Source of the DNA: Oceanispirochaeta sp.
Lineage (GTDB): Bacteria > Spirochaetota > Spirochaetia > DSM-2461
Reading direction: 5' to 3'
DNA: 64,000 nucleotides
Assembly (NCBI GenBank): GCA_963663385.2
Contig: CAXXXD010000002.1
Coordinates: 1,088,001-1,152,000 of the forward strand
In this document: positions 1 to 64,000 of the stretch, piece by piece
How the letters are laid out: each line of letters starts with the position of its first letter
Numbering within the stretch: the first letter of the stretch is position 1
The notes under the pieces: generated by a model
Told to the model about the DNA's origin: nothing
Databases searched by the model: none
What the model saw: the letters and a program-made list of their open reading frames with translations, nothing else
Made by a program: the position numbers and the translations under genes

Positions 1-414
1 GTGGAAGCGAAGCCCGAGATTATCAATCACAATGTGGAAACCGTTCCGGCCCTCTATTCCGAAGTCCGTCCGGAAGCAGAGTACAACCGCTCCCTGGAGC
101 TCCTTTCCCGGGTGAAGGTAATGGACCCCTCCATCAGAACCAAATCGGGTATGATGCTTGGTCTTGGGGAAACAAAAGAACAGGTTCTGGGCGTCCTGAG
201 GGATCTGAGAGCCATGGACTGCGACTTTCTGACCATAGGGCAGTATCTGCAGCCTTCCCGGGAGCACCTGCCGGTTAAAGAGTATATTCACCCCGATGAG
301 TTTGCCTTCTATGAGAAAGAAGCTTTGAAGATGGGATTCAAGGCTGCCGCCTGTGCTCCCTTTGTCAGGAGTTCCTATAATGCGGCGGAGATGCTGGCGT
401 CTCTGAAGGATTAA
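1..414 (+). CDS. lipA: Lipoyl synthase, C-terminal part (gene runs off window start)
   Basis: Motifs [29 protein letters not shown] and PFVRSSY are diagnostic of LipA. Confidence 0.95.
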
Positions 415-493
415 ACCAGCTTCAAAAAGAACCCGCGGTATAGATTAAAACACAGTTTTTGACATTCTGCGGGTTTTATATCTTTTCATTATA

Positions 494-868
494 TCAGTTA
501 TTAAGTCCTACAATCTTATAACTTTTCTCAACCAGTTTTTTGGCTTTGTTCAGATCCCGCGCATTGGGATTGGGGCTAGTCATGGGCCAGCCGCCGGCTC
601 TGCACTCTTTATCGCTGTAAAGGATACTCCACTGGCTGAAGTAGGCGCCGGAATGATTGGGCGCATCGTCAGAAAGCAGGAAGTGACCAAAATAGCTGAT
701 GCCACTGGTCAGTTCCAGGCCGTCTCTGGTCCGCTTGATCTTACCATACCCTCATTGCAGTCCAGGCCGTCAAGGCGATCGTATTTTTTAAGGTAGGATT
801 CTGCAAAATCACGGACAGACTGCAGGTCTGCCAGGTCCAGTCTGATAATATCGTAGCTGCCCTTTGTT
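494..868 (-). pseudogene. Degraded short-chain dehydrogenase/reductase (retinol dehydrogenase-like SDR) remnant
   Basis: Hand translation of the - strand gives KGSYDIIRLDLADLQSVRDFAESYLKKYDRLDGLDCNEGM, a frameshift, then KIKRTRDGLELTSGISYFGHFLL joined directly to a C-terminal segment SDDAPNHSGAYFSQ...AKKLVEKSYKIVGLNN*. There is no start codon, no GxxxGxG and no YxxxK. Not in the ORF track. Confidence 0.75.
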
Positions 869-1258
869 CTGCAGAATGAAGCGGCCCGGGATTATTTTGA
901 ACCGGAAATGCGTAAACGTCTGAATGAACTGGAAAGGGATGCCACCTTTGCCGCCCTGTTCCGCGCGGCTCTTATGGAACTGCTGCCTTTGGGGAAAACG
1001 GGCATTGGTGATACAGCAGAAAAACTCTGTGTCAGCACCCGGCCCCTGCAGCGCCGACTTAAATCGGAAAATACCAGTTATCAGCAGCAGCTGAATCACA
1101 GCCGGGAGCTTCTGGGACGACACTTTCTCAGGACTTCAGACATGAGTATTTCCGAAATAGCCTTTCTGTTGGGATTTGAGGAGCACAGCTCTTTCAGCCG
1201 CGCTTTTCATAACTGGACCGGGGTCTCTCCGGATGCTTTTCGGGCACAGGCCGGGTGA
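857..1258 (+). pseudogene. AraC-family regulator, N-terminally truncated (HTH domain only)
   Basis: LPFVLQNEAARDYFEPEMRKRL linker plus the AraC HTH (STRPLQRRL...ISEIAFLLGFEEHSSFSRAFHNWTGVSP). The ligand-binding domain and RBS are missing upstream. Confidence 0.75.
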
Positions 1259-1290
1259 AGTTCTGCACTTCTTTAGAAAAGAGTATACTG

Positions 1291-1384
1291 TTTAAGATAT
1301 AACTTGAAAAATAACTGATTCTGAATTTATTTCAGATATAACTGAAATTCTTTTCGATTTATCATCCTTTTTCAGATGTAAGTG
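1291..1384. promoter_or_regulatory. Three copies of a TTTCAG-N6-CTGAAA-like motif upstream of the AAA ATPase gene
   Basis: TTTAAGATATAACTTGAAA (1291), TTTCAGATATAACTGAAA (1330) and TTTCAGATGTAAGTG (1370), spaced 39 and 40 bp apart. Confidence 0.5.
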
Positions 1385-1413
1385 TGTTATAATGAAATTG
1401 AAAAGAGGAAAGA

Positions 1414-2625
1414 ATGAAGAATATTATAAGCAGGGATTTATATATTGAAAAAATTGTGCCCTTTTTGGATAAGGATATTATCAAGGTTCTGATTGGAGTT
1501 CGAAGATCCGGAAAATCCGTCCTTCTGGAACTGATAAAGAAGCATCTGATCCAAAATGGTATAGATGAAAAGCAGTTCCTTTCCTATAACTTTGAATCCT
1601 ATCAGACCATAAATTATAGATCCGATTCTGATTTGTATCATGAAATTCAAAAACGCATTGGTGATAGCAGGCCGCGGCATTACCTTTTTCTGGATGAGAT
1701 TCAGGAAGTAACCCGCTGGGAGCGTGTTGTCAATTCATTACGAGTGGATTTTGATGTTGATATTTATCTTACCGGGTCCAATGCTCATTTGTTATCGGGA
1801 GAGTTGGCAACCTATCTTGCCGGTCGATATGTGGAGATTCCTGTTTATCCATTTTCATATAAAGAATTTACAGTACTGGCAGAAAACCTGAAGCTTTCAT
1901 GGAATAAAGAAGAACTGTTTCAGAAATATGTTGTGCTTGGAGGAATGCCTTTTTCCGGGAATCTGGAACTGGAAGAAGGGCCGACTATCCAGTATATGGA
2001 GGATGTTTACAGATCTGTGTTGCTAAAGGATGTTATCGAACGAAATAAAATCAGGGATGTTGATCTGCTTGAGAGAATACTTGTTTACATTATTTCAAAT
2101 ATCGGCAGGACTTTTTCTGCAAAGAGTATTTCTGATTATATCAAAAGTGAGAATCGAAAAGTTGCTTCGGAAACAATCTACAACTATTTAAAAGCTTGTG
2201 AGAATGCCTGTCTACTCTATAAAGTTTCGCGCCAGGATCTGGTTGGAAAAAAGATTCTGAAAGTGCAGGAAAAGATTTTCATAGTTGATCATGGACTCAG
2301 ACAGGCTGTGTATGGAAAGAATCCGCAAAATATCGATCAGGTTCTTGAGAACATTATTTTTATGGAACTCTTACGGAGGGGCTATAGGGTAACGATTGGC
2401 AAGTATAAAGATAATGAGATTGATTTTGTTGCAGAAAAAGGGGACATGAGACAGTATTATCAGGTATGTTATATGCTGGCCTCAGAAAGTGTTATAGAGA
2501 GAGAATTTTCTGTTCTGGAAAATATAAAAGATAATTTCCCTAAATATGTTCTTAGTCTTGATACATTCAATTTCAGCAGGCAGGGGATCGAGCATATTAA
2601 CATAAAGGATTTCTTACTGGGTTAA
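1414..2625 (+). CDS. AAA_14/DUF4143 family ATP-binding protein
   Basis: Walker A GVRRSGKS, Walker B LFLDEIQ, LTGSNA, VDHGL and a C-terminal EIDFVA...QV nuclease-like motif. AT-richer than its neighbours. Confidence 0.9.
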   Translation: MKNIISRDLYIEKIVPFLDKDIIKVLIGVRRSGKSVLLELIKKHLIQNGIDEKQFLSYNFESYQTINYRSDSDLYHEIQKRIGDSRPRHYLFLDEIQEVTRWERVVNSLRVDFDVDIYLTGSNAHLLSGELATYLAGRYVEIPVYPFSYKEFTVLAENLKLSWNKEELFQKYVVLGGMPFSGNLELEEGPTIQYMEDVYRSVLLKDVIERNKIRDVDLLERILVYIISNIGRTFSAKSISDYIKSENRKVASETIYNYLKACENACLLYKVSRQDLVGKKILKVQEKIFIVDHGLRQAVYGKNPQNIDQVLENIIFMELLRRGYRVTIGKYKDNEIDFVAEKGDMRQYYQVCYMLASESVIEREFSVLENIKDNFPKYVLSLDTFNFSRQGIEHINIKDFLLG

Positions 2626-3635
2626 TCTTCCTCCTTCAGATACTCCTGATACTTCTTATACAGTCCGCGGAACTGGTCGTAGGTCAGACCAAGGCCTTCA
2701 GCGGCTTTTTTCTGGCTGAACCGGGACTCCTCCAGAGCCCTTTTAATAAAGGTGAGTTCCGTCTTCATCATATACTCTCTGTACTGGTCCAGTGAAACAT
2801 AGTCCAGGGGATCATCGGCCGTTTTCTCCGGCGCTCTTCCGTTGTCTTCCTTCAGATAGGGATTGGTAAAGGGGTTCAGATCAATGGTCTCAATAATTCC
2901 GTTCTCCGAACGGTAAACGGCCCGTTCCACCACATTCTTCAGTTCCCGCACATTCCCGGGCCAGCGATACTCCTCCAGCTGACTTATAACTTTTTCCGTA
3001 AAAACAGGCAGATCCGGCTGACCGGTTTCCCGGCTCATACGCATGGCAAAATGATTGGCCAGCACCATAATATCAGAGCTTCTGAACCGGAGGGGAGGAA
3101 GGTAGAGCACTTCAAAGGAGAGCCGGTCCAGCAGGTCTTCCTTGAATTTCCCCTGACGGCAGAGTTCCGGCAGGTCCGCGTTTGTGGCGCCGATAATCCG
3201 GACATCAACTTCCTGTTCCTGAGAACTGCCAACCCGTGTAAACCGGCCGTATTCCACGGTCCGTAGGATTTTCTCCTGGACCTCCATGGGGACCAGGCCT
3301 ATTTCATCCAGAAACAGGGTGCCTCCGTGAGCTTCTTCAAAGCGGCCTTTCCGCATTTTGGAGGCACCTGTAAAAGAACCGGATTCATGTCCGAAAAGTT
3401 CCGACTCCAGAAGCGACGGGGGAAGGGCGGCACAGTTCACAGGGATATAGGGCTCCTTCCAGCGGGAGGACAGATAGTGAAGCCTGGCGGCGGCCAGTTC
3501 CTTACCGGTTCCCCGTTCTCCGATCAGGAGTACGGAACGGTCCACCCGGGCAGCGTGGCTGAGTTTCTGCTGGAAGTCCAGAAAGACTTCTGATTCTCCC
3601 AGAGCTTCTCCGGGTAGTTTACGGTTTTCAGTCAT
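2622..3635 (-). CDS. pspF: Phage shock protein operon sigma54 activator PspF
   Basis: AAA+ bEBP with no N-terminal regulatory domain (GERGTGKE, GSFTGA, LFLDE, WPGNVREL) and PspF-type HTH QKKAAEGLGLTYDQFRGLYKK. Divergent from pspA. Start taken at MTENRK. Confidence 0.9.
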   Translation of the reverse strand: MTENRKLPGEALGESEVFLDFQQKLSHAARVDRSVLLIGERGTGKELAAARLHYLSSRWKEPYIPVNCAALPPSLLESELFGHESGSFTGASKMRKGRFEEAHGGTLFLDEIGLVPMEVQEKILRTVEYGRFTRVGSSQEQEVDVRIIGATNADLPELCRQGKFKEDLLDRLSFEVLYLPPLRFRSSDIMVLANHFAMRMSRETGQPDLPVFTEKVISQLEEYRWPGNVRELKNVVERAVYRSENGIIETIDLNPFTNPYLKEDNGRAPEKTADDPLDYVSLDQYREYMMKTELTFIKRALEESRFSQKKAAEGLGLTYDQFRGLYKKYQEYLKEED

Positions 3636-3655
3636 AGGCTTATTATACTGAAGAA

Positions 3656-3670
3656 TGGTGAAGTTTGCCA
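3656..3670. promoter_or_regulatory. Putative PspF upstream activating sequence
   Basis: Imperfect palindrome TGGTGAAGTTTGCCA about 75 bp upstream of the -24 element. Confidence 0.4.
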
Positions 3671-3742
3671 AATTATTTTTTTATCTGATGAATCGTCCTG
3701 TTGTAAACCCTGTATAGGCAGATTTTCGGGATGTAACACAAT

Positions 3743-3759
3743 TTGGCATGCTCTTTGTT
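3743..3759 (+). promoter_or_regulatory. sigma54 (-24/-12) promoter of the pspA operon
   Basis: TTGGCATGCTCTTTGTT = GG-N10-GT, about 45 bp before the pspA ATG, next to pspF. Confidence 0.75.
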
Positions 3760-3804
3760 ATATATGTTAGCAGATCAAAATGAATGAAAAGCTAGGAGGC
3801 TTGT

Positions 3805-4479
3805 ATGAGTATATTTTCGAGATTCAGGGATATTGTGAATTCCAATATAAACGATCTGCTGGATAAGGTGGAAGAACCGGAAAAAATGATCCGTTTAATG
3901 ATACAGGAGATGGAAGATACCCTGGTGGAACTGAAATCATCCTGTGCCGGGAAGATGGCTTCACGTGCGGAAGTTTCCCGTGAGAAGGAATTCAACGAGA
4001 AGAAACTGGAACGATGGGAAGGAAGAGCCCGTCTGGCCCTTGAAAAAAACAGAGAAGATCTGGCCCGGGAAGCTCTGCTGGAAAAGAAGAGCTGTCTGAA
4101 TCAGATTGATCTTCTGGACAAGGATCTGGTGCACTTTGAAAAGCTCATTGACGAGTGCAAATCCAATATTCTACAATTGGAACAGAAGCTGGAAGAAGTT
4201 CGGCAGAAGCATAAACTCCTGATACAGAGGAGCCGCCATGCGGCCGAGACCAAACAGGCCCGCAGTGTCATCCGGGAAGCATCCGGGACAGACGCTTTTA
4301 TGCGTTTTAACGAACTGGAAAAGAAGGTGGAACGGATGGAAGCTGAAGCGGACCTGTCCAATATCGGCATGAGCAGCAATGCAGGTATTGAACATGAGTT
4401 TGATAAGCTGGAATCCGAATCCGAGATTGATGACGAACTGGAAGCTTTAAAGAAATCCATGAAGAAGGGTAAAGAATAG
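3805..4479 (+). CDS. pspA: Phage shock protein A
   Basis: MSIFSRFRDIVNSNINDLLDKVEEPEKMIRLMIQEMEDTLVE N-terminus, coiled coil, and GGAGG RBS. Confidence 0.95.
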   Translation: MSIFSRFRDIVNSNINDLLDKVEEPEKMIRLMIQEMEDTLVELKSSCAGKMASRAEVSREKEFNEKKLERWEGRARLALEKNREDLAREALLEKKSCLNQIDLLDKDLVHFEKLIDECKSNILQLEQKLEEVRQKHKLLIQRSRHAAETKQARSVIREASGTDAFMRFNELEKKVERMEAEADLSNIGMSSNAGIEHEFDKLESESEIDDELEALKKSMKKGKE

Positions 4480-4482
4480 AAG

Positions 4483-4725
4483 ATGAATCCGATGATGACG
4501 CCTGTCTATATTGTAGCAATTGTAGTTGGAATCCCTGTGATCAGCGGCACTATAACCAAGATTATGAAAATTCACTATGCAAACCGCGATAGGGAGAGGG
4601 AATCCAGCCGGGATAAAGAAGTTGAAGCCCTAAGAGAGATTCAGGCCGGTCTGAAGGATCTGAGAGGGAGAGTGGAAAACCTGGAAACCATTCTCCTTGA
4701 CCTTGATAACAGGAGAGAGAGATGA
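4483..4725 (+). CDS. PspB-like single-pass membrane protein
   Basis: One TM helix and a coiled coil ending RVENLETILLD; lies between pspA and pspC. Confidence 0.7.
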   Translation: MNPMMTPVYIVAIVVGIPVISGTITKIMKIHYANRDRERESSRDKEVEALREIQAGLKDLRGRVENLETILLDLDNRRER

Positions 4726-5090
4726 TGGCATATGCAAGAAAAAGATTGTATCGATCGCGGAATGGAAAAATTTTCGGGGTCTGCCAGGGGATTGCCGACT
4801 GGCGGGACCTCCGGGTTGAATATATACGGATAATTCTTATTATGGCTTTTATCTTTACCGGTTTTTTTCCGGTGGGGGTACTGTATTTTCTGGCTGCCCT
4901 GATTATACCCATGGAGCCTGAAGGGTATCATACCCGTAGTGACCGCTCAGAATGGATGGGCGAGAAAAGCCGTATGTATGACAATGTCCGGGAGGATTTC
5001 AGGGACCTGAAAGACCGGATCAGGAATATGGAAGAACGGGTTTTCGACAAAGAGAAAGACTGGGAGGATCGTTTCAAACGCGGCCGGTAG
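4722..5090 (+). CDS. pspC: Phage shock protein C
   Basis: RLYRSRNGKIFGVCQGIADW PspC motif, TM helix and C-terminal coiled coil. Confidence 0.9.
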   Translation: MMAYARKRLYRSRNGKIFGVCQGIADWRDLRVEYIRIILIMAFIFTGFFPVGVLYFLAALIIPMEPEGYHTRSDRSEWMGEKSRMYDNVREDFRDLKDRIRNMEERVFDKEKDWEDRFKRGR

Positions 5091-5100
5091 TCTCAAACCA

Positions 5101-5181
5101 ACCCACACCCCTCATACCCCTCTCCTCCGGATGCATAGGCGAGTAGGAAGCTTGTTTCCGACCAGCCCGAAAGGAGAGGGG
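5101..5181. repeat. REP-like hairpin with a second small palindromic element nested in its loop
   Basis: Stem CCCCTCTCCT (5117-5126)/AGGAGAGGGG (5172-5181). The loop contains GCATAGGCGAGTAG-stem-CGACCAGCCCG, which matches the ends of the insert in the NFACT gene. Confidence 0.7.
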
Positions 5182-5222
5182 AAGATCTTTTCCTTAAATA
5201 AAAAATCTTTTATTCTTAACTT

Positions 5223-5639
5223 ATGAATCGCGAAGATCTTATAAAGGAAATTGAAGAGAAAGGCTGTTTCTCCTTTGCCCGCTCAGGCGGACCGGGCGGG
5301 CAGAATGTGAACAAGGTTAATACAAAAGTACTTTTAACCCTGTCTCCTGAACAACTCAGTCTGAATGAAAATCAGATCGAGCTGGTCAGGCAGAAGCTGA
5401 AGGGACGGGTAAACTGCAGGGGGGAGCTGTTTATTCAAATGCAGCAGGAACGCTCCCAGCTGATGAATCGCCAACTGGCTGCCGAAATGCTGGCCGATCT
5501 GATAATCAGAAGCCTTCATAAGCCCCGGGCCAGAAAGAAAACCAAACCGTCCAGAGCCTCTGTTCAGCGTCGTCTTGATACCAAGAAAAGACACTCGGAC
5601 AAAAAAAAATCCCGCAGCTCCTTCTCCGGGATGGAGTAG
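5223..5639 (+). CDS. arfB: Alternative ribosome rescue peptidyl-tRNA hydrolase ArfB (YaeJ)
   Basis: RSGGPGGQNVNKVNTKV, RSQLMNR and basic tail RKKTKPSRASVQRRLDTKK. Confidence 0.95.
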   Translation: MNREDLIKEIEEKGCFSFARSGGPGGQNVNKVNTKVLLTLSPEQLSLNENQIELVRQKLKGRVNCRGELFIQMQQERSQLMNRQLAAEMLADLIIRSLHKPRARKKTKPSRASVQRRLDTKKRHSDKKKSRSSFSGME

Positions 5640-5675
5640 GCTGCGGGATCCCTCCTGTTATTAAATAAAGAAGAA

Positions 5676-6155
5676 CTATTCCATTCCCTCGAATACATTG
5701 TCGAGGTGGCTGAAATCCTTACCGTTTGCTTCCAGTGATACCAGGTTTTCACCGGAAGATTCGATTTTTAGGGTCTTGATATTTCCACCTTTGAGATTAA
5801 CATCTAAAAGCAGGTCTCCTGCTTCGTTGACATCAATATCACCGCTTATCATTTCAAATGAAAAAACAGGTTTTTCTCCTTCAGGCATCTGACTCATCAT
5901 ATCAGCCATGGACAGAACAAAAGGCTCCACTTCAAAACTGTCAAAGACGACTGCCGACTTTCCTGTCTCCATATCCATATTGACTTCGGCTCCCTCGGGA
6001 GTTGTGCCGAACATGGACGACATGAAGACCATACCGAACAGGGATAGAACCGCTATTGTCGTTTCTGTGACTTCCGCATCGGTAGGCCCTTTGGCAAACA
6101 GGGAAGCCGGGATCAGAAGTGACAGGATCACTGCGATCAGTAAAAATTTCCTCAT
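5676..6155 (-). CDS. Hypothetical exported protein
   Basis: Signal peptide MRKFLLIAVILSLLIPASLFA and AGGAG RBS; no recognised domain. Confidence 0.75.
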   Translation of the reverse strand: MRKFLLIAVILSLLIPASLFAKGPTDAEVTETTIAVLSLFGMVFMSSMFGTTPEGAEVNMDMETGKSAVVFDSFEVEPFVLSMADMMSQMPEGEKPVFSFEMISGDIDVNEAGDLLLDVNLKGGNIKTLKIESSGENLVSLEANGKDFSHLDNVFEGME

Positions 6156-6270
6156 ATTTTTTCTCCTTAATCTAGTGTAATAGGCAAATATTCTCCTGGT
6201 TTGCTAAAAAAGAGAGATCCTGCCACTACTTTAATCATATGAGAAAAGCAGCGGACATTCGAATCCTTTT

Positions 6271-7020
6271 TCAATTATTGCCCAGGTAGTGGCACTTGGT
6301 TTCCATAATAGTCTGTTTTTCTATTTTTATTTCGCGCCAGGCTGTACGGCTGTCTGCAATCGTAAAGTCATCCGCATCCGGATCGAGACACCCCATAGTG
6401 GGAGGGGTAATGTAGACTTTCATATTGGCGTTATCCAGGGATATCATTTTTTCAACATGATAGTGTCCGCAGAAAACGGTCAGATTTTTGCCGGATTTGC
6501 GTATAGTCTCCTGAAACAGGTCCGGTGTTTTATAAGGGTAGTTTTTATCCATGAAAGGAACATCGCACAGACAGGGGGGGTGGTGCATAAACAGGATATT
6601 GTTTTCCGGCTGGGTACAGAGTTCCCGGGTTACCCAATTCTGCTGCTGCAGAGGCATCCTTTCCGAGGAGGAATCGAGGAACAGGAGTGATTCTCCCCTC
6701 ATGGCCACAGCTCCTGTCAGAATTACATGGGGAGCCTGGTCCTTCAGGTTGAAAATCTCCTGCATAAGCGAAGGTTTATCATGATTGCCGGGGGTGATTA
6801 TATAGGGGAGTTCCATGTCATCCAGCTGTTCTTTTATCCAGCTGTAAACTGCCGCTGATTCATCGGGATATGACAGGTCTCCGGTCAGTATAATCCCGTG
6901 CAGGTCCCTATTCTTCAGGGCATTCAGGGTATCAAGGAATTTCTGACGGGTATCCATATCCTTTGCAAAAACCCCTTCCTCTCCAATATGCGTATCTGTT
7001 ATATGAGCGATGTGCAGCAT
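6271..7020 (-). CDS. Calcineurin-like metallophosphoesterase (CpdA/Icc-like)
   Basis: Metal-binding motifs ITDTH, LTGDL, PGNHD, MHHPP and CGHYH. Confidence 0.85.
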   Translation of the reverse strand: MLHIAHITDTHIGEEGVFAKDMDTRQKFLDTLNALKNRDLHGIILTGDLSYPDESAAVYSWIKEQLDDMELPYIITPGNHDKPSLMQEIFNLKDQAPHVILTGAVAMRGESLLFLDSSSERMPLQQQNWVTRELCTQPENNILFMHHPPCLCDVPFMDKNYPYKTPDLFQETIRKSGKNLTVFCGHYHVEKMISLDNANMKVYITPPTMGCLDPDADDFTIADSRTAWREIKIEKQTIMETKCHYLGNN

Positions 7021-7055
7021 GGTGTAATTCTCCCTCTGATTTATAATTTATTTAT

Positions 7056-7739
7056 TCAATCGTCGTCTTCGTCATCCCATTTAACAGGAGGCCGTTTTAT
7101 TCCAAGTCTGCGGAGGCGGCGTTTTTCTTCTTCCTGGCGTTCCATCTCCTCTTTTTTCAGACGTTCCACACGGCGCATCTCTTCCTGCTCCTTGGCCATA
7201 AGCCAGGGAGGGGCGGCTTCCTGATTGGTCTGGGATTTTACCTTGATCTTTCCCGGAAGTTTTGTTTTATTGAGGACAGTTCTGCTGATGGTTTCGGGTT
7301 TGACCCTGGCACCGGTCAGGGACACTTCCGTCATATCGGCCCCTTCCATATCGGCGTTTTCAAGGTTGCACCTTCCCATACGTGCTCTGGTGAAATTGGT
7401 CTTCTTAAGTATGGAATTCTGAAGATCCGCCCCGTTCAGGTTGGCGTTCCGCATATCCGCATGGCTCAGGTTCGCCCCGGTAAGGATGGTGTTTTCCATT
7501 TTGGCAAAACGGAAGTCTGTACCGCTCAGATCGGCATTTGCCAGATTGGCGCCGTTAAGATTAATTTCCTTCAGGTTTTGATCCGAGAGGTTGATCCCTT
7601 TCAGATTGGCACGAAAACGGGGACCGTTCTGGGTATTAAACTTATTCCAAATAAGGATATTATCCTCTTCCAGTGCACGTATCAGTATTTTTAACTGACG
7701 TTCGTTGCCGGTAAAACCGGATTGATCTCCAAGGGTCAT
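7056..7739 (-). CDS. Pentapeptide-repeat protein
   Basis: Long A(D/N)LXX run (ANLKG INLSD ... ADLSG ... ANLNG ADLQN) and charged C-tail. Start set at MTLGDQ after the GAAGGA RBS. Confidence 0.85.
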   Translation of the reverse strand: MTLGDQSGFTGNERQLKILIRALEEDNILIWNKFNTQNGPRFRANLKGINLSDQNLKEINLNGANLANADLSGTDFRFAKMENTILTGANLSHADMRNANLNGADLQNSILKKTNFTRARMGRCNLENADMEGADMTEVSLTGARVKPETISRTVLNKTKLPGKIKVKSQTNQEAAPPWLMAKEQEEMRRVERLKKEEMERQEEEKRRLRRLGIKRPPVKWDDEDDD

Positions 7740-7913
7740 GAAATTCCTTCTCTCGTTTAAATATATTTGCATCAGATAATAGAGAATTTCCGGCTTAGTT
7801 TCAATCAATACTGCCCCGACAAAGAAATATTTCAGGAATTTGTGGCTTCAGGGCTGGAAAAGTTATTATTTTTTGATGAAAATAATCGTAAATTACTAGG
7901 AAATGAGGTTTAA

Positions 7914-8501
7914 ATGGCAAATATTGGAAACAGCATTACAGCAGAATTTGTTCTGAAACGTCCGGACGGTTCTCTGGTGGACAGTTCCAAACACAGCGGA
8001 AATATTAATTATATCGAAGGCCTGGGTATGGTGGTTCCGGGAATTGAAAAAGCTTTGAAGGACAGAGGCGAAGGAGAGGAGTTTGATCTGACCCTGGATC
8101 CTGCTGATATGTATGGCTCAATAGATGAGTCCAATACCATGGAAGTATCTGCTGCCGATTTTCATGGTAAGGCCGATGAGCTGGAAGCTGGAATGATTAT
8201 TGAAGCTGAAACGGAAAAGGGGCTGCAGATTATGACTGTAAAGTCTATTGACGGGGATAAAGTCATACTGGATGCCAATCATCCCCTGGCAGGTATGGCC
8301 CTTCAGTTTTCCGGTAAGGTTCTGAACTGCCGCCCTGCTACTCAGGAAGAAGTTGACCGTTTAACAAAAAGCAGCTGTGGTTGCGGCTGCGGTGGTCATG
8401 ATCACGATGATGACCATGAGTGCTGCGGTGGTGAAGGGGGCGATGACTGCTGCGGCAGCGGTTCAGACAATAGTGAAGGCTGCGGCTGCGGCGGTCACTA
8501 G
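7914..8501 (+). CDS. slyD: FKBP-type peptidyl-prolyl isomerase SlyD with Cys/His-rich tail
   Basis: VVPGIEKAL, LDANHPLAG, RPATQEE and C-terminal CGCGCGGHDHDDDHECCGG. Confidence 0.9.
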   Translation: MANIGNSITAEFVLKRPDGSLVDSSKHSGNINYIEGLGMVVPGIEKALKDRGEGEEFDLTLDPADMYGSIDESNTMEVSAADFHGKADELEAGMIIEAETEKGLQIMTVKSIDGDKVILDANHPLAGMALQFSGKVLNCRPATQEEVDRLTKSSCGCGCGGHDHDDDHECCGGEGGDDCCGSGSDNSEGCGCGGH

Positions 8502-8630
8502 ACCCCTCTCAATCTCCCCACAGGGGAGAAGCAGTATAGTTTCTTATCTTAAAACTTTAGTCTAACTCTTCGCAGGTGAGAAGCAAGACGATTTTTCCCC
8601 CCTCCTCGAGGAGGGGGCCAGGTGGAGGTC
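8501..8630. repeat. REP doublet (type A hairpin 8501-8529 plus inverted type B 8597-8630) between convergent genes
   Basis: GACCCCTCTCAATCTCCCCACAGGGGAGA is 26/29 identical to 13337-13365. CCCCCCTCCTCGAGGAGGGGGCCAGGTGGAGGTC resembles 13384-13414 and 18785-18819. Confidence 0.75.
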
Positions 8631-8892
8631 AGGGAGCGCTTTTCCGCTTTGTCAAACCTGACTTTACCGATACCCCCGGGATTTTGCCCAGTTTTCCCGT
8701 CAGTCCTCCCAGTTCATCCGTTCCGGACTGAACAATAAGGGTGATAACGGATATCTGATCGTCCTCCAGATGAGGGAGTCCCATCCGGCCCAGGATTATA
8801 TCACTGTATTCGGATAGGACTTTCTGAACTTCAAGAGCGTAATCCTTTTTTTTCTCAAGGGTTATGCCGACAAATCCATAGCGCTTTTCCAT
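8629..8892 (-). CDS. TM1266-family ACT-fold protein (iron-only hydrogenase system putative regulator)
   Basis: MEKRYGFVGI...LSEYSDIILGRMGLP...LTGKLGKIPGVSVKS pattern. Confidence 0.8.
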   Translation of the reverse strand: MEKRYGFVGITLEKKKDYALEVQKVLSEYSDIILGRMGLPHLEDDQISVITLIVQSGTDELGGLTGKLGKIPGVSVKSGLTKRKSAP

Positions 8893-8895
8893 TTC

Positions 8896-10743
8896 TCAGA
8901 TCTCCTCGGGAAGAACTCTCATGGCTCCCTCATCCGCGGATGAAGCAAGCAGCGCATAGGCTTTCAGAGCCTGGGAGACGACCCGGCCCCTACCAACCGG
9001 TTTATAGGCGTCCCGGCCCTTTGCTTCCTCTTCTTTTCGCCGTTCCGCCATCTCTTCATCACTGATCATTACATTGATAGAGCGCTCGGGGATGTTGATA
9101 TCGATGGTATCTCCGTCACGGATCAGAGCAATTTCGCCTTTTGAAGCCGCCTCGGGAGAGACATGACCGATAGACAGTCCTGAGGTTCCCCCGGAAAAAC
9201 GGCCGTCTGTGATCAGGGCGCACTCTTTTCCAAGGTGCATGGATTTAATATAGGAGGTAGGGTAGAGCATCTCCTGCATCCCCGGTCCCCCCTTGGGTCC
9301 CTCGTAGCGGATGATTACCACATCCCCCGACTTGATATCTCCGCCCAGAATCGCATCGCAGGCGGCATCCTGTGAGTAGTAGACCCTGGCCGGGCCGGTG
9401 AAGTGGAAGATTGACTCATCCACACCGGCGGTTTTTACGATGCAGCCCTTCCGGGCGATATTGCCGAACAGTACGGCCAGGCCGCCGTCGACGGTGTAGC
9501 AGGAGGCTTTATCCCGGATACAGCCGTCTTTCCGGTCTGTATCCAGCTCTTTGAAGTAATTCTCCTGTCCCCCCATAACAAGGCACTTTTTACCGCCGGG
9601 AGCCGCGCTGAAGAATTTTTTCACGTCCTCCGAAACAGAGGGGGTGGTAATATCATACTGGGCCAGAGCTGTTTTCAGGTCCGAAGCATCCACCCGTTTG
9701 GCATCGCTGCATAGCAGACCGGCCTTGTTCAGTTCGTTCAGGATCCCCAGGATTCCTCCCGCCCGGTGTACATCTTCAATATGGTACTTCTGGGAGTTGG
9801 GGGAGACTTTACAGAGACAGGGCACGTTGCGGGAGAGTTCGTTGATATGGTTCATGGTGAACTCAACCCCTGCCGCCCGGGCTATAGCCAGGATATGGAG
9901 GACCGTATTGGTGGAGCCTCCCATGGCGATATCCAGGGTCATGGCGTTTCTGAAGGCATCCATGGTAGCGATGGAACGGGGCAGTACACTCTCATCCCCA
10001 TTTTCGTAGAATTTATAGGTATTCTCCACAATGATTTTTGCAGCTTTCTTAAAGAGCTCGGGGCGCATCTTATGGGTGGAGAGGAGAGTTCCGTTACCGG
10101 GAAGGCCGAGACCCAGGGCTTCCACCAGACAGTTCATCGAGTTGGCTGTGAACATGCCGGAACAGGACCCGCAGGTGGGACAGGCCACCATCTCCACTTC
10201 GGCGATCTTTTCATCCGGTACACTTTTGTCGGCACTCATAACCATGGCGTCCACCAGGTCGTAACTTCTCTCACCGGCGCTGACCCGTCCGGCTTCCATG
10301 GGGCCGCCGGAAACGAAGATGGCCGGAATGTTCATCCGCATGGCGGCGATCAGCATACCCGGCGTGATTTTATCGCAGTTGCTGATACATATCATGGCGT
10401 CCGCCTTGTGGGCGTTGCACATATACTCAACACTGTCGGCGATAACTTCACGGGAGGGGAGGGAATAGAGCATGCCGTCATGGCCCATGGCGATTCCATC
10501 GTCTATGGCTATAGTGTTGAATTCGGCGGCGAAACAGCCCATCTCTTCGATATAGGATTTAACCTGTTGTCCGATGGAGTGAAGGTGTACATGACCCGGT
10601 ACAAACTGGGTAAAGGAGTTCACGATGGCGATAACCGGTTTATCCATCTGTTCTTCCGTCATGCCGTTGGCCCGCCAGAGGCTTCTGGCCCCTGCCATGC
10701 GCCTGCCGTCTTTTGTAACTGAACTTCTCCATTTTCCTGCCAT
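8896..10743 (-). CDS. ilvD: Dihydroxy-acid dehydratase
   Basis: [52 protein letters not shown] and TDGRFSG. Confidence 0.97.
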
Positions 10744-10885
10744 TATTATTATCCTCCGGTATATCTTGTTTATCTATTAATCTTTCTAAGATGAGTTTCC
10801 AGTATAATCTCTTCACCCGAGATTGCAATATATTGTCTTGTGAAATAAAGAGAATATCCCATTGCATTCTGTGCAATGAAGATTC

Positions 10886-11731
10886 CTATATTTTCCCTTT
10901 GGTCAGCAGGTTATCCAGGGCCGAATGACTCCTTTCCAGTCCTTCTGTTACGGATTCGCTCTCTTTAACCCGCTCTGTAACATCTACCAGAGACTTCATT
11001 CCAAAATTCAGAGCTGTACTCTGTTCCTGAATGGATCTGAGTATTTCCGTTACAATTTCCACAGACTGTTCCGCTGCTACAGAATTATCTTTGAATGTCT
11101 CCTGAACCTGTTTCAAGTCCTTGACAAAACCGTTCATGTTTTCCATAAAGCCGCTCATCTGGTCGGTCACACCTGTCAGTATCCTGAAAAAAACATCAAT
11201 ACTGTCTGTAATCTGATCGGCAAACTCATGGGTCTGGGAGGCCAGATTCCTGACTTCTCCTGCAATAATCCGAAATCCTCTGCCTGCCTCACCCGCTCTC
11301 GCCGCTTCAATGGAAGCGTTTATGGCAAGGATATTTGTGGTATCCGCCACATTCTGAATTTCATGGGACATATCCTGTATGTGGGAGGAGCGCTGGTTCA
11401 GTTCTGTAAACCGTTTCTGGATATCTTTTCCTTTTTCGGCTGTTTCATCCAGGCGGGCAAAACTGGTATCCACTTTACTGCTTATCTGTGTATTCCGTTC
11501 CAGCAGCTGGTCCATGGCTCTGTCAATATTCCGTGAGTGGGAGGCCGAACTGGCCGATGAGGAACGTATTTCCTCAAAGGCCGTAAGAACATCTTCAAGG
11601 GACGCTGAAATATCATGCATATTTTCATGGATGATATGCATGGCCTTTCCAGATATAGTATTGAGAACCTGCCCTTTATTATACCCTATAACAAAGCGGT
11701 CCAGCAGGTTTTTCATTTCTTTCTGATCCAT
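10886..11731 (-). CDS. Soluble (no TM) methyl-accepting chemotaxis protein
   Basis: MCP hairpin tip [33 protein letters not shown]; no hydrophobic segment. Confidence 0.9.
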
Positions 11732-11734
11732 TCC

Positions 11735-12508
11735 CTACACCTCACCATAGAGGGTATCCAGAAGATCAATGCCGCAGTCAAGGTTGGCAATCCAGTCCAG
11801 AAAACGGTTCATCTCCTTATCCTTGAATATTTTCCCATGCTGGGGGGCAATCATACCGGGGTTTTGCCGCCTGACCATAGCCGCCCAGCGGGCTGTGACC
11901 TTTTTTGAGGTCATATAACGCGTATGGAAGCCAACCAGGTCGGGCAGATGTCTGTCAAAGTCCTCTACCATAAGGGTGTCAGCGTTATACTGGATATCGG
12001 CTGCCCCGATATCTCCGGAAAAGAGGATCCCCGAAACAGGGTCCATAAGGCAGTAACTTCCCACAGAATGAAGGAAATGGGAGGGGAGGGGCTTCAGGTT
12101 CATTCCTCCCAGAGGGATTACTGCCTGTCTACTCGACAGGGGAATGATTCTGTTACTATCAATCAGCCCGAAGTGCGGCATAAAACGGACCCAGAGTTCT
12201 GAAATATAAATCTTCGCGCTGGTAATACCAAGCCACAGGGCTATGCCGGATGAAACATCAGGATCCTGGTGGGAAAAGAAAATGGCATCAATATGATCAA
12301 GGTTGATAAAACGGCTGGCAACCGAAACAACCCGTGAAAAAAGGTGAAGCCCGCCGGGATCGAGAAGAATTCCCCTGCCCTTATGGATAATAAGGTACTG
12401 GTTGGTCATAATGACTCCCGAATCTTCCTTTTCATCTGCACCCAGCCAGATAAATTTATGATCCTGGTCTTCGTATAGAATCTTTCCGTAAGTACTATTA
12501 CTGCTCAT
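11735..12508 (-). CDS. Metallo-beta-lactamase-fold oxygen-binding di-iron protein (ODP)
   Basis: TNQYLI, LDPGG, SHQDPD, HFLHS, FSGDIG and IAPQHG motifs; no flavodoxin domain; directly upstream of a soluble MCP. Confidence 0.8.
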   Translation of the reverse strand: MSSNSTYGKILYEDQDHKFIWLGADEKEDSGVIMTNQYLIIHKGRGILLDPGGLHLFSRVVSVASRFINLDHIDAIFFSHQDPDVSSGIALWLGITSAKIYISELWVRFMPHFGLIDSNRIIPLSSRQAVIPLGGMNLKPLPSHFLHSVGSYCLMDPVSGILFSGDIGAADIQYNADTLMVEDFDRHLPDLVGFHTRYMTSKKVTARWAAMVRRQNPGMIAPQHGKIFKDKEMNRFLDWIANLDCGIDLLDTLYGEV

Positions 12509-12638
12509 TCCATTTTTTCCTTATATTCATTCTTTTATTTAATCATTTAATTATTTTAGTCCAAAGAAGCTTTAAGGCAAAGAATAAATGTTAGAATAAT
12601 GCCTATATATGCCGCGGGAGTGAAAAAAAGTTAATCCT

Positions 12639-13322
12639 ATGAAAAAGAATGATTTAATTGCCCTTTCCGAGGTCTCTTTGTTTAATGGCCTTGATATCCT
12701 GGCTCTGGAGCGTTTTTTCCGGAACCGGGAGGAGTATCGGATCAGGCAGTTCCGAAAAGGAGAGTTTCCCGGTTTCCAGGGGGACAGCTATGACAGCCTG
12801 CTCTTTTTATTAAGAGGCAGCGCTGCCGCTTCCATGGCGGCTCCCAACGGGAAAGTTGTCCGTCTGGAAACCCTGCAGGCTCCCTGTGCTGTGGCTACGG
12901 CGATACTGTTCTCCAGTCAGCAGTCCCTTCCGGTTACCCTGGAAGCCCTGGAACCCCTGGATTGCCTCTTTATAAGCAAGGCGACTGTTCTGGAACTGAT
13001 GCATGAATTCCCGGCTCTTCTGGAAGCTTATCTCAAAGATAACGGGGATCGTCTGCTTCTTCTGGCTGAAAAGATACGTCTGTTTCAATTCAAATCCCTG
13101 CGGCAGAAAATAATCAGCCATTTTCTGGTTCAGGCCGACCGGCAGAAGAGCCTTGAAATCAGGCTTGTTTACTCCCGTGAGGATATGGCTCAGCTGATGG
13201 GAGTGGCCCGTCCCTCTCTGTCCCGTGAAATTTCCGCTCTGGTTAAAGAGGGATTGATTACCGTTAAGGGGCGGCAGGTCGTTATTGCCGATAAACAGCT
13301 GCTGATGCAGGCCCTGCGATGA
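12639..13322 (+). CDS. Crp/Fnr-family regulator (HcpR-like)
   Basis: cNMP-binding fold and HTH SREDMAQLMGVARPSLSRE; hcp is nearby. Confidence 0.85.
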   Translation: MKKNDLIALSEVSLFNGLDILALERFFRNREEYRIRQFRKGEFPGFQGDSYDSLLFLLRGSAAASMAAPNGKVVRLETLQAPCAVATAILFSSQQSLPVTLEALEPLDCLFISKATVLELMHEFPALLEAYLKDNGDRLLLLAEKIRLFQFKSLRQKIISHFLVQADRQKSLEIRLVYSREDMAQLMGVARPSLSREISALVKEGLITVKGRQVVIADKQLLMQALR

Positions 13323-13336
13323 CCGCGTACCTCCTC

Positions 13337-13414
13337 GACCCCTCTCACTCTCCCCGAAGGGGAGATGCAATTGGAAGGTCGCACCCCTCCCTCCGGAGGG
13401 GGCTGGGGGAGGTC
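13337..13414. repeat. REP doublet (type A 13337-13365 plus inverted type B 13384-13414)
   Basis: Same two-part arrangement as 8501-8630, again between convergent genes. Confidence 0.75.
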
Positions 13415-14391
13415 TACAGCTGAATTCTCAGGTTGGTTGTCATACCCAGGGTCTGGTTGGTAATACCGTAGTTCAGACCGAAGTCAATTTTAAACAGGGG
13501 CAGGTTCAGTCCGGCTCCGCCGAAGAGACGAAGGGCTCCGCCGTTGACATCGGATGAGATAATGACACCTTCATCATCAATTTCAATTCCGGTAGCCGCT
13601 TCAAGCGCCGCGATATCCGTTGCGCTTATTTCGTTGCCGTCCAGAGAGACTGTTCCGTTTGTAATACCGCCGCCGGCTGTTGATACACCGTAGGAGTAAC
13701 CCATTCCGGCGGAAAGGTTGAGTAACAGGAGTTTCTTGCTGACCTGAGCCTTGAAATCAAAAATATTGACACCCCAGTCGAAGATCATATCCGTATCTTC
13801 AATGGCCAGTTCATTCCCGATCACTCCGTTGCTGACATCGGAGATATCCACTTCCTGATCCCCAACGGGAACAACCACTTCGCCCTTCAGGTAGGTATAA
13901 CCCACACCGACCGACAGTTCGGGCAGAACAGGATTTCCCTTCAGTACAGCGTATCGGACATCTCCGCCCAGCATAAGATAGTTCAGGGAGTAGTCTATAT
14001 CCATCAGATCCCTGGTATCCAGAACCCCGATTTTAAAACCCGCATCCATGGGAAGGATGGGGATTCCAACACGGGCATCCAGACTGTACATGGGAAGGGG
14101 AACGCCCAGACTGGAAAGGTCCGTCAGTGTGTCATCTCCGATCAGATCGGAAATATCTTCAAAAGCTGTGGAAGGTATAAATACGGCACCCATGGTAAGG
14201 CCTACTCCGAATCGGGGGAAAATCCCCGTATAGGCATCATTCCAGTTCAGTCCCATTCCGGCCATCAGGGGCAGTGTGCCTGCCACTTCATCGGCGAAAG
14301 ATTCAAATCCGTCCTCCACACCTTCCAGATCATACGCCGTTACGGAAAAAGACATTATTAATAGCAGAAATAGTATTGCTGTTTTCTTCAT
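13414..14391 (-). CDS. Hypothetical exported protein, probable outer-membrane beta-barrel
   Basis: Signal peptide, alternating hydrophobic/Gly strands (LSVGVGYTY, FKIDFGLNY) and terminal strand NLRIQL. Its RBS is the IS insertion site. Confidence 0.7.
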   Translation of the reverse strand: MKKTAILFLLLIMSFSVTAYDLEGVEDGFESFADEVAGTLPLMAGMGLNWNDAYTGIFPRFGVGLTMGAVFIPSTAFEDISDLIGDDTLTDLSSLGVPLPMYSLDARVGIPILPMDAGFKIGVLDTRDLMDIDYSLNYLMLGGDVRYAVLKGNPVLPELSVGVGYTYLKGEVVVPVGDQEVDISDVSNGVIGNELAIEDTDMIFDWGVNIFDFKAQVSKKLLLLNLSAGMGYSYGVSTAGGGITNGTVSLDGNEISATDIAALEAATGIEIDDEGVIISSDVNGGALRLFGGAGLNLPLFKIDFGLNYGITNQTLGMTTNLRIQL

Positions 14392-14450
14392 TTTTCACTC
14401 CTATAAAAAGTCAATCATAAGCCTATTAACAAGCTTACAATTGAACCGGA

Positions 14451-15563
14451 TTACCCAGTTTTTACGGCATTGAATGCAGCCGCCTGCATCTTCAAGTACT
14501 TATCATCCGGAACCATCTTCAACGGATCAAAGGGTTCACGGGTTTTCAATATGGAGTACACTACCGTACTCATCTTTCTTGCAGAGGCGATAATACTCGT
14601 GCCGCTGCCCTTGTTCTTCTTCATCGCTCTGTACTTCGTCATGATACGGTAATTGCCAGTCGTTTTCCGAGTTCTAACCATTCCCATAACACACTGAACA
14701 AATGCCGTTCTCAGTTCTACAGCCCCTCTCTTTGTTATATGCCCATGATGAATCGTCTCATTGGAGTTCTGCACCCATGGTACAAGACCGGCATAAGCCG
14801 AATACTTCTTGGCACTGGCGTACCGCTTGATATCATCCGTATAGGCCCTAATAGTCGATGCCGTTATCAATCCGACTCCCGGGATCGTCTGCAATAACTG
14901 TACATCCTCATCTTCCTTTACAAGTTCCAGCAGGACTTTCTCTAACTGCTTGACCTGGTTCGAAACCTGATCTATCGTAGAAAGCAGCGGTTCTATCGCT
15001 TTGGCAGCGCTTCCGAAACTCCTATGGTCCACGAGACCGATGAGGATGCGCTGCCTTTCTTTTTTACTCTGCAGCGCAGCTCTTTTTGTTTCAATTCCAT
15101 ACCCTAGAAGCAGTCCGTGAACCTGATTCTTCAAAGATACGACTGATTTAACAAGGATAGTTCTGGATTTAAGAACTCTACGGATATCCTCACTCTCCTG
15201 AGAACAAAGCTGTGATTCGGGAAGCATATCTTTTTCCAAGAACTCTGCTAGAGTTCTGGCATCATGCTTATCCGTCTTTTTCACTGATTCATTTACAACT
15301 TTGAATTTCAGTGTATTCACAACCACCACCTCAATCCCTGCTAGCAATAGCTTGTTACGGAAGAACCGGGCATTTCCTGTTGATTCCACTGCAGCCCTAA
15401 CATCAAGGCCCTCTTCTGTATAGGACACTGCTTTCTCAAGAAATGCTCTGTAACCGTCCTCAGAGGTCGGATACATTCCTGATTCACAAATGCTTCTATC
15501 ATCACTCAGGAAACAGACTGTTAACTGGGATTTGTGCAGATCCACTCCGATACTCATCTTCAT
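14451..15563 (-). CDS. IS110-family (DEDD RuvC-like + Tnp domain) transposase/recombinase
   Basis: SIGVDLHK, VESTG, KTDKHDA, LQTIPGVGLITA, YAGLVPWVQNS and GHITKRG motifs. Start at MKMSIG after AGGAG. Confidence 0.95.
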   Translation of the reverse strand: MKMSIGVDLHKSQLTVCFLSDDRSICESGMYPTSEDGYRAFLEKAVSYTEEGLDVRAAVESTGNARFFRNKLLLAGIEVVVVNTLKFKVVNESVKKTDKHDARTLAEFLEKDMLPESQLCSQESEDIRRVLKSRTILVKSVVSLKNQVHGLLLGYGIETKRAALQSKKERQRILIGLVDHRSFGSAAKAIEPLLSTIDQVSNQVKQLEKVLLELVKEDEDVQLLQTIPGVGLITASTIRAYTDDIKRYASAKKYSAYAGLVPWVQNSNETIHHGHITKRGAVELRTAFVQCVMGMVRTRKTTGNYRIMTKYRAMKKNKGSGTSIIASARKMSTVVYSILKTREPFDPLKMVPDDKYLKMQAAAFNAVKTG

Positions 15564-15574
15564 ACCTTCGCTCC

Positions 15575-15730
15575 TATTGCCTAAAACAGCGCCTGTACGG
15601 TGAATTGATTCCATTCTCCTATCCGGTCTCGAAGACCATTGAATGTTTCGGTCACGGCTCTTCATTCTCCTGTACGGTCTCGGAGACCAGTAAAAATGGC
15701 GAACAGTAACCTGGCTGTTCTAAACGATGT
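15575..15730 (-). ncRNA. Putative IS110 bridge/seek RNA in the left-end non-coding region (ends approximate)
   Basis: 5' hairpin GAACAG-N8-CTGTTC, then two modules CATT..GGTCT-N3-AGACC..AGGAG-AATG (15663-15698 and 15612-15645) carrying TACAGGAG (target flank) and ATAGGAG (element end). Confidence 0.75.
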
Positions 15731-15737
15731 TTAGAAC

Positions 15738-15746
15738 ATTGTATCA
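15738..15746 (-). promoter_or_regulatory. Extended -10 promoter (TGnTACAAT) in the IS left end
   Basis: The - strand reads TGATACAAT just upstream of the putative RNA, abutting the hairpin TGTTCTAAAC-GAT-GTTTAGAACA (15716-15738). Confidence 0.45.
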
Positions 15747-16033
15747 ATCCACAAGCCTATGAAGACTTTTTATCATTCCTCCTGTAAGCATAAAATTTAT
15801 GCTACTACAAAATTCTACTGTTTTTTTCGGGAAAATTCACGTTTTTTATTCGGAATGAGGGTAAATCCCCTCAATAGGAATTATGCTGCAGAAAGCGGCG
15901 GCTGTGCCGAACAAAAGTCCTGGACCAATTGGTCCGGGATTCTTACTGGTTTGCTTCAAAAAAACGGCTGTTATTCCCAATCATTCCGCAGGATTATAGA
16001 TAATGATAGAAAAAATGCAAAGATGCCGGTGTT

Positions 16034-16062
16034 AAAAAAAAACGGCCCCGCAGGGCCGTTTT
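16034..16062 (-). terminator. Intrinsic terminator of hcp
   Basis: AAAACGGCCC-CGCA-GGGCCGTTTT with a long T-tract on the - strand, 30 bp after the hcp stop. Confidence 0.8.
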
Positions 16063-16091
16063 CCTTAAAAAGACTATTTTCACATAGGGAA

Positions 16092-17732
16092 TCAGGCACC
16101 CATAAAAAGTTTTATATCATCTTCGACTGTACCGATCCCGGCAATGCCGAAGTTTTCAACCAGTACGTTTGCTACATTGGGTGAAAGGAAGGCGGGAAGG
16201 GTCGGGCCCAGGTGGATGTCCTTGACACCCAGGTAGAGCAGGGCCAGCAGTACGATAACCGCTTTCTGTTCATACCAGGCAATATTGTAGCTGATGGGCA
16301 GATCGTTAATGTCGTTCAGTTCAAATACTTCTTTCAGTTTAAGGGCGATAACAGCCAGGGAGTAGGAGTCATTACACTGGCCCGCATCCAGAACCCGGGG
16401 AATTCCGCCGATGTCACCCAGGGGCAGCTTGTTGTAGCGGTATTTGGCACAACCGGCCGTCAGGATAACTGTGTCTTCGGGAATCTGTCTGGCAAAGTCT
16501 GTGTAGTAGTCTCTCCCCTTCATTCTTCCGTCACAACCGGCCATTACAAAGAAACGTTTGATGGCACCGGTTTTAACGGCATCCACCACTTTGTCAGCCA
16601 GGGCGATTACCTGGTTGCGGGCAAATCCTCCGATGATTGTTCCCGTTTCAATTTCGGTGGGAGCTGAGCAGGTCTTTGCCTGAGCGATAATTTCAGAAAA
16701 ATCTTTTACTCCTCCTTCGGCAGGATCGGCGATATGTTTTACGCCGGGGTATCCGGAAGCTCCGGTGGTATAGATCCGGTCTTTATAGCTGTCTTTAACG
16801 GGGGTAATGCAGTTGGTCGTCATCAGGATGGGTCCGTTGAAGGAGGCAAACTCCTTGTCCTGTTTCCACCAGGCGTTTCCATAGTTCCCTACAAAGTGGT
16901 CATATTTTTTGAATGAGGGGTAGTAGTTGGCGGGGAGCATCTCGCTGTGAGTATACACATCCACACCGGTTCCTTCGGTCTGTTTCAGCAGCTCTTCCAT
17001 ATCTTTCAGATCATGTCCGGAAATCAGGATCCCGGGGTTAGTTTTTACTCCGATATTCACTTCCGTGATTTCGGGATTGCCGTAGGATTCGGTATTGGCC
17101 TTATCCAGTGCCGCCATTACGGAAACACCCTTCTCACCTGTTTCCATAGTGAGGGCCACAAGTTCATCCGCACTCAATGAATTGTCCAGTGTAGCCGCCA
17201 GTCCCCTGTACATAAACTTCAGAACCTCTTCGTCCTGTACTTTCAGGTGGTCCGCATGGCAGGCATAGGCCGCCATCCCTTTTAGCCCGTAGATGATCAG
17301 TTCCCGCAGGGAGCGGATATCCTCATTTTCTGTTGAAAGAACTCCCACAGTTCCGGCCTTTTCTTCCATGGCTGCGCCTGTAAGGGTAACGAAGGTAGCG
17401 GCGTCATGGAGTTCTGCCGGAACCAGGTCTCCCAGTTCTTTTTTCAGGCTGTCTCTGAGAGCGATATACTCGATGATGGTTTTTTCAAATACCGCACTGT
17501 CGAAGTTGGCATTGGTAATAGTCATAAAAAGACCGCGCATAATGGCCTGGTCTGCTTCGGGGAGGGCCTTGCCCTGAGCTCTGGCGGGGCCGGCTACCTG
17601 GGCAATCCCTTTCAGGGTATAGATCAGAAGATCCTGGAGGACCGCGGTTTCCGGAGTCTTTCCGCAGACTCCCCTGATTTCACAGCCGGTTCCTTTGGCG
17701 GCTTCCTGACACTGGTAACAGAACATATTCAT
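16092..17732 (-). CDS. hcp: Hybrid cluster protein (hydroxylamine/NO reductase)
   Basis: MFCYQCQE...GC...[29 protein letters not shown] and WYEQKA motifs. Start at MNMFC after AAGGAG. Confidence 0.97.
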
Positions 17733-17825
17733 TGATTGACTCCTTAACGGCCTCAAGCGACCGTAATTCAAACTGATTTCGTTTAGGTTCTGAGAACATT
17801 CTACCCGGCTTCTCCGGAAGCTTCC

Positions 17826-17839
17826 GTAACTTATGTTAC
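17826..17839. promoter_or_regulatory. HcpR-type operator upstream of hcp
   Basis: Perfect GTAAC-N4-GTTAC palindrome about 95 bp upstream of the hcp start. Confidence 0.7.
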
Positions 17840-17926
17840 ATAAATAGGTATTTGTTTACCAAAATGCGTAAAATAAGTTGGTTTCATTCTATGGTTTCTT
17901 TTCTGTAAAGTATCTAGAATGGACCT

Positions 17927-18763
17927 ATGAAAACGAATTACCACACACATTGTTCCCACTGCGATGGTACGGGGAATCCCGAATCGATCGTACTGGCTGC
18001 CATTGAGAAGAACTTTGATATACTGGGATTCTCCTCCCATTCGCCTCTTCCGGGGGCTGACTGGACCCTCACATTTGACGGGGTGGAGGAATATATTGCA
18101 GAAATCCGGGAGCTGAAAGAGAAATACCGGGATAAAATCAACATTCTGGTAGGGATGGAGAGAGACTTCCTCCCTTCAGAAGACAGATGGACTTTCAGAA
18201 AATGGCAGAACCTGGATCTGGATTATGTCATCGGATCGGTTCATATCATCGAAAGGGAAGGGATGCCTCAGCTGTATTCGGTCGACGGTTCTGTTTCCGA
18301 GTTGAAAACCCTGATAGATGTATATTTTAAAGGGGATGCCCGGAAATTGGTGGAAGCCTACTATGATGCGGTAGCCCTTATGGCCGACCGGGAGACTATG
18401 GATTTTATCGGGCATTTTGATCTGGTAAAAAAACATAACAAAGCCCTGGGTTTTCTGGATGAAAACACCACCTGGTATAAGGATAAAGTAAACAGCGTAC
18501 TGGATATTATTGCAGAAAAGGGGCAGCGGATCGAGATTAATACGGGAGGAATCTCCCGGGGGGCAACCGATACGGTTTATCCCTCCCGGCCCATCCTGGA
18601 AGAATGCTGCAGACGGGGAATCCCCATAGTCATCAACAGCGACTCCCATCACCCCGATCATCTGGATTTCTACTTTCCCGAAGCCAAAGAAGCCGCCCGG
18701 AAAGCCGGATACAGGGAACACTGGATCCTGACCGAAAAGGGCTGGGAGCCTATAGCTTTATAG
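17927..18763 (+). CDS. PHP-family histidinol-phosphatase (HisJ type)
   Basis: NYHTH..HCDG, FSSHSP, IGSVH, GHFDL, EINT and NSDSH motifs. Confidence 0.85.
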   Translation: MKTNYHTHCSHCDGTGNPESIVLAAIEKNFDILGFSSHSPLPGADWTLTFDGVEEYIAEIRELKEKYRDKINILVGMERDFLPSEDRWTFRKWQNLDLDYVIGSVHIIEREGMPQLYSVDGSVSELKTLIDVYFKGDARKLVEAYYDAVALMADRETMDFIGHFDLVKKHNKALGFLDENTTWYKDKVNSVLDIIAEKGQRIEINTGGISRGATDTVYPSRPILEECCRRGIPIVINSDSHHPDHLDFYFPEAKEAARKAGYREHWILTEKGWEPIAL

Positions 18764-18784
18764 GAACAGGTTACAATCAGTTCT

Positions 18785-18819
18785 CCCCTCTTCTGAGGAG
18801 AGGGGTCGGGGGAGAGGTC
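18785..18819. repeat. REP type B hairpin between convergent genes
   Basis: CCCCTCTTCTGAGGAGAGGGG followed by TCGGGGGAGAGGTC, overlapping the purU stop. Confidence 0.7.
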
Positions 18820-19676
18820 TAAAAAACTATAGTCTTGTTACCAAACACGAGGATCTTATGCTGCAGGTGCAGCTGTACGCCCTTGGAAAGGACCATTTTT
18901 TCCAGATTTCGGCCCTTTTCCACCAGATCGGTCACATTATCCCTGTGATTGACCCGGGTAACATCCTGGGCGATAATCGGTCCCTGATCAAGGTCTTCGG
19001 TTACATAGTGGCTGGTGGCTCCTATGATTTTAACACCTCTGGAAAAGGCCTGATGATAGGGCTTGGCTCCGACAAAGGCCGGCAGGAAGGAGTGGTGGAT
19101 ATTGATAATCTTCCGGGGGAAGGCTTTGACAAAATCCCCCGAGAGGATCTGCATGTAACGGGCCAGTACCACCAGGTCGATTTTCTCCTTTTTCATAAGG
19201 GCGATCTGCTCTTTTTCCACCGCCTTTTTTGTTTCCTTTGTTACGGGAGTATGATGGAAGGGGATGCCGAAATAGTCTGCAATGGGTTTTGCATCGGGGT
19301 GGTTGCTTATAATCATTTTTATATTGGCTTTCAGTTCCCCCGCTCTGTTGCGGAGGAGCAGTTCATACAGGCAGTGGTCGTATTTGGATACCAGGATGGC
19401 CAGGTTCATAACGTCGTTGGAGAACTCCAGTTTCCACTGCATGGCAAATTTGATGGCAATAGGTTCAAATGCGGAGGCTATTTTCTCCGAAGGGAGGGCA
19501 AAATCTGTCAGGTCCCACTCTACGCGCATAAAAAACATCCCCGACTCATCATAATGCTGATCACAGTTCAGTATGTTTCCTTCATACATGGTGATAAAGT
19601 GTGTTATTTCGGCAACGATTCCCTTTTTATCTTCACAGGACAGGAAAAGTATGGCTGATTCAGGTTTTACGCTCAT
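18819..19676 (-). CDS. purU: Formyltetrahydrofolate deformylase
   Basis: ACT domain plus LARYMQILS, INIHHSFLPAFVGAKPY, KIIGATSHYVT and LDQGPII. Confidence 0.95.
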   Translation of the reverse strand: MSVKPESAILFLSCEDKKGIVAEITHFITMYEGNILNCDQHYDESGMFFMRVEWDLTDFALPSEKIASAFEPIAIKFAMQWKLEFSNDVMNLAILVSKYDHCLYELLLRNRAGELKANIKMIISNHPDAKPIADYFGIPFHHTPVTKETKKAVEKEQIALMKKEKIDLVVLARYMQILSGDFVKAFPRKIINIHHSFLPAFVGAKPYHQAFSRGVKIIGATSHYVTEDLDQGPIIAQDVTRVNHRDNVTDLVEKGRNLEKMVLSKGVQLHLQHKILVFGNKTIVF

Positions 19677-19759
19677 TCTGGCACTCCCGGATTATTTAAA
19701 AATTGCTGGTTTGACATTATATCGGGAAACATATTCTGTGCAAAGGGCACTTCCTTCGC

Positions 19760-21121
19760 CTACTCCAATTCCCTGGCCAGTTTCCGAAACTGATCTCCCC
19801 TGTCAAATTCATTAATAAACATACCGAAGGATGTCGCCCCCGGGGATAGAATAACCGCTTCTCCCCTGCAGGCTTCTTCTGCCGCTGTATTGAATGCGTC
19901 TTGCAGAGAGGAGAAGGGGCCTTTATAGGATATTCTGTTTTTCTTTAGAAGTGTTATCATCTTATTTGTGGCTGTACCCTCCAGAAGGTATATCCCGGCT
20001 GCTTTGGCAAAGGCCTCAACTGTACAGGCATATTCCAGTTCCTTGTCATTTCCCCCGGCTATAAGCCGTACCGGGCAGTCGAAGCTTTCCACTCCTGCTG
20101 CCAGGGCTTCGGGGATGGTGGCAGTCGTATCGTTATAGTAATCCACTCCTTTGAAGCTGCGCACCCGTTCCATCCTGTGGGGCACTCCCGCGAATCCTTT
20201 GAGGGCTCTGCGAATTACAGGCGGTTCGATACCGAAAAGCCTGGCTGCTGCAGCGGCAATCAGGCAGTTCTGACGGAAGTAGCGGCCGGGTATCTGCAGA
20301 ATCTCGGGAAGGAGTTCTTCTTTTTCCCCGTTATATTCCATTATTCCCCTGTTCTCCTCCTGCCAGATCTCAATTCCCTCGCTTTTGCTGAAACCATAGA
20401 AGTGGGATATCCCCGGGAATTCCAGGGCGAATTCTTCCCCATAGCTGTCCTTGAGAAAAATGGCATGGTCAGAGGAGCTCTGTCCTTTATAGATCTGCTT
20501 TTTGTCATCCACATAATCAGAAAATAATTTATACATATTCTGGTGATCATTCATAATGTTGGTAATGACACTGACTTTCGGGTGTAAAAGGTTCCTGCCC
20601 CTTAAATCGCCCAGCTGCCAGGAGGACAGCTCCAGAATAACCGGATCATCCGGCCCCATCTTATCAATAAAGCTGAGGGGGGACACAGTTATGTTCCCTC
20701 CCAGCCAGACCTGACCGCAGGCTTCTTTCATAATGGCGTTGAGGGCTGATACAACGGTGGACTTCCCTTTGCTGCCTGTAACGGCAATCAGGGGATTATC
20801 GCAGGCCTTGAGAAAAACGGAAAGATCCGTCTCAACCTGAGCAGCCGCTTTAAGGTAGGGGGAATCGGCGGGAACAGCCGGATTTTTAATAACAATATCC
20901 GCTTCTGTAAAATCCTCCATCCTGTGTTCACCCAGAACATAACGTACTTCCAGATCCTTCAGGCGATCCAGTGAGGGTTTAAGAACCTCTTCCGAACGGA
21001 GATCCGTTGCCGTTACCAGAGCTCCGCGGGAGGCGAAGTAACGGACGCAGGCCAGGCCTCCTCCGTTTAATCCCAGTCCCATCACGGTTATTTTCTTGTC
21101 TGTATAGTCCTGTCCGTCCAT
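19760..21121 (-). CDS. murD: UDP-N-acetylmuramoyl-L-alanine--D-glutamate ligase
   Basis: VMGLGLNGGG, VTGSKGKST, ELSSWQL, GVPHRME, YYND and LSPGATSFGMFINEFDRG. Confidence 0.93.
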   Translation of the reverse strand: MDGQDYTDKKITVMGLGLNGGGLACVRYFASRGALVTATDLRSEEVLKPSLDRLKDLEVRYVLGEHRMEDFTEADIVIKNPAVPADSPYLKAAAQVETDLSVFLKACDNPLIAVTGSKGKSTVVSALNAIMKEACGQVWLGGNITVSPLSFIDKMGPDDPVILELSSWQLGDLRGRNLLHPKVSVITNIMNDHQNMYKLFSDYVDDKKQIYKGQSSSDHAIFLKDSYGEEFALEFPGISHFYGFSKSEGIEIWQEENRGIMEYNGEKEELLPEILQIPGRYFRQNCLIAAAAARLFGIEPPVIRRALKGFAGVPHRMERVRSFKGVDYYNDTTATIPEALAAGVESFDCPVRLIAGGNDKELEYACTVEAFAKAAGIYLLEGTATNKMITLLKKNRISYKGPFSSLQDAFNTAAEEACRGEAVILSPGATSFGMFINEFDRGDQFRKLARELE

Positions 21122-21202
21122 TGCCGCCTCTCTTGTCTGATTGTCTGTTATGACCGATAATATCAGATATGCCCTGCTATGCCAAAGGAGAGGGAGCAGA
21201 AA

Positions 21203-22174
21203 ATGATCCGGAAAACAATCGGGCTTATCCTATTGAGCCTGTCTCTTTTTACAACAGTCCTGTCCGCTCAGGAAACAGCGGAGATTGTCTATGCCGAAGG
21301 AGAGGGGTTTACCCTTGTACGACAGGGGGAGACAGAATTCCATGATCTCTATGTCCAACCTGCTGAGGGAATGGTCCTTCAAACGGGAGATGTGATCCTC
21401 ACGGAACAGAATACCTGGATGGAAATAGAGATAAATCATACAGGTTCTCTTATTAAAATTGCGGAGAATACAACTTTTTCCATTAACTCCCTCGAAAACA
21501 GAGGCGGCGTGTTCGGAGTCAGCTACGGCCGTGTGAGGGCCAGGGTTGAAAAACTGACGGAAGACAGTCCTTTCTGGATACAGGGCAATGATACGGTAGC
21601 CGGAGTCCGGGGAACCGACTTCGGATATGATCTGTTTTATGAGAGGGAGTCTCCCGAAAAGACAAAAACCGATGTGTACTGTTTTAAAGGGAAGGTGGAA
21701 GTCGTTAAACTCCCCGGACCTGTAACCCCTGAAGGCGATGAGGGAACCGGGGGCAGACAGAACGCTTCCTCTGTCATGCTTGGTAAAAATGAGATGGTTT
21801 CAGTTGATTCTGATTCGGATAAGGAGCTGGAGAAAGAGAAAATAAGCAGAGAGCTGAGACAATTCTGGGAAGAGAATGATTTTGAATTTCAACCGGTTAT
21901 TCAGAAAGATCCCCCTGTTCTTCAGGGATTCCATAATGATCCGCGGCAGCTGAAACAGGCCGCCCTTTATACGGGGGTTACGGGAACCCTGATCGGCGGT
22001 ATAGGGATTATTTCCCATGTAACCGGGAGCAGCACCGGGGGAACCTCTATCGGTCTGGGCAGTGTGGGCGGTCTGCTGATCGGCAGCGCCGGGTATTTTT
22101 TTATCAGAGCTCTGATTCTGGATCGTGCCCCGTCTTCGCCCGGTAATCCTGAAAACACGGCTTCACCGGAATAA
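21203..22174 (+). CDS. FecR-domain exported protein with C-terminal TM hairpin
   Basis: Signal peptide, LIKIAENT and TVAGVRGTDF FecR motif, and a Gly-rich hydrophobic C-terminus. Start may be 21179. Confidence 0.75.
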   Translation: MIRKTIGLILLSLSLFTTVLSAQETAEIVYAEGEGFTLVRQGETEFHDLYVQPAEGMVLQTGDVILTEQNTWMEIEINHTGSLIKIAENTTFSINSLENRGGVFGVSYGRVRARVEKLTEDSPFWIQGNDTVAGVRGTDFGYDLFYERESPEKTKTDVYCFKGKVEVVKLPGPVTPEGDEGTGGRQNASSVMLGKNEMVSVDSDSDKELEKEKISRELRQFWEENDFEFQPVIQKDPPVLQGFHNDPRQLKQAALYTGVTGTLIGGIGIISHVTGSSTGGTSIGLGSVGGLLIGSAGYFFIRALILDRAPSSPGNPENTASPE

Positions 22175-22179
22175 ATAGT

Positions 22180-22254
22180 CCCTCGTCTACGCTCGGGATA
22201 CCTTTATATCCGACTGGGTTCGGAGCGTATAGGAAAGCGGAGCCGAGATGGGGC
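22180..22254. repeat. Imperfect inverted repeat of a second REP-like type / possible bidirectional terminator
   Basis: CTCGTCTACGCT (22182-22193) versus AGCGGAGCCGAG (22236-22247), between convergent genes. Confidence 0.4.
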
Positions 22255-22255
22255 T

Positions 22256-23665
22256 TTAGGGTCGGCGGGGGATATCTTCAGAAAACCGGTCGATTCGGGT
22301 AATCAGCCAGTTTCCCTTTTTCTGCTGTTCCAGTGTGACATTATCCCTGATTCTGAATCCCCGGGGGTAGTAGGCTTTTATTTCTCCGAAATCTTCTTCC
22401 TCTTCATCCGGGGTTCCGGGGTACCACTTTTCATAGGTCACCAGAAACTGATCATCCAGTACAGGATTGATAATCAGACCGGTCAGACCGAAAACGGTAA
22501 TACCCGGTTCGGGCATGGGGCGTCCTTCGGCTGTCCACTCTTCGGCGGAAAGGAGTCCGTCGTTCCCTTCGTATCCCTGGCGGACACGACTGGTTACGAA
22601 AAAATTCATAACTTCCTTAATATCGTTTTTTCCGGCATCCTTATGGATACAGTCAGTCATCATCTCCTGATCCATTGTCTGAATGCTTCCATAATAGGCA
22701 TCAACAACTTCCATCGGGGTCATTCCCATTGTCAGGGGCGGTTCAAAGGCTTTCTTTACCGGTGTATAGACTGCCGCTACAAGACACACCGCAGCTGCAA
22801 CAGCGGCTATAACGATGGTCCGCTTTTTTCTCCAGAAGATTCTCAGGCTCATTCTGCTTTCCCGGCGGGCCGTCATCTCTTCCAGTTTCTTCTGCTGCGC
22901 TTCTTTCTGCTCCGTATTGAGAGGTTCGCAGGGACTTTCCTTCTCCCAGAAGTCCAGAACCCTGTCCCACTCATTCATCCCGGGTAGGTCCTGCTTCGAG
23001 TCGAGTGAACGGTTTATTATATCGGCCAGAGGTTCTTTCAGTCCGGGAATTCTTATTTCGGAGGGGATAACAGGCTGTGTCCGGATCTCTTCAAAAATTT
23101 CGACTTCATTTATCTGATCAAAGGGCAGTACTCCGCTAAGATTCCGGTAGACCAGTACGGCCAGAGTAAAGGCCAGCCCTTTATTTCCGTGTTTGTCCGG
23201 ATGGTTGTAGGGGAGGTAGCACTTCAGCTTTGTTTCTTCATTTGCTCCTTTCCGGATAAAATCCATCAGGGCCGCGGGAAATACCAGTATCCGGGTGTCG
23301 TCGGTCAGAAACCAGGCCCTGCTGAAAAATCCCTGAATCGGGATATTTTTTTCCTGTACAAGATGAAACACTTTTCCGATTAATATCAGCTCTTCCTCCC
23401 GGAGATCTTCAGGATTGAGGATCTTTCCGGAGAGCTCGGGGCCGTAGAATACCATCTGATTATCTTTTTCTGTTACACCGGATATTTTCCAGCTTTCCAT
23501 CCGGCCTTCCCTGTCGATAATCCAGCCGCTTTCACTCTGAAGGGCACCCAGATCAACAGACCGGAATATCTTTGACGGGAGACCGCTGGCAATCCCTGTA
23601 TAGACTCCTTTTTCATCAGACAGTTTAACCAGTCCGTCTCCTATATATTGCGTTGTTAAAGCCAT
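22256..23665 (-). CDS. Hypothetical membrane-anchored protein with degenerate protein-kinase-like N-terminal region
   Basis: Kinase C-lobe-like segment (AFTLAVLVYRNLSGVLPF...PLADIINRSL) without catalytic motifs, one TM helix, then an extracytoplasmic domain. Confidence 0.65.
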   Translation of the reverse strand: MALTTQYIGDGLVKLSDEKGVYTGIASGLPSKIFRSVDLGALQSESGWIIDREGRMESWKISGVTEKDNQMVFYGPELSGKILNPEDLREEELILIGKVFHLVQEKNIPIQGFFSRAWFLTDDTRILVFPAALMDFIRKGANEETKLKCYLPYNHPDKHGNKGLAFTLAVLVYRNLSGVLPFDQINEVEIFEEIRTQPVIPSEIRIPGLKEPLADIINRSLDSKQDLPGMNEWDRVLDFWEKESPCEPLNTEQKEAQQKKLEEMTARRESRMSLRIFWRKKRTIVIAAVAAAVCLVAAVYTPVKKAFEPPLTMGMTPMEVVDAYYGSIQTMDQEMMTDCIHKDAGKNDIKEVMNFFVTSRVRQGYEGNDGLLSAEEWTAEGRPMPEPGITVFGLTGLIINPVLDDQFLVTYEKWYPGTPDEEEEDFGEIKAYYPRGFRIRDNVTLEQQKKGNWLITRIDRFSEDIPRRP

Positions 23666-23718
23666 AGCTGAATCTCCTTACCATGAGAATATACTAAAAA
23701 ATGTTTCCCGGGGCAGTT

Positions 23719-24264
23719 TTATAAATTATCTTTTTCAGACAGTATAACAGCTGTAAATCGGTACAGCTCATACTTATCTGTCTTCCAGTAAGTGGGCGGG
23801 AGGCCTGCCTTCCTGCACAGATGATCCATAAACTCCTGAGTCCCCCAGCCCTGTTCCGTAGCGACCTGAGGCAGGAACAGACCCGAGTTATACCCGCTTC
23901 TGATTATTCCTCCATGGGTTCCCATTTCCAGATCCTCGGGAGATCCTACTGGTTCGGGCGGTGTCAGAAGGGATATTTCAAGATCAATTGCTTCCAGTTC
24001 GTCCTGTTTCAGCGGAGGAAACCGGGGATCCTGAAAAGCGGCCGCCAGAGCCGCCTCTTTGAGTGTTTCATCCAGTGGGTCTGATGAAACCGTATAGCCG
24101 ATACACCCCCGGAGCTGTCCGTTCTTGTGAAGCGTAACAAACGCCCCGCAGGAGGGGTAGGCGGAAAAATCAGGTCTATGGGGTTTCCTGCCTGTCAGAT
24201 GCTCTTCAATACACTGCCTGGCCCATACCAGCATGGATTTTCTGTCTTCGTCTGTAATAGTCAT
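23719..24264 (-). CDS. amrA: AmmeMemoRadiSam system protein A (AMMECR1 family)
   Basis: GAFVTL...LRGCIG, AAFQDPRFPPL, EISLLT and LFLPQVA. Confidence 0.92.
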   Translation of the reverse strand: MTITDEDRKSMLVWARQCIEEHLTGRKPHRPDFSAYPSCGAFVTLHKNGQLRGCIGYTVSSDPLDETLKEAALAAAFQDPRFPPLKQDELEAIDLEISLLTPPEPVGSPEDLEMGTHGGIIRSGYNSGLFLPQVATEQGWGTQEFMDHLCRKAGLPPTYWKTDKYELYRFTAVILSEKDNL

Positions 24265-25097
24265 CAGTTTGACTCCTCCCAGGAAAAACCGCCGTAGTAG
24301 ACTCCCTTCTCCAGGCCATGATCCTGCACTTTCGTATGCTGCAAATGAAGAAGCTGTGCTTTGCCGGCCCGGGGAAAGAGTTCTGATGCCAGGGACAGTA
24401 CCCTGGTTCCGCAGGAGCTGACTGTTCCGTTCTTCTCTTCTTCAATCAGGGAATTCCGGAGCGGGAACTCCAGCATATCGATCAGATTGTCTGCCATGCG
24501 TCTGCTCTCTTCCAGAGCCTGGAAGTCGCTCAGATTAACGGATAGCACGGTTAATGTGCTGTCCCATTTATCCTTCATGATCTTTTTTATATGTTCAGCG
24601 GCCCCGGATATCTGTTTTTTGTTCAGATTTCCCATAAGGAGAGGGATAATTTGCGCATCCGGGAAAAGATAATGGACAAAGGGGAGCTGAACCTCCAGGC
24701 AGTGCTCTTCCATATGGGGCATATCGTTTTCCTGAAACAGGGACGATTCTTTCAGCAGTTTCTTTTTTACATCACAATCTACAGGAACAGGGCCAAAGGG
24801 GGTGGAAAAGTAATTCCTGCCGGGCAGGTAGAGCGCGGGATTCTTCTTCTCCCTGTGTACCGGTCCCATAAGAAGAACCGTTTCTACCGCTCTCTCCCGG
24901 CATGCGGCATAGGAGGCTGCCAGGCATTGACCGGCCGTGCTGAAGGAACCGTGAGGCGTCAGAATCAGGGAAGAGCGGCCGGGAGTAAACGGTTCCATTT
25001 CCTTCTCTATTAGCTTCTGAAGTTCTTCTTTGTTATCGGGATAGAAAAGACCGCTGACCAGGCAGGGTCTGATTTCCTTTTTGTCAGGTTCTTTCAT
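24264..25097 (-). CDS. amrB: AmmeMemoRadiSam system protein B (MEMO1 family), partly degenerate
   Basis: IRP..VSGLFYP, TPHG, GPVH, EEHCLEVQLPF and SCG. The usual SSDLSH reads SVNLSD here. Confidence 0.85.
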   Translation of the reverse strand: MKEPDKKEIRPCLVSGLFYPDNKEELQKLIEKEMEPFTPGRSSLILTPHGSFSTAGQCLAASYAACRERAVETVLLMGPVHREKKNPALYLPGRNYFSTPFGPVPVDCDVKKKLLKESSLFQENDMPHMEEHCLEVQLPFVHYLFPDAQIIPLLMGNLNKKQISGAAEHIKKIMKDKWDSTLTVLSVNLSDFQALEESRRMADNLIDMLEFPLRNSLIEEEKNGTVSSCGTRVLSLASELFPRAGKAQLLHLQHTKVQDHGLEKGVYYGGFSWEESN

Positions 25098-26581
25098 AAT
25101 AGAGCTCCTTCGTCTCTTAAACGGCTTATTCTTTTTTTGTCCAGTTTAATAAAGAGGTTCTTCTCTTTGGTGGGCAGTACCAGCCCTTTTTTTCCTTCTT
25201 TGGGGCGTCTGAGGAATTTTACCTGGGTGTAATAGACATCCCCCTGTCCTGACTTTTTGGCTTTGCTGTAAAATACCGCCAGATTCCCTGCGTCCAGCAG
25301 GACTTCAAGGGGAATGGACTTTCCCCTGGGGGTTCTGATAAAGATGTATCCCCCGGCAAAATCCCTTGTATGAAGCCAGTAGTCATTTCCTCTGACATGA
25401 CGGCGTAGAAGTTCATCGTTTTCTCTGGCATTCCGGCCGGTTAGAAGGGTAAAACCTCCGGAATAAAAGGTTAGTCCAGGAGTTTTTTTCCCCTCAGAAC
25501 GGGAATTCCGTATCTCTTCCTGCGGGACAAGATCCTTCAATACGGCAGGATCATCCGTTTCCTCCAGAATGAGGCGTTTCTTTTCAATCGCCAGGAGTTT
25601 TTTTTCCAGCAGGGCTGCTTCATCTTCTGTCATGGATCGGCCTCTGGCAGCTTTCCCGGCTTTTTTATAGTACTCCCGGGCATTTTCCACAGGGCTTTTC
25701 CGCGGATCCAGAGGGATGGGGGTATAGCTGTCCTCCGGCAGGAATTCCCTGTCTCCCTTTTTGATTATATGAAGGGCTGCCATCAGTGAATCGCCCATCC
25801 GGCGCTGCTCCTCTTCTTTTTCATACTCCCTCAGGCGCAGCCGGAGGCCTGATAAACCGGATTGGTACTGGTTTTCAAGGCTGTCCAGGGCTCTTTCAGC
25901 CCGTGTCCTGAGTTGAGTTATATCCGAATCCGATTCTCTGGACTGATAATACCGGTCCAGGCAGCTGTTGTAGCTGATATTGTCTTCAAGGATGTCCTCC
26001 TTGAGGGTAAATGTTTTTCCCGGAGACCCGGCTTCCATCTCTTCGGGGTTATAGTACTCCCCAGGGATCTCCTTTCGGGTCGGACGCCTGGAAAAGGCAT
26101 CCAGGATTTTACCGTCCGGTTCACAGAGAAAGAGGTTTGAGGCCCCTCCCCACAGTCTGATATAGAGACGAAAATTCTCATCTCCTTTCTTCAGATCCAG
26201 TCGGACAATCCTCTCCTGACCCAGCTGAACAGCCGTTACTATGCGGCTGCCTTTGATCCGCGACCGCAGGAGGGAGGTAAAACGGGGCGGTTTCGACAGG
26301 GACGCTCTTTTTATTTCTGTTTCATGAATCCTGAGATTCTGTCTGTCCAGGCAGATCAGGAGCTGAATCGTCCGCCCCGGGCTGGTCGCGCGCTTTGCTT
26401 GCTGCTCTGGTCGTAAACTTCGTTTACTGCTCGAGTATGCTGCCGACTCGCCCATGCTGCCGGGGCTATATAATTCAAAAATGAGATGGTGGAAACTGGT
26501 CTGGCGAATATTCTGAAGGAAACACCCCTCCAGAGGAAGCTCTTCCAGTACTTTATCGATTTCGACCCAGTTCAGGGACAT
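25094..26581 (-). CDS. NFACT-family protein (RqcH/FbpA-like) with a 28-aa insertion
   Basis: MSLNWVEID, LLRSRIKGSRI..QLGQERIV, ENAREYYKK, GRNAREND, WLHTRDFAGGYIFI and VYYTQVK. Confidence 0.88.
   Translation of the reverse strand: MSLNWVEIDKVLEELPLEGCFLQNIRQTSFHHLIFELYSPGSMGESAAYSSSKRSLRPEQQAKRATSPGRTIQLLICLDRQNLRIHETEIKRASLSKPPRFTSLLRSRIKGSRIVTAVQLGQERIVRLDLKKGDENFRLYIRLWGGASNLFLCEPDGKILDAFSRRPTRKEIPGEYYNPEEMEAGSPGKTFTLKEDILEDNISYNSCLDRYYQSRESDSDITQLRTRAERALDSLENQYQSGLSGLRLRLREYEKEEEQRRMGDSLMAALHIIKKGDREFLPEDSYTPIPLDPRKSPVENAREYYKKAGKAARGRSMTEDEAALLEKKLLAIEKKRLILEETDDPAVLKDLVPQEEIRNSRSEGKKTPGLTFYSGGFTLLTGRNARENDELLRRHVRGNDYWLHTRDFAGGYIFIRTPRGKSIPLEVLLDAGNLAVFYSKAKKSGQGDVYYTQVKFLRRPKEGKKGLVLPTKEKNLFIKLDKKRISRLRDEGALL
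26377..26460 (-). repeat. 84-bp palindromic element inserted in frame in the NFACT gene
   Basis: GCATGGGCGAGT...CGACCAGCCCG ends are shared with 5130-5170. Contains internal GAGCAG-stem-CGACCA units. Removing it leaves ..LYSPGRTIQLL.. in frame. Confidence 0.7.
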
Positions 26582-26584
26582 GTG

Positions 26585-27133
26585 TCACTGTTCCTCCTGC
26601 GCGGGGATATTGTCCAGAAAAGCATCTCTTCCCTTAACAGAGAAGAATATCAGGATTATTTCGGCCGGGCTTGTATAGTCTTTAGTGAATCTTTCCAGAA
26701 CCCCGTACACTAAAGGAGCTGCTTTTTCGGGAGGGTAGCCGTATACACCTGTGGATATGGCGGGGAAGGCAATGGATTCAATTCCCTTTTCCCTGGCCAG
26801 TTCCAGAGAATTCCTGTAGGCGTTTGTCAGAAGCTGTTCTTCTCCGTTGCTGCCGTTCTGCCATATGGGGCCTACGGTGTGAATCACGTATCGGCAGGGC
26901 AGGTTCCCAGCTCCGCTTATTACAGCATTTCCGGGGGGCATCCCGTTCGGCCACTGCCGGGTTCGTATTATTTTACACTCTTTCAGGAGTTCCGGTCCTG
27001 CTGCCCTGTGAATAGCGCCGTCAACTCCTCCACCTCCCATAAGAGAGCCGTTCGCAGCGTTTACAATGGCATCGCACTTTAAATCGGTAATGTCTCCGGT
27101 CTGTATAATTACCCTGCCTTTAAATAGTGTCAT
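26585..27133 (-). CDS. Macro-domain O-acetyl-ADP-ribose deacetylase (YmdB family)
   Basis: GDIT, AIVNAAN, GGGGVDGAIHRAAG, IHTVGP and FPAISTGVYGYP. Confidence 0.92.
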   Translation of the reverse strand: MTLFKGRVIIQTGDITDLKCDAIVNAANGSLMGGGGVDGAIHRAAGPELLKECKIIRTRQWPNGMPPGNAVISGAGNLPCRYVIHTVGPIWQNGSNGEEQLLTNAYRNSLELAREKGIESIAFPAISTGVYGYPPEKAAPLVYGVLERFTKDYTSPAEIILIFFSVKGRDAFLDNIPAQEEQ

Positions 27134-27147
27134 ATCCTCTTTGCTCC

Positions 27148-27507
27148 TTAGTATAAGAATAATCCGCTGAGCAGGGCGGCCGCCAGTAAAAGTCCGCTTA
27201 AAAGAGGGAGAATAAAAGGGTGCTTTTTTCTGAAACTCCTTTTACGGAAAAGGAACATCAGCAGCAGAGGGGACAGACCTGCCGCCATATGAAAAAAGGA
27301 AACAGTTCCGCTTTTAAGGGATACAGCTGCGCCTGTCAGAATCACCAGAGGCAGTAGCAGCTGGGAAAGGTTCAGCACAAGCCTGTCAAAGGGTTTCGGG
27401 CCCCTTTTCTTTTTTACCAGCCAGGCTGATCGCGCCAGAAAAAGGGTGTGACTGATAACCAGTATAAAGGCGGAAACCGTATGGAGGATCAGAATCATAG
27501 AAGACAA
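27148..27507 (-). CDS. Small hypothetical membrane protein (about 4 TM)
   Basis: Four hydrophobic segments with basic loops; co-oriented with the macro-domain gene. Confidence 0.6.
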   Translation of the reverse strand: MSSMILILHTVSAFILVISHTLFLARSAWLVKKKRGPKPFDRLVLNLSQLLLPLVILTGAAVSLKSGTVSFFHMAAGLSPLLLMFLFRKRSFRKKHPFILPLLSGLLLAAALLSGLFLY

Positions 27508-27607
27508 TATTATTAGGAATGGGATAAATAATCCATATTACAGGGTTTTTTTTCATTCCTGTAAATCTCCGATTTACAAAACAACAGGTATCTGCTTATG
27601 ATTAATC

Positions 27608-30520
27608 ATGGCCAGAAAATATATTATCTCAGTTTTTGTTCTGATATTAATTTCCTCTTTTATTTATGCTCAGGAAGATTACCGTTCCAGGATTGCTATT
27701 GTTCCCATGGAAAACGGAACCGGAATGGATCAGTATAATCCCCTCTGCAACACTATTACTGAAACAGTCTCCCTGGTACTGGAATTCCTGAAAGATTACC
27801 GGGTTCTGGATGATCAGGATGCCAATCTCGGGCTTCTGGGAAACACGAACAGTCTGGTGGAGATGAGAGAGGCTGCGGTCAGTGAGAAAATAGATGAAGT
27901 TATTTACGGTCGTGCTGTTGTAACGGACGGGGTCTTTGAATTTACCCTGTCCCTTTATAATGTAAACGAAGGCAAGGTCACAAATCAGCAATCCGTTGAA
28001 GCCTATTCGGTTCTTGAGGTTTTTGATGCGGCGGATGAATTGACTGAGGGATTGATTGGGCAGCTGAGTGATATCCATATCGCCTTTGGATCTGTCAAGC
28101 TTGTTCAAAAAGGCGGTAAGGGAAATTACACGGTCAACCTTGACGGTTTCCCCTTGAGGAATCCTGATAAAACCTTTCGGAAGGTACTGAACGGCACCTA
28201 TGAAATTTCTATTACCCAGGAAAGGCTTACCGGACCGGCTGTTATTTTTAAAGAGAATATTCAGGTTGCAGAAGACGAAGAGACCCTTGTGGAATTCAGC
28301 ATCCCCCCGGGACTCCCCGGGGAATTCACTCTGCTGGATAAAAAAGGGGAAGCCCTTCTTGCACTGGGAGACAGCGAAGATACTTTTGATGAATTTCTGG
28401 AGGGGATAACAGCTTTTCAGAATCAGACCCTTGCGTTGGAGTATGATCCTGAACTTGAAGGGCTGCGGGATAACTACCTGGCTCAGGCCGGCGGAATTGC
28501 ATCGACAGTTCTTCAGGCCAGAATGGAAGCGGCGGATGATTCCTTTTATAGGAAAAGGCCCCGATTTTCCGAAACCCTTGGCTCATATGAAGATATTTCC
28601 GAGCTTGTAAAGACTCAGTTTGAAGTAAAAAAGCTTGTTTCCAGTAAAGAGCTTATTATCTCGGAACCCCAGAAAGTACAGATCGGAGAGGACGGGAATG
28701 TATACTTTAACTGTTTTGATATCGGTAAAGAGAATACTCTGGTTGCATGGAATCCGGAAAGAAATGCTGTCGCCGTCAGGATTCTAGACGGGAAAACAGA
28801 ATCCTATACCGGTGATTTTATCACGAACCGCCGCCGGGTTTATCTGTGGGAACCCGGGACAGCTAAAGTGGAGATCCTGGACGGTAATCTTAATACACTT
28901 GAAACCATTTCCGTACCCGATCTGCCCACGGGACCGGAAAATCTGAAGCTGGCTGTTTCCGCCAAGGGGCTGTTGTATATGGCATCGGGCAGTCTTGTCC
29001 GGGTCATTGATACAACCCGCCAATACGATGATGACGGCAACCTTCTCCCTCCCGACCGGTACCGTGCCATAGAGGAAAAACTGCTGGAACAGATAAAAAC
29101 TACCAGGCAGCCTCCCATGGATATCTTTTTTGATAAAGCCAGGCATTTGAACCTCTTTTTTCCCGGCGCTTCCCGGATTCTGGTTCTGGATGAGAACGGG
29201 ATTCTCCTGAAGGATCTGGCTCTGGAAATGTGCCACCCCCTGTCCCGGATAGCCGTGGATCGTCTGGGGTTCTACTATGTGACCCTGAACGAAGAGAATA
29301 CGATTGCCAAATACACACCGAAGGGAGAGTTTATAACCCTGTATGGAGAGTATGGTACAGAGGACGGTCAGTTTTCCATACCTACAGGGATCGCCGTTTC
29401 TGAAGAGGGGCTCCTTTATATCGCGGACTCGTACAACGCACGGATGCAGAGTCTGAATCCCCTGACACCTCCCGTGCTTTATCCTGAAATCGCCCAATAC
29501 GGAGAAGACCTGGACCGGCGAATCGAACGGACCGAAATGGCTGTTAAAAAAGAAAGGACCGCCCGTCAGGAAATCACCCTGGGTAAACATGCCCTGAACT
29601 TCCTTGGATCGGGATTGCTTCTGGCTAGTACGGGAGCCCTTGCTTTTACGGCCGATACCGCGGGAGCCAATGCCGCCTATGCCTACTATACTTATGAGAA
29701 CAGTACGGACGCAGATGAAATCAGTGACGCCAGGGGGACCGTAGAAGGGGAACAGCTTTTTCATCAGATTGCAGAGATCGGTTCCATGACGACTCTGGGA
29801 TTCAGCGCGGGAATCCTGACCACAACCCTTCTTGATATCGGCCTGGATTCCACCGTAACCCGGTATAATCGGAAACAGGCCCAGACAATGGATATGAATG
29901 TCCTGTATGAATCGGACCCTGATAAGTACCGGAGTATCCGGACCTCTTCCCGGATAGGGGTCTGGACCGGTATTATGCCGCCGGTTCTCGGTTTATGTAC
30001 AACCATCGGGTTCTGGAGCAATAATAATTTCGAGAAGGATATTTTAATGGGATTAACCGCGGCCGGGATAGGAATTCCCCCTCTGTTTTCCCATTTGCAC
30101 GGAGGACGATTCAGTATAGGCCTTTTTACAGCGGGACTGGCTGCCGATGCCCTGGCATTCCTCGCTATGGCAGGATTTGATGATGCTGTCGATTTTGATT
30201 CATGGGATTATGATAAATATGCCGGTTACGATTCCGATCCGCAGCCTGATGCTTCAGGGGGAGCGGAATTTGAAATGGACCGTATGATAGACCGTGTTTC
30301 GGATCTGTCATCCTTCTATCTGCTGGCCGCCGCCTACGGTATCCGCCTGTCTGCGGGTATCTTCGATGCCCGGTACGGCTGGACTTACACCAATAACTAT
30401 AACCGCTATAAGGCAGTTAAACAGGTTGAGGATGAGAGGTTGTCAAAGGTAGACTGGACTGTCAATCCTTTCCTGAATCAGGAAGGGGCATTGGGTATGG
30501 CTCTGAGCCTGAACTTCTAG
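27608..30520 (+). CDS. Large exported multidomain protein with NHL/beta-propeller repeats and a hydrophobic C-terminal region
   Basis: Signal peptide, RIAIVPMEN (CsgG/TolB-N-like), NHL repeat GTEDGQFSIPTGIAVSEEGLLYIADSYNARMQ, several TM-like helices, and terminal GMALSLNF. Confidence 0.75.
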   Translation: MARKYIISVFVLILISSFIYAQEDYRSRIAIVPMENGTGMDQYNPLCNTITETVSLVLEFLKDYRVLDDQDANLGLLGNTNSLVEMREAAVSEKIDEVIYGRAVVTDGVFEFTLSLYNVNEGKVTNQQSVEAYSVLEVFDAADELTEGLIGQLSDIHIAFGSVKLVQKGGKGNYTVNLDGFPLRNPDKTFRKVLNGTYEISITQERLTGPAVIFKENIQVAEDEETLVEFSIPPGLPGEFTLLDKKGEALLALGDSEDTFDEFLEGITAFQNQTLALEYDPELEGLRDNYLAQAGGIASTVLQARMEAADDSFYRKRPRFSETLGSYEDISELVKTQFEVKKLVSSKELIISEPQKVQIGEDGNVYFNCFDIGKENTLVAWNPERNAVAVRILDGKTESYTGDFITNRRRVYLWEPGTAKVEILDGNLNTLETISVPDLPTGPENLKLAVSAKGLLYMASGSLVRVIDTTRQYDDDGNLLPPDRYRAIEEKLLEQIKTTRQPPMDIFFDKARHLNLFFPGASRILVLDENGILLKDLALEMCHPLSRIAVDRLGFYYVTLNEENTIAKYTPKGEFITLYGEYGTEDGQFSIPTGIAVSEEGLLYIADSYNARMQSLNPLTPPVLYPEIAQYGEDLDRRIERTEMAVKKERTARQEITLGKHALNFLGSGLLLASTGALAFTADTAGANAAYAYYTYENSTDADEISDARGTVEGEQLFHQIAEIGSMTTLGFSAGILTTTLLDIGLDSTVTRYNRKQAQTMDMNVLYESDPDKYRSIRTSSRIGVWTGIMPPVLGLCTTIGFWSNNNFEKDILMGLTAAGIGIPPLFSHLHGGRFSIGLFTAGLAADALAFLAMAGFDDAVDFDSWDYDKYAGYDSDPQPDASGGAEFEMDRMIDRVSDLSSFYLLAAAYGIRLSAGIFDARYGWTYTNNYNRYKAVKQVEDERLSKVDWTVNPFLNQEGALGMALSLNF

Positions 30521-30535
30521 TGCGTTTATCGTATT

Positions 30536-31114
30536 CTAAAGGGTATCCTCTTCGGGAGATTCCCAGCCTATGACAGGGTAGAGATCCCAGGCTTTATAAC
30601 GCCGTTCCTTCATCATCTCTTTCATGGCCCTGTCTTTAATTTTATCCGAATCCTTATGATAACCGAACCCGAAACGGTAATAGGCGCCCTCTCCGATATT
30701 CCTTTTTTCCAGTGTTAAAACGGCATTGCTTACATAAACCACATTTTCTTCGATCAGGTATGTGGCGGAATTTACGGTATTTTCATCTTCCCATTCCCCT
30801 CCGCCGGAATGCTTGAAACCTATTTTCATGCGATAGTGCATATTGTAGCGTCCCGGTTCCAGCGGGATAGCTATAAAATCGTTTCCGGGGTAGTAGAGGA
30901 ATTCCTTCTCAAAGCCGGTTTCCCTGTTTACCAGAGTCATCTGAATCTGACTGACCTGGTAGGGTTCGCTTTGCCTGTTGATCAGGTTTCTGTCCACATC
31001 TCCAGTCAGAATAAAAAGGCTTTCCGTAGGGCTGCCGGGCAGGGGGACGGAGGAACAGGATGCTGATAGAAGGAATAAAGCCGTAGCCAGGATGACCGTT
31101 CGTATAATTCTCAT
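30536..31114 (-). CDS. Hypothetical lipoprotein
   Basis: Basic N-terminus, hydrophobic core and lipobox SASC. Confidence 0.7.
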   Translation of the reverse strand: MRIIRTVILATALFLLSASCSSVPLPGSPTESLFILTGDVDRNLINRQSEPYQVSQIQMTLVNRETGFEKEFLYYPGNDFIAIPLEPGRYNMHYRMKIGFKHSGGGEWEDENTVNSATYLIEENVVYVSNAVLTLEKRNIGEGAYYRFGFGYHKDSDKIKDRAMKEMMKERRYKAWDLYPVIGWESPEEDTL

Positions 31115-31223
31115 TTAGTTTTCCCCGGAAGAAAGAATATATACAATTGTCTTTGACAGAGTTGAAATTGTCAATCGGGATATGTACGGTCTGTGTAAAT
31201 ATTATTTGTCCCCGGTATTTGCC

Positions 31224-32144
31224 TCAAGCGCTCAGCTTTTCTGCCTTCAGGGTAAGTTCTTTCTGTTTTGCCGGAACAATCTGACTGATAATGACACCTG
31301 TCAGAATAATGGAGGATGCCAGTAACTGGGCTGCTCCGATCTCTTCCTTCAGTATCAGGATACTCAGGAGAAGGGATATAACCGGTATCAGATTTATAAA
31401 GGCGGAGGATTTGCTGGCGGGAATGCGGCTGGTTCCGAAATTGTAGAGTCCGTAGCCTCCCAGGGTAACAATAATACCAAGGTACAGAACAGCCAGATTT
31501 CCTCTCATAGTCCAGGCAACGGAGAACCCCGGTTCCGGGAACAGGCAGAGAGGAAGAAAAAACAGGCTGCCTGTAAGTGTCTGTATCCCTGTAAGAAAGA
31601 AGGGAGAGTACCGGGCTGTCAGTTTTTTCAGAGAGAGGGTATAACCGGTTGCGCAGACCATGGCGATAATTTCCATTATATTTCCCAGTACGGGATTGGG
31701 AGCTTCCTCTGCTCCGCTGCCGCTCAGGGTCAGCCATATAACTCCGCCCATGGCCAGAAAAAAACCGGCAAGCATATAGGCGTTAAGTTTTTCTCCCAGA
31801 AAGAAGAAAGCGGCTATCCCTACCATTAAAGGCAGAGTCGATGTAATCATACCTGCCTGACTGGCAGTGGTCAGGGTCAGAGCCTTTGCTTCAAACACAA
31901 AGTAGAGGCAGGGTTCGAATAAAGCCATAACAATTATTAAAAGAACGTCTTCTTTTCGAATCCCTGTCATCCCCTTGATGAGGACGGGTATAAAGAAGAT
32001 CATTCCCAGAACCATTCTGCTGAAAATGACAAACATGGGGTTGTACTCAGAGAATGCTATCTTCAGTGCTATAAAGGAGCTCCCCCATACAAACATGGCA
32101 AGGATCAGGGCGGCATAGGCAGTTACTGTTCCGTTCTTTTTCAT
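31224..32144 (-). CDS. DMT/EamA-family transporter
   Basis: VWGSSFIALK, ALFEPCLYFVFE and SSAFINLIPV; about 10 TM. Confidence 0.9.
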   Translation of the reverse strand: MKKNGTVTAYAALILAMFVWGSSFIALKIAFSEYNPMFVIFSRMVLGMIFFIPVLIKGMTGIRKEDVLLIIVMALFEPCLYFVFEAKALTLTTASQAGMITSTLPLMVGIAAFFFLGEKLNAYMLAGFFLAMGGVIWLTLSGSGAEEAPNPVLGNIMEIIAMVCATGYTLSLKKLTARYSPFFLTGIQTLTGSLFFLPLCLFPEPGFSVAWTMRGNLAVLYLGIIVTLGGYGLYNFGTSRIPASKSSAFINLIPVISLLLSILILKEEIGAAQLLASSIILTGVIISQIVPAKQKELTLKAEKLSA

Positions 32145-32293
32145 TGCTCTACTATGACAGAAAATAAGTCTGTCAGTAAGGGGGCAGGACTCTTTTTATA
32201 ATTGTCTGTATTAATATTGTCAATCAGGAAGGGATGGGGGTATCCTGAGGACAGACCATCTTTGAAATGATTCAATGATTACGGGGGGGCATT

Positions 32294-33631
32294 TTGAATG
32301 ATCCTGATTATGAAGCCATACTGGACAGTATCTCTGATGGAGTTTTTACTGTGGACCGGAACTGGAATATCAGTTCCTTCAACAGGGCTGCCGAGGAAAT
32401 AACAGGGGTTTCCAGGGAGGAGGCCCTCGGGCGTCCCTGTTCGGAAGTCCTGCGTTCCAGCCTCTGTGGCAGTGAATGTGCTCTCAGAAAAACACTGGAC
32501 GGCGGAAAACCGGTTATCAACAAACACTGTTACCTTATTGACGTGTATGGGGAGAAGGTTCCCATCTCTCTGTCAACTGCAGTTTTCCATAACAGGAACG
32601 GGGAAGTTATAGGCGGGGCTGAAACATTCCGCGACCTGTCCGAACTGGAAGTTCTTAAAAAAGATCTGACAGGCCCCCGTTACAGTGCGGGGAATCTGAA
32701 AAGCAGGAGTCCCTCCATGCAGCAGGTTCTTCATTTGACAGAGATGGTTTCGCCTACAGATTCAACAGTCCTGATATACGGAGAGACGGGTACGGGCAAA
32801 GAGGTAACCGCCCGTTCTGTCCATGAACTGAGTCCCCGCAGGGATGAACCTTTTGTGGCCATCAATTGTGCAGCCCTGCCGGAGAACCTGCTGGAGTCCG
32901 TTCTGTTCGGCCATAAAAAAGGTGCTTTTACAGGAGCCATGGAAGACCGGCCGGGTGTATTTGACCGTACGGGAAAGGGAACGCTCTTTCTGGATGAAAT
33001 AGGGGATATCTCTCCGGCTTTGCAGGTCCGTTTGCTGAGGGTTCTTCAGGAGCATGAATATGAGGCGGTCGGGAGTAACCGGACAAAAAAAACAGAAGCC
33101 CGGATTATTGCCGCTACCCACCGTAATCTGAAGGAGCGGATCGAGAAGGGGCTTTTCCGGGAAGATCTCTATTACCGTCTTAATGTTGTCTCCATTGAGC
33201 TGCCTCCCCTCCGGAAGAGGATTGAGGATCTCCCCGATCTGGCCGATCTGTTTATCCGCCGTTTTAATTCCCTTCATAACAAGGATGTTCTGGGCCTGAC
33301 ACCGGATGCCCTGGACCGTCTTCTCTCCTACTCCTGGCCGGGGAACATCAGGGAACTTGAAAACATGATGGAGAGAGCCTGTATCCTGTGTGCTGAAGAG
33401 TACATCGGTCTGTCCTGTCTGCCCCGGGATACGGGTGAAGAGAAAAAGACCGCTTCCCCTTCTGATGATCCGGGGGCTCTTCCCCTGGCGGGCTCACGGG
33501 AAGAGATGGAGATAAGAGAGATCCGGGGAGCTCTCGAAAAAACCCGTTACAATAAACAGGCTGCGGCGGATCTTCTGGGAATTCATAAAACAACTCTTTT
33601 CAGAAAGTTGAAAAAATACAACATACTGTAG
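32294..33631 (+). CDS. PAS-domain sigma54-dependent activator (OrpR-like)
   Basis: PAS with C-X8-C-X3-C (CSEVLRSSLCGSEC), GETGTGKE, GAFTGA, WPGNIREL and a Fis-type HTH. Confidence 0.88.
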   Translation: MNDPDYEAILDSISDGVFTVDRNWNISSFNRAAEEITGVSREEALGRPCSEVLRSSLCGSECALRKTLDGGKPVINKHCYLIDVYGEKVPISLSTAVFHNRNGEVIGGAETFRDLSELEVLKKDLTGPRYSAGNLKSRSPSMQQVLHLTEMVSPTDSTVLIYGETGTGKEVTARSVHELSPRRDEPFVAINCAALPENLLESVLFGHKKGAFTGAMEDRPGVFDRTGKGTLFLDEIGDISPALQVRLLRVLQEHEYEAVGSNRTKKTEARIIAATHRNLKERIEKGLFREDLYYRLNVVSIELPPLRKRIEDLPDLADLFIRRFNSLHNKDVLGLTPDALDRLLSYSWPGNIRELENMMERACILCAEEYIGLSCLPRDTGEEKKTASPSDDPGALPLAGSREEMEIREIRGALEKTRYNKQAAADLLGIHKTTLFRKLKKYNIL

Positions 33632-33677
33632 CGGTATTGCTACTAATAGTAGCAACATAGTGTAGCGTTTCTGCTAC
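33628..33677. promoter_or_regulatory. Tandem activator binding sites (UAS)
   Basis: GTAGC-N6-GCTAC at 33628-33643 and 33662-33677, 34 bp apart, upstream of a sigma54 promoter. Confidence 0.7.
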
Positions 33678-33728
33678 TATTATTGCTCTGTATATACTTC
33701 TAAGTGCCTTATAAGGTTGTTTTATAAC

Positions 33729-33745
33729 TTGGCACGGTACTTGTA
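33729..33745 (+). promoter_or_regulatory. sigma54 (-24/-12) promoter
   Basis: TTGGCACGGTACTTGTA = GG-N10-GT, before the AGGAGG RBS of the NifB/NifX gene. Confidence 0.8.
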
Positions 33746-33767
33746 GTATTATATTCAGGAGGCTGAT

Positions 33768-34175
33768 ATGAAAATCGCCCTACCAGTTTGGAATAATCGG
33801 ATTGCTCCCGTATTTGATGCGGCAGAGCGGTGGTTAACAGTTCTTGTCAGTGATGGAAAATGGGAAATCCGGGAGGAAAATACTTTTTCCGGAATCACCC
33901 CCGAAGCTAAAGCTCAGGAACTGTTGAACCATAATACGGAGTATCTGATATGCGGCGCCATTCCTTACAGGTTGGAAAGGTTTCTTGTTGAAGCCGGTTG
34001 CGGGGTCAGATCTTTTATTTCAGGAGAACCGGAGAGAATTCTCAGGGCCTGGGTAGATGATTCTTTGAATGATCCTTCTTATTGTATGCCCGGTTGTCAT
34101 GGTCGTGGTCAGGGGCCGAGAGGCCGCTTTGGAAACAGACATGGTCATGGTAACAGAGGGCGCGGACGAATATAA
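33768..34175 (+). CDS. NifB/NifX-family (orange-protein-like) cofactor-binding protein
   Basis: MKIALPVWNNRIAPVFD, LICGAI and MPGC followed by a Gly/Arg tail. Confidence 0.8.
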   Translation: MKIALPVWNNRIAPVFDAAERWLTVLVSDGKWEIREENTFSGITPEAKAQELLNHNTEYLICGAIPYRLERFLVEAGCGVRSFISGEPERILRAWVDDSLNDPSYCMPGCHGRGQGPRGRFGNRHGHGNRGRGRI

Positions 34176-34190
34176 CAGGAGTGTAATAAT

Positions 34191-34523
34191 ATGCCTAATA
34201 GAAATGGAATGGGACCGGAAGGAAAAGGTCCAATGACAGGATGGGGTATGGGAAACTGCAATAGCAATGCTGCTAACAATGCCAATACTAATACTAATAC
34301 AAATACTGCACAGGGAAATACTGCGGCACCTGTACAGGGACCGCTCCCCGTACAGGGACAGGTCCCCTTTATGGGACGCGGGATGGGCTATGGCCGCGGG
34401 CCCGGTATGGGCCGCGGATTCGGAATGGGACGCGGAGCTGCCATGGGCCGAGGGTTCGGAAGAGGACGCGGAATGGGCATGGGCCGCGGGGGAAATGGTT
34501 TTGGCGGACGCGGAAACTGGTAA
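34191..34523 (+). CDS. DUF5320-like Gly/Arg-rich protein
   Basis: MPNRNGMGPEGKGPMTGWGMGNC N-terminus and repeated GRGXG units. Confidence 0.75.
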   Translation: MPNRNGMGPEGKGPMTGWGMGNCNSNAANNANTNTNTNTAQGNTAAPVQGPLPVQGQVPFMGRGMGYGRGPGMGRGFGMGRGAAMGRGFGRGRGMGMGRGGNGFGGRGNW

Positions 34524-34544
34524 AACCGGAGCCTGAGTAAGACT

Positions 34545-34596
34545 AAAAGGGGCTGTCTCATAGTGATTGATCACTTTTACAACAGCCTCTTTTTTT
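34545..34596 (+). terminator. Stem-loop with T-tract between the DUF5320-like and MBL genes
   Basis: AAAAGGGGCTGT...GTGAT-TG-ATCAC...ACAGCCTCTTTTTTT. Confidence 0.55.
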
Positions 34597-34608
34597 AAAG
34601 GAAGGTTT

Positions 34609-35442
34609 ATGACAGATAAATTGACAGTTCTGGTAGACAACATAGCAGAGGAACCTTTTGAATCAGAACATGGGTTTTCTCTCTTGATTGAGTGGAAGGG
34701 GAAAAGGATCCTGTTTGATACGGCTCAGCACGATTCTCTTTTTCATAATGCTGCCGAGTTGGGGGTCTCTCTGGAAAATCTGGACGCCCTGATTCTCAGT
34801 CACGGGCATTATGACCATGGAGGGAATCTGGCCGGTATTCTGGAACGGAATCCCCGGATGCCTTTCTATGCCCATCCGCAATGCCTGCAGGACCGCTACT
34901 CCCGGCATGGGAAAGATGATGTCCGCCGGGTTTCCCTCTCGGAAAAGGACAGGGCTGCTGTTCTTGCTCTGCCGGGAGATCTATACATTCCCTGCTCCGG
35001 AGCAACTGAGGTTTTCCCCGGTTTATGGATAAGCGGTAGCATCCCCCGGATTTATGATGATGAAGATACGGGCGGGGCTTTTTACCTCGAGAAGGAAGCG
35101 GTGCATCCGGACCTGATTCCCGACGATATGTCGATCTGGGTGGATCATGGGGAGGATCTCTCCCTAATCTGCGGCTGTTGTCATTCCGGACTGCGGAATA
35201 CGGTTGACTATATCCGGCAGTTGAGCGGCGGGAAGGCTGTGCGAATGATCCTGGGAGGTTATCATCTCAAACATGCCGGAGAAAACCGTATCAGCCGTAC
35301 AATCGAATTTATTAACAGAAACCGGATACAGAAGATTGTACCCGCACACTGCACGGGAAAGACTGCCATGGAACGTTTTGCCAATGAGCTGGACGGGGAT
35401 GTAACTCTCAGCCGGGTTGGGCTGAAAGTCGCTTTATCATAA
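34609..35442 (+). CDS. MBL-fold metallohydrolase (dihydropteroate-synthase-related family found in orp loci)
   Basis: VLVDN, SEHGFS, ILFDT, LSHGHYDHGG, GCCHSG, GGYHL and PAHCTG. Confidence 0.85.
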   Translation: MTDKLTVLVDNIAEEPFESEHGFSLLIEWKGKRILFDTAQHDSLFHNAAELGVSLENLDALILSHGHYDHGGNLAGILERNPRMPFYAHPQCLQDRYSRHGKDDVRRVSLSEKDRAAVLALPGDLYIPCSGATEVFPGLWISGSIPRIYDDEDTGGAFYLEKEAVHPDLIPDDMSIWVDHGEDLSLICGCCHSGLRNTVDYIRQLSGGKAVRMILGGYHLKHAGENRISRTIEFINRNRIQKIVPAHCTGKTAMERFANELDGDVTLSRVGLKVALS

Positions 35443-35473
35443 GGAGAAACCGGTTTCCCGGTCTGGATGGAAG

Positions 35474-37162
35474 TTAACCCTCCCTGATTACCGGGAGGGC
35501 TCTTCCTGCTTTCAGAAGAGTGAGTAATTCCTGTTCTGTGAGGGGAGGGGAAAAGTAGTATCCCTGAAATTTGTGGCACCCCTCCTTTTTCAGAACAGCC
35601 AGCTGCTCTTCTGTCTCAACCCCTTCTGCAATCAGTTCCTTATTCAGGTTTTCTGCCAGATGGATTATCAGTTTCAGAAAATTCCGGCTCTCCTGGCTAT
35701 GAACGATCTCATCGATAAAGGATTTATCCAGTTTCAGGGTGCTGGCCGGCAGGTCCTTCAGGTAGCTTAACGAAGAGTATCCAGTTCCGAAATCATCCAG
35801 GAAAATTTCAAAACCCGCTTCCGACAGGCTCTTCATTTTTTCTATTATCAAATCGGGGTGGAGCATCTCCATGGATTCCGTACATTCCAGGCGGATCCTG
35901 TCGGGATTTTCCAGTTCTGCCTGCTTAAGAGCCGCCTGGAGGATACTCAGGAGATGATTATCTTCGAACTCCCTGGATGTCAGGTTGAGGGAGGTATAAA
36001 TACTGTATTCCTCACTCCAGGATTTCAGGGAGCGCAGGGTTTTGAAGATTACCCACTTCCCGATAGAGACGATCAGTCCGTTTCTTTCCGCCAGGGGAAT
36101 AAATTCCGAGGGCGGGATCCTTCCCTTCTGGGGATGATCCCATCTGATAAGGGTTTCGCAGCCTTCAATCTTCCCGTTTATATCCACAATCGGCTGATAG
36201 TTCAGTTGAAATTCTCCCTTTTCAAAGGCACGCACCATATCGCTTTCCATTTTAAGACGGCTGACAGCCTGATTATGGATCTTCCGGTCGTACATCAGGT
36301 AGGGTCTGTTTTCACTCATTGACCGTCTGAGAGCTTCTGCTGCGCTGTTTATAAAGTTCTGGGGCGAATCTCCGTCCTTGGGGAAAAGGGATATTCCTAT
36401 ATGGCAGGTCAGGCAGATATCGTGTGATCCGCTTCTGTAGGGAATGGTAACAATATCATGGATCTTCCGGGCAACCACCGCCGGACCGTACTCCTGATTA
36501 AGGCAGGTCAGCAGGACAACCAGTTCATTTCCTTCGTAGCGGAATATGTAATCGCTGTTCCGCAATAGTTCCCTGATACGGATCCCCGTATTCTCCAGCA
36601 GCATATTCCCCAGGGCGTGGCCATGGCTGAGATTGATCTCCTGCAGGTTTGTAATGGATATAAAAAGGAGAGACAGGAGTTCCTCTTTTTGGGAACGGTT
36701 GGCCTTTTCCAGCTCCATCTCCAGAATAATATCAAGGGACCTTCCATTGAAAAGACCGGTCATGGGATCCCTGAATTCATAGTTAATCAGTTTTGCTTCT
36801 ATTTCTCCCAGTCGCGTAATATCGTGAGAGAATACAAGGGCGTGTGTGATCTCCCCGTTTTCCTGATAGGGATAATAGGATATGTGCATGTATCTCCAGC
36901 TGGGACCAAACTCGAAACGATCGACATAATGAACTTCCTCTCCTGCCAGACAGCGGTCCAGATGAGGCTTTATGGTTTTGAAAAATACATCCTTTCCCCA
37001 TACCTCCTCTACCCGGTGACCAAGAATCTCCTCTCTGGGTTTTTCAATGTTGCGTATGTAGGATTCGTTCACTACATCATAGCGGTATTCCCTGTTTACC
37101 AGTGTAATGAAGTCGGAGGAGGTGTTGACAATGTATTCAAAACGCTTTTCCAGTTCTACCAT
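35474..37162 (-). CDS. PAS-GGDEF(degenerate)-EAL c-di-GMP phosphodiesterase
   Basis: GGDEF motif reads EGNEL; EAL domain has ETLIRW, DDFGTGYSSLSYL, KLDKSF and AEGVET. Confidence 0.88.
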   Translation of the reverse strand: MVELEKRFEYIVNTSSDFITLVNREYRYDVVNESYIRNIEKPREEILGHRVEEVWGKDVFFKTIKPHLDRCLAGEEVHYVDRFEFGPSWRYMHISYYPYQENGEITHALVFSHDITRLGEIEAKLINYEFRDPMTGLFNGRSLDIILEMELEKANRSQKEELLSLLFISITNLQEINLSHGHALGNMLLENTGIRIRELLRNSDYIFRYEGNELVVLLTCLNQEYGPAVVARKIHDIVTIPYRSGSHDICLTCHIGISLFPKDGDSPQNFINSAAEALRRSMSENRPYLMYDRKIHNQAVSRLKMESDMVRAFEKGEFQLNYQPIVDINGKIEGCETLIRWDHPQKGRIPPSEFIPLAERNGLIVSIGKWVIFKTLRSLKSWSEEYSIYTSLNLTSREFEDNHLLSILQAALKQAELENPDRIRLECTESMEMLHPDLIIEKMKSLSEAGFEIFLDDFGTGYSSLSYLKDLPASTLKLDKSFIDEIVHSQESRNFLKLIIHLAENLNKELIAEGVETEEQLAVLKKEGCHKFQGYYFSPPLTEQELLTLLKAGRALPVIREG

Positions 37163-37281
37163 TGCTATATTATAATATACTTCAAGTTTATTTTTAATTG
37201 AGGCAAATTCCTTTTTTTCCCCTTTTTTTCTAAATTTTCTCTTATTCCCTTGCGTTTCTCTTTCAGGAAGGATATCTTAAA

Positions 37282-37298
37282 ACATACCTAAGGTAGGT
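37282..37298. promoter_or_regulatory. TetR operator 1
   Basis: ACATACCTAAGGTAGGT immediately before the tetR ATG; near-identical to 37934-37950. Confidence 0.7.
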
Positions 37299-37303
37299 TT
37301 TTT

Positions 37304-37915
37304 ATGAAGGTAACAAAAGAACAGATTATTCAAAAGGCATTATCCTTTTTTGCCGGTAATGATTATGACAGGGCATCTCTCAATGAAATAGCCAAAGCCC
37401 TGGGAATTACAAAAGGCGGTATCTACCACTACTTCGGGAGCAAGGATGAGCTCTTTCATGAATCTGTGCTGTATATGCTGGAAGCGATGGGGCGTCAGAT
37501 GGACGAATCCATGGATATTTCCATTCCCCTCAAGGATATTTTACAACCCTTTTATCAGATTGATGATGTAGCAGCTTTTTATTCCCAGGCCATAGGAGTG
37601 GATCTGCAGGGATCTTACGCCAATCTGGTCTACCTTTTATTCAGTGCGCTGAAAAAATTTTCCGATACCAAGGGAAAGATGGAGTCTATTTATTCCCGGT
37701 ATCTGATCGGGATGGAGATGCTGTTCCGGAACGCCCAGAAAAAGGGCGAAATCCGTCAGGAACTGGATCCGGAAGGGCTGGCATTTGAAATAACGGCATT
37801 TGTGGAAGGAGGAATGCTGATCAGTTCCGTGAGCGAAAATCTTGATGCCAATCGGATCGGAAATCTTGTATTCAGTAATTTCTGGCAGCGTGTTGCTGTG
37901 AATCCTGATCTGTAG
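37304..37915 (+). CDS. TetR/AcrR-family regulator
   Basis: ASLNEIAKALGITKGGIYHYFGSKDELF HTH. Confidence 0.92.
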   Translation: MKVTKEQIIQKALSFFAGNDYDRASLNEIAKALGITKGGIYHYFGSKDELFHESVLYMLEAMGRQMDESMDISIPLKDILQPFYQIDDVAAFYSQAIGVDLQGSYANLVYLLFSALKKFSDTKGKMESIYSRYLIGMEMLFRNAQKKGEIRQELDPEGLAFEITAFVEGGMLISSVSENLDANRIGNLVFSNFWQRVAVNPDL

Positions 37916-37933
37916 GGATTTTTTTAGACAAGA

Positions 37934-37954
37934 ACATACCTTCGGTAGGTATGT
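37934..37954. promoter_or_regulatory. TetR operator 2
   Basis: ACATACC-TTCGGTA-GGTATGT palindrome just before the AAGGAG RBS of the MMPL gene. Confidence 0.7.
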
Positions 37955-37968
37955 GTTAAGGAGTTTTT

Positions 37969-40722
37969 ATGAATCGGTTTAAAGAAAGGATGCTGGTCCG
38001 ATGGGCTGAGTGGTCTGTTGTCCATTATCGTAAATCCCTGATGATCATTCTATTGATAACCTTTTTTTTCGGTACAGGTTTTCCCCTGCTCCAGACAGAG
38101 ATGACTTTCTACTCCATCCTGCCCAAGCATTCCCCTCAGGTGCAGGATCTGAAGCGGATAACAGACGACTTTCCCTCGGCTTCCCAGATCATACTTGCCG
38201 TGGACGCCAGGCATATGGAGGATGCGGACAAAGCGGAGAAGATGGTCAGGGCCACCATTGATGCCCTGATTGCAGAGTTCAACGCTCCTGACTGGGATAA
38301 GTTTCTGGAGGGCGCGACTACCGGGGTGGATACGGATTTTATCCGGGAGCACGGGATGATTCTTTATAAGCCGGAAGATCAGGAGAGGATGGTCCGGATA
38401 TATGAAAACCCCGATCTTCTGCCTTTCATTACCCGTCTCAATGATGATTATGAGAGAGAGTATTCAGGAAACGAGGATAATCTGGAGGATGACGAACAGA
38501 TGGCTATTGCGCAGATTCGCGGTCTTGGCGGCATCCTGTCCCTGATGGACCGCCATCTGCAGGGGGAAGAAATAAGTGAGGGTGAAATAGGGAAGGCTCT
38601 GGACCGTTATTTTTTCGGAGACTCCCATATCCTCAGCAGAGACAACCGCATGGGGATACTGCTCCTCCGGCCTACTTTTACAATGAATGATTTTTTCCAT
38701 CTTGCAGTTATCGATACCATGAAGGAGCGGGCTGCGGAAATTGCCGAAGAATATAATACCCGGGTAGGGCTGACCGGGATGATTGTTGTGGGTAAAGATG
38801 AAATGGCTACATCCGAACAGGGGCTGGGCGTTTCCATGCTGGCGGCCTTTATTCTGATTATTCTGCTCCTGGTTCTGGTGTTCCGTATGAAATCGGTTCC
38901 TTTTATAGCCGGCCTTCCCCTTATCCTGGGGATTCTATGGGCCACAGGGCTTACAGGGCTGGTTATACACCGCCTCAATATTGTAACCGCCATGTATATG
39001 GTTGCCCTGATCGGGCTGGGTATCGATTTTGCCATCCATATTCTGGCCGCGTATATACAGTTCCGGGATGACGGGATGGATTTTCATCCTGCCCTGATTC
39101 ACGCCTACCGGATAAGCGGTTCCGGGATTATTACGGGCGGGTTAACAACAGCCGCAGCCTTTCTGGCTCTCAGCTTTTCAAAAACCGAGATGGTAAGCGA
39201 ACTGGGAATTGTAGCCGGTATGGGAATCCTCTGTGAAATGAGCGCCATGCTTCTGGCTATACCTCCCTTACTGGCAGTTCGGCATAACAGGCTGCTTTCA
39301 AAGGGGAAGGTCGATACCATACACCGGAAGAAAGTTTTTATTTCCTCTTCCCTTACAGGGGGGCTGGGTCATTTGGTCAGTTGCAATTCCGGTAAAGTAG
39401 CTGTCATTCTGTTCATCATAGGGCTGCTTCTGGCAACGCAGGCGGGAAAAGTACGGATTGAAGATAACCTGATGAATATGGAGGCCAAGGGGCTGGAATC
39501 CATAGAACTTCAGGATGTGCTTGTGGATGAATTCGGTATGGCTCCGGACGGTATGTATGTCATACTGGATGATCCGGAAGAGGTGAGCGCTCTGGTGGAT
39601 GCTCTGGACGATCTGGACTCTGTGAAATCAGCAGAGGGAATTTCCTGGTATCTGCCCAGTAAGCAGGAATACACGGAAAGACGCCCCCTTGTGGAAAAGT
39701 TCCGCCGATCTCTGGATGATCTGCCCTCTTCCGGAGCTGTCGATCCGGACTATCTGACAGAAGAGCTGTATCGTCTGGAAATGAATCTGATTGAGCTGGC
39801 GGAAATGGCCTTCCTTTGTAATCTGAACCGTATGAATAATGAGCTGAGCAAGTTGACAGGGTTGGATAAGGACGGGATAAAAAGCTCCGAAAGTGTTATT
39901 GACCGCCTGGTATCCGCCCTTGAATCCTGTCCGGAAGAAGAACTGATTGCCTTTCAGAACCTGATGCGCCCCCAGCTGCAGGAAAGGCTGAAACGTATGG
40001 CTAATCCGGAACGGATTGAAATCCCGATGCTGCCGGAGGTTGTACATGATTCCTATATTTCCCGGGACGGGAAGTCCTATCTGATTTTTATCAATCCCAG
40101 ACAGAATCCATGGGAGGGGGATTTCAGGAATATCCTGACCTCTCAGGTGGCAACGGTTACGGACAGGGGAACCGGGATGATCCTGGCATCGGATCAGATG
40201 AATGAAATGGCCAGAACCGACGGGCTCTTTGCAACCATTATTTCTTTTATCGTTGTATTCCTGCTGCTCCTGTGGGATTTCCGCAATCTGAAACTGACTC
40301 TGTTCTCTTTTATACCCCTGTTTCTGAGTTTTACCAGTCTCTTCGGCATTATGGCTCTGTTCGATATCAAGTTTGATTTTGTAAATATCATTTCCATTCC
40401 CCTGCTGATAGGTATAGGAATAGATGATGCCGTCCATATCAATCACCGTTACCTGAAAGAAGGCCGGGGGAAAATGGAAAGGGTTATTACAGCTACCGGA
40501 ACAGCTGTCCTGTTAACAACACTTACTACAATAATCGGATTCGGTTCCTTTATTCCCAGTATTATGCGGGCCATGAGAAGTACCGGGATAGTCCTGGTGA
40601 TCGCCATGACCCTGGCCTTTATCTACTCGGTTATTCTGCACCCGGCGCTGTTGATTTTAGTCAGAGAGAAACTGGGGTGGTCTATAGATGCCTGGCGTAC
40701 GGGCAAGGAGAAAAAACAATGA
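37969..40722 (+). CDS. MMPL/RND-family transporter (HpnN-like)
   Basis: Two repeats with GLGIDFAIH and GIGIDDAVH, about 12 TM, and large periplasmic loops. Confidence 0.88.
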   Translation: MNRFKERMLVRWAEWSVVHYRKSLMIILLITFFFGTGFPLLQTEMTFYSILPKHSPQVQDLKRITDDFPSASQIILAVDARHMEDADKAEKMVRATIDALIAEFNAPDWDKFLEGATTGVDTDFIREHGMILYKPEDQERMVRIYENPDLLPFITRLNDDYEREYSGNEDNLEDDEQMAIAQIRGLGGILSLMDRHLQGEEISEGEIGKALDRYFFGDSHILSRDNRMGILLLRPTFTMNDFFHLAVIDTMKERAAEIAEEYNTRVGLTGMIVVGKDEMATSEQGLGVSMLAAFILIILLLVLVFRMKSVPFIAGLPLILGILWATGLTGLVIHRLNIVTAMYMVALIGLGIDFAIHILAAYIQFRDDGMDFHPALIHAYRISGSGIITGGLTTAAAFLALSFSKTEMVSELGIVAGMGILCEMSAMLLAIPPLLAVRHNRLLSKGKVDTIHRKKVFISSSLTGGLGHLVSCNSGKVAVILFIIGLLLATQAGKVRIEDNLMNMEAKGLESIELQDVLVDEFGMAPDGMYVILDDPEEVSALVDALDDLDSVKSAEGISWYLPSKQEYTERRPLVEKFRRSLDDLPSSGAVDPDYLTEELYRLEMNLIELAEMAFLCNLNRMNNELSKLTGLDKDGIKSSESVIDRLVSALESCPEEELIAFQNLMRPQLQERLKRMANPERIEIPMLPEVVHDSYISRDGKSYLIFINPRQNPWEGDFRNILTSQVATVTDRGTGMILASDQMNEMARTDGLFATIISFIVVFLLLLWDFRNLKLTLFSFIPLFLSFTSLFGIMALFDIKFDFVNIISIPLLIGIGIDDAVHINHRYLKEGRGKMERVITATGTAVLLTTLTTIIGFGSFIPSIMRAMRSTGIVLVIAMTLAFIYSVILHPALLILVREKLGWSIDAWRTGKEKKQ

Positions 40723-41486
40723 AAGATATATTAAGGAAATTAACCATGATTATTCTGGTTGCAGGTTCGTGTTTTCCGGTTCCGGCAGAATCGGCACAGG
40801 ACATCGTGGAAAAAGCGGACGCCATTTTCAAACACAACCGTATGTATCAGAAAAGCGCTATGACCATTGTCCGGAACGGCAGAGAGCAGCCGGTTCAGCA
40901 GATGGAGTCCTACTATCTGGAGGAAGACGGCATTGACCACACCCTGACACTGTTTCTTGCTCCCCGGAGGGTAAAGGGAACCGCCTATCTCTCTATAGGG
41001 GATGATCTGTGGGTCAGGTTTGCCTCAACCGGGCGTATCCGCAAAATGAGCTCCTCCGCCAAAAAAAACTCAGCCGGAGGGAGCGATTTCTCCTACAGTG
41101 ATATGGGCGAAGGGAATTCCGGTTTCGCCGAAAAGTATAATGTATCCCTGAGCGGGCAGGAGAAGGTTCAGGGAGTCGACTGCTACAGGATTATCCTGAC
41201 CCCCGGCTCCAATGCGGAAGACCTCTATGAGAAAGCAGTCGCCTATATTGCTGTCAGTGACTTCAGTTACAGGCTGATTGAACTATATGAGGACGGAGCC
41301 CATATCAAGACCATGACATTTGATGATTTCAAACCTGTTAACGGGACTCCCTATCCCTATACCGTAAAAATGGAGAGCCTTGCCAGGAATTCCTTCTCGA
41401 TCATAGAAACCCTTGAGCTGGAAGCGGACAGTTTAAAAGTGGAAAACCGGTTTTTCTCCCATTCCTACCTGGAGGCCATCAGATGA
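40719..41486 (+). CDS. Outer-membrane lipoprotein-sorting (LolA-like) protein
   Basis: FLAPRRVKGTAYL, GRIRKM and GSDFSYSD; ATGA overlap with the MMPL gene. Confidence 0.85.
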   Translation: MKDILRKLTMIILVAGSCFPVPAESAQDIVEKADAIFKHNRMYQKSAMTIVRNGREQPVQQMESYYLEEDGIDHTLTLFLAPRRVKGTAYLSIGDDLWVRFASTGRIRKMSSSAKKNSAGGSDFSYSDMGEGNSGFAEKYNVSLSGQEKVQGVDCYRIILTPGSNAEDLYEKAVAYIAVSDFSYRLIELYEDGAHIKTMTFDDFKPVNGTPYPYTVKMESLARNSFSIIETLELEADSLKVENRFFSHSYLEAIR

Positions 41487-42715
41487 GAATCTGCCGTGTC
41501 TTTTTTATTGCCCTGACCATTCTGATCAGCCTGCTTTCCATCTCGCTTCTGCCGGCAGCAACCCTGTACGGAGATGCGGAGAGTTCTGTAAGCTTCAATA
41601 TCCCAGACAGCCGCGAAGACGACCGTTATGAGAGCCTGATTAATCCCGGGAATATTATGGGGTTGGGTGATGTTATGTACAGTCTGGATTCCACTTTTAA
41701 AGTGGAAGACAACAGAGAAGGGGGAAGCTTTACCTTCTGGGTTTCCCTGGAGGATGTTTCCGGTACCGCCGGCACCGGAAACTCTCTGTTTGCCCTGGAT
41801 ATCATGCGGCTGATCTATAACTGGGATATCAGCGACTCCCTCAGGCTAAACCTGGGGCGTCAGGGGTTTCTGACAGGATACGGTTACGGCTGGAATCCTA
41901 TGGATCTGGTCAATCCCGTGAAAGATCCCTCCGACCCCGATCGGGAATTAAAGGGAGTGGATTCCCTGTCTCTTCTCTTTGACCGGGGAGGAGCGTTTCA
42001 GATGGGACTCTTTGCCGCCGTTTCGGGAGAAGGATTGACCCGGGTGGAGTACAATGACCTGCAGGGAGGAGTGAATATGACTTTTCTCATGCCCTTTGCA
42101 GAACTGAAATTCTCCGGTATCACGGGAGAGGAATACGGTATAAGCGGCGGCTTTCTGGCCGATCTTTTCGGAGCCGGTATTTATGGTGAGGCGGCTCTGC
42201 GGGAGACGAGCCGGGCTGCAGTCCCCGTGGCGGCCCCCGGATTCCTGCTGGAAGAGGGAAAGGACCCTGTTTTCTCGGGCCTGGTCGGTGTGGAGTATGT
42301 TTTTCCATCGGAGCTGAGTGTTGTTGCAGAGTATTTTTACAATGGGGAAGGGTATGATAGGAAGGAAAGGAAGAACTATAAAGAGGCTCTGACCTATTTC
42401 AACGACAGTAACGGAGCCGCTGAAGCCGAGTGGTACGCCCTTTTCCGCCCCGGGTATTTTGGGAAGCACTATATGCTCCTGAATCTGTTCTATCCTGTTT
42501 ACAATCTGTGGTCTGAAGCATACCTCACCTGTATTGTCTCTCCCGATTCCGGGACCCTGGCTATTCAGCCGGAATGGACTATCCTTCCAACCGGGAGTCT
42601 GGAAATATCCCTCGCCTGGAGCGGGATTTACAGTTATGATGATGATCTGTACGGCGAGGCCTGGTTTTCTCCTCTCCAGAATACAGCTGTCCTGAAAGGG
42701 GTCTACCATTTCTGA
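41483..42715 (+). CDS. Probable outer-membrane beta-barrel protein
   Basis: Signal peptide, LGRQ...WNPMD, KGVDSL, AEYFYNGEG and terminal GVYHF; typical third gene of MMPL-LolA-like operons. Confidence 0.7.
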   Translation: MRICRVFFIALTILISLLSISLLPAATLYGDAESSVSFNIPDSREDDRYESLINPGNIMGLGDVMYSLDSTFKVEDNREGGSFTFWVSLEDVSGTAGTGNSLFALDIMRLIYNWDISDSLRLNLGRQGFLTGYGYGWNPMDLVNPVKDPSDPDRELKGVDSLSLLFDRGGAFQMGLFAAVSGEGLTRVEYNDLQGGVNMTFLMPFAELKFSGITGEEYGISGGFLADLFGAGIYGEAALRETSRAAVPVAAPGFLLEEGKDPVFSGLVGVEYVFPSELSVVAEYFYNGEGYDRKERKNYKEALTYFNDSNGAAEAEWYALFRPGYFGKHYMLLNLFYPVYNLWSEAYLTCIVSPDSGTLAIQPEWTILPTGSLEISLAWSGIYSYDDDLYGEAWFSPLQNTAVLKGVYHF

Positions 42716-42768
42716 AAAAACACTCTGTTTAATTGCGATTTCACCTATAACTGTACTAGAATTGGTAT

Positions 42769-45453
42769 ATGCATTTGTTAACAGGTGATTATAGATGGTG
42801 TAATCAGGGGTCGGGAAAATCTCTCAGGCAGGAAGGATCTCTAAATACCCTTGGGGTGTTTTATTGCTCCCCTTGGAATATCTCCTGTTTCTTTCTGACA
42901 ATTTTACTTTTATCAGCTTGTTTAACCGCAGGAGCGCAGTCGTTGAATCCCGAACCCGGGCTGATCGATCTGAGATTTCATGATTTTAAAACGGATCCTG
43001 TTCTGGGATTGAATGGACAGTGGCTGTTTTATCCGGGCTTTGACAGTGATAAGTCCCGAAAAATTGAAGTACCCGGTTCCTGGAGAAAATCCGGTCTGCC
43101 CGAGCAGGGCTGCGGGACCTATAGACTGCGGGTTCTGCTTCCTGAAGAAAAACCTGACTTTGCTTTGAAGTTCGGTAGTCTCTATACTTCTGCTGTTATC
43201 CGGATTAACGGAAGGGAAGAGATACGGATAGGGCAGCCCGGGAGTTCTGAAGGGGAATCCAGTCCTCACTGGGTTCCAACCCTGCTTGAGCTTTCCGGTG
43301 AACAGCCCGGTGAACTCCTGCTGGAAATTGATATGGCTAACTACACCCATGTACGGGGCGGGATCATTACCCCTGTTCTTCTGGGGAATGCCCGGAATAT
43401 GAAAGCCGGCTGGGAAATCAGCCGTATGCTGGAAATGATCTTTATGGGAATTATCCTGTGGATGGGGATCTATCATTTCAGTATTTTCCTTCTTCGCAGC
43501 AAGAGTTCTCTTGAATCTCTCTTTTTTGCCGTTGCCTGTCTGCTTTTCGGTTTACGACTCCTTTTTATAGGGGATTTCCAGATCTCTTCTTTCTATACGG
43601 TTGGAGTGTGGGCTCTCTTTTTAAGGATTGAATATCTCCTATATGTATGGTCTGTCTATTTCTTTATAAAATTCCTTTCATTGATGTATCCGGAAGAGTT
43701 CTTCAAGCCTATAGTGACGCTGTTCCTTATTATAACCATTTCCTATGCAGGGATCATCCTTCTGTCGCCCTCTGCCTTCTACACATCCCTTCTGCCGGGG
43801 CATCAGCTGACAGTGGTCATTTCCATGCTTATGAGTATTTTCTTTCTTGCCAAAGCGGCCATTCACAGAAGAAGCGGAGCAGGGCTTATTCTGTCCGGGA
43901 TGGTGTTCCTTATTCTGACAACAGTAAACGATGTGCTGCATTATAATGTGCAGATTATTCAATATAATACTTCGATAATAGGCACAGTTGTGTTTATGAT
44001 TATAGACTCCTATGTTCTGGCCCAGCTTTTTTCACGGAAATTTGCCGAAGTGGAAGAACTGTCCAGTAATCTGAGAGAAACCAATGCGGAGCTGGCCCAG
44101 TCCCGCTATGAAATAGAGAAGAAAAACAGTGAACTCCGTCTGTTGGCCAGCTCGGATCATTTAACCGGACTTCCCAATCGTATGGCCCTGTTTGAGCTGG
44201 TGGACAGGGAACTGGCAAGAGCTGTCAGAAATGGAAGTCAAGTGGGTGTTATTCTGGTGGATCTGGATAATTTCAAGCAGATTAATGATAACTACGGTCA
44301 CGACAGGGGGGATATGCTCCTTTGTGAATTCTCCCGTCAAATGAGGAGGGTTCTCAGAAAAAGTGATACCATATTCCGTCTGGGAGGAGATGAGTTTACA
44401 GTAATCGTTCCGGATCTGACCGAATCGGAGAACCTTATTCTGGTGGCTAAAAAGATAATGGATGTGCTGAAAGACCCGATTGAACTGGATTCCCTTCGCT
44501 GTTCTGTCAGTACCAGTCAGGGGATCAGCCGTTTTCCGGATGACGGGGATTCTGTTCACACCCTGCTCAAGAATGCGGATATAGCCCTGTATGAAGCCAA
44601 AAGACTGGGACGCAGCCGGTTTGTCTGTTTTGACAAACATATGCAGAAAATGGCAGAAGATCGTTTTACTCTGATCAGCCGGATGCCCGACGCCCTGGAA
44701 AACGGTGAGTTTGAACTGTATTTTCAGCCGCAGATGGATATGAAGGATTACACTCTCTACGGGCTGGAAGTCCTTATCCGCTGGAATGAGCCGGAGCTGG
44801 GATTTATCCCGCCTCCCGTATTTATCCCGTTAATGGAGGAGTCCGGTTTTATCAATGTTCTGGGTGAGTGGATCCTTGAACAGGCTCTGATAAAAACGCT
44901 CCCATGGGTCGAAAAGAATAAGGATCTACTTATCAGTGTGAATCTCTCATCCGTTCAATTCAACTCTCCGGATTTTCTGGATATCCTTGATTTTATTCTT
45001 GTAAAAACAGGGTTCCCTCAGGCGAGGCTTGTCCTGGAGCTGACCGAGAGTGTGATAATGCATGACAGTGAGAAAACCCTGTTTCAGCTTCAGGGAATAA
45101 GAGACCGGGGCGTGCAGATTTCTGTGGATGATTTCGGAACAGGGTACTCGTCACTGAGTTATCTGAAACGGTTTCCTCTGGATCACCTTAAGATCGATAA
45201 GTCTTTTATCAGCGACCTCTTCTCGACTCAATTCGATAAGGATATTGTCAGTACGATTATTGATCTGGCTGGTATTCTGGGGCTTGAGGTTATTGCCGAA
45301 GGAATCGAGACAGCAGAGCAGCAGGCTTTTCTTGAATCCCGGGGGTGTTTTATCATGCAGGGCTATCTTATGGGACGACCCGCTCCGGAACAGGACATCG
45401 AAAAACTTGTTAAAGACAGGGATGGTGTTAAGGAGTTCCTGCAGATGCTTTAG
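42769..45453 (+). CDS. 7TM-DISM sensor with GGDEF and EAL domains (start uncertain)
   Basis: Jelly-roll LNGQWLFY..VPGSW..GTYRL, 7 TM, DHLTGLPNR, RLGGDEF, EVLIRW and DDFGTGYSS. Confidence 0.88.
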   Translation: MHLLTGDYRWCNQGSGKSLRQEGSLNTLGVFYCSPWNISCFFLTILLLSACLTAGAQSLNPEPGLIDLRFHDFKTDPVLGLNGQWLFYPGFDSDKSRKIEVPGSWRKSGLPEQGCGTYRLRVLLPEEKPDFALKFGSLYTSAVIRINGREEIRIGQPGSSEGESSPHWVPTLLELSGEQPGELLLEIDMANYTHVRGGIITPVLLGNARNMKAGWEISRMLEMIFMGIILWMGIYHFSIFLLRSKSSLESLFFAVACLLFGLRLLFIGDFQISSFYTVGVWALFLRIEYLLYVWSVYFFIKFLSLMYPEEFFKPIVTLFLIITISYAGIILLSPSAFYTSLLPGHQLTVVISMLMSIFFLAKAAIHRRSGAGLILSGMVFLILTTVNDVLHYNVQIIQYNTSIIGTVVFMIIDSYVLAQLFSRKFAEVEELSSNLRETNAELAQSRYEIEKKNSELRLLASSDHLTGLPNRMALFELVDRELARAVRNGSQVGVILVDLDNFKQINDNYGHDRGDMLLCEFSRQMRRVLRKSDTIFRLGGDEFTVIVPDLTESENLILVAKKIMDVLKDPIELDSLRCSVSTSQGISRFPDDGDSVHTLLKNADIALYEAKRLGRSRFVCFDKHMQKMAEDRFTLISRMPDALENGEFELYFQPQMDMKDYTLYGLEVLIRWNEPELGFIPPPVFIPLMEESGFINVLGEWILEQALIKTLPWVEKNKDLLISVNLSSVQFNSPDFLDILDFILVKTGFPQARLVLELTESVIMHDSEKTLFQLQGIRDRGVQISVDDFGTGYSSLSYLKRFPLDHLKIDKSFISDLFSTQFDKDIVSTIIDLAGILGLEVIAEGIETAEQQAFLESRGCFIMQGYLMGRPAPEQDIEKLVKDRDGVKEFLQML

Positions 45454-45461
45454 TTCCCCGT

Positions 45462-47030
45462 TTATTTTATATCGGGGTAACGCCGCTGAACTTCTCTGAG
45501 GGCATCTTTGTTTTCAAGTACCAGATCTATCAGATCAGGATCAAAGGATTCTCCCTTTTCCTCTTCCAGGTAGGTGAAGATACTCTCATCGGACCAGGCT
45601 TCCTTATAGTACCTTTTATTGGCCAGAGCATCATACACATCGGCTATGGCGGTTACCCTGGCAGTCCAGGGGATTTCATCTCCCTTTAAACCGGCGGGAT
45701 ACCCCTTCCCGTTCCATTTCTCATGATGCCCGAGTGCAATCTCGGCTGCCATTCCTATGGTCGGAATGGAAGACGTATTGAGTATTTCATGTCCGATTCT
45801 GGTATGATCCTTGATTTTCTCAAATTCCTGATCCGTCAGTTTTCCCGGTTTCTGCAGGATACTGTCGGGTATGGCAATCTTTCCTATATCATGAACAATA
45901 CTGGCTATACTGATTTCATCACAAAATGCGTTATCCCTGCCGGATTTTTCTGCAATAAGCCTGACGGTTTCGGATACCCTTCTAACATGAAAACCTGTTT
46001 CTCCGTCCCTGTACTCAATTGTTTCACCCAGCATCATAATAATATGCTGCATGGCATCCATCATGTTCCGGTTCATAAACAGACGATCAAAGGCAAATGT
46101 GAAATTCGTCAGAAATACACGGATCAGGTCTTCACTCAGTTCGTTCAGCCGGCCTTCCAGGTAGATCAGATTACGGGACCCATGGAACCCCTTGTAATAC
46201 CCTATGAAAAAATCTTCATAGCGGCGGTAGAAAAATGTTCTGTTCTCAACCTGCTCCATTACCTGGGAGAAAGGGATCCGATGTTCAACTTCCTGCAGGA
46301 ACTTATTTTCACAGGATTCGTACTTGCCCGTGGCGGAAAGGATTCTAAACTCATCCTCCTTGCTGTAGGCGATGAATCCGCTCTCCTGATTGATCGGGTC
46401 GGCACTGGCCATAAAAGAGTCATTTTGAAAATTTCTGATGCTGTTCAGCTGCTTCAACAGGCCAGAAAAAAAACTGGAAAGATTATCATGGTTATATAAA
46501 TCGGAAGAAGATTCAATAACTTTCTCCAGACCTCTTTTATGATCTTCCAGTTTTTTGAGATCCCGGTAATTTCTGAGTGCTGTATATAAGGTGGTGATGA
46601 ATTTCTGTGCCGTCAGTTCCGATTTGGATCTGTAATCATTGATATCGTATTCGACAATAACCCTTTCTTCAGGAGCAATTCCGGGCTGACCGGTTTTCAG
46701 GATGATGCGGGTCATGCTGTTCTGAAGAGTTTCCCGCGTATATTCTACAACCTGAAGACCCGAGGTATCCTGTTCCATCACCACATCCAGGATAACTACG
46801 GCAATGTCCTTCTCTTCCTTCAGAAGCCTCATGGTTTCTTCGCCGCTGTAGGTATCAAAAAACTCTATTCCCGCGCCTTCCAGCCGGAAATCTCCCAGAA
46901 CCATCTTGGTAACGGTATGAACATCCCTGTCATCGTCGGCAATAATAACTTTGTATTTGTATCCGGATTCGGTCATGACTTTTTTCTTTTTAGACGCAAA
47001 TCTGATCGGCCGGGATGTCTCGGTACTCAT
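45462..47030 (-). CDS. Response regulator receiver-DUF3369-HD-GYP phosphodiesterase
   Basis: IIADDD, ILDVVME, TGQPG.APE, HDIGK, HHEKWNGKGYP and ADVYDAL. Confidence 0.9.
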   Translation of the reverse strand: MSTETSRPIRFASKKKKVMTESGYKYKVIIADDDRDVHTVTKMVLGDFRLEGAGIEFFDTYSGEETMRLLKEEKDIAVVILDVVMEQDTSGLQVVEYTRETLQNSMTRIILKTGQPGIAPEERVIVEYDINDYRSKSELTAQKFITTLYTALRNYRDLKKLEDHKRGLEKVIESSSDLYNHDNLSSFFSGLLKQLNSIRNFQNDSFMASADPINQESGFIAYSKEDEFRILSATGKYESCENKFLQEVEHRIPFSQVMEQVENRTFFYRRYEDFFIGYYKGFHGSRNLIYLEGRLNELSEDLIRVFLTNFTFAFDRLFMNRNMMDAMQHIIMMLGETIEYRDGETGFHVRRVSETVRLIAEKSGRDNAFCDEISIASIVHDIGKIAIPDSILQKPGKLTDQEFEKIKDHTRIGHEILNTSSIPTIGMAAEIALGHHEKWNGKGYPAGLKGDEIPWTARVTAIADVYDALANKRYYKEAWSDESIFTYLEEEKGESFDPDLIDLVLENKDALREVQRRYPDIK

Positions 47031-47083
47031 GAACCCTCCAAGATCTTAATATAACATATTCCAGGGGGCAATTCCAATGAATC

Positions 47084-47965
47084 TCATGTATATATTCTTT
47101 TCCCGGTATTATACCCGTTCAGATAAAGAGCAAGGAAAATTATCCCGACTCCGCCTATTGTACGCAATTTAAACTGATCCAGAAGAATAATATCCATGAG
47201 GGTTCCAATAAGAATCTGTCCGATAAAGAGCAGTATGGCGCTTTTAAGTACTGAGACTTTTTTCAGGTTGCTGTTCATGCCGAATACCAGAAGCGCTCCC
47301 AGCAGACCTCCCGTACAGGCGGGAATCGGGATTTTAGTTCCTGCCGGAGACAGGGGGATTGAAGGGGCCAGGATCCTGAATATACCCAACAGGATCAAAC
47401 CTGTCATCAAACCCATCAGGAAGTTCATCATAGTTCCTTTTTTCAGGCCGATCCGGGAACTCAACTCTGCATTGAGGATCAGGTTCGCCTGGTTTACAAT
47501 CCCCGAAAATGCAGCCATTACCACAGGAATAAGCTGCAGATGGAAGTCGTCGGTCATTGCTATGATTCCTCCGAAGGCAACAATGACCGCTGCCAGACGG
47601 GGGAGTGTAAGGGGCTGTTTCTTCCAGCTGAAAAGGCCGATGGAATCTACGATCAGTGCTGCCAGGAGCTGGCCGCTTATCATAAGGGAGACAGTCATGG
47701 AGGCGCCCAGTCTCTGTATGCAGTAAGCCCCCGAGAAAGTCATGAATATTCCGAACGCACCCGCCAGGTATAGGTAGAAGGGGGCATCTTTTTTGTCTGC
47801 AGGGGGGGTCCTGTCGATCAGCCAGGCGGCTGCAGTCGGTACAAGACCGATGGTATGGATTATCAGGATGGCCGGGAGCTGTCCTGCCGCCGAGGCCAGC
47901 ATGGTGTTGGCTGTCAGCATGGCTGTGGTTAATCCGCCCAGCAATAGAATAATAATTGTATCCAA
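47084..47965 (-). CDS. DMT-family transporter (double YdcZ-like)
   Basis: Two repeats (YLAGAFG...GQL..ALIVD / TGGLLG...GQI..GTLMD); about 10 TM. Confidence 0.75.
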   Translation of the reverse strand: MDTIIILLLGGLTTAMLTANTMLASAAGQLPAILIIHTIGLVPTAAAWLIDRTPPADKKDAPFYLYLAGAFGIFMTFSGAYCIQRLGASMTVSLMISGQLLAALIVDSIGLFSWKKQPLTLPRLAAVIVAFGGIIAMTDDFHLQLIPVVMAAFSGIVNQANLILNAELSSRIGLKKGTMMNFLMGLMTGLILLGIFRILAPSIPLSPAGTKIPIPACTGGLLGALLVFGMNSNLKKVSVLKSAILLFIGQILIGTLMDIILLDQFKLRTIGGVGIIFLALYLNGYNTGKRIYT

Positions 47966-48020
47966 GGATTACCTTCCTTTTTTAATAGCCTCATCATGGA
48001 GGATGGATTATATTTACTGT

Positions 48021-48034
48021 AGGACATATGTCCT
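48021..48034. promoter_or_regulatory. Perfect palindrome, probable operator of the adjacent Crp/Fnr regulator
   Basis: AGGACATATGTCCT between the divergent DMT and Crp genes. Confidence 0.65.
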
Positions 48035-48047
48035 GTTCGAGGTGTTT

Positions 48048-48704
48048 ATGGAAAAATATTTTCCCGCAGGCCCTGTGGTCCCGGATGAATTGAAGGGGAT
48101 TGTTAAGGAAATCCACTATGCACCCGGTTCCATCCTGTTCCGTCCGGAGGATCCTGCAGAAAAATTCTACTATATCCTTAGCGGGCGGCTCCAGATTTTC
48201 TATCTTATGCAGAACAGCTGGGTTCATACCATCCGGTTCTATAAAAGCGGTGATATGATGGGGGATCTGGAACTTTTTTACCCGGATCTTCATGACTGTT
48301 TCAGCCGTACTATCACAAAGTCTGTGTGCCTGGAGATTCCCATGGAAAAACTCCGGACCTACCTGAACAGCCATCCTGAGCTGTTGTGGGAAATGGGGCG
48401 GTCCATAGCGGAAAAACTGAGAAAAAACGGAATGATTCAGGCCGCCTGGATGCGTTATCCCCTGAGGAATCGGCTGGCTTCCTATTTTCTGATGATGGAC
48501 CAGCTGCAGGAACAGGATAAGGTTTATCAGGAGCTTCATACCGATTCCTATAACGAACTGGCGGCTCTATTGGGATGCAGTTACCGGCATTTAAGCCGGA
48601 CCATGGGAGATATGGAGAAGGACGGGCTTATCAGGAAGGGCAGAAAAAAACTCGACCTTACCGACCGGTCCCGTTTGAGAGAGCTCGCAGGAGAGATGGA
48701 GTGA
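48048..48704 (+). CDS. Crp/Fnr-family regulator (YeiL-like)
   Basis: MMGDLE, YPLRNRLAS and HTH LAALLGCSYRHLSR. Start at MEKYF after GAGGTG. Confidence 0.8.
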   Translation: MEKYFPAGPVVPDELKGIVKEIHYAPGSILFRPEDPAEKFYYILSGRLQIFYLMQNSWVHTIRFYKSGDMMGDLELFYPDLHDCFSRTITKSVCLEIPMEKLRTYLNSHPELLWEMGRSIAEKLRKNGMIQAAWMRYPLRNRLASYFLMMDQLQEQDKVYQELHTDSYNELAALLGCSYRHLSRTMGDMEKDGLIRKGRKKLDLTDRSRLRELAGEME

Positions 48705-49942
48705 ATGCCGCAGATACTGATTTGAAGGGGAAGCAGGATATTGTCTGGAACAGTTCCTGGCTAACTACCCTGCCTTCCGTTCTCCTTCAGGGAATCTCGT
48801 GTATGCAGTTTTTTCTGATTCGTTCCACTATTATAAAAAGCAGCCACTTCGCCTGGCAGTTTCCCATTTTTCTGGGTATTTCGCTGATGGTATCCCTCTA
48901 TATGGGCGTTTTCCGGCGGGCTGTCCCTCTGGCTCTGGTTATCCGGCTGTTCATCATTTTTCTGATCGGTTACCCCCTGGGAAAGCACATATGGCTGGAG
49001 GTTACACTTCTTCTGTCGCTGCTGCTGGAGGCCGGTCTTTTTCTGCGGCTGCCCTGGAACCTGCCTGTCATGATTGGTTCAAGCGTAGCTGTGATCCTGT
49101 TTCAGAAGCCTGTAAGCGCATTTCATACCCGGTTCCCCGGACCCGAAATTCAGGATATCCTTTTTCTTTCTGTGATATCCCTGACGGTTACACTGCTGGT
49201 TTTCTCCATTTCCCTGCATCGTGAGGGACGGAGGAAGGAGCATAAAATTATAGACCGTCTGGACCATGCCATCTCCCAGCTGGGTAAAGCCAACCTGGGT
49301 TTTCAGGATCTGACTACCAGTATGGAGCTGGAGACTCTTAAAAAGGAGAGAAAGAGGGTCTCCAGGGAAATCCATGATACTGTAGGCTATTCCCTAACGA
49401 ATATACGGATTATGCTGGAAGCCGCTTCATTTATGATAGACAGTGATAAAACGCAAATACGGGAGCTCCTTGAAAAATCCATGAATGAAGCCGGACTGTG
49501 CCTGGAAGAGACTCGTAATGCCATGCGGCAGCTTCGTTCCAAAGAAGTCAGGCAGGCCAGGGGGATGAAATCGTTTTTTCAGCTGGTAAATGTTTTTGGA
49601 AACGCTACAGGTATTAAGGTTAACCTTGAATTCGGAAATACTCCCGACAGTTTTGGCGATCGAATAGATAAAGCGGTTTTCCGTTTTATACAGGAGGGGC
49701 TGACCAATTCATTCCGCCATGGAAGGGCTACGGTGATCAGTATCTACTTCTGGATTCAGGACGGTATGCTCCGTGTCAGCCTCCGGGACAACGGGACCGG
49801 AGCGGATTCCATAAGCGAAGGGATCGGCCTGGCCGGTATGAAAGAACGCCTGGCGGAACTGAATGGCATCATGTCTTATCAGAATGTAAGCGACGGCTTT
49901 GAGATTATTATTGAAATACCCCTGAACCGGGAGGATGTATGA
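48701..49942 (+). CDS. Membrane sensor histidine kinase (HisKA_3)
   Basis: ERKRVSREIHDTVG, QEGLTNSFRHG, DNGTG and GIGLAGMKER; GTGA overlap with the preceding gene. Confidence 0.88.
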   Translation: MNAADTDLKGKQDIVWNSSWLTTLPSVLLQGISCMQFFLIRSTIIKSSHFAWQFPIFLGISLMVSLYMGVFRRAVPLALVIRLFIIFLIGYPLGKHIWLEVTLLLSLLLEAGLFLRLPWNLPVMIGSSVAVILFQKPVSAFHTRFPGPEIQDILFLSVISLTVTLLVFSISLHREGRRKEHKIIDRLDHAISQLGKANLGFQDLTTSMELETLKKERKRVSREIHDTVGYSLTNIRIMLEAASFMIDSDKTQIRELLEKSMNEAGLCLEETRNAMRQLRSKEVRQARGMKSFFQLVNVFGNATGIKVNLEFGNTPDSFGDRIDKAVFRFIQEGLTNSFRHGRATVISIYFWIQDGMLRVSLRDNGTGADSISEGIGLAGMKERLAELNGIMSYQNVSDGFEIIIEIPLNREDV

Positions 49943-50634
49943 TTCGGGTGCTGATGGTGGATGATCAGGTCCTGTTTGTGGAAACCCTGAAAACAGTTAT
50001 TGAAATGAGGGCGGATGATATGGAAGTTGTCGGCCTGGCCTTTAACGGAAAGGAAGCGATAGAAAAGGCCCGGCTTCATAAACCGGATATTATACTGATG
50101 GATGTGAGGATGCCCGAACTGGACGGGGTTCAGGCTGCCATACAGATACATAAGGAATTCCCGGATATCCGCATCATGATGCTCACCACTTTTGATGATG
50201 ATGCCTATGTTCACGATGCCCTGGCCGGAGGAGCCGTCGGTTACCTTTTAAAGAATATGCCTTCGGCGGATCTGATGAATTCCATCCGGGCCGTAAACAA
50301 CGGTACCCTTCAGATCTCTCCTACTGTCGCCGCCCAGTTGGTCCGGGGAAAAGACGGTCCGGCCGGAGGGGACTGTCAGGCGGAAGAAACAGAAGAGGAT
50401 CTGTACTATGATATTGCTGTCCTGAGCCGGAGGGAACGGGAAATCCTCTATCTTATGTCCAGAGGTTATGATAATACAGCCATCGGTGATAAACTGTTTA
50501 TTGCCGATCAGACAGTAAAAAATCATATCAGCCGCATCTATAATAAACTGGATATTCATGACCGCATGGCTGCCATGAAAGCCGCCCGTCATTCCGATCT
50601 GAAGGAGTATTGCCGTTATCTTTTGGATAGGTAA
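49939..50634 (+). CDS. NarL/LuxR-family response regulator
   Basis: VDDQ, LMDVRMP, LTTFD, GYLLK and LSRREREI..TVKNHISRIYNKL. Confidence 0.93.
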   Translation: MIRVLMVDDQVLFVETLKTVIEMRADDMEVVGLAFNGKEAIEKARLHKPDIILMDVRMPELDGVQAAIQIHKEFPDIRIMMLTTFDDDAYVHDALAGGAVGYLLKNMPSADLMNSIRAVNNGTLQISPTVAAQLVRGKDGPAGGDCQAEETEEDLYYDIAVLSRREREILYLMSRGYDNTAIGDKLFIADQTVKNHISRIYNKLDIHDRMAAMKAARHSDLKEYCRYLLDR

Positions 50635-50663
50635 ATCTTTTTTGCAGGAATGGTTAGTATTGT

Positions 50664-50686
50664 ATTGGTACCGAATAGGTACCAAT
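50664..50686. promoter_or_regulatory. Inverted repeat upstream of the ABC operon, probable response-regulator site
   Basis: ATTGGTACC-N5-GGTACCAAT. Confidence 0.6.
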
Positions 50687-50750
50687 CTGTTATCCTCCTG
50701 TACAACGACCTGTTTTATAATGGTCAATAATAAACCCAAAGGAGATGACG

Positions 50751-52127
50751 ATGAAAAAAGTTTTAACAGTTCTGTTAATTTTCCTGACAGGGATGTTCCT
50801 GTTTGCCGGCGGTCAGCAGGAAACTGCCGCATCAGCTGTTCAGGAAGGCCCTGTCGAAATCGATTACTGGACATCCCATACCCAGTCTGATAGACAGGCT
50901 ACGATACAGGTTCTTATTGATACCTTTGAAATAATGAACCCCGATATAAAAATTAATCTGATCGCTGTTGACGAGAATGACCTTCCCACAAACCTGAACA
51001 CGGCTGCGGCAGCAGGTACAATGCCGGCCATAATAGAATGTGCCGCAGAAAATGCCGTGGCATTCGGTTCTGAAGCTTTACTGGATTCGGCTGCTGCCAC
51101 CGATGTGATTGGCATGATAGGCAGGGATGAGTTCTATGCGGGAACCCTTAAGCTTGTGGAATCCGAAGAAAAGGGTGTATACAATGCCGTCCCCTTTCAC
51201 GGGTGGGTTCAGGGAATCTGGTACAGGGCGGACTGGTTTGAAGAGGCCGGTCTGGAACCTCCGACAACCTGGGAGAATATTAAAAAAGCTGCCGAGTATT
51301 TTTATCAGCCCGATAAAAACCAGTACGGAATCCTTGTGGGTACCAAAGTGGAAACCTATGCCGAACAGTGTTTTACCCAGTTTGCCATGTCTAATGGCGC
51401 CGGTCTGTTCGATAAAGAGGGGAACCTTGTTTTTAATTCTCCCGCTATGAAGGAAGCTCTGGAATTCTATGCGGAACTGGCAAAATACAATCCTCCCGGA
51501 CCACAGACATGGAGAGCACGGGATTACTATATTCAGGGTAAAATGGCCATGTTCTTTTATTCCACCTATATTATGGATGATCTGGCCCTGGCGGAAGTGG
51601 CGGCCGGTTCGTTGACAAGTGAGAACTTTGAAGATCTGGCCGGAACCAGTTTTGATCCCGAACTGGTAGAGAACACCCGTATGGTTTCCACCATTTCAAA
51701 CAAAGAGGATGCCGGCTATGGTGTGGTTATGTCAATTGCCATGCCTGCTCATGGGGACAGCGCAAAAACAGAAGCGGCCAAGAAGTTCCTGAGATACCTG
51801 TATACTCCCAATGCCTATATCACCTATATGCATATGCAGCCCGGCGGGATTAATCCCGTATTAAAGGATATTGCAACCAACGAACGTTTTCAGAACGACC
51901 CCAACGGTATCTTTAAAAACTACGGCAAGGAGAAAATGGCCGAAATCATTGCCGGTCTGGACAATATAGAAACCTTCAGCATTGTGGAGGGAAACAGAAT
52001 CCCCGCAGCCAGCACGATTTATTCCAAAATGATTATACCGGAAATGATATATAAGATTACCCAGGAAAAGATGGATATAGACAGCGCCATGGCCTGGGCC
52101 GAACAGGAAATGATCAAACTGAAATAG
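50751..52127 (+). CDS. Carbohydrate ABC transporter substrate-binding protein (YcjN-like)
   Basis: Spirochaete-type signal MKKVL...LFAGGQQE; AVPFHGWVQGIWYRADWF; MFFYSTYIMDD. Confidence 0.85.
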   Translation: MKKVLTVLLIFLTGMFLFAGGQQETAASAVQEGPVEIDYWTSHTQSDRQATIQVLIDTFEIMNPDIKINLIAVDENDLPTNLNTAAAAGTMPAIIECAAENAVAFGSEALLDSAAATDVIGMIGRDEFYAGTLKLVESEEKGVYNAVPFHGWVQGIWYRADWFEEAGLEPPTTWENIKKAAEYFYQPDKNQYGILVGTKVETYAEQCFTQFAMSNGAGLFDKEGNLVFNSPAMKEALEFYAELAKYNPPGPQTWRARDYYIQGKMAMFFYSTYIMDDLALAEVAAGSLTSENFEDLAGTSFDPELVENTRMVSTISNKEDAGYGVVMSIAMPAHGDSAKTEAAKKFLRYLYTPNAYITYMHMQPGGINPVLKDIATNERFQNDPNGIFKNYGKEKMAEIIAGLDNIETFSIVEGNRIPAASTIYSKMIIPEMIYKITQEKMDIDSAMAWAEQEMIKLK

Positions 52128-52201
52128 GAATCCAATATTAACAGGGGAGCGTTATTGAGAGTTTTCTCCGGAAGACGCTCTCCTTTTTCCGGAGTTTATC
52201 T

Positions 52202-53092
52202 ATGAAATCAATGCTTCAGTCTTCGGGGCTGGATTACAATAAAAGGGAAGTGTATCTGGGATGGGGACTGGTATTCCCTTCCGTCTTTATAATCCTCTCA
52301 CTTATCCTTTATCCCATTGTGTACAATATCTATCTCAGTTTTTTTGATGTCAGTCCGGGGGGACCCAATACCTTTACCGGTCTTGAAAACCATCGGTCTG
52401 TGGTGATGGATGTTTTTTTCTGGAAGTCAGTGGGGACGACCGTCCTCTATGTATTTTTTACTACCGCCGGCACAACGCTGATGGGACTGATAGTAGCGCT
52501 TGTTATGAATCAGGAGTTCCCCCTGAGGGGGCTTGTCAGGAGCCTGGTGCTTTTTCCCTATGTGGCCCCGGTCATCTCAGTGGTTTTCTCCTGGCAGTTT
52601 ATATTTGATCCGGTAAACGGAATTGTCATGGATGTGCTGGTGGAGAGGCTGGGCTGGATGTCCGACAGGGTCAATCTGATCGGAACCCCTTCTTCTGCCG
52701 TCTGGGTCGCCATTCTGTTCAGTATCTGGAAGAATTTCCCCTTTACCTATCTGATGATCCTTTCCCGTCTTCAGGGAATCGATAAAAACCTTTACGAAGC
52801 GGCGGAAGTGGACGGGGCTTCGGGATGGGAGAAGTTCAGATATATCACTCTGCCGGAGATCTACTTTATTACTGGGTCCATTATCCTCCTGAGAGTTATA
52901 TGGAACTTCAATAAGTTTGACGAAGTCTATCTGCTGACCGGAACGAATGTGAAGGTCCTGTCCGTATATACCTACTTCAAGGCTTTTGTGGGAACAATGG
53001 AAATGGGGCAGGGGTCTGCCCTGGCGCTCATTCAGTTCATACTGCTGATCGGGTTTATTATGTTTTATGTCAGGAAGGTGCTGAAATGGTAG
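52202..53092 (+). CDS. Carbohydrate ABC transporter permease (YcjO-like)
   Basis: LFPYVAPVIS, EAA loop LYEAAEVDGA and WNFNKFDEVYLLT. Confidence 0.9.
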   Translation: MKSMLQSSGLDYNKREVYLGWGLVFPSVFIILSLILYPIVYNIYLSFFDVSPGGPNTFTGLENHRSVVMDVFFWKSVGTTVLYVFFTTAGTTLMGLIVALVMNQEFPLRGLVRSLVLFPYVAPVISVVFSWQFIFDPVNGIVMDVLVERLGWMSDRVNLIGTPSSAVWVAILFSIWKNFPFTYLMILSRLQGIDKNLYEAAEVDGASGWEKFRYITLPEIYFITGSIILLRVIWNFNKFDEVYLLTGTNVKVLSVYTYFKAFVGTMEMGQGSALALIQFILLIGFIMFYVRKVLKW

Positions 53093-54048
53093 TTAGAAGA
53101 AGTCTTCCGGGAAAAATCGGGTTTGCTCTCCTGGTCATATTTATTGTTCTGTTCTGTATTTTCCCATTTTTTCAGATGCTTTCCATGTCTCTGAAATACC
53201 AGTGGGATTGGGGAAATCCTTCGCTGATTCCCACTCAGCTGAACTTTGAAGCCTATAAGGAGCTGCTCAATATAGGGCAGGAACTGAAGAATGTTCCCGA
53301 ATCCATAATTCATCTCCTGGAAGAGAATCCTGATCTTACAAAGGCACAGCGATCGGCGATACTCGGGAAATACCAGGCCAGCGGCGATGTGTTTCCTTTT
53401 CCGCGGTATTTCGGGAACTCCCTGACTCTGGCGGGACTGGCGGCGCTGTTCTCTGTTTTTATAGCCATACTGGGAGCCTATTCGTTCAGCCGGTTGAATT
53501 TCCCGGGACGGGCCTCCATACAGAGGGGGGTGCTTTTTGTCTATATGTTCGGGGGAATCCTTCTGCTGATCCCTCTGTATAAAGTTTTTGTCTCCCTGGG
53601 GTTTCTGGCTACCCCTGCGGGAACATTCATCTCCCTTCTTGTTATCTATCTGGTCCAAACCCTTCCTGTTTCCCTCTATATGCTGGGTAACTTTTTTAGA
53701 ACCATTCCCTACTCGATAGAGGAGGCAGCCATGATCGAAGGCGCTTCGAGGGTCGGGATTATCTTTCGGATTATAATCCCCCTTTCCCTGTCTGCCATTG
53801 TGACGGTCTATATTTACGGTTTTATGATTGCCTGGAATGAGTATATGTTCGCTTCGGTTTTTCTGAAAGGGTACAAGGATCTGTATACGCTCCCGATGGG
53901 ATTGAATTCCCTTTTCGTATCAAAAAATGCGGTGTGGGACAGGATTATGTCTGCTTCGGTGCTGACGGCGACTCCCGTGATTGCCCTTTTTATGCTTATA
54001 CAGAAAAACCTGGTTGGCGGGATGTCCGAAGGAGGCGTAAAAGAGTAG
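53086..54048 (+). CDS. Carbohydrate ABC transporter permease (YcjP-like)
   Basis: VYMFGGILL, IEEAAMIEGA, FMIAWNEY and GGVKE. Confidence 0.9.
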   Translation: MVVRRSLPGKIGFALLVIFIVLFCIFPFFQMLSMSLKYQWDWGNPSLIPTQLNFEAYKELLNIGQELKNVPESIIHLLEENPDLTKAQRSAILGKYQASGDVFPFPRYFGNSLTLAGLAALFSVFIAILGAYSFSRLNFPGRASIQRGVLFVYMFGGILLLIPLYKVFVSLGFLATPAGTFISLLVIYLVQTLPVSLYMLGNFFRTIPYSIEEAAMIEGASRVGIIFRIIIPLSLSAIVTVYIYGFMIAWNEYMFASVFLKGYKDLYTLPMGLNSLFVSKNAVWDRIMSASVLTATPVIALFMLIQKNLVGGMSEGGVKE

Positions 54049-54094
54049 CCGTTACTCTATTTTCCCGGGAAAAATCAGCTTATCCCTCTATTCC

Positions 54095-54121
54095 GACCGG
54101 GACAAAGTCCCGGTCTTTTTT
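54095..54121 (+). terminator. Intrinsic terminator after the ABC permeases
   Basis: GACCGGGAC-AAA-GTCCCGGTC-TTTTTT. Confidence 0.8.
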
Positions 54122-54153
54122 ATATACTGAAAAAATTACATGATATTCAAGGA

Positions 54154-55557
54154 ATGAAGATGAATACATTTAAAATAGCTATTGTCTGCGGCAAACTGGG
54201 AGATGTGGACGGTGTCTCCCTGGAAGTTGATAAATGGATAGAAATCCTGTCCGGTCTGGGACATGAAATATATACTGTCGCCGGTTCCTATGCATCTGAT
54301 CTGGAATCGGTTTCGAAAGAGAAGCAGCTTGTGGTTCCCGAACTCCGGTTTGACTCGGATTTTCAAAAGGAAATCGAGCTGGCCATGTTTCCCCATGTTA
54401 TGCCCGGGAAGCGGAACCGGATTAATAAAAAAAAGCAGGATAAGCTTCTGGAAGAGCTGGATATAGCCGGGAATATTGCGGCGGAACATATTCATGACTT
54501 TATTATGGAGCACAAAATCGATGCCCTGATTGCCCAGAATACCAATGCCATGCCCATGACCCTGATTGGGGCTTCTGCGGTCTATAAACTGGCAATGGAA
54601 TACAAAATGGCCGTCATATTTCACCATCATGACTTCTGGTGGGAAAGGAGCCGTTTCAGCGGCAACCTCATGGAGAATCTTCTTCAGCAGATTATGCCCC
54701 CCGGCGATCCCTCTCTGGAACATGTTGTTATCTCCTCCTATGCGGCGCATAATCTCAGAACCATCAAGCGTGTTAACCCTCATATCGTTCCCAACTGTGA
54801 AGATTTTGATAATCCCCCTGTTCCGGATGATTACAACAGGGATTTCAGGGAGGAACTGGGATATGGAAAGGATGATATCCTTTTTGTCCAGCCCACCAGA
54901 ATAGTACCCCGCAAAAGGATTGAGGACTCCATTCTTCTGGTCTCCCGCTTCTGCCAGCTCTACCCCGAAACAAGGGAGCGGGTCCGGTTTATCATCTCCC
55001 TCTATCAGGGGGATGAGCTTGACGACAGCTATGTGGAAAATATCAGGGCCCTGGCAGAACGGGAGGGTGTTACCCTCGATCTGATTGCCGAAAGAGTGGC
55101 CTCCCTGCGGGGAACGGATAAAGAGGGCAGAAAGCTGTATACCAACCGTGATGTTCTGGTTAATGCGGACTTTGTTACCTACCTCCCTATCTGGGAGGGA
55201 TTCGGCAATGCTCTGCTGGAGACCGTGGCCGCACGGGTTCCCCTGGCTGTGGTTACGTATCTGGTGTATAAAACGGATATTATGAACCGCGGCCTGGAGT
55301 GCGTTGAGATCCGGGATGAATATGATGATGAGGGGAATCTGGTTATAACCGATAACTGTCTGAAGCAGATTCATCAAATCCTCTTTGAACCGGGCATCCG
55401 GGAAGTCATGACCGAAAACAGCTTCAAGGCTATGAAAAATGCCTTCGGTATGGATGAGCTTAAAAGACGTTTAATCGGAATCATGGATAGTTACGAAGAC
55501 GAAATCCGGGCATCCAGAAAGAGACTGAGTAAGAAAAACCGTCATTTCGCCGTTTAG
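54154..55557 (+). CDS. GT4 glycosyltransferase, mannosylglucosylglycerate-synthase-like
   Basis: DGVSLE..KW, HHHDFWWER, QPTRIVPRKRIE and WEGFGNALLE. Confidence 0.75.
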   Translation: MKMNTFKIAIVCGKLGDVDGVSLEVDKWIEILSGLGHEIYTVAGSYASDLESVSKEKQLVVPELRFDSDFQKEIELAMFPHVMPGKRNRINKKKQDKLLEELDIAGNIAAEHIHDFIMEHKIDALIAQNTNAMPMTLIGASAVYKLAMEYKMAVIFHHHDFWWERSRFSGNLMENLLQQIMPPGDPSLEHVVISSYAAHNLRTIKRVNPHIVPNCEDFDNPPVPDDYNRDFREELGYGKDDILFVQPTRIVPRKRIEDSILLVSRFCQLYPETRERVRFIISLYQGDELDDSYVENIRALAEREGVTLDLIAERVASLRGTDKEGRKLYTNRDVLVNADFVTYLPIWEGFGNALLETVAARVPLAVVTYLVYKTDIMNRGLECVEIRDEYDDEGNLVITDNCLKQIHQILFEPGIREVMTENSFKAMKNAFGMDELKRRLIGIMDSYEDEIRASRKRLSKKNRHFAV

Positions 55558-55581
55558 ATCAAATCAATTAAGGATGGAATA

Positions 55582-56412
55582 TTGGCAATCCCCATTAAAC
55601 TTGTCGCCTGTGATATGGATGGAACCCTTCTGGATGATAACAAGGAGATTCCTGCCGGGAATATTACAGCCGTACAGAATCTGAAAGAGAAGAATGTTCA
55701 CTTCGTCATTGCCACAGGGCGCCATGACTCCATGATTAAAAGCTATCTGGATGAACTTGGTATTGATATGCCTGTTATCTCCTGCAACGGGGCCATGATC
55801 CGGGAACCCCGGTCGGGAAGGATGTACTCTTCCGTTCCCCTGGAAACGGAACAGATTCTGAAAGTTATCCGTATCTGCAAGGAGTTAGGAGCAGACTACC
55901 ATATCTATGGACGGGATGTCATTTACGGAGAGGCCCTGTCCGGGAAAATGTACTACTATGACCTGCGGAACAGATCCCTTTCTCCTGAAAACAGGATTAA
56001 TCTGTTTGTATCGGAGGATTATGAAAAATTCGTTCGGGAGCAGGAAGGAGCCCTCTATAAGGTTCTGATTCTTCCGGCCCGGGAAGAAGACTTTGCTACG
56101 GTGGAGAAAGCGGTTTTAAGGGAAACAGGGCTGCAGCCTTCTCAATCGGATAAAACCCTGCTTGACGTTATGCAGAAAGGTATAACCAAAGCCTCTGCCA
56201 TCGATAATCTCTGCCGGGAACTGGGAATCCGGCAGCATGAAACCGCTGCTATCGGAGATCACCTGAACGATCTGGATATGATCGAATACGCCGGTACGGG
56301 AGTCGCCATGCAGAATGCAGTGGCATCTGTCAAAGAGGCCGCCCAGCTGGTAACGGAAAACTGCAACAACAATGGCGGAGTGGCAGAGGCGCTGGAAAAG
56401 CTGATCCAATGA
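55582..56412 (+). CDS. Cof-type HAD-IIB phosphatase
   Basis: DMDGTLL, IATGR, SCNGA, ITK and IGDHLNDLDM. Confidence 0.9.
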   Translation: MAIPIKLVACDMDGTLLDDNKEIPAGNITAVQNLKEKNVHFVIATGRHDSMIKSYLDELGIDMPVISCNGAMIREPRSGRMYSSVPLETEQILKVIRICKELGADYHIYGRDVIYGEALSGKMYYYDLRNRSLSPENRINLFVSEDYEKFVREQEGALYKVLILPAREEDFATVEKAVLRETGLQPSQSDKTLLDVMQKGITKASAIDNLCRELGIRQHETAAIGDHLNDLDMIEYAGTGVAMQNAVASVKEAAQLVTENCNNNGGVAEALEKLIQ

Positions 56413-56489
56413 AAACAGACCTCTTTACAGGTTTCTTTAGAATACCTATAATGTAAATTCCGACAAAAATTTAGGGGAAGGAATATTTC

Positions 56490-56696
56490 ATGCCTATAGA
56501 CAGAAGTTTAATTATCCCTCTGGGAGATCTGGTAAATAACGAAGGCAATATGTATGAGCTGACTAATGCAGCCATCCACAGGGCTGCCCAGATCAGTGTT
56601 GCCGGAAGCGAAGACCTTGAAAAAAACAAGGGGAAAATCGTTTCCACTGCTCTTCAGGAAATTATCTCTAAAACAGTTGAATACGAATATCACTGA
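56490..56696 (+). CDS. rpoZ: RNA polymerase omega subunit
   Basis: GNMYELTNAAIHRAAQI...KIVSTALQEI omega pattern. Confidence 0.75.
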   Translation: MPIDRSLIIPLGDLVNNEGNMYELTNAAIHRAAQISVAGSEDLEKNKGKIVSTALQEIISKTVEYEYH

Positions 56697-57618
56697 TCAG
56701 GCCCTGCCTGTAATCTGCCTTTTCGGACCTACAGCGGTCGGGAAAACCGACTTGCTGGAGGAGCTGTTCATTCACACGGGAGAGATTATCAGTGCCGATT
56801 CCATGCAGGTATACCGCCGTATGGATATCGGCACGGCAAAACCCGATAAATCCATTCTGGAAAGACTCCCCCATCATCTGATTGACATCCTGGAATATAC
56901 AACTCAATTTAATGCCGGGGATTTTGTTAAACTGGCGGATCAGGCTGTCAGGGATATTCACGCCCGGGGGCTTGTTCCTGTTATTTCGGGAGGGACAGCT
57001 TTCTATTTCAGGAATTTCCTTTTCGGACTGCCCCGGATTCCAGCGGTTTCGCCGGATATACGGACGGATTTGAACAAAAGGATGGCCCGGGAGGGATTGC
57101 CGGCTCTCCGCAGAGAGCTTGAAGCATGTGATCCCCATACGGCAGACAGGCTTGAACCGGGAGACAGCGCCAGGACGGTCCGGGCGCTGGAAGTTTTTCT
57201 GGGAACAGGGAAACCTCTTTCCGACTTTCCCGTTCCCCGGACACCCCGTTCCGGTTTCCGCTGCCTGATGCTGGGACTTACCAGGGACAGAGCAGAGCTT
57301 TATGACCGGATTAATCGGCGTGTGGATATTATGTTCGGTCAGGGTCTGGCTGATGAAGTCCGATCCCTGATCAGGGAAGGGGCTTCTTTTGATGACCCGG
57401 GTATGAAGGGGATCGGCTATAGCGAATTTGCCTCCCTGTACCGTGACGGCTGCCGGACAATGGAAGATGTGAAGAATCAGATCAAACAGGATTCCAGAAG
57501 GTATGCTAAAAGGCAGATGACTTTTTTCCGGTCCCTGCCGGGGATTGAGTGGTACAACCCTGAGGAAAAAAGAAAAATCAGAGAGCGTATAGCTTTATTT
57601 AACCCGATTACTACTTGA
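56677..57618 (+). CDS. miaA: tRNA dimethylallyltransferase
   Basis: GPTAVGKT, ISADSMQVYRRMDIGTAKP, GGTAFY and YAKRQMTFF. Probable TTG start overlapping rpoZ. Confidence 0.93.
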   Translation: MNTNITDQALPVICLFGPTAVGKTDLLEELFIHTGEIISADSMQVYRRMDIGTAKPDKSILERLPHHLIDILEYTTQFNAGDFVKLADQAVRDIHARGLVPVISGGTAFYFRNFLFGLPRIPAVSPDIRTDLNKRMAREGLPALRRELEACDPHTADRLEPGDSARTVRALEVFLGTGKPLSDFPVPRTPRSGFRCLMLGLTRDRAELYDRINRRVDIMFGQGLADEVRSLIREGASFDDPGMKGIGYSEFASLYRDGCRTMEDVKNQIKQDSRRYAKRQMTFFRSLPGIEWYNPEEKRKIRERIALFNPITT

Positions 57619-57643
57619 CCATTCATCGGCATGTAGGCATAAT
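57615..57643 (+). promoter_or_regulatory. sigma70-type promoter of the small basic protein gene
   Basis: TTGACC-N17-CATAAT. Confidence 0.6.
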
Positions 57644-57725
57644 GTTTTGAGCTCTGATTGCCGGAGATAGTAAATTAAGACCTGGAATCTGTTTTTCAGG
57701 ATTATTCGATAAGGAGATTACGCAA

Positions 57726-57815
57726 GTGCCCTGTGGTAGAAAACGTAAAAGAAAAAAAATTGCGACTCACAAAAGAAAGAAGAAACTGAGAAAGAACAGA
57801 CATAAGCATAAATAG
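57726..57815 (+). CDS. 29-aa basic protein, AURKAIP1/COX24 (bS22/mS38-like) family
   Basis: GTG start after AAGGAG; MPCGRKRKRKKIATHKRKKKLRKNRHKHK*; has its own promoter and terminator; absent from the ORF track. Confidence 0.85.
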   Translation: MPCGRKRKRKKIATHKRKKKLRKNRHKHK

Positions 57816-57854
57816 GTCTACTATTTCATCAGAATTTTAGTGAGAAAAGCAGCA

Positions 57855-57884
57855 GGGCGGTATTGAATAATACCGCCTTTTTTT
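57855..57884 (+). terminator. Intrinsic terminator
   Basis: GGCGGTATT-GAAT-AATACCGCC-TTTTTTT. Confidence 0.85.
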
Positions 57885-57909
57885 GGCTTTCCCCCGATAG
57901 AGGTAAAGT

Positions 57910-59865
57910 GTGAAAGATTATCCCCTCCTGTCTTCAATTGATCATCCAGATTGTCTCAATAGTTTAAGCAATGAAGAATTGACAGTTCTGTCCGAAGAAA
58001 TTCGCCGCTACATTATTCAGACTGTCAGCCGGAACGGCGGTCACCTGGCATCCAATCTGGGTGTGGTTGAGCTGACAATTGCCATGCATAAGGTATTTTC
58101 CTCCCCGCGTGACAAGTTTATATGGGACGTGGGCCATCAGTGTTATACCCATAAACTCCTGACAGGCCGTACGGCCGAGTTTAACTCGCTCCGGCAGAAA
58201 GACGGGATGAGCGGTTTTCCCAAAAGGGAGGAGAGTGCGCATGATCAGTTTAATACCGGACACTCTTCCACTTCCATATCGGCCGGATTAGGCCTCCTGG
58301 CCGGTGAAAGGCTTCTGGAGAAGCAGGGGAAGGTCCTCTGTGTGATCGGTGACGGAGCATTGACGGGAGGTCAGGCTCTGGAGGCTTTAAACTACGGAGG
58401 ACATTTTAAAAAGGATCTTATTGTCATCCTCAATGACAATGAAATGTCAATCAGCCCCAATGTTGGGGCCATCTCCTCTTATTTAAGCCGTCTGGCTTCT
58501 ACCGGCCGGTACCGCCGGATCAGACGCATGATAGACCGGACCATTCTGTTTATCCCGTTTCTCGGAAAAATTCTCCTTCGCTGGGTATACAGACTGAAGA
58601 GGGGCGTGAAGGGAACATTCTACAGAGAGAACCTCTTTACCGACATGGGGTATAAATATGTCGGTCCCATCGATGGTCATAATATCAGGAAGCTGACTGA
58701 AGTTCTGGAGAATGTCAAAACCATAGATGATCAGCCTGTTGTCGTTCATGTACTGACCACAAAAGGAAAGGGTTACTCCCATGCCGAAGGAGATCCTTCA
58801 TCCTATCATGGAGTGGGACCGTTTACGGTGGAGACGGGTAAAGTTGATCCCTCACTGAAGGCCCACCCTGAGTGTCTGACTATGACTCAGGCATTCAGTA
58901 AGTCTGTGCTCAGCCTGGCCGACCGGGATCCGGGGATAACAGCTGTTACAGCGGCCATGTCCTCCGGGACGGGACTTAATCCCTTCCGGGAGAAGTATCC
59001 CGACCGTTTCTTTGATGTGGGGATTGCCGAACAGCATGCCGTAACATTTTCAGCCGGTTTGGCCGCATCCGGAATGAAGCCCGTATGCGCTATCTATTCG
59101 ACATTCATGCAGCGTTCGGTCGATCAGGTCATTCATGATGTTGCCCTTCCCGGACTTCCGGTTGTTATCTGTATGGATCGCAGCGGGCTTGTCGGCGACG
59201 ACGGTGAGACACATCAGGGCATTTTTGACATTTCCATTTTCAAAAGCGTTCCCAATCTGGATTTTCTGGCTCCCGTCAGTGAAAGGGAGATGGATTTGCT
59301 TTTGAACTGGGCCATAGAAAGGAAACGGCCTGTAATGCTGCGTTATTCCAAGGATTACTGCGTTCCTGACGAAATGCTTCCGGATGAGCCTGTAAAAACC
59401 GGACGGGGTGTTATGGTGCGAAAACAGGAAGGAGCAACCGTTCTTTTCCTCTCTCTGGGGGGCCTGCTGAAAGAGGTGGCAGAAGCCGCGGATATTATTT
59501 CTGAAAAAGGACTGAAAGCGGATATCCACTACCTCCGTTTTATCCGTCCTCTGGATTACGACTTTCTGATCGCCCTGATGGAATCCTATGAAATTGTGGT
59601 CTTTGCAGAAGAGGGAATCCAATCCGGCGGCCTTGGAGAAGAACTGTCCGCCGTCCTGAAGGACAGAAAATCAGATACCCTGTACAGCCATTACGGGGTT
59701 CCATCGGAGTTCCTGTCTCAGGCTACCCGCTCCGAATTGATTAAAATCTGCGGACTTGATGCCCAGTCACTGGCCGGCAAGGTTGATCTTATACAGCAGG
59801 ATCTGCGCTTCAGCAGAGTTGTGGATATGGTTAAGAATGATAAATGGAAGGCCCATAATATTTAA
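57910..59865 (+). CDS. dxs: 1-deoxy-D-xylulose-5-phosphate synthase
   Basis: GGHLASNLGVVELT, WDVGHQ, GHSSTSIS, IGDGALTGG, LNDNEMSI, DVGIAEQH and DGETHQG. Confidence 0.96.
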   Translation: MKDYPLLSSIDHPDCLNSLSNEELTVLSEEIRRYIIQTVSRNGGHLASNLGVVELTIAMHKVFSSPRDKFIWDVGHQCYTHKLLTGRTAEFNSLRQKDGMSGFPKREESAHDQFNTGHSSTSISAGLGLLAGERLLEKQGKVLCVIGDGALTGGQALEALNYGGHFKKDLIVILNDNEMSISPNVGAISSYLSRLASTGRYRRIRRMIDRTILFIPFLGKILLRWVYRLKRGVKGTFYRENLFTDMGYKYVGPIDGHNIRKLTEVLENVKTIDDQPVVVHVLTTKGKGYSHAEGDPSSYHGVGPFTVETGKVDPSLKAHPECLTMTQAFSKSVLSLADRDPGITAVTAAMSSGTGLNPFREKYPDRFFDVGIAEQHAVTFSAGLAASGMKPVCAIYSTFMQRSVDQVIHDVALPGLPVVICMDRSGLVGDDGETHQGIFDISIFKSVPNLDFLAPVSEREMDLLLNWAIERKRPVMLRYSKDYCVPDEMLPDEPVKTGRGVMVRKQEGATVLFLSLGGLLKEVAEAADIISEKGLKADIHYLRFIRPLDYDFLIALMESYEIVVFAEEGIQSGGLGEELSAVLKDRKSDTLYSHYGVPSEFLSQATRSELIKICGLDAQSLAGKVDLIQQDLRFSRVVDMVKNDKWKAHNI

Positions 59866-59877
59866 TACCGTTCCGGA

Positions 59878-61545
59878 TCACTTCCTGCGAAAAACGGCAG
59901 CATAAACCTGCCGGTCACGGGTATTTCCCATATCAAAGTCGTCAAAGTCTTTAATCAGTGCAGAAAGAATCTGATCCGCATCTGCAGAATCGTGATTATT
60001 CAGGACCCTGATAAGCGACTCTTTTCCGTAGATCTCTCCGTTTAACTCCTGTTCCCTTGCAATCAGGCTGCGGGATGTAACAATAAGAGAGTCCCCTTTT
60101 TCCACTTTTATCCGGAATGGCATGCCAGTTTCTCTGCTGTAGGGACGGAATCCCAAACCCTGCTGATAGGTGGCCGGGACATCCTCTGAAGAGACGGGCA
60201 CAATAGCCCCACCCGGTTTTCTGTACCAGATTATGGCATTCCCGGCTGTTGCACAGAGAGCTTCCTCTCCTGTCAGATGGATCAGGGCGGCAGACAGCGG
60301 AAAATCCGGTTTTTCATTCAACCGGCTCAGGCTGTTATTAAGCTCCTTGAATAGAGAAACAGGGGAAACCCTGTTTGCAATAAGCAGCTTCATCTGCATC
60401 AGTGCCATCTGCATGGGCAGGTAGGCATAGCGATCCTCATCGGAGCCCTCTACCATCAGCAGGGTATCGCTTTCTCCGCTTCCCGGGGAGGTTTGAAAAG
60501 ACCAGGCTGCCAGACTGGGCAGGGAGGAGCTGCTTATACTGATACAATGAGCCCCATCCCATGTTTCGGGAACTTTCAACTCATTCAGCGGGTCAACAAG
60601 GAGAGCTCTTTCTGCCGCCTTCTGGTTGAAGGAGGGAATGACAAGAGCCCTGTCCAGATTATCCTGCAGATCTTCAAGTTCCCGGACCCTCTCCTGCAAA
60701 ACCTTTTCCTGCTCTTCCGCTGCCTGCACCATCTGTTCAATCTTTTCCTGTCTCTTTCTGCTGACAGCCTGAATCATTACCAGAGTCAGCAGGGTCTGAA
60801 CCGGCAGGAGAATGGCCGGCAGGAGAAATGCCATATTGTCCAGGGTACGGAACAGGGAGGCTTCAGACCCTCTTGTCAGAAGGAGCCAAACCCCTCCTGA
60901 AATAAATGCGGCGCTGAAAAAAAGCCCTCCCCAGCCGGAGCGGTCATTTTTCCGCCGCAGGGACAGGACGCTGCACAGGGTGGAATCGACAAAAACAAAA
61001 CCGGCTGTACAGGGAACAATCCAGGGGGCGGCAGTCAGGCCGGGACGGAACCAGCCCAGGAGGGGCAGCAGGTAGGCAAGGGTAAAAACTGAAATTCTGG
61101 TATATCGGGTCCAGGGTTTTTTTCTGTGATGAAAAATACTGATGCTCCATCCTCTCAGGATCAGGTAACAGGATACAAGCAGGATTGTGTGAATTATCAG
61201 GATCAGTTGATTTCTGCCCGGAAGTCCCTTCAGAAGGTTGAGCAGGGGCGTCAGATAGACGGCTGCAGCAGCGAGTCCTGAAAATCCCAGAAAAACGGTG
61301 AATCTCTCTCTCCGGTTGGAAAGAAACAGTATAAGAGCGAGTAGGAACAGGATCATGCCGGATAGAGCGGAGAAGTGGTAAAGATAAGCCGTGGTTGAGG
61401 TTAAAACTCCAACAGAAGAGGTAGCACTTCCGCCTGTCAGGAGCTGCTGAAAATCGAGGGAATATTCTTCGGCATTCTGAATCTGGCAGCCCGAAAGGAG
61501 CGGAGTTATTATGGCTAATAGTAAATTACTTGTTTTCTTCATCAT
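59878..61545 (-). CDS. Polytopic membrane protein with a degenerate SpoIIE/PP2C-like domain
   Basis: Lipobox-like LSGC, about 7 TM, coiled coil, and PP2C-like C-terminus (ATAGN, GLG, GDSLIVTSRSL, NGEIYGKESL). Confidence 0.65.
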   Translation of the reverse strand: MMKKTSNLLLAIITPLLSGCQIQNAEEYSLDFQQLLTGGSATSSVGVLTSTTAYLYHFSALSGMILFLLALILFLSNRRERFTVFLGFSGLAAAAVYLTPLLNLLKGLPGRNQLILIIHTILLVSCYLILRGWSISIFHHRKKPWTRYTRISVFTLAYLLPLLGWFRPGLTAAPWIVPCTAGFVFVDSTLCSVLSLRRKNDRSGWGGLFFSAAFISGGVWLLLTRGSEASLFRTLDNMAFLLPAILLPVQTLLTLVMIQAVSRKRQEKIEQMVQAAEEQEKVLQERVRELEDLQDNLDRALVIPSFNQKAAERALLVDPLNELKVPETWDGAHCISISSSSLPSLAAWSFQTSPGSGESDTLLMVEGSDEDRYAYLPMQMALMQMKLLIANRVSPVSLFKELNNSLSRLNEKPDFPLSAALIHLTGEEALCATAGNAIIWYRKPGGAIVPVSSEDVPATYQQGLGFRPYSRETGMPFRIKVEKGDSLIVTSRSLIAREQELNGEIYGKESLIRVLNNHDSADADQILSALIKDFDDFDMGNTRDRQVYAAVFRRK

Positions 61546-61820
61546 TTTATTGATATTGCTTCCTGGGATCTTTATTGTTTATATCGACATTTATATATAA
61601 AAAATATATACTAAAAAGAACGTGTGTCCTGAAAATCGGAAATATAGTGGATACATTTACTCAGAGGGAAACAAAGATCATTCCCCGCGGTTTGCGATAA
61701 TATTAGAATATACTGGTATATCCTGACAATAATTACTATTTTGGATATTACTGAGTGAATTGATTGATAATCCTTACCGGACAAATAACTATATAACAGA
61801 AATGTGAGAAAAATACTGAA

Positions 61821-63626
61821 ATGAAGTTTACTGATTTTGAATTTAATGAAGATATCCTGAAGGGTATCAATGAGGCAGGTTTTGTAGACTGTATGCCCGT
61901 ACAGGCGGAAACCTTCCAGACAATGAAACAAAACCGGGATGTATTTGCCCAGTCTCAGACTGGTACCGGAAAAACAGCGGCTTTTCTTATTTCCATCTAT
62001 CAGCTGCTGACGGATGATAAACACTTTAAAGGGAAAAAAGCCCTTATCATTGTTCCCACAAGGGAACTGGCCGTACAAATTGAAGCTGAAGCCAATATCC
62101 TGGGAAAATACCTTGATTTCCGTGTGGGTAGTTTTTATGGTGGTGTTGGATATAATCAGCAGGAAGATCTCCTGGAACAGGGAGTTGATATTCTGATCGG
62201 AACCCCCGGCAGACTGATTGACTTCAGCAAATCCGGTAAAATCCGGTTTAATGAAATGGGCATCCTTGTAATCGACGAAGCGGACCGTCTCTTCGATATG
62301 GGATTCCTTCCCGATTTGAGAATTATGCTGAAGCAGATGGTTCCTGCAGACGAACGGAGAACCATGCTGTTCAGTGCAACCCTGAATGCCAAAGTCGGTA
62401 ATATGGCCTGGGAGTATATGAATAACCCGGGAGAAATTGTTATCGAGCCCGAACAGGTTACGGTAGAAGCCATAAAACAGGAGCTGTTCCATGTCGGAGC
62501 TGATGAAAAGATGAAAGTCCTTCTGGGCCTTCTGGAAAGGGAAAAACCTGAAACTGCCATCATTTTTGCCAATACCAAACACACTTCCTATGAAGTGGCT
62601 AAACGGCTGGAGCATAACGGTTATCCCGCCCGCTGTCTGATGGGCGATCTTCCCCAGAAAAAGCGGCTCAAGATTGTGGAGGACACAAAAGAAGGGAAAA
62701 TCCGATTCCTTGTCGCCACTGATGTAGCGGCCAGAGGTCTCCATATCAACGACCTCTCCATGGTCGTAAACTATGATGTGCCGTCAGATGCGGAAAGCTA
62801 TGTCCACCGGATCGGACGGACCGCAAGGGCGGGAAAGAGCGGCAAGGCTTATACTCTGGCTTGTGAGAAATTTGTATACGGCCTGCCCTCCATAGAGAAA
62901 CTGATCGGTCAGAAGATTCCCGTATCCTGGGTGGATGAGGACCTTATGGTGGAAGACAAGAGTGCCGGGATCCGCTTCCATTTTGATAAGCGGGCCGGAT
63001 CGCCCCGGGATGGTTCTACCGGCCGCGGTTCTTCCCGGACCAGACAGAACAGCCGGAAATACAACGGGAACAAACGGCCTCTGGATGCCAGAGCGGCCAG
63101 AGTCCAGTCGGAAATTATGGCCGTATCCGGTTCGATTGACACTATCGATTCCGATTTTCAGAAACCCGGGAACAGTTCCGGCAGCAAGAGCAGAAAACGG
63201 AAGAATTACAGGAATCAGCGGTCTACGGATAACAGGTCCCGAAACAGAAGCGACTATAAAGCTCCCGCCAGCCAGCCCATGGAGAGGGTCAGCAGCCAGA
63301 ATTCCATGGAAGACCGCCTGGCCTACTACAAGGCAAAATACGGAGAAGATTTCACAGCCGACGGTCTCTCCTCAAAAGGTTCCGGTTCAAGAGGGAATAA
63401 ATCCGGAGGAAAGGGATCCGGGAACAGAAACGCCGGCAGGAACGGTAAAAGGCCGGCTCAGAAGAGCGGCAATCGTTCCCGGGGTGGCAAACAGGGTACA
63501 CCCGGAAGGTCTCAGAACAATAAAAACGGGCAGAATGCCGCAGCCAAAGCAGCACCGGTCAGGAAGCCTGCTGAACAGACGGTCAAGAAGAAAGGATTGT
63601 TTGCCCGCCTGTTCGGTAAGAAATAA
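61821..63626 (+). CDS. DEAD-box RNA helicase (RhlB-like) with a long disordered C-tail
   Basis: SQTGTGKT, PTRELA, GTPGRL, DEAD, FSAT, TDVAARGL and YVHRIGRTAR. Confidence 0.95.
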   Translation: MKFTDFEFNEDILKGINEAGFVDCMPVQAETFQTMKQNRDVFAQSQTGTGKTAAFLISIYQLLTDDKHFKGKKALIIVPTRELAVQIEAEANILGKYLDFRVGSFYGGVGYNQQEDLLEQGVDILIGTPGRLIDFSKSGKIRFNEMGILVIDEADRLFDMGFLPDLRIMLKQMVPADERRTMLFSATLNAKVGNMAWEYMNNPGEIVIEPEQVTVEAIKQELFHVGADEKMKVLLGLLEREKPETAIIFANTKHTSYEVAKRLEHNGYPARCLMGDLPQKKRLKIVEDTKEGKIRFLVATDVAARGLHINDLSMVVNYDVPSDAESYVHRIGRTARAGKSGKAYTLACEKFVYGLPSIEKLIGQKIPVSWVDEDLMVEDKSAGIRFHFDKRAGSPRDGSTGRGSSRTRQNSRKYNGNKRPLDARAARVQSEIMAVSGSIDTIDSDFQKPGNSSGSKSRKRKNYRNQRSTDNRSRNRSDYKAPASQPMERVSSQNSMEDRLAYYKAKYGEDFTADGLSSKGSGSRGNKSGGKGSGNRNAGRNGKRPAQKSGNRSRGGKQGTPGRSQNNKNGQNAAAKAAPVRKPAEQTVKKKGLFARLFGKK

Positions 63627-63733
63627 CTGCAGGATCACCATCTATCGGATTATAGCGGATTGGTGTGGAGGCCGGTTTTAACCGGTCTGTACTGCAAGCC
63701 CGTACTATTATGCGGTATGGATGAAATGTATTT

Positions 63734-63763
63734 AAAAGATCGGCTTTATGCCGGTCTTTTTTT
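63734..63763. terminator. Bidirectional intrinsic terminator
   Basis: AAAAGATCGGC-TTTAT-GCCGGTCTTTTTTT between convergent genes. Confidence 0.7.
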
Positions 63764-63764
63764 G

Positions 63765-64000
63765 TCAGGGAAGTCTTGCGAAGGTACCCATGCGGCCGGT
63801 TTCCGGGCCGTCTCCCCGCCAGGAGAAAAAATCCGGGTGACAGCAGGTACACAGCCCTGCTTTTTCCACATGCTCTGCCTTGACACCGGCCTGAATCAGC
63901 TGTCCCTCTACGGCATCTTCCAGGCTGAAGCGCCAGTGATCGGTGCCGTCGGGTTCGAATGCTTTTTCTGTTTCGGGCCAGGACTCGGTTATCCCCCTGA
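63765..64000 (-). CDS. pgeF: PgeF/YfiH-family protein, C-terminal part (runs off window end)
   Basis: Hand translation ...QLIQAGVKAEHVEKAGLCTCCHPDFFSWRGDGPETGRMGTFARLP* matches the CT.C...FFS.R...GRM motif. Not in the ORF track. Confidence 0.8.
   Translation of the reverse strand, partial: RGITESWPETEKAFEPDGTDHWRFSLEDAVEGQLIQAGVKAEHVEKAGLCTCCHPDFFSWRGDGPETGRMGTFARLP

Follow-up and report, generated by a model that had tools for sequence, protein, structure and literature searches.

An IS110-family insertion sequence found at Shine-Dalgarno motifs, with a bridge RNA guide that probably matches them

The window analysed here, a stretch of 64,000 nucleotides from an Oceanispirochaeta sp. contig, contains an IS110-family element at 14398-15778 on the - strand, the strand on which all features described below also lie. 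The element is 1381 bp long, from the G of GAATG to the last G of ATAGGAG, one AGGAG copy being counted as element, and it is flanked by ...TACAGGAG on the left and by the TGAAAA-ATG of a DUF6588 gene on the right. With a slash marking the junction, the left side reads ...tgcttACAGGAG/GAATG-ATAAAAAGTC... and the right side ...GACTTTTTAT-AGGAG/TGAAAA-ATG, exactly as the original prediction had them. From the junction reading, the left target half is ACAGGAG (15785-15779; its AGGAG at 15783-15779), a Shine-Dalgarno motif of the host. The left end (15764-15778) consists of GAATG and a 10-bp sub-terminal inverted repeat, ATAAAAAGTC (15773-15764), and contains the -10-like motif TG-n-TAAAAA. The right end (14398-14444) comprises a long weak hairpin (14444-14411), the partner repeat GACTTTTTAT (14412-14403) and AGGAG (14402-14398), with a -35-like TTGACT at 14414-14409. 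Each repeat lies 5 nt inside its end, and the right-end tip GACTTTTTATAGGAG hardly varies among the clade of related elements. Non-coding sequence amounts to about 215 nt on the left and about 50 nt on the right.

The host gene, a 325-aa ORF of family DUF6588, occupies 13414-14397 together with its spacer TGAAAA (14397-14392), and its ATG is at 14391-14389. The ATAGGAG on the host side is contributed by the right end of the element, and the AGGAG in it (14402-14398) is the Shine-Dalgarno motif of the host gene. This bears out the claim that the gene keeps an intact motif and spacing, since ATAGGAG stands 6 nt (TGAAAA) before the ATG. The upstream intergenic region (15786-16091) is now severed from the gene. 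By consensus matches only, it holds the hcp terminator, a promoter-like TTTGCA-17-TATAAT (16021-15993) and a TAGAAT hexamer. The consensus scan did not recover the promoter proposed earlier, GTGAAT-N17-TAGAAT; of its two hexamers, TAGAAT alone keeps its position in G010, a genome of the same genus. Immediately before the restored motif stands a conserved terminator-like hairpin with a U-run (14444-14403). The orthologous locus of G010, identified by its hcp-DUF6588 synteny, reads GCTTCAGGAGTAAAAAATG and contains no element. It has the single AGGAG, spacer and ATG that had been expected of an IS-free site. An uninterrupted GGAG-type motif, mostly AGGAG, precedes the start codon in 9/9 of the genus homologues examined, again with no element. 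Contigs of 4 DNA runs on 14000-16100 break at the repeat and gave no empty allele, circle or tandem junction.

The recombinase gene (14451-15563) encodes 370 aa from MKMSIGVD and has its own ribosome-binding site, ATAGGAG at 15577-15571. The protein has an N-terminal RuvC-like DEDD domain (PF01548, 74.8 bits) and a C-terminal Tnp domain (PF02371, 69 bits), and it scores 228.2 bits against a cut-off of 140 with NF033542, the 'IS110 family RNA-guided transposase', so that the family assignment made from the sequence alone was correct. Alignments were obtained with the recombinases of IS621 and ISCro4, whose structures are solved. The alignment to IS621 (8wt6, E 9e-16) matches the E (AVESTG versus IEATG), the D..D (KTDKHDAR versus KTDTVDAR) and the Ser (VQNS versus RYES). 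The first catalytic D (GVDLHK) falls beyond the aligned stretch and was placed by eye only.

The genome carries 10 copies of the element, each of 1381 bp, with 99.7-100% identity and a 422-aa open frame free of stops, and contig depth rises over the element to 8-13 times the flanking value. In 10/10 copies AGGAG closes the left flank (ACAGGAG in 8, GCAGGAG in 1, AAAGGAG in 1), and in 10/10 an ORF of 98-689 aa with Pfam matches has its ATG 6-8 nt beyond the right-end ATAGGAG. For the background we counted a site as being in start-codon context when it lay 4-10 nt before an ATG opening at least 90 codons; this was true for 118/1444 free ACAGGAG sites (8.2%) and for 1135/15301 AGGAG sites (7.4%). 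The pattern of AGGAG plus ATG is far beyond chance.

The same rule is obeyed by 6/6 copies in G013 and 1/1 in G009. Across the clade, an ATG is found 3-10 nt downstream in 58/60 insertions with a readable right flank, with a mode of 6 nt, and in a Lentisphaeria relative of about 33% protein identity the rule holds for 10/11 copies. The hosts of the clade are long contigs labelled Spirochaetia, Desulfobacterota and Lentisphaeria. Clade counts drew on 76 loci, with seven (L089-L093, L102 and L107) left out; of the degraded or truncated loci, left-flank counts omit L064, L066, L085, L088 and L094, and right-flank counts omit L085-L088, L094 and L109. The original prediction had the element specialising in translation-initiation regions and proposed that other copies be checked for AGGAG close to a co-oriented start codon. 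Both the copies in this genome and those of its relatives agree with this.

Within the 5' non-coding region (z = -3.6 for the UTR), some 165 nt fold into two internal loops round conserved hairpins. In the consensus structure of 22 pairs, 97.4% of cells pair, versus 22-44% with slid partners; changes on both sides were seen in 8 pairs, and the covariation score was reached by 0/500 shuffles. We identify the first loop, from the predicted fold and covariation, as the target-binding loop of a bridge RNA (15650-15711). It is composed of an outer stem (15711-15701 with 15660-15650), a 5' strand GCCAUUUUUACU (15700-15689), a hairpin (15688-15676) and a 3' strand GUACAGGAGAAUGAA (15675-15661). The 3' strand reads UACAGGAG and can be parsed as GU-ACAGGAG-AA-UGAA, the segments being, in order, a linker of 2 nt, a right target guide of 7 nt that ends in AG, a handshake of 2 nt and a linker of 4 nt. 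The donor-binding loop (15611-15649), assigned in the same way, has a 5' strand GAAACAUUCAAU, whose CAUUC is complementary to the GAATG of the left end, a hairpin (15637-15625) and a 3' strand GGAUAGGAGAAUGG, whose AUAGGAG is a copy of the right-end tip. A search of Rfam over 13000-17000, with E up to 1, matched no bridge-RNA family. Its sole match, RNAI on the hcp terminator, scored 22 bits versus a gathering score of 47 and was dismissed as chance.

Three of the four guide strands covary with their DNA partners. Across 28 related elements the target-loop 3' strand changes together with the left flank. Guide matches at positions -6, -7 and -8 number 55/60, 44/60 and 28/60, a sum not reached in any of 5000 permutations (127 versus 67.8 +/- 10.2), and those at -9 number 8/60; weighted by element, the score is 56.8/84 versus 36.3 +/- 3.4. 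The donor-loop 5' strand matches the first 5 nt of the left end at 152/160 positions in 32 elements (permuted 132.7 +/- 2.8). For the target-loop 5' strand, AUUUUUACU, which would be expected to read the right flank, the overall agreement with that flank is only weakly in excess (187/413 matches versus 161 +/- 10.7, P 0.006; P 0.027 when weighted by element), and no register peak appeared in the two registers and then the twelve offsets tried. With z between 1.5 and 2.3 over seven adjacent offsets and no peak, this signal looks compositional. Judged from the covariation, what is demonstrably read is nnnAGGAG, via one strand of the bridge-RNA target loop. We put at roughly 80% the probability that the element is an active bridge-RNA-guided IS110-family insertion sequence with its guide set to the Shine-Dalgarno motif; its activity is suggested by the 10 near-identical copies with open frames and by the high contig depth.

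The position of the crossover is suggested by one locus of the clade, L084, with TAGAG closing the left flank and TATAGGAG at the right end. AG is all that these junctions have in common, which points to a 2-nt core AG, at 15780-15779 in the window (CT on the other strand). In the mechanism that we propose, the target-loop guide would pair with the strand complementary to nnACAGGAG and recombination would take place at the AG closing AGGAG. The host ACAGG-AG would then remain on the left junction, and the ATAGG-AG of the element would be joined to the host spacer and ATG, so regenerating AGGAG at its original distance. A circular intermediate would be expected on this scheme. With the ends abutting and a single AGGAG between them, the right-end TTGACT and the left-end TG-n-TAAAAA would form a junction promoter with 17 nt between the hexamers, motifs and spacing having been read by eye. 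That AGGAG stands on both sides of the element in 10/10 copies might also be taken as a 5-bp target-site duplication left by staggered cleavage. We regard this as very improbable, because the right AGGAG always stands behind the TAT of the element, whatever the left flank (TAC, AAC, GGC, CAC or TAA), and because duplication would give identical copies, whereas the left and right sides differ at L084 (TAGAG/AGGAG), L069 (TGGAG/AGGAG) and L050 (AGGAG/AGGGG). AUAGGAG is, moreover, also present in the donor loop of the RNA.

A guide that reads AGGAG does not in itself account for the restriction to start codons. The AT content at positions +1 to +7 is 90% at occupied sites, 65% at free sites of the Shine-Dalgarno type and 53% at sites within ORFs. 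When free sites were selected by guide-match thresholds, the share in start-codon context was at most 15%, and with an AT content of 6/7 or more it was about 20%; strict AT filters in three windows raised it to 17/35 (about 49%). These sequence features are insufficient, and pairing alone therefore does not explain the exclusivity. Most likely, it results from a guide for AGGAG together with a bias towards AT-rich right flanks and the loss over time of insertions that break genes. Since the target-loop 5' strand has no register-specific match, the start-codon context probably comes from the last two of these, and much of the exclusivity is probably due to purifying selection against insertions that disrupt genes. 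Perhaps, however, selection does all of this work. The element would then read only a 7-8-nt word containing AGGAG, and the context would arise wholly from the later loss of genic insertions, nearly every remaining AGGAG with an AT-rich tail being a real ribosome-binding site. This account has a fair chance of being right but seems to us less likely than not. It is favoured by the lack of register-specific covariation in the right-flank guide and by the location of 1218/1444 free ACAGGAG sites within ORFs of at least 120 aa, and the differences of up to 0.3% between copies imply that selection has had time to operate. Intergenic sites that truly lack a start are also rare, to judge from the 16 free AT-rich sites classed as intergenic and not of the Shine-Dalgarno type, of which at least 3 precede TTG-initiated ORFs of at least 113 aa and another 6 show an ATG 3 or 11-13 nt away (ATG position alone). 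It is opposed by the predicted right-flank target match, with a mean of 3.9/7 at occupied sites versus 2.34/7 at free sites of the Shine-Dalgarno type (Mann-Whitney p 0.001); occupied sites are much more AT-rich on the right, so that more than AGGAG biases the choice. Selection acting alone would also need essentially total loss of insertions within ORFs. By an arithmetic estimate, the 127 free AT-rich sites in ORFs would be expected to have received about 20 insertions at the occupancy of the Shine-Dalgarno type, and 0 were seen, as were 0 among 60 clade-wide.

The opposite extreme would be that both sides of the target are read, with the target-loop 5' strand AUUUUUACU, after a conserved C, pairing with AG-TAAAAAT(G). 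The A-rich spacer and even the ATG would then be recognised, and the bridge RNA would encode the whole translation-initiation region. The non-coding RNA does contain TTTTTACT, the exact complement of AGTAAAAA, in the place occupied in IS621 by a 9-nt left target guide ending in the core; 6/7 right-flank positions match at two of the 10 sites, and the overall excess of matches given above would fit as well. Against this, no register of the strand is prominent and the signal per position is limited to +4 and +5. The AGGAG-ATG spacing ranges from 3 to 9 nt, both among insertions of one element and from one element to another, which a fixed pairing cannot follow. At C3:575191, 14 nt match the two predicted guides perfectly, but the site is empty, and there are occupied sites with matches of only 2-3/7. 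We also considered that the conserved CAU of this strand reads the ATG. This was rejected because of the same variable spacing and because, in the consensus RNA structure, CA pairs with the UG of AAUG in 29-30/31 sequences, a pairing that explains the conservation of CA structurally. Reading of both sides therefore seems improbable to us, and we return to the preferred combination of the AGGAG guide, flank preference and insertion loss.

The narrow IS110 group with bridge RNA or seekRNA is represented by IS621 and ISEc21 (Durrant 2024, PMC11208160; Hiraizumi 2024, PMC11208158; Siddiquee 2024, PMC11187229). As in these elements, the recombinase here combines a DEDD/RuvC-like domain with a Tnp domain, and the guide RNA, with two internal loops each round a hairpin, comes from the non-coding region upstream of the gene, within a long left end. 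The proposed core likewise reads CT on one strand, the target is not duplicated, and a -35 in the right end is combined with a -10 in the left end, both being consensus-like motifs in our element. The strand lengths of the target loop agree with those of IS621 (PMC11208158). Traits of the IS110 family at large are also present: insertion in one orientation at nnnAGGAG in 10/10 copies with a short shared core, and a non-coding RNA with target-binding and donor-binding loops, although the fourth strand (target-loop 5') has no register-specific covariation.

Unlike IS621, the element has the copies of the left flank and of the right-end tip on the 3' side of the loops and the complement of the left end on the 5' side. 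The guide order is therefore reversed in both loops relative to the texts of PMC11208158 and PMC11187229, meaning that, in the IS621 frame and by the conventions of the paper text, the direction in which the DNA is read runs counter to that of the recombinase gene. The long and well-matched guide is also on the 3' side here, in contrast to IS621, and natural sites match the other guide poorly. The sub-terminal inverted repeats ATAAAAAGTC/GACTTTTTAT are of 10 bp versus the 2-3 bp stated for the IS110 group in the text of PMC11208160. In this they resemble the IS1111 group (ISEc11, ISPa11, ISKpn4), for which the same text and that of PMC11187229 give 7-17 bp and in which, as here, the RNA carries first the complement of the top (gene-sense) strand and then the match to the bottom strand. 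However, the guide RNA of the IS1111 group is described there as lying downstream of the gene in a long right end, whereas here it is upstream, and just 50 nt or so of the right end are non-coding. The target also differs, being a translation signal here, a REP element for IS621 and an IS3 transposase gene for ISEc21, as far as these sources describe them.

A closer parallel in target choice is provided by IS900 and IS901 of Mycobacterium avium, IS110-family elements that, according to Plague 2010 (PMC2942039), insert upstream of genes between the Shine-Dalgarno motif and the start codon. Insertion between these two signals is also what we find (10/10, 58/60 and 10/11 in the three sets above), with the crossover, relative to that description, at the last two bases of AGGAG. 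The likeness is one of the described target, and the hosts differ, being Actinomycetota for IS900 and IS901 and Spirochaetia, Desulfobacterota and Lentisphaeria here. The IS900 transposase is reportedly antisense to the host gene, its hed ORF thus using host signals, whereas in our case recombinase and host gene point the same way and the motif is rebuilt by the right end of the element. The primary reports on IS900 and IS901 insertion are said to be those of Doran in 1997 and Inglis in 2003. In the literature searched we found no bridge-RNA account of the IS900 target. The target class is thus already in print. What is new here is its bridge-RNA basis, its wide spread, the sense orientation with restoration of the motif and the mixture of IS110 and IS1111 features, with the qualification that the supplementary target lists of PMC11208160 and PMC11187229 may include members of this clade.

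These results suggest a mechanism for a habit that has been on record since the 1997 report on IS900: the bridge RNA itself carries the motif, whose sequence varies along with the flank in a set of 28 elements. Because the guide RNA spells AGGAG, copies would land just before start codons, with the motif rebuilt behind them. The combination of a left-end RNA, a 10-bp repeat and a reversed guide order fits neither subgroup cleanly and may mark how IS110 and IS1111 arose from one another. Taken further, all of this could be read as a deep and abundant IS110 branch with a bridge RNA hard-wired to AGGAG, a reader of half-sites with its other guide nearly idle, whose right end has evolved into a mimic of the target (TATAGG-AG versus nnnAGG-AG) and which is a natural intermediate between IS110 and IS1111. 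We offer this joint reading tentatively and think it rather unlikely to hold in full. If it did, AGGAG would be the one non-coding word common to most bacteria, and each insertion, with the right end imitating the target half, would amount to a scar-free swap of ribosome-binding sites. The motif would serve as a safe landing pad independent of the host, which would explain the presence of the branch in contigs of Spirochaetia, Desulfobacterota and Lentisphaeria. The intermediate architecture would be seen in an RNA located in the left end, yet combined with a sub-terminal repeat that is long and with guides in reversed order.

For annotation, copies located before genes need not be gene disruptions, and the terminator-like hairpin before the motif leaves host expression to measurement. 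Natural bridge systems of this kind appear to rely mainly on one extended guide. This echoes the 'half-match' activity recently reported for IS621 and is relevant to the prediction of off-target sites in genome writing with bridge recombinases.

The insertion sequence in front of the DUF6588 gene spans 1381 bp (14398-15778, - strand), and the original prediction had described both of its junctions and its inverted repeats correctly. Read on the - strand, ...tgcttACAGGAG is followed on the left by GAATG-ATAAAAAGTC, and on the right ...GACTTTTTAT-AGGAG is followed by TGAAAA-ATG, which opens the host ORF (14391-13414; family DUF6588); the gene upstream encodes a hybrid-cluster (prismane) protein. 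Some 200 nt of non-coding DNA separate the left end from the recombinase ORF (15563-14451, - strand, 370 aa). Its product carries PF01548 and PF02371, the two IS110 domains, matches NCBIfam NF033542 ('IS110 family RNA-guided transposase') with 228 bits against a cut-off of 140, and aligns with the solved IS621 and ISCro4 recombinases at E ~1e-15, with coinciding E, D..D and Ser positions. The 370-aa form starts at MKMSIGVD, the start common to relatives. Both the longest ORF (14451-15665, - strand; 404 aa) and the database cluster representative (387 aa) begin upstream of MKMSIGVD; judging by the sequence, these are probably mis-called starts, because they would cross the donor loop of the bridge RNA. 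The right-end tip word, ATAGGAG, recurs as the ribosome-binding site of the recombinase gene itself (within 15561-15577, - strand) and differs from the target guide at one base; a GC-rich right flank there, CGAAGG, may protect the element from self-insertion. Direct repeats lie just inside the inverted repeats, ATAGGCTTGTGGATTGA near the left end (15742-15761, - strand) and ATAGGCTTATGATTGA near the right end (14411-14427, - strand).

The synteny of the prismane and DUF6588 genes, with a short intergenic gap, is kept in three genomes of the same genus. The orthologous site in the congeneric genome G010 reads GCTTCAGGAGTAAAAAATG, with a single AGGAG, and the element is absent from all nine genus homologues examined, whose start is preceded by an unbroken GGAG-type motif, in most cases AGGAG; the empty site reconstructed earlier therefore stands. 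A search of the whole genome (5.31 Mb, 4 contigs) found ten copies, each of 1381 bp and 99.7-100% identical. In public-run contigs the element is collapsed into a 1386-bp repeat at 8-13x the depth of its flanks, as expected for about ten copies. All ten have AGGAG at the end of the left flank (ACAGGAG in 8, GCAGGAG in 1, AAAGGAG in 1), and in each the same-strand ATG of an ORF of 98-689 aa lies 6-8 nt past the right end ATAGGAG, so that the proposed rule of an AGGAG site before a co-oriented start codon held throughout. Every host ORF belongs to a Pfam family: alpha/beta hydrolase, GFO/IDH/MocA oxidoreductase, URO-D, zinc alcohol dehydrogenase, chemoreceptor, H+-pyrophosphatase, acyl-carrier subunit, GNAT acetyltransferase, GDPD and DUF6588. 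As background, 118 of 1444 free ACAGGAG sites (8.2%) and 1135 of 15301 AGGAG sites (7.4%) lie 4-10 nt before an ATG opening at least 90 codons.

To these ten copies we added relatives taken from a search of related genomes and from the 76 loci of a single scan of species-representative genomes. Among the 40 related genomes, close relatives (75% protein identity) were found in G013 (6 copies) and G009 (1 copy) only, and two others (G020, G027) had weaker or fragmentary matches. Across the clade, 58 of the 60 insertions with a readable right flank have an ATG at 3-10 nt, most often at 6 nt (34 sites), followed by 5 nt (10 sites) and 7 nt (7 sites). In L063, one of the two exceptions, extra GGAG repeats precede the ATG, which lies at 14 nt. 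The other, L084, on a 132-kb Leptospira MAG contig, has no start codon past its right end; guide and flank there read (G/T)AGAG, its left flank being TAGAG, and it is the sole relative with the guide GAGAG instead of AGGAG, a natural case of retargeting to a word other than the ribosome-binding motif. In a Lentisphaeria element of only ~33% protein identity the left flank is (A)AAGGAG, the right end is CATAGGAG and, in 10 of 11 copies, an ATG follows after 5-9 nt; its guides GGAAAGGAG and UAUAGGAG come in the same order as here. Taken with the 10/10 and 58/60 counts, this supports the suggestion that such elements specialise in translation-initiation regions, and the observation from which it started is confirmed.

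The 220-nt 5' region of the element folds better than 200/200 shuffles (z = -3.6). It holds TACAGGAG (sense) and TTTTTACT, the complement of AGTAAAAA, flanking one hairpin, and a second, similar module carries ATAGGAG and CATTC. Aligning this region from 31 distinct relatives (RNAalifold) recovered two internal loops around hairpins. In the tested structure of 22 pairs, including an added outer stem, 97.4% of cells form a standard pair, compared with 22-44% when partners were slid by 1-3 columns; 8 pairs have changed on both sides (reached by 4/500 shuffles) and the covariation score is 0.271 (control 0.162; reached by 0/500 shuffles). The 3' side of the target loop reads GU / ACAGGAG / AA / UGAA, that is, linker, right target guide ending AG, handshake and linker; the 5' side reads GCC / AUUUUUACU, a linker and a nine-base left target guide ending CU. 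These strand lengths equal those given in the text on the IS621 target-binding loop (PMC11208158). Placed in the IS621 frame, the predicted core is CT on the strand opposite the recombinase gene, which corresponds to the AG ending AGGAG.

Covariation between guides and DNA was assessed by element-level permutation (5000 permutations). The target-loop 3' strand matched left-flank positions -8 to -6 at 60 sites 127 times, against 67.8 +/- 10.2 when permuted (0/5000), and with one vote per element (28 elements) 56.8/84 against 36.3 +/- 3.4 (0/5000). By position, matches numbered 55/60 at -6, 44/60 at -7, 28/60 at -8 and, at chance level, 8/60 at -9; examples of guide with flank are UACAGGAG with TACAGGAG, CAAAGGAG with (C/T)AAAGGAG, and UUCAGGAG with ATCAGGAG. 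The donor-loop 5' strand matched the first five left-end bases in 152/160 cases over 32 elements, against 132.7 +/- 2.8 (0/5000), as in CAUUC/GAATG, CGUGC/GCACG, CAUGC/GCATG and CAUAC/GTATG, and the donor-loop 3' strand, AUAGGAG, is a copy of the right-end tip GACTTTTTATAGGAG, which hardly varies. Support thus extends to three of the four strands, the exception being the target-loop 5' strand. It matched the right flank 187/413 times by site (161 +/- 10.7; P 0.006) and 77.5 by element (70.0 +/- 3.9; 26 elements; P 0.027). Among twelve registers scanned none stood out, seven adjacent ones having z 1.5-2.3, and this excess is therefore read as shared base composition in preference to positional pairing. 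In a group of fifteen loci of one Spirochaetia MAG (L034-L047 and L052, record OY776510.1), 10/15 left flanks are T-rich and then read TATAGGAG (e.g. ACTTTTTATAGGAG), resembling the element's own right-end tip more than the guide UUUAGGAG; one of them, L038, has a left-end-like fragment ~108 nt upstream. By sequence, these insertions may adjoin remnants of earlier copies.

The presence of AGGAG on both sides might suggest a target duplication, and this was ruled out, since the right copy always follows the element's own TAT whatever the left flank. The two sides differ in relatives (left/right: TAGAG/AGGAG in L084, TGGAG/AGGAG in L069, AGGAG/AGGGG in L050), and the only bases always common to both junctions are the final AG, which fits a putative crossover core of these two bases. 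Target and element end would each supply an AGG of their own ahead of the core, and the ribosome-binding motif would be rebuilt in this way. In L062 a 29-nt partial second copy of the right end follows the first, with the host spacer and ATG only beyond it, perhaps left over from a tandem or nested insertion.

The AGGAG word, we conclude, is recognised by the RNA. Pairing is, however, insufficient as the sole explanation of the start-codon pattern. Agreement with the predicted right-flank target is indeed closer at occupied than at free start-type sites (3.9/7 versus 2.34/7, p 0.001), but the start-codon share of free ACAGGAG sites does not exceed 15% at any threshold of match to that target, and a perfect 14-nt match to both predicted guides, ACAGGAG-TAAAAAT at C3:575191 (+ strand, site end, on a contig of this genome and outside the window), is without the element and not ahead of a start codon, while sites matching only 2-3 of 7 right-flank positions are occupied. 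Occupied sites also stand out by an unusually AT-rich right flank, the AT content at +1..+7 being 90% for occupied, 65% for free start-type and 53% for in-ORF sites, and 72%, 63% and 52% over 30 nt to the right. Requiring at least 6/7 AT at +1..+7 raises the start-codon share to ~20%, and strict AT filters leave 17 start-type, 12 in-ORF and 6 intergenic free sites; many AT-rich 'intergenic non-start' sites in fact precede TTG starts or an ATG at 11-13 nt. Long ORFs contain 1218 of the 1444 free ACAGGAG sites, and the sites left after discounting insertions that would break a gene are nearly all translation starts; with up to 0.3% divergence between copies, there has been time for such purging. 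Most likely, the AGGAG word, a preference for AT-rich flanks and selection together produce the start-codon context.

The domains, the site-specificity without duplication and the two-loop guide RNA place the element in the IS110 family, and it falls outside both published subgroups as described. Its guide RNA is at the left end, upstream of the gene, as in the IS110 group, whereas that of the IS1111 group is at the right end, downstream; its sub-terminal inverted repeat of 10 bp compares with 2-3 bp in the IS110 group and 7-17 bp in the IS1111 group. The bottom-strand match comes first in IS621 and ISEc21 of the IS110 group, whereas the top-strand complement comes first in the IS1111 group and here, the subgroup orders being those in the papers' text. 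The long contigs that carry relatives with 51-79% identity bear the labels Spirochaetia, Treponemataceae, Leptospira, Desulfobacterales and delta proteobacterium; short contigs with further relatives are binned to candidate phyla, Dehalococcoidales and Dysgonomonadaceae, a binning we do not trust. A protein search gave 3513 relatives at E <=1e-10 among 8000 scored candidates, named 'IS110 family transposase' or 'transposase' only.

The target class itself is known, and the element is a variant on it with a bridge-RNA basis. IS900 is antisense relative to its host gene. Insertion between Shine-Dalgarno sequence and start codon is already in print for IS900 and IS901 in PMC2942039, with reference to Doran 1997 for IS900 ('IS900 targets translation initiation signals...') and to Inglis 2003 for IS901. 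In the literature searched, nothing closer linked IS110 with ribosome-binding sites or Shine-Dalgarno sequences, and a search of the main texts of the two 2024 discovery papers found neither a Shine-Dalgarno nor a translation-start target mentioned. The present analysis proposes the bridge RNA as the explanation of ribosome-binding-site targeting, for a large clade whose architectural features are mixed in an unusual way.

For the host gene, motif and spacing are restored, but 1.38 kb now lie between it and its upstream region. That the motif is restored may be due to the resemblance between donor and target, without being an adaptation. The promoter proposed originally, GTGAAT-N17-TAGAAT, was not among the calls of a consensus scan, which gave a promoter-like TTTGCA-17-TATAAT at 16021-15993. 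The TAGAAT hexamer of the original proposal is conserved in G010, with its distance from the motif unchanged. The right end (14403-14444, - strand) forms a long hairpin followed by CUUUUUAU, immediately before AGGAG, and a hairpin with differing stems is at the same place in most of 29 distinct right ends (MFE folds, by inspection without a formal count). In these folds it looks like an intrinsic terminator, which would stop run-around transcription of a circle and could also silence the host gene. In the predicted circle the right-end TTGACT and left-end TG-n-TAAAAA are, by eye, 17 nt apart, an arrangement matching the junction promoters in the published descriptions of IS621 and ISEc21. After the prismane (hcp) gene, a GC-rich hairpin with a T-run (16030-16060, - strand) is a clear intrinsic terminator, and this hairpin is the source of a chance Rfam RNAI match.

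Follow-up and report, generated by a model that had tools for sequence, protein, structure and literature searches.

Insertion sequences of the IS110 family can be directed by guide RNAs that they encode themselves. The bridge RNA of IS621 was described by Durrant et al. (2024, PMC11208160) and Hiraizumi et al. (2024, PMC11208158), and the seekRNAs of the IS1111-family elements ISEc11, ISKpn4, ISPa11 and ISPst6 were described by Siddiquee et al. (2024, PMC11187229), whose account covers only the target-recognising part of the RNA. Promoters formed at the junction of the circularised element are known for IS621 (PMC11208158) and ISEc21 (PMC11187229). Such RNAs first became known in 2024 and are now the subject of engineering, and natural variants reveal where the scaffold tolerates change.

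In this study we analysed an element of this kind in a window of 64,000 nucleotides, starting from a prediction made on the sequence alone. We propose, with a probability of about 0.85, that positions 14398-15778 of the minus strand are an active IS110-family insertion sequence that encodes a bridge (seek) RNA in its left end of 215 nt. Two similar modules in this left end are very probably the target loop and the donor loop of that RNA, as judged from their sequence and its covariation among homologues.

The insertion sequence, its ends and its copies

Alignment of the junctions of the copies in its own genome delimited an insertion sequence of 1381 bp (14398..15778, minus strand), which starts with GAATGATAAAAAGTC and finishes with GACTTTTTATAGGAG, that is, from GAATG to ATAGGAG. 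The genome contains 10 copies of about 100% identity, and their ends are all alike. In the contigs of four public DNA runs, the element was assembled as a repeat contig of its own with a length of 1386 nt and a depth 8-13 times that of the flanks. Neither a circle junction nor an empty site was found in these contigs, in which many flanks lie on the collapsed repeat. The non-coding left end is 215 nt long, from 15778 down to the recombinase ATG at 15563. The region 3' of the recombinase gene comprises 53 nt (14398-14450), and the putative guide RNA region lies upstream of the gene instead.

A subterminal inverted repeat of 10 nt was observed 5 nt inside the left end (GAATG) and the right end (AGGAG). 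Its two halves, ATAAAAAGTC on the left (15764..15773, minus strand) and GACTTTTTAT on the right (14403..14412, minus strand), are 100% complementary. We assign the left-end terminal extension GAATG (15774..15778, minus strand) as the right donor (RD), which pairs with CAUUC of module 2, and ATAGGAG at the right end (14398..14404, minus strand) as the left donor (LD), which is the same as the 3' arm of module 2. The right end ...TTTTATAGGAG is kept in homologues. A right-end hairpin followed by CUUUUUAU (14411..14444, minus strand) resembles a terminator and, with its U-run, may end transcription; a comparable hairpin was found in homologues.

A consensus scan of the integrated left end gave no promoter on the minus strand. 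As read from the sequence, the circle junction would bring 11 nt of the right end and 6 nt of the left end together as a 17-nt spacer between TTGACT and TAAAAA. TTGACT (14409..14414, minus strand) is a candidate -35 box that would be functional only in this junction, and TGATAAAAA (15767..15775, minus strand) is a candidate extended -10 box; GATAAA is kept at the left end in all homologues. Since TTGACT and TGATAAAAA would be 17 nt apart in the circle, we infer that they would form an extended -10 promoter some 20 nt before helix P1 of the RNA. With the boxes at these positions, the subterminal repeats would overlap both of them, and GAATG would have two roles, one as the right donor and one within the -10 region.

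The recombinase

The recombinase gene (14451..15563, minus strand) encodes a protein of 370 aa with matches to Pfam PF01548 (E 8.7e-21) and PF02371 (E 4.6e-19). Among solved structures, the protein matched IS621 (8wt6, E 9e-16) and also ISCro4 (9t56), mainly over the C-terminal domain. Residues D8, E60, D98, D101 and S267 do not vary among 22 relatives and align with D11, E60, D102, D105 and S241 of IS621, which were named as its catalytic residues by Hiraizumi et al. (PMC11208158). The protein therefore has both the RuvC-like DEDD domain and the serine recombinase of the Tnp domain by which the IS110 family is recognised. Relatives of the protein are numerous (3236 at E <= 1e-20 among 8000 candidates scored), and the matches found by tblastn on plasmids outside spirochaetes are at most 34% identical to it and carry generic names.

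Twin modules and the predicted structure of the RNA

The original prediction had described two near-identical modules on the minus strand at 15663-15698 (module 1) and 15612-15645 (module 2), and all of the strings it gave were confirmed at these positions. Module 1 reads CAUU / UUUACU / GGUCU-ccg-AGACC / g-UACAGGAG / AAUG, and module 2 reads CAUUC / aau / GGUCU-tcg-AGACC / gg-AUAGGAG / AAUG. In a repeat search, the two modules appeared as a 32-nt direct repeat with 84% identity and a spacing of 51 nt.

Homologous loci were collected from species genomes (48 loci, mostly Spirochaetota MAGs, plus Marispirochaeta and Rectinema) and from metagenomes (80 loci). For the 138 loci overall, two modules were parsed in 107, and 101 passed a sanity filter after six false module calls had been removed (L021, L035, L056, L084, L099 and L118). 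The twin-module layout hence recurs in 101/138 homologous loci, and about 60 distinct RNA variants are represented in the set. The 31/138 loci without a module pair include incomplete contigs, disrupted left ends (e.g., L031, L033, L052 and L058) and others; no module pair was found either in the distant relatives L056 and L057, in L047, which has one module, or in L025, which has a broken hairpin.

The structure that was tested on 65 distinct sequences was written from the window copy and consists of P1, P2, the basal stems of module 1, both hairpins and P5. The closing helix P1 is formed by 15743..15752 and 15600..15609 (both minus strand), and 8/10 of its pairs change on both sides. The 5' hairpin P2 (15717..15737, minus strand) has a 9-bp stem and the loop AUC, and 8/9 of its pairs change on both sides. 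An alternative downstream partner is also possible for P2. Module 1 together with its basal stems P3a and P3b occupies 15650..15711 (minus strand) and is the putative target-binding loop; its helix 3 is paired in 94% of cells. Hairpin 1, U-GGUCU-CCG-AGACC-G (15675..15689, minus strand), is 92.8% paired, and 4/6 of its pairs change on both sides. Module 2 (15612..15645, minus strand) is assigned as the donor-binding loop by homologue comparison, covariation and helix conservation. Its hairpin 2, U-GGUCU-UCG-AGACC-G (15624..15638, minus strand), is 97.4% paired and has compensatory changes, for example at the pairs with AU 34 / GC 31 and UA 34 / CG 28, neither of which is ever unpaired.

Overall, the structure paired 86.3% of cells in the 65 distinct sequences, compared with 31.8-44.6% when the partners were slid. 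Changes on both sides were found in 280 cells, compared with 56-128 in the slid controls, and involved 32/51 pairs. RNAalifold independently recovered the two hairpins together with the module 1 basal stems, leaving the guide arms unpaired, and the z-score of the minimum free energy fold was -2.9. The basal CAU/AUG stem of 2-3 bp never showed covariation, and its third pair is open in 14/65 sequences in module 1 and in 19/65 in module 2. As the CAU(UC) of module 2 pairs with the left end, this stem, if formed, must open upon DNA binding.

A search with Rfam gave nothing in 15575-15780 and 10 hits elsewhere in 14000-16300, all far below the gathering threshold. The weak hits at 16031-16123 belong to the terminator hairpin of the neighbouring gene. 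The scaffold had been predicted to be compact, which does not hold: module 1 with its basal stems is 62 nt long (15650-15711), similar to the IS621 loops of 65 nt and 68 nt (PMC11208158), and the conserved structured region is about 150 nt long.

The left-target guide

The 3' arm of module 1 contains ACAGGAG (15667..15673, minus strand), which is identical to the left target (LT) ACAGGAG (15779..15785, minus strand), the Shine-Dalgarno sequence of the interrupted gene. In unique insertions, guide and flank agree at -7 in 68/86 and at -6 in 81/86, compared with 31.1 and 42.5 in shuffles; like all the shuffle tests on guides in this study, these take no account of relatedness among elements. When one insertion per element type was used (n = 59), 172/236 positions matched, compared with 129 ± 4.9, and 0/10,000 shuffles reached this value. 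The T at -8 was also considered as a guide base, and it matched in 30/86 compared with 25.3 in shuffles, with no covariation. Since covariation was found at -7 and -6 and none at -8, we define the left guide as the seven bases NNAGGAG, which are ACAGGAG here; the preceding U (15674) is unsupported. An 8/8 match between guide and left flank had been predicted, and TACAGGAG is indeed the sequence at 15779-15786, but only 7/8 bases are supported as guide. Covariation of the 3' arm of module 1 with the insertion flanks among homologues, the check that the original prediction had asked for, was found at -7 and -6.

The agreement is not complete in every copy. In its own genome, the left flank is ACAGGAG in eight copies, GGCAGGAG in one and TAAAGGAG in one, and the last two mismatch the guide. 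In the relative OY776510, 8/12 sites have TATAGGAG against the guide UUUAGGAG, with the mismatch at -7.

The donor guides

The right-donor guide CAUUC (15641..15645, minus strand) was identified by its covariation with the left end. Among 64 element types, 310/320 positions formed Watson-Crick pairs with the left-end bases +1 to +5, whereas shuffles gave 273 ± 3.3 and 0/10,000 came up to that number. The compensatory types number at least six and include GAACG/CGUUC (7), GCACG/CGUGC (3), GTATG/CAUAC (3), GCATG/CAUGC and GTACG/CGUAC, as well as G-U pairing for GAGTG (4). The original prediction had recognised that CATTC is the reverse complement of GAATG at 15774-15778, where the left end begins, and covariation now backs this pairing. 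No match of the 'handshake' type was seen by eye between the left end and the four-base tails after GGAG (AAUG, AUUG, AGUG and ACUG).

The left-donor guide AUAGGAG (15616..15622, minus strand) is identical to the right end at 14398-14404, as had been predicted, and is nearly invariant in the family. Because both the guide and the right end hardly vary, covariation is uninformative on their pairing, with which the sequences are consistent. In the window copy, the left guides of the target loop and the donor loop differ by one base. The 3' arms of both modules are hence direct matches, one to the left target and the other to the right end, in agreement with the prediction.

A probable right-target guide

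The 5' strand of module 1, CAUUUUUAC (15690..15698, minus strand), is the putative right-target guide, and it covaries with positions +2..+6 of the right target (RT). The right target in the window, TGAAAAATG (14389..14397, minus strand), consists of the spacer and the ATG of the ORF at 13414..14391, and the guide complement GTAAAAATG fits it at 7/9 positions, ATG included. The guide is formed by the nine bases that precede the hairpin-closing U of module 1, and they align on an antiparallel diagonal, with guide position -i facing RT position +i. Summed over the variable positions, this register gave 129 matches compared with 95.6 ± 6.7 in shuffles, and 0/5000 shuffles reached this value; without the two GGG-type elements it gave 120 matches compared with 93.2 expected. 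The covariation was strongest at +3 to +5 (z 2.6 to 4.8). The pairing is loose, with about 40-55% matches per position, and +1 is at chance (14 observed, 14 expected). For some insertions a better fit is obtained with a bulge or with the ATG as the anchor, and anchoring on the ATG is overall about equal.

The complementarity of TTTACT with AGTGAA, including one G-U pair, had been noticed in the original prediction and is present, but the register it implied is one base off and its covariation is weaker. That register (offset -1), with the hairpin-closing U and an AG core, gave 99 matches compared with 80.9 (p 0.003), which is weaker than offset 0. Offsets of -2, +2 and +3 gave no signal, nor did the 5' strand of module 1 against the left flank. 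The AG/CT core that had been predicted was not recovered, as the 5' strands show no core pairing and the guide begins at about +2/+3 and extends as far as the start codon (+7..+9).

In the genome of the window element, the right flanks of the 10 occupied sites match the guide complement at 5.4/9 positions, compared with 2.97/9 at 147 free gene-start sites with ACAGGAG (Mann-Whitney p 4.6e-5). The A/T-rich subset of the free sites matched at 3.67/9 (p 0.0014 against the occupied sites). Two metagenomic elements, L113 and L127, are inserted at ...GGGAG|TAGGGAA; position -5 of their left guide is G, and their right guide carries CCC. These two elements are cases of natural retargeting.

Insertion between the Shine-Dalgarno sequence and the start codon

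All 10 copies in the genome follow ...(A)CAGGAG and precede 6-8 A/T-rich bases and the ATG of a gene in the same orientation. With AGGAG before and ATG after every copy, the element sits between the Shine-Dalgarno sequence and the start codon. Since the target and the right end both have AGGAG, the right junction recreates a ribosome-binding site with its spacing exactly as before. GGAG is common to the junctions, and a target duplication is absent. The orthologous gene of a congener has the uninterrupted ...CAGGAGTAAAAATG / ...GCTTCAGGAGTAAAAATG in front of it, which fits insertion without duplication.

Across the clade, 72 distinct insertions are followed by 100 nt or more of sequence, and 62 of them have the start of a long ORF within +4..+16. 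The ATG is at +7 in 41/79 insertions, compared with 21% of 1366 gene-start-like AGGAG sites in the window element's own genome, a background that becomes 28% when only +5..+10 is counted. ACAGGAG occurs 1462 times in the genome, and about 147 of these occurrences are at gene-start-like sites, of which only eight are occupied.

The position of the target relative to the Shine-Dalgarno sequence and the start codon is a feature that the original prediction had missed. In a full-text search of a limited literature collection, no description was found of an IS110-family element aimed at ribosome-binding sites.

Proposed mechanism and alternative explanations

The following model is drawn by analogy with IS621 and the seekRNA elements. 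The RNA would fold into the closing helix P1, the 5' hairpin P2 and two similar modules, each consisting of a stem, an internal loop and a hairpin, and it would bridge the circular element and a gene-start site. Module 1 would hold the target and module 2 the joined ends. In module 1, the 5' strand CAUUUUUAC would pair loosely with the top strand to the right of the crossover, i.e., with the A-rich spacer and probably the ATG. The DEDD/Ser recombinase would then join the circle to the target inside the common GGAG, and position -5 could differ between target and donor. The element would thus come to lie after the ribosome-binding site and before the start codon, oriented like the gene and without duplication, and the spacing from GGAG to ATG would be rebuilt at the right end. 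The action of the guide as a recombinase-bound RNA, the circular intermediate with its junction promoter and the crossover point are modelled here on IS621, ISEc11 and ISEc21.

The alternative with the greatest weight, which we nevertheless regard as unlikely, accepts the bridge RNA and denies a guide role to the 5' strand of module 1. The A/T-rich spacers and start codons at the sites would then reflect easy melting, or selection against other insertions. In its favour, the right flanks of the 10 copies in its own genome and of 12 copies in OY776510 have no fixed common sequence, the right-target matches are limited to 40-55% per position with none at +1, and occupied sites are richer in A/T (5.3 compared with 3.7 of 6). 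However, the complementarity exceeds that of shuffled pairings in which the composition is preserved (129 compared with 95.6 ± 6.7, 0/5000), and the occupied sites still match better than the free sites that are A/T-rich (p 0.0014). The change to CCC in the guide and GGG in the target of L113 and L127 also points to a guide.

Two further explanations dispense with the guide RNA, and we consider both of them very improbable. The twin modules form a direct repeat close to one element end, as would be expected if they were repeated subterminal binding sites of the recombinase that act as DNA. Against such sites, the hairpin stems stay paired through changes on both sides, as in the AU and GC forms of hairpin 2, which indicates a constraint on the single strand; the arms of the modules covary with sequence outside the element; and relatives in this recombinase family were shown to use such RNAs (PMC11208160, PMC11208158 and PMC11187229). 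Alternatively, the region could merely act as a leader for the transcription or translation of the recombinase gene, for example with decoy AGGAG sites or an attenuator, and the matches could be due to the presence of AGGAG in all the sequences involved. Three AGGAG motifs do lie in the leader (15667-71, 15616-20 and 15571-75), and segments that covary three ways suggest alternative pairing beside the ribosome-binding site of the recombinase. The region could be both a leader and a guide, yet a leader role leaves the covariation at -7/-6 and in GAATG, which is outside the common AGGAG, unexplained. The bridge RNA with module 1 as target loop and module 2 as donor loop, as originally predicted, is thus the reading that the covariation in homologues bears out.

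A wider interpretation is more tentative, and we would not yet bet on it. In this interpretation, the element belongs to a spirochaete-centred clade of natural RNA-guided 'gene-start traps'. The two strands of the target loop would jointly read NN-AGGAG, the spacer and AUG, and the element would insert in the sense orientation, where it could be transcribed from the host promoter while handing an identical ribosome-binding site to the host gene. By its mix of traits, with an upstream RNA like IS110 and the guide order and subterminal repeats of IS1111, the clade would be intermediate between the IS110 and IS1111 groups. Aiming at the Shine-Dalgarno sequence and the start codon and restoring the split site would give an element, in any genome, a tidy route to thousands of sites that resemble each other, are transcribed and are tolerated. 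For annotation, the start region of the gene downstream of such an element stays intact.

Comparison with known systems

The clade provides a well-populated comparative set in which the guide order is the reverse of that in IS621 despite an upstream RNA, and in which target and donor have a segment of 4-5 nt in common, not a dinucleotide. Its protein lineage is already in the tree of Durrant et al., since a Spirochaetes protein with the motifs of the clade and an empty ISfinder column is listed in their Supplementary Table 1 (PMC11208160). When the supplements of that paper were searched by term, no description of the RNA or the target of the clade was found in them. The distinctive trait of the bridge RNA of this clade is that it targets translation-initiation regions.

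Several features are shared with IS621. The RNA is encoded by a left end that precedes the gene of a DEDD/Ser recombinase, and a 5' hairpin is followed by the target loop and then the donor loop, which are pseudo-symmetric. Each loop has a stem, an internal loop and a hairpin, with two guides, the left one for the bottom strand and the right one for the top strand, and the promoter appears to be split between the right and left ends. In IS621, however, the left guide is 5' and the right guide is 3' in each loop (PMC11208158), whereas the order is reversed in the window element. The guides of IS621 overlap at the CT core, whereas those of the window element abut at the end of the common GGAG without overlap. 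The location in a left end of 215 nt fits the IS621-like layout, in which subterminal inverted repeats are short or absent; the perfect subterminal inverted repeats of 10 bp and the ribosome-binding-site target set the window element apart from IS621. The IS621 protein is only a distant match to the recombinase (E 9e-16, C-terminal domain).

Other features resemble the IS1111 elements that use seekRNAs. Subterminal inverted repeats with terminal extensions are found in both (the IS1111 range is 7-17 bp), and in both the match to the top strand is 5' of the match to the bottom strand (PMC11187229). In IS1111 elements, however, the RNA is downstream and the transposase has 330-350 aa, whereas the window element has its RNA upstream and a protein of 370 aa, and the matches of IS1111 seekRNAs overlap in the target whereas those of the window element do not. 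Compared by description (PMC11187229), ISEc21 of the IS110 type has an upstream non-coding region, transposases of 345-385 aa in its cluster and the opposite guide order, while ISMtsp17, a relative of IS1111, has an upstream non-coding region and is a precedent for the layout seen here. Of the features that had been regarded as unusual in the original prediction, two are not new individually. The direct-match guide on the 3' arm is present but not new, as it follows the published IS1111 order (PMC11187229), and the combination of subterminal inverted repeats with an upstream non-coding region is also present but has precedents among IS1111 relatives (PMC11187229). Since the reversed guide order and the upstream RNA each have a precedent, we regard their combination in this element as a variant of the known systems and not as a new kind.

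Target choice in relatives

The element targets the region between the Shine-Dalgarno sequence AGGAG and the start codon of host genes, and two relatives from metagenome contigs, L113 and L127, were found at a different kind of site. Both were inserted at ...GGGAG/TAGGGAA (the slash marks the junction), no gene start follows this site, and both guides of module 1, the predicted target-binding loop, were altered to fit it. The two loci represent a case of natural retargeting, directed away from ribosome-binding sites. In the Spirochaetia MAG OY776510 (loci L011-L022), TATAGGAG precedes 8 of the 12 copies even though the left-target guide there is UUUAGGAG; the favoured flank is identical to the donor-type sequence.

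Small elements of about 110-145 bp were observed immediately upstream of three full copies in OY776510 (L017:1070-1287, L018:1040-1287 and L012:1200-1287). They start like a left end (GAATGATAAAA...) with the inverted repeat partner directly after it, and they terminate in ...TT(C)TTATAGGAG. They resemble miniature non-autonomous derivatives, at whose right ends the full element has inserted.

Module rearrangements and internal repeats

Rearrangements were observed among the relatives. In the Rectinema subterraneum contig (L047:1328-1560) there is only one module, a fusion of the module 1 5' strand with the hairpin and the 3' arm of module 2, the predicted donor-binding loop. Loss of the DNA separating the two repeats would give this arrangement, and the element is probably defective. 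In L054 (1355-1385), the 3' half of the hairpin and the left guide are duplicated in tandem (ACCGTGAAGGAG twice), and in L030 (2640-2680) the right end is present in duplicate over about 30 nt.

Within the window element, an exact 10-nt repeat, ACCGTACAGG (minus strand), was found at 15592-15601 and 15669-15678. One copy comprises the end of hairpin 1 and the left guide, and the other lies in the region of the P5 stem. Since the downstream copy is conserved in the relatives but the guide is variable, the identity of the two copies may be a coincidence. A segment inside the recombinase gene (15024-15046) is 77-78% complementary to both modules across 22-23 nt, which is in part a consequence of the palindromic hairpins. 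At 15571-15577, the ribosome-binding site of the recombinase gene itself is ATAGGAG, which is identical to the right end of the element and one base different from the target; this motif was not conserved at that position in the relatives. Upstream of the element, weak Rfam matches (RNAI, TarB and others) at 16031-16123, all far below the gathering threshold, coincide with a GC-rich hairpin and U-run, which is likely the terminator of the 559-aa ORF at 16092..17771.

Possible alternative pairing of P2

The 3' strand of the 5' hairpin P2 (15715-15739) has two possible partners, the local one and a stretch at 15579-15590 that immediately precedes the ribosome-binding site of the recombinase gene (all on the minus strand). 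Covariation was present for both the local and the downstream pairing in the alignment (A2, columns 86-96 with 240-249). The dual pairing could act as a switch, or it could form a pseudoknot with the closing helix P1.
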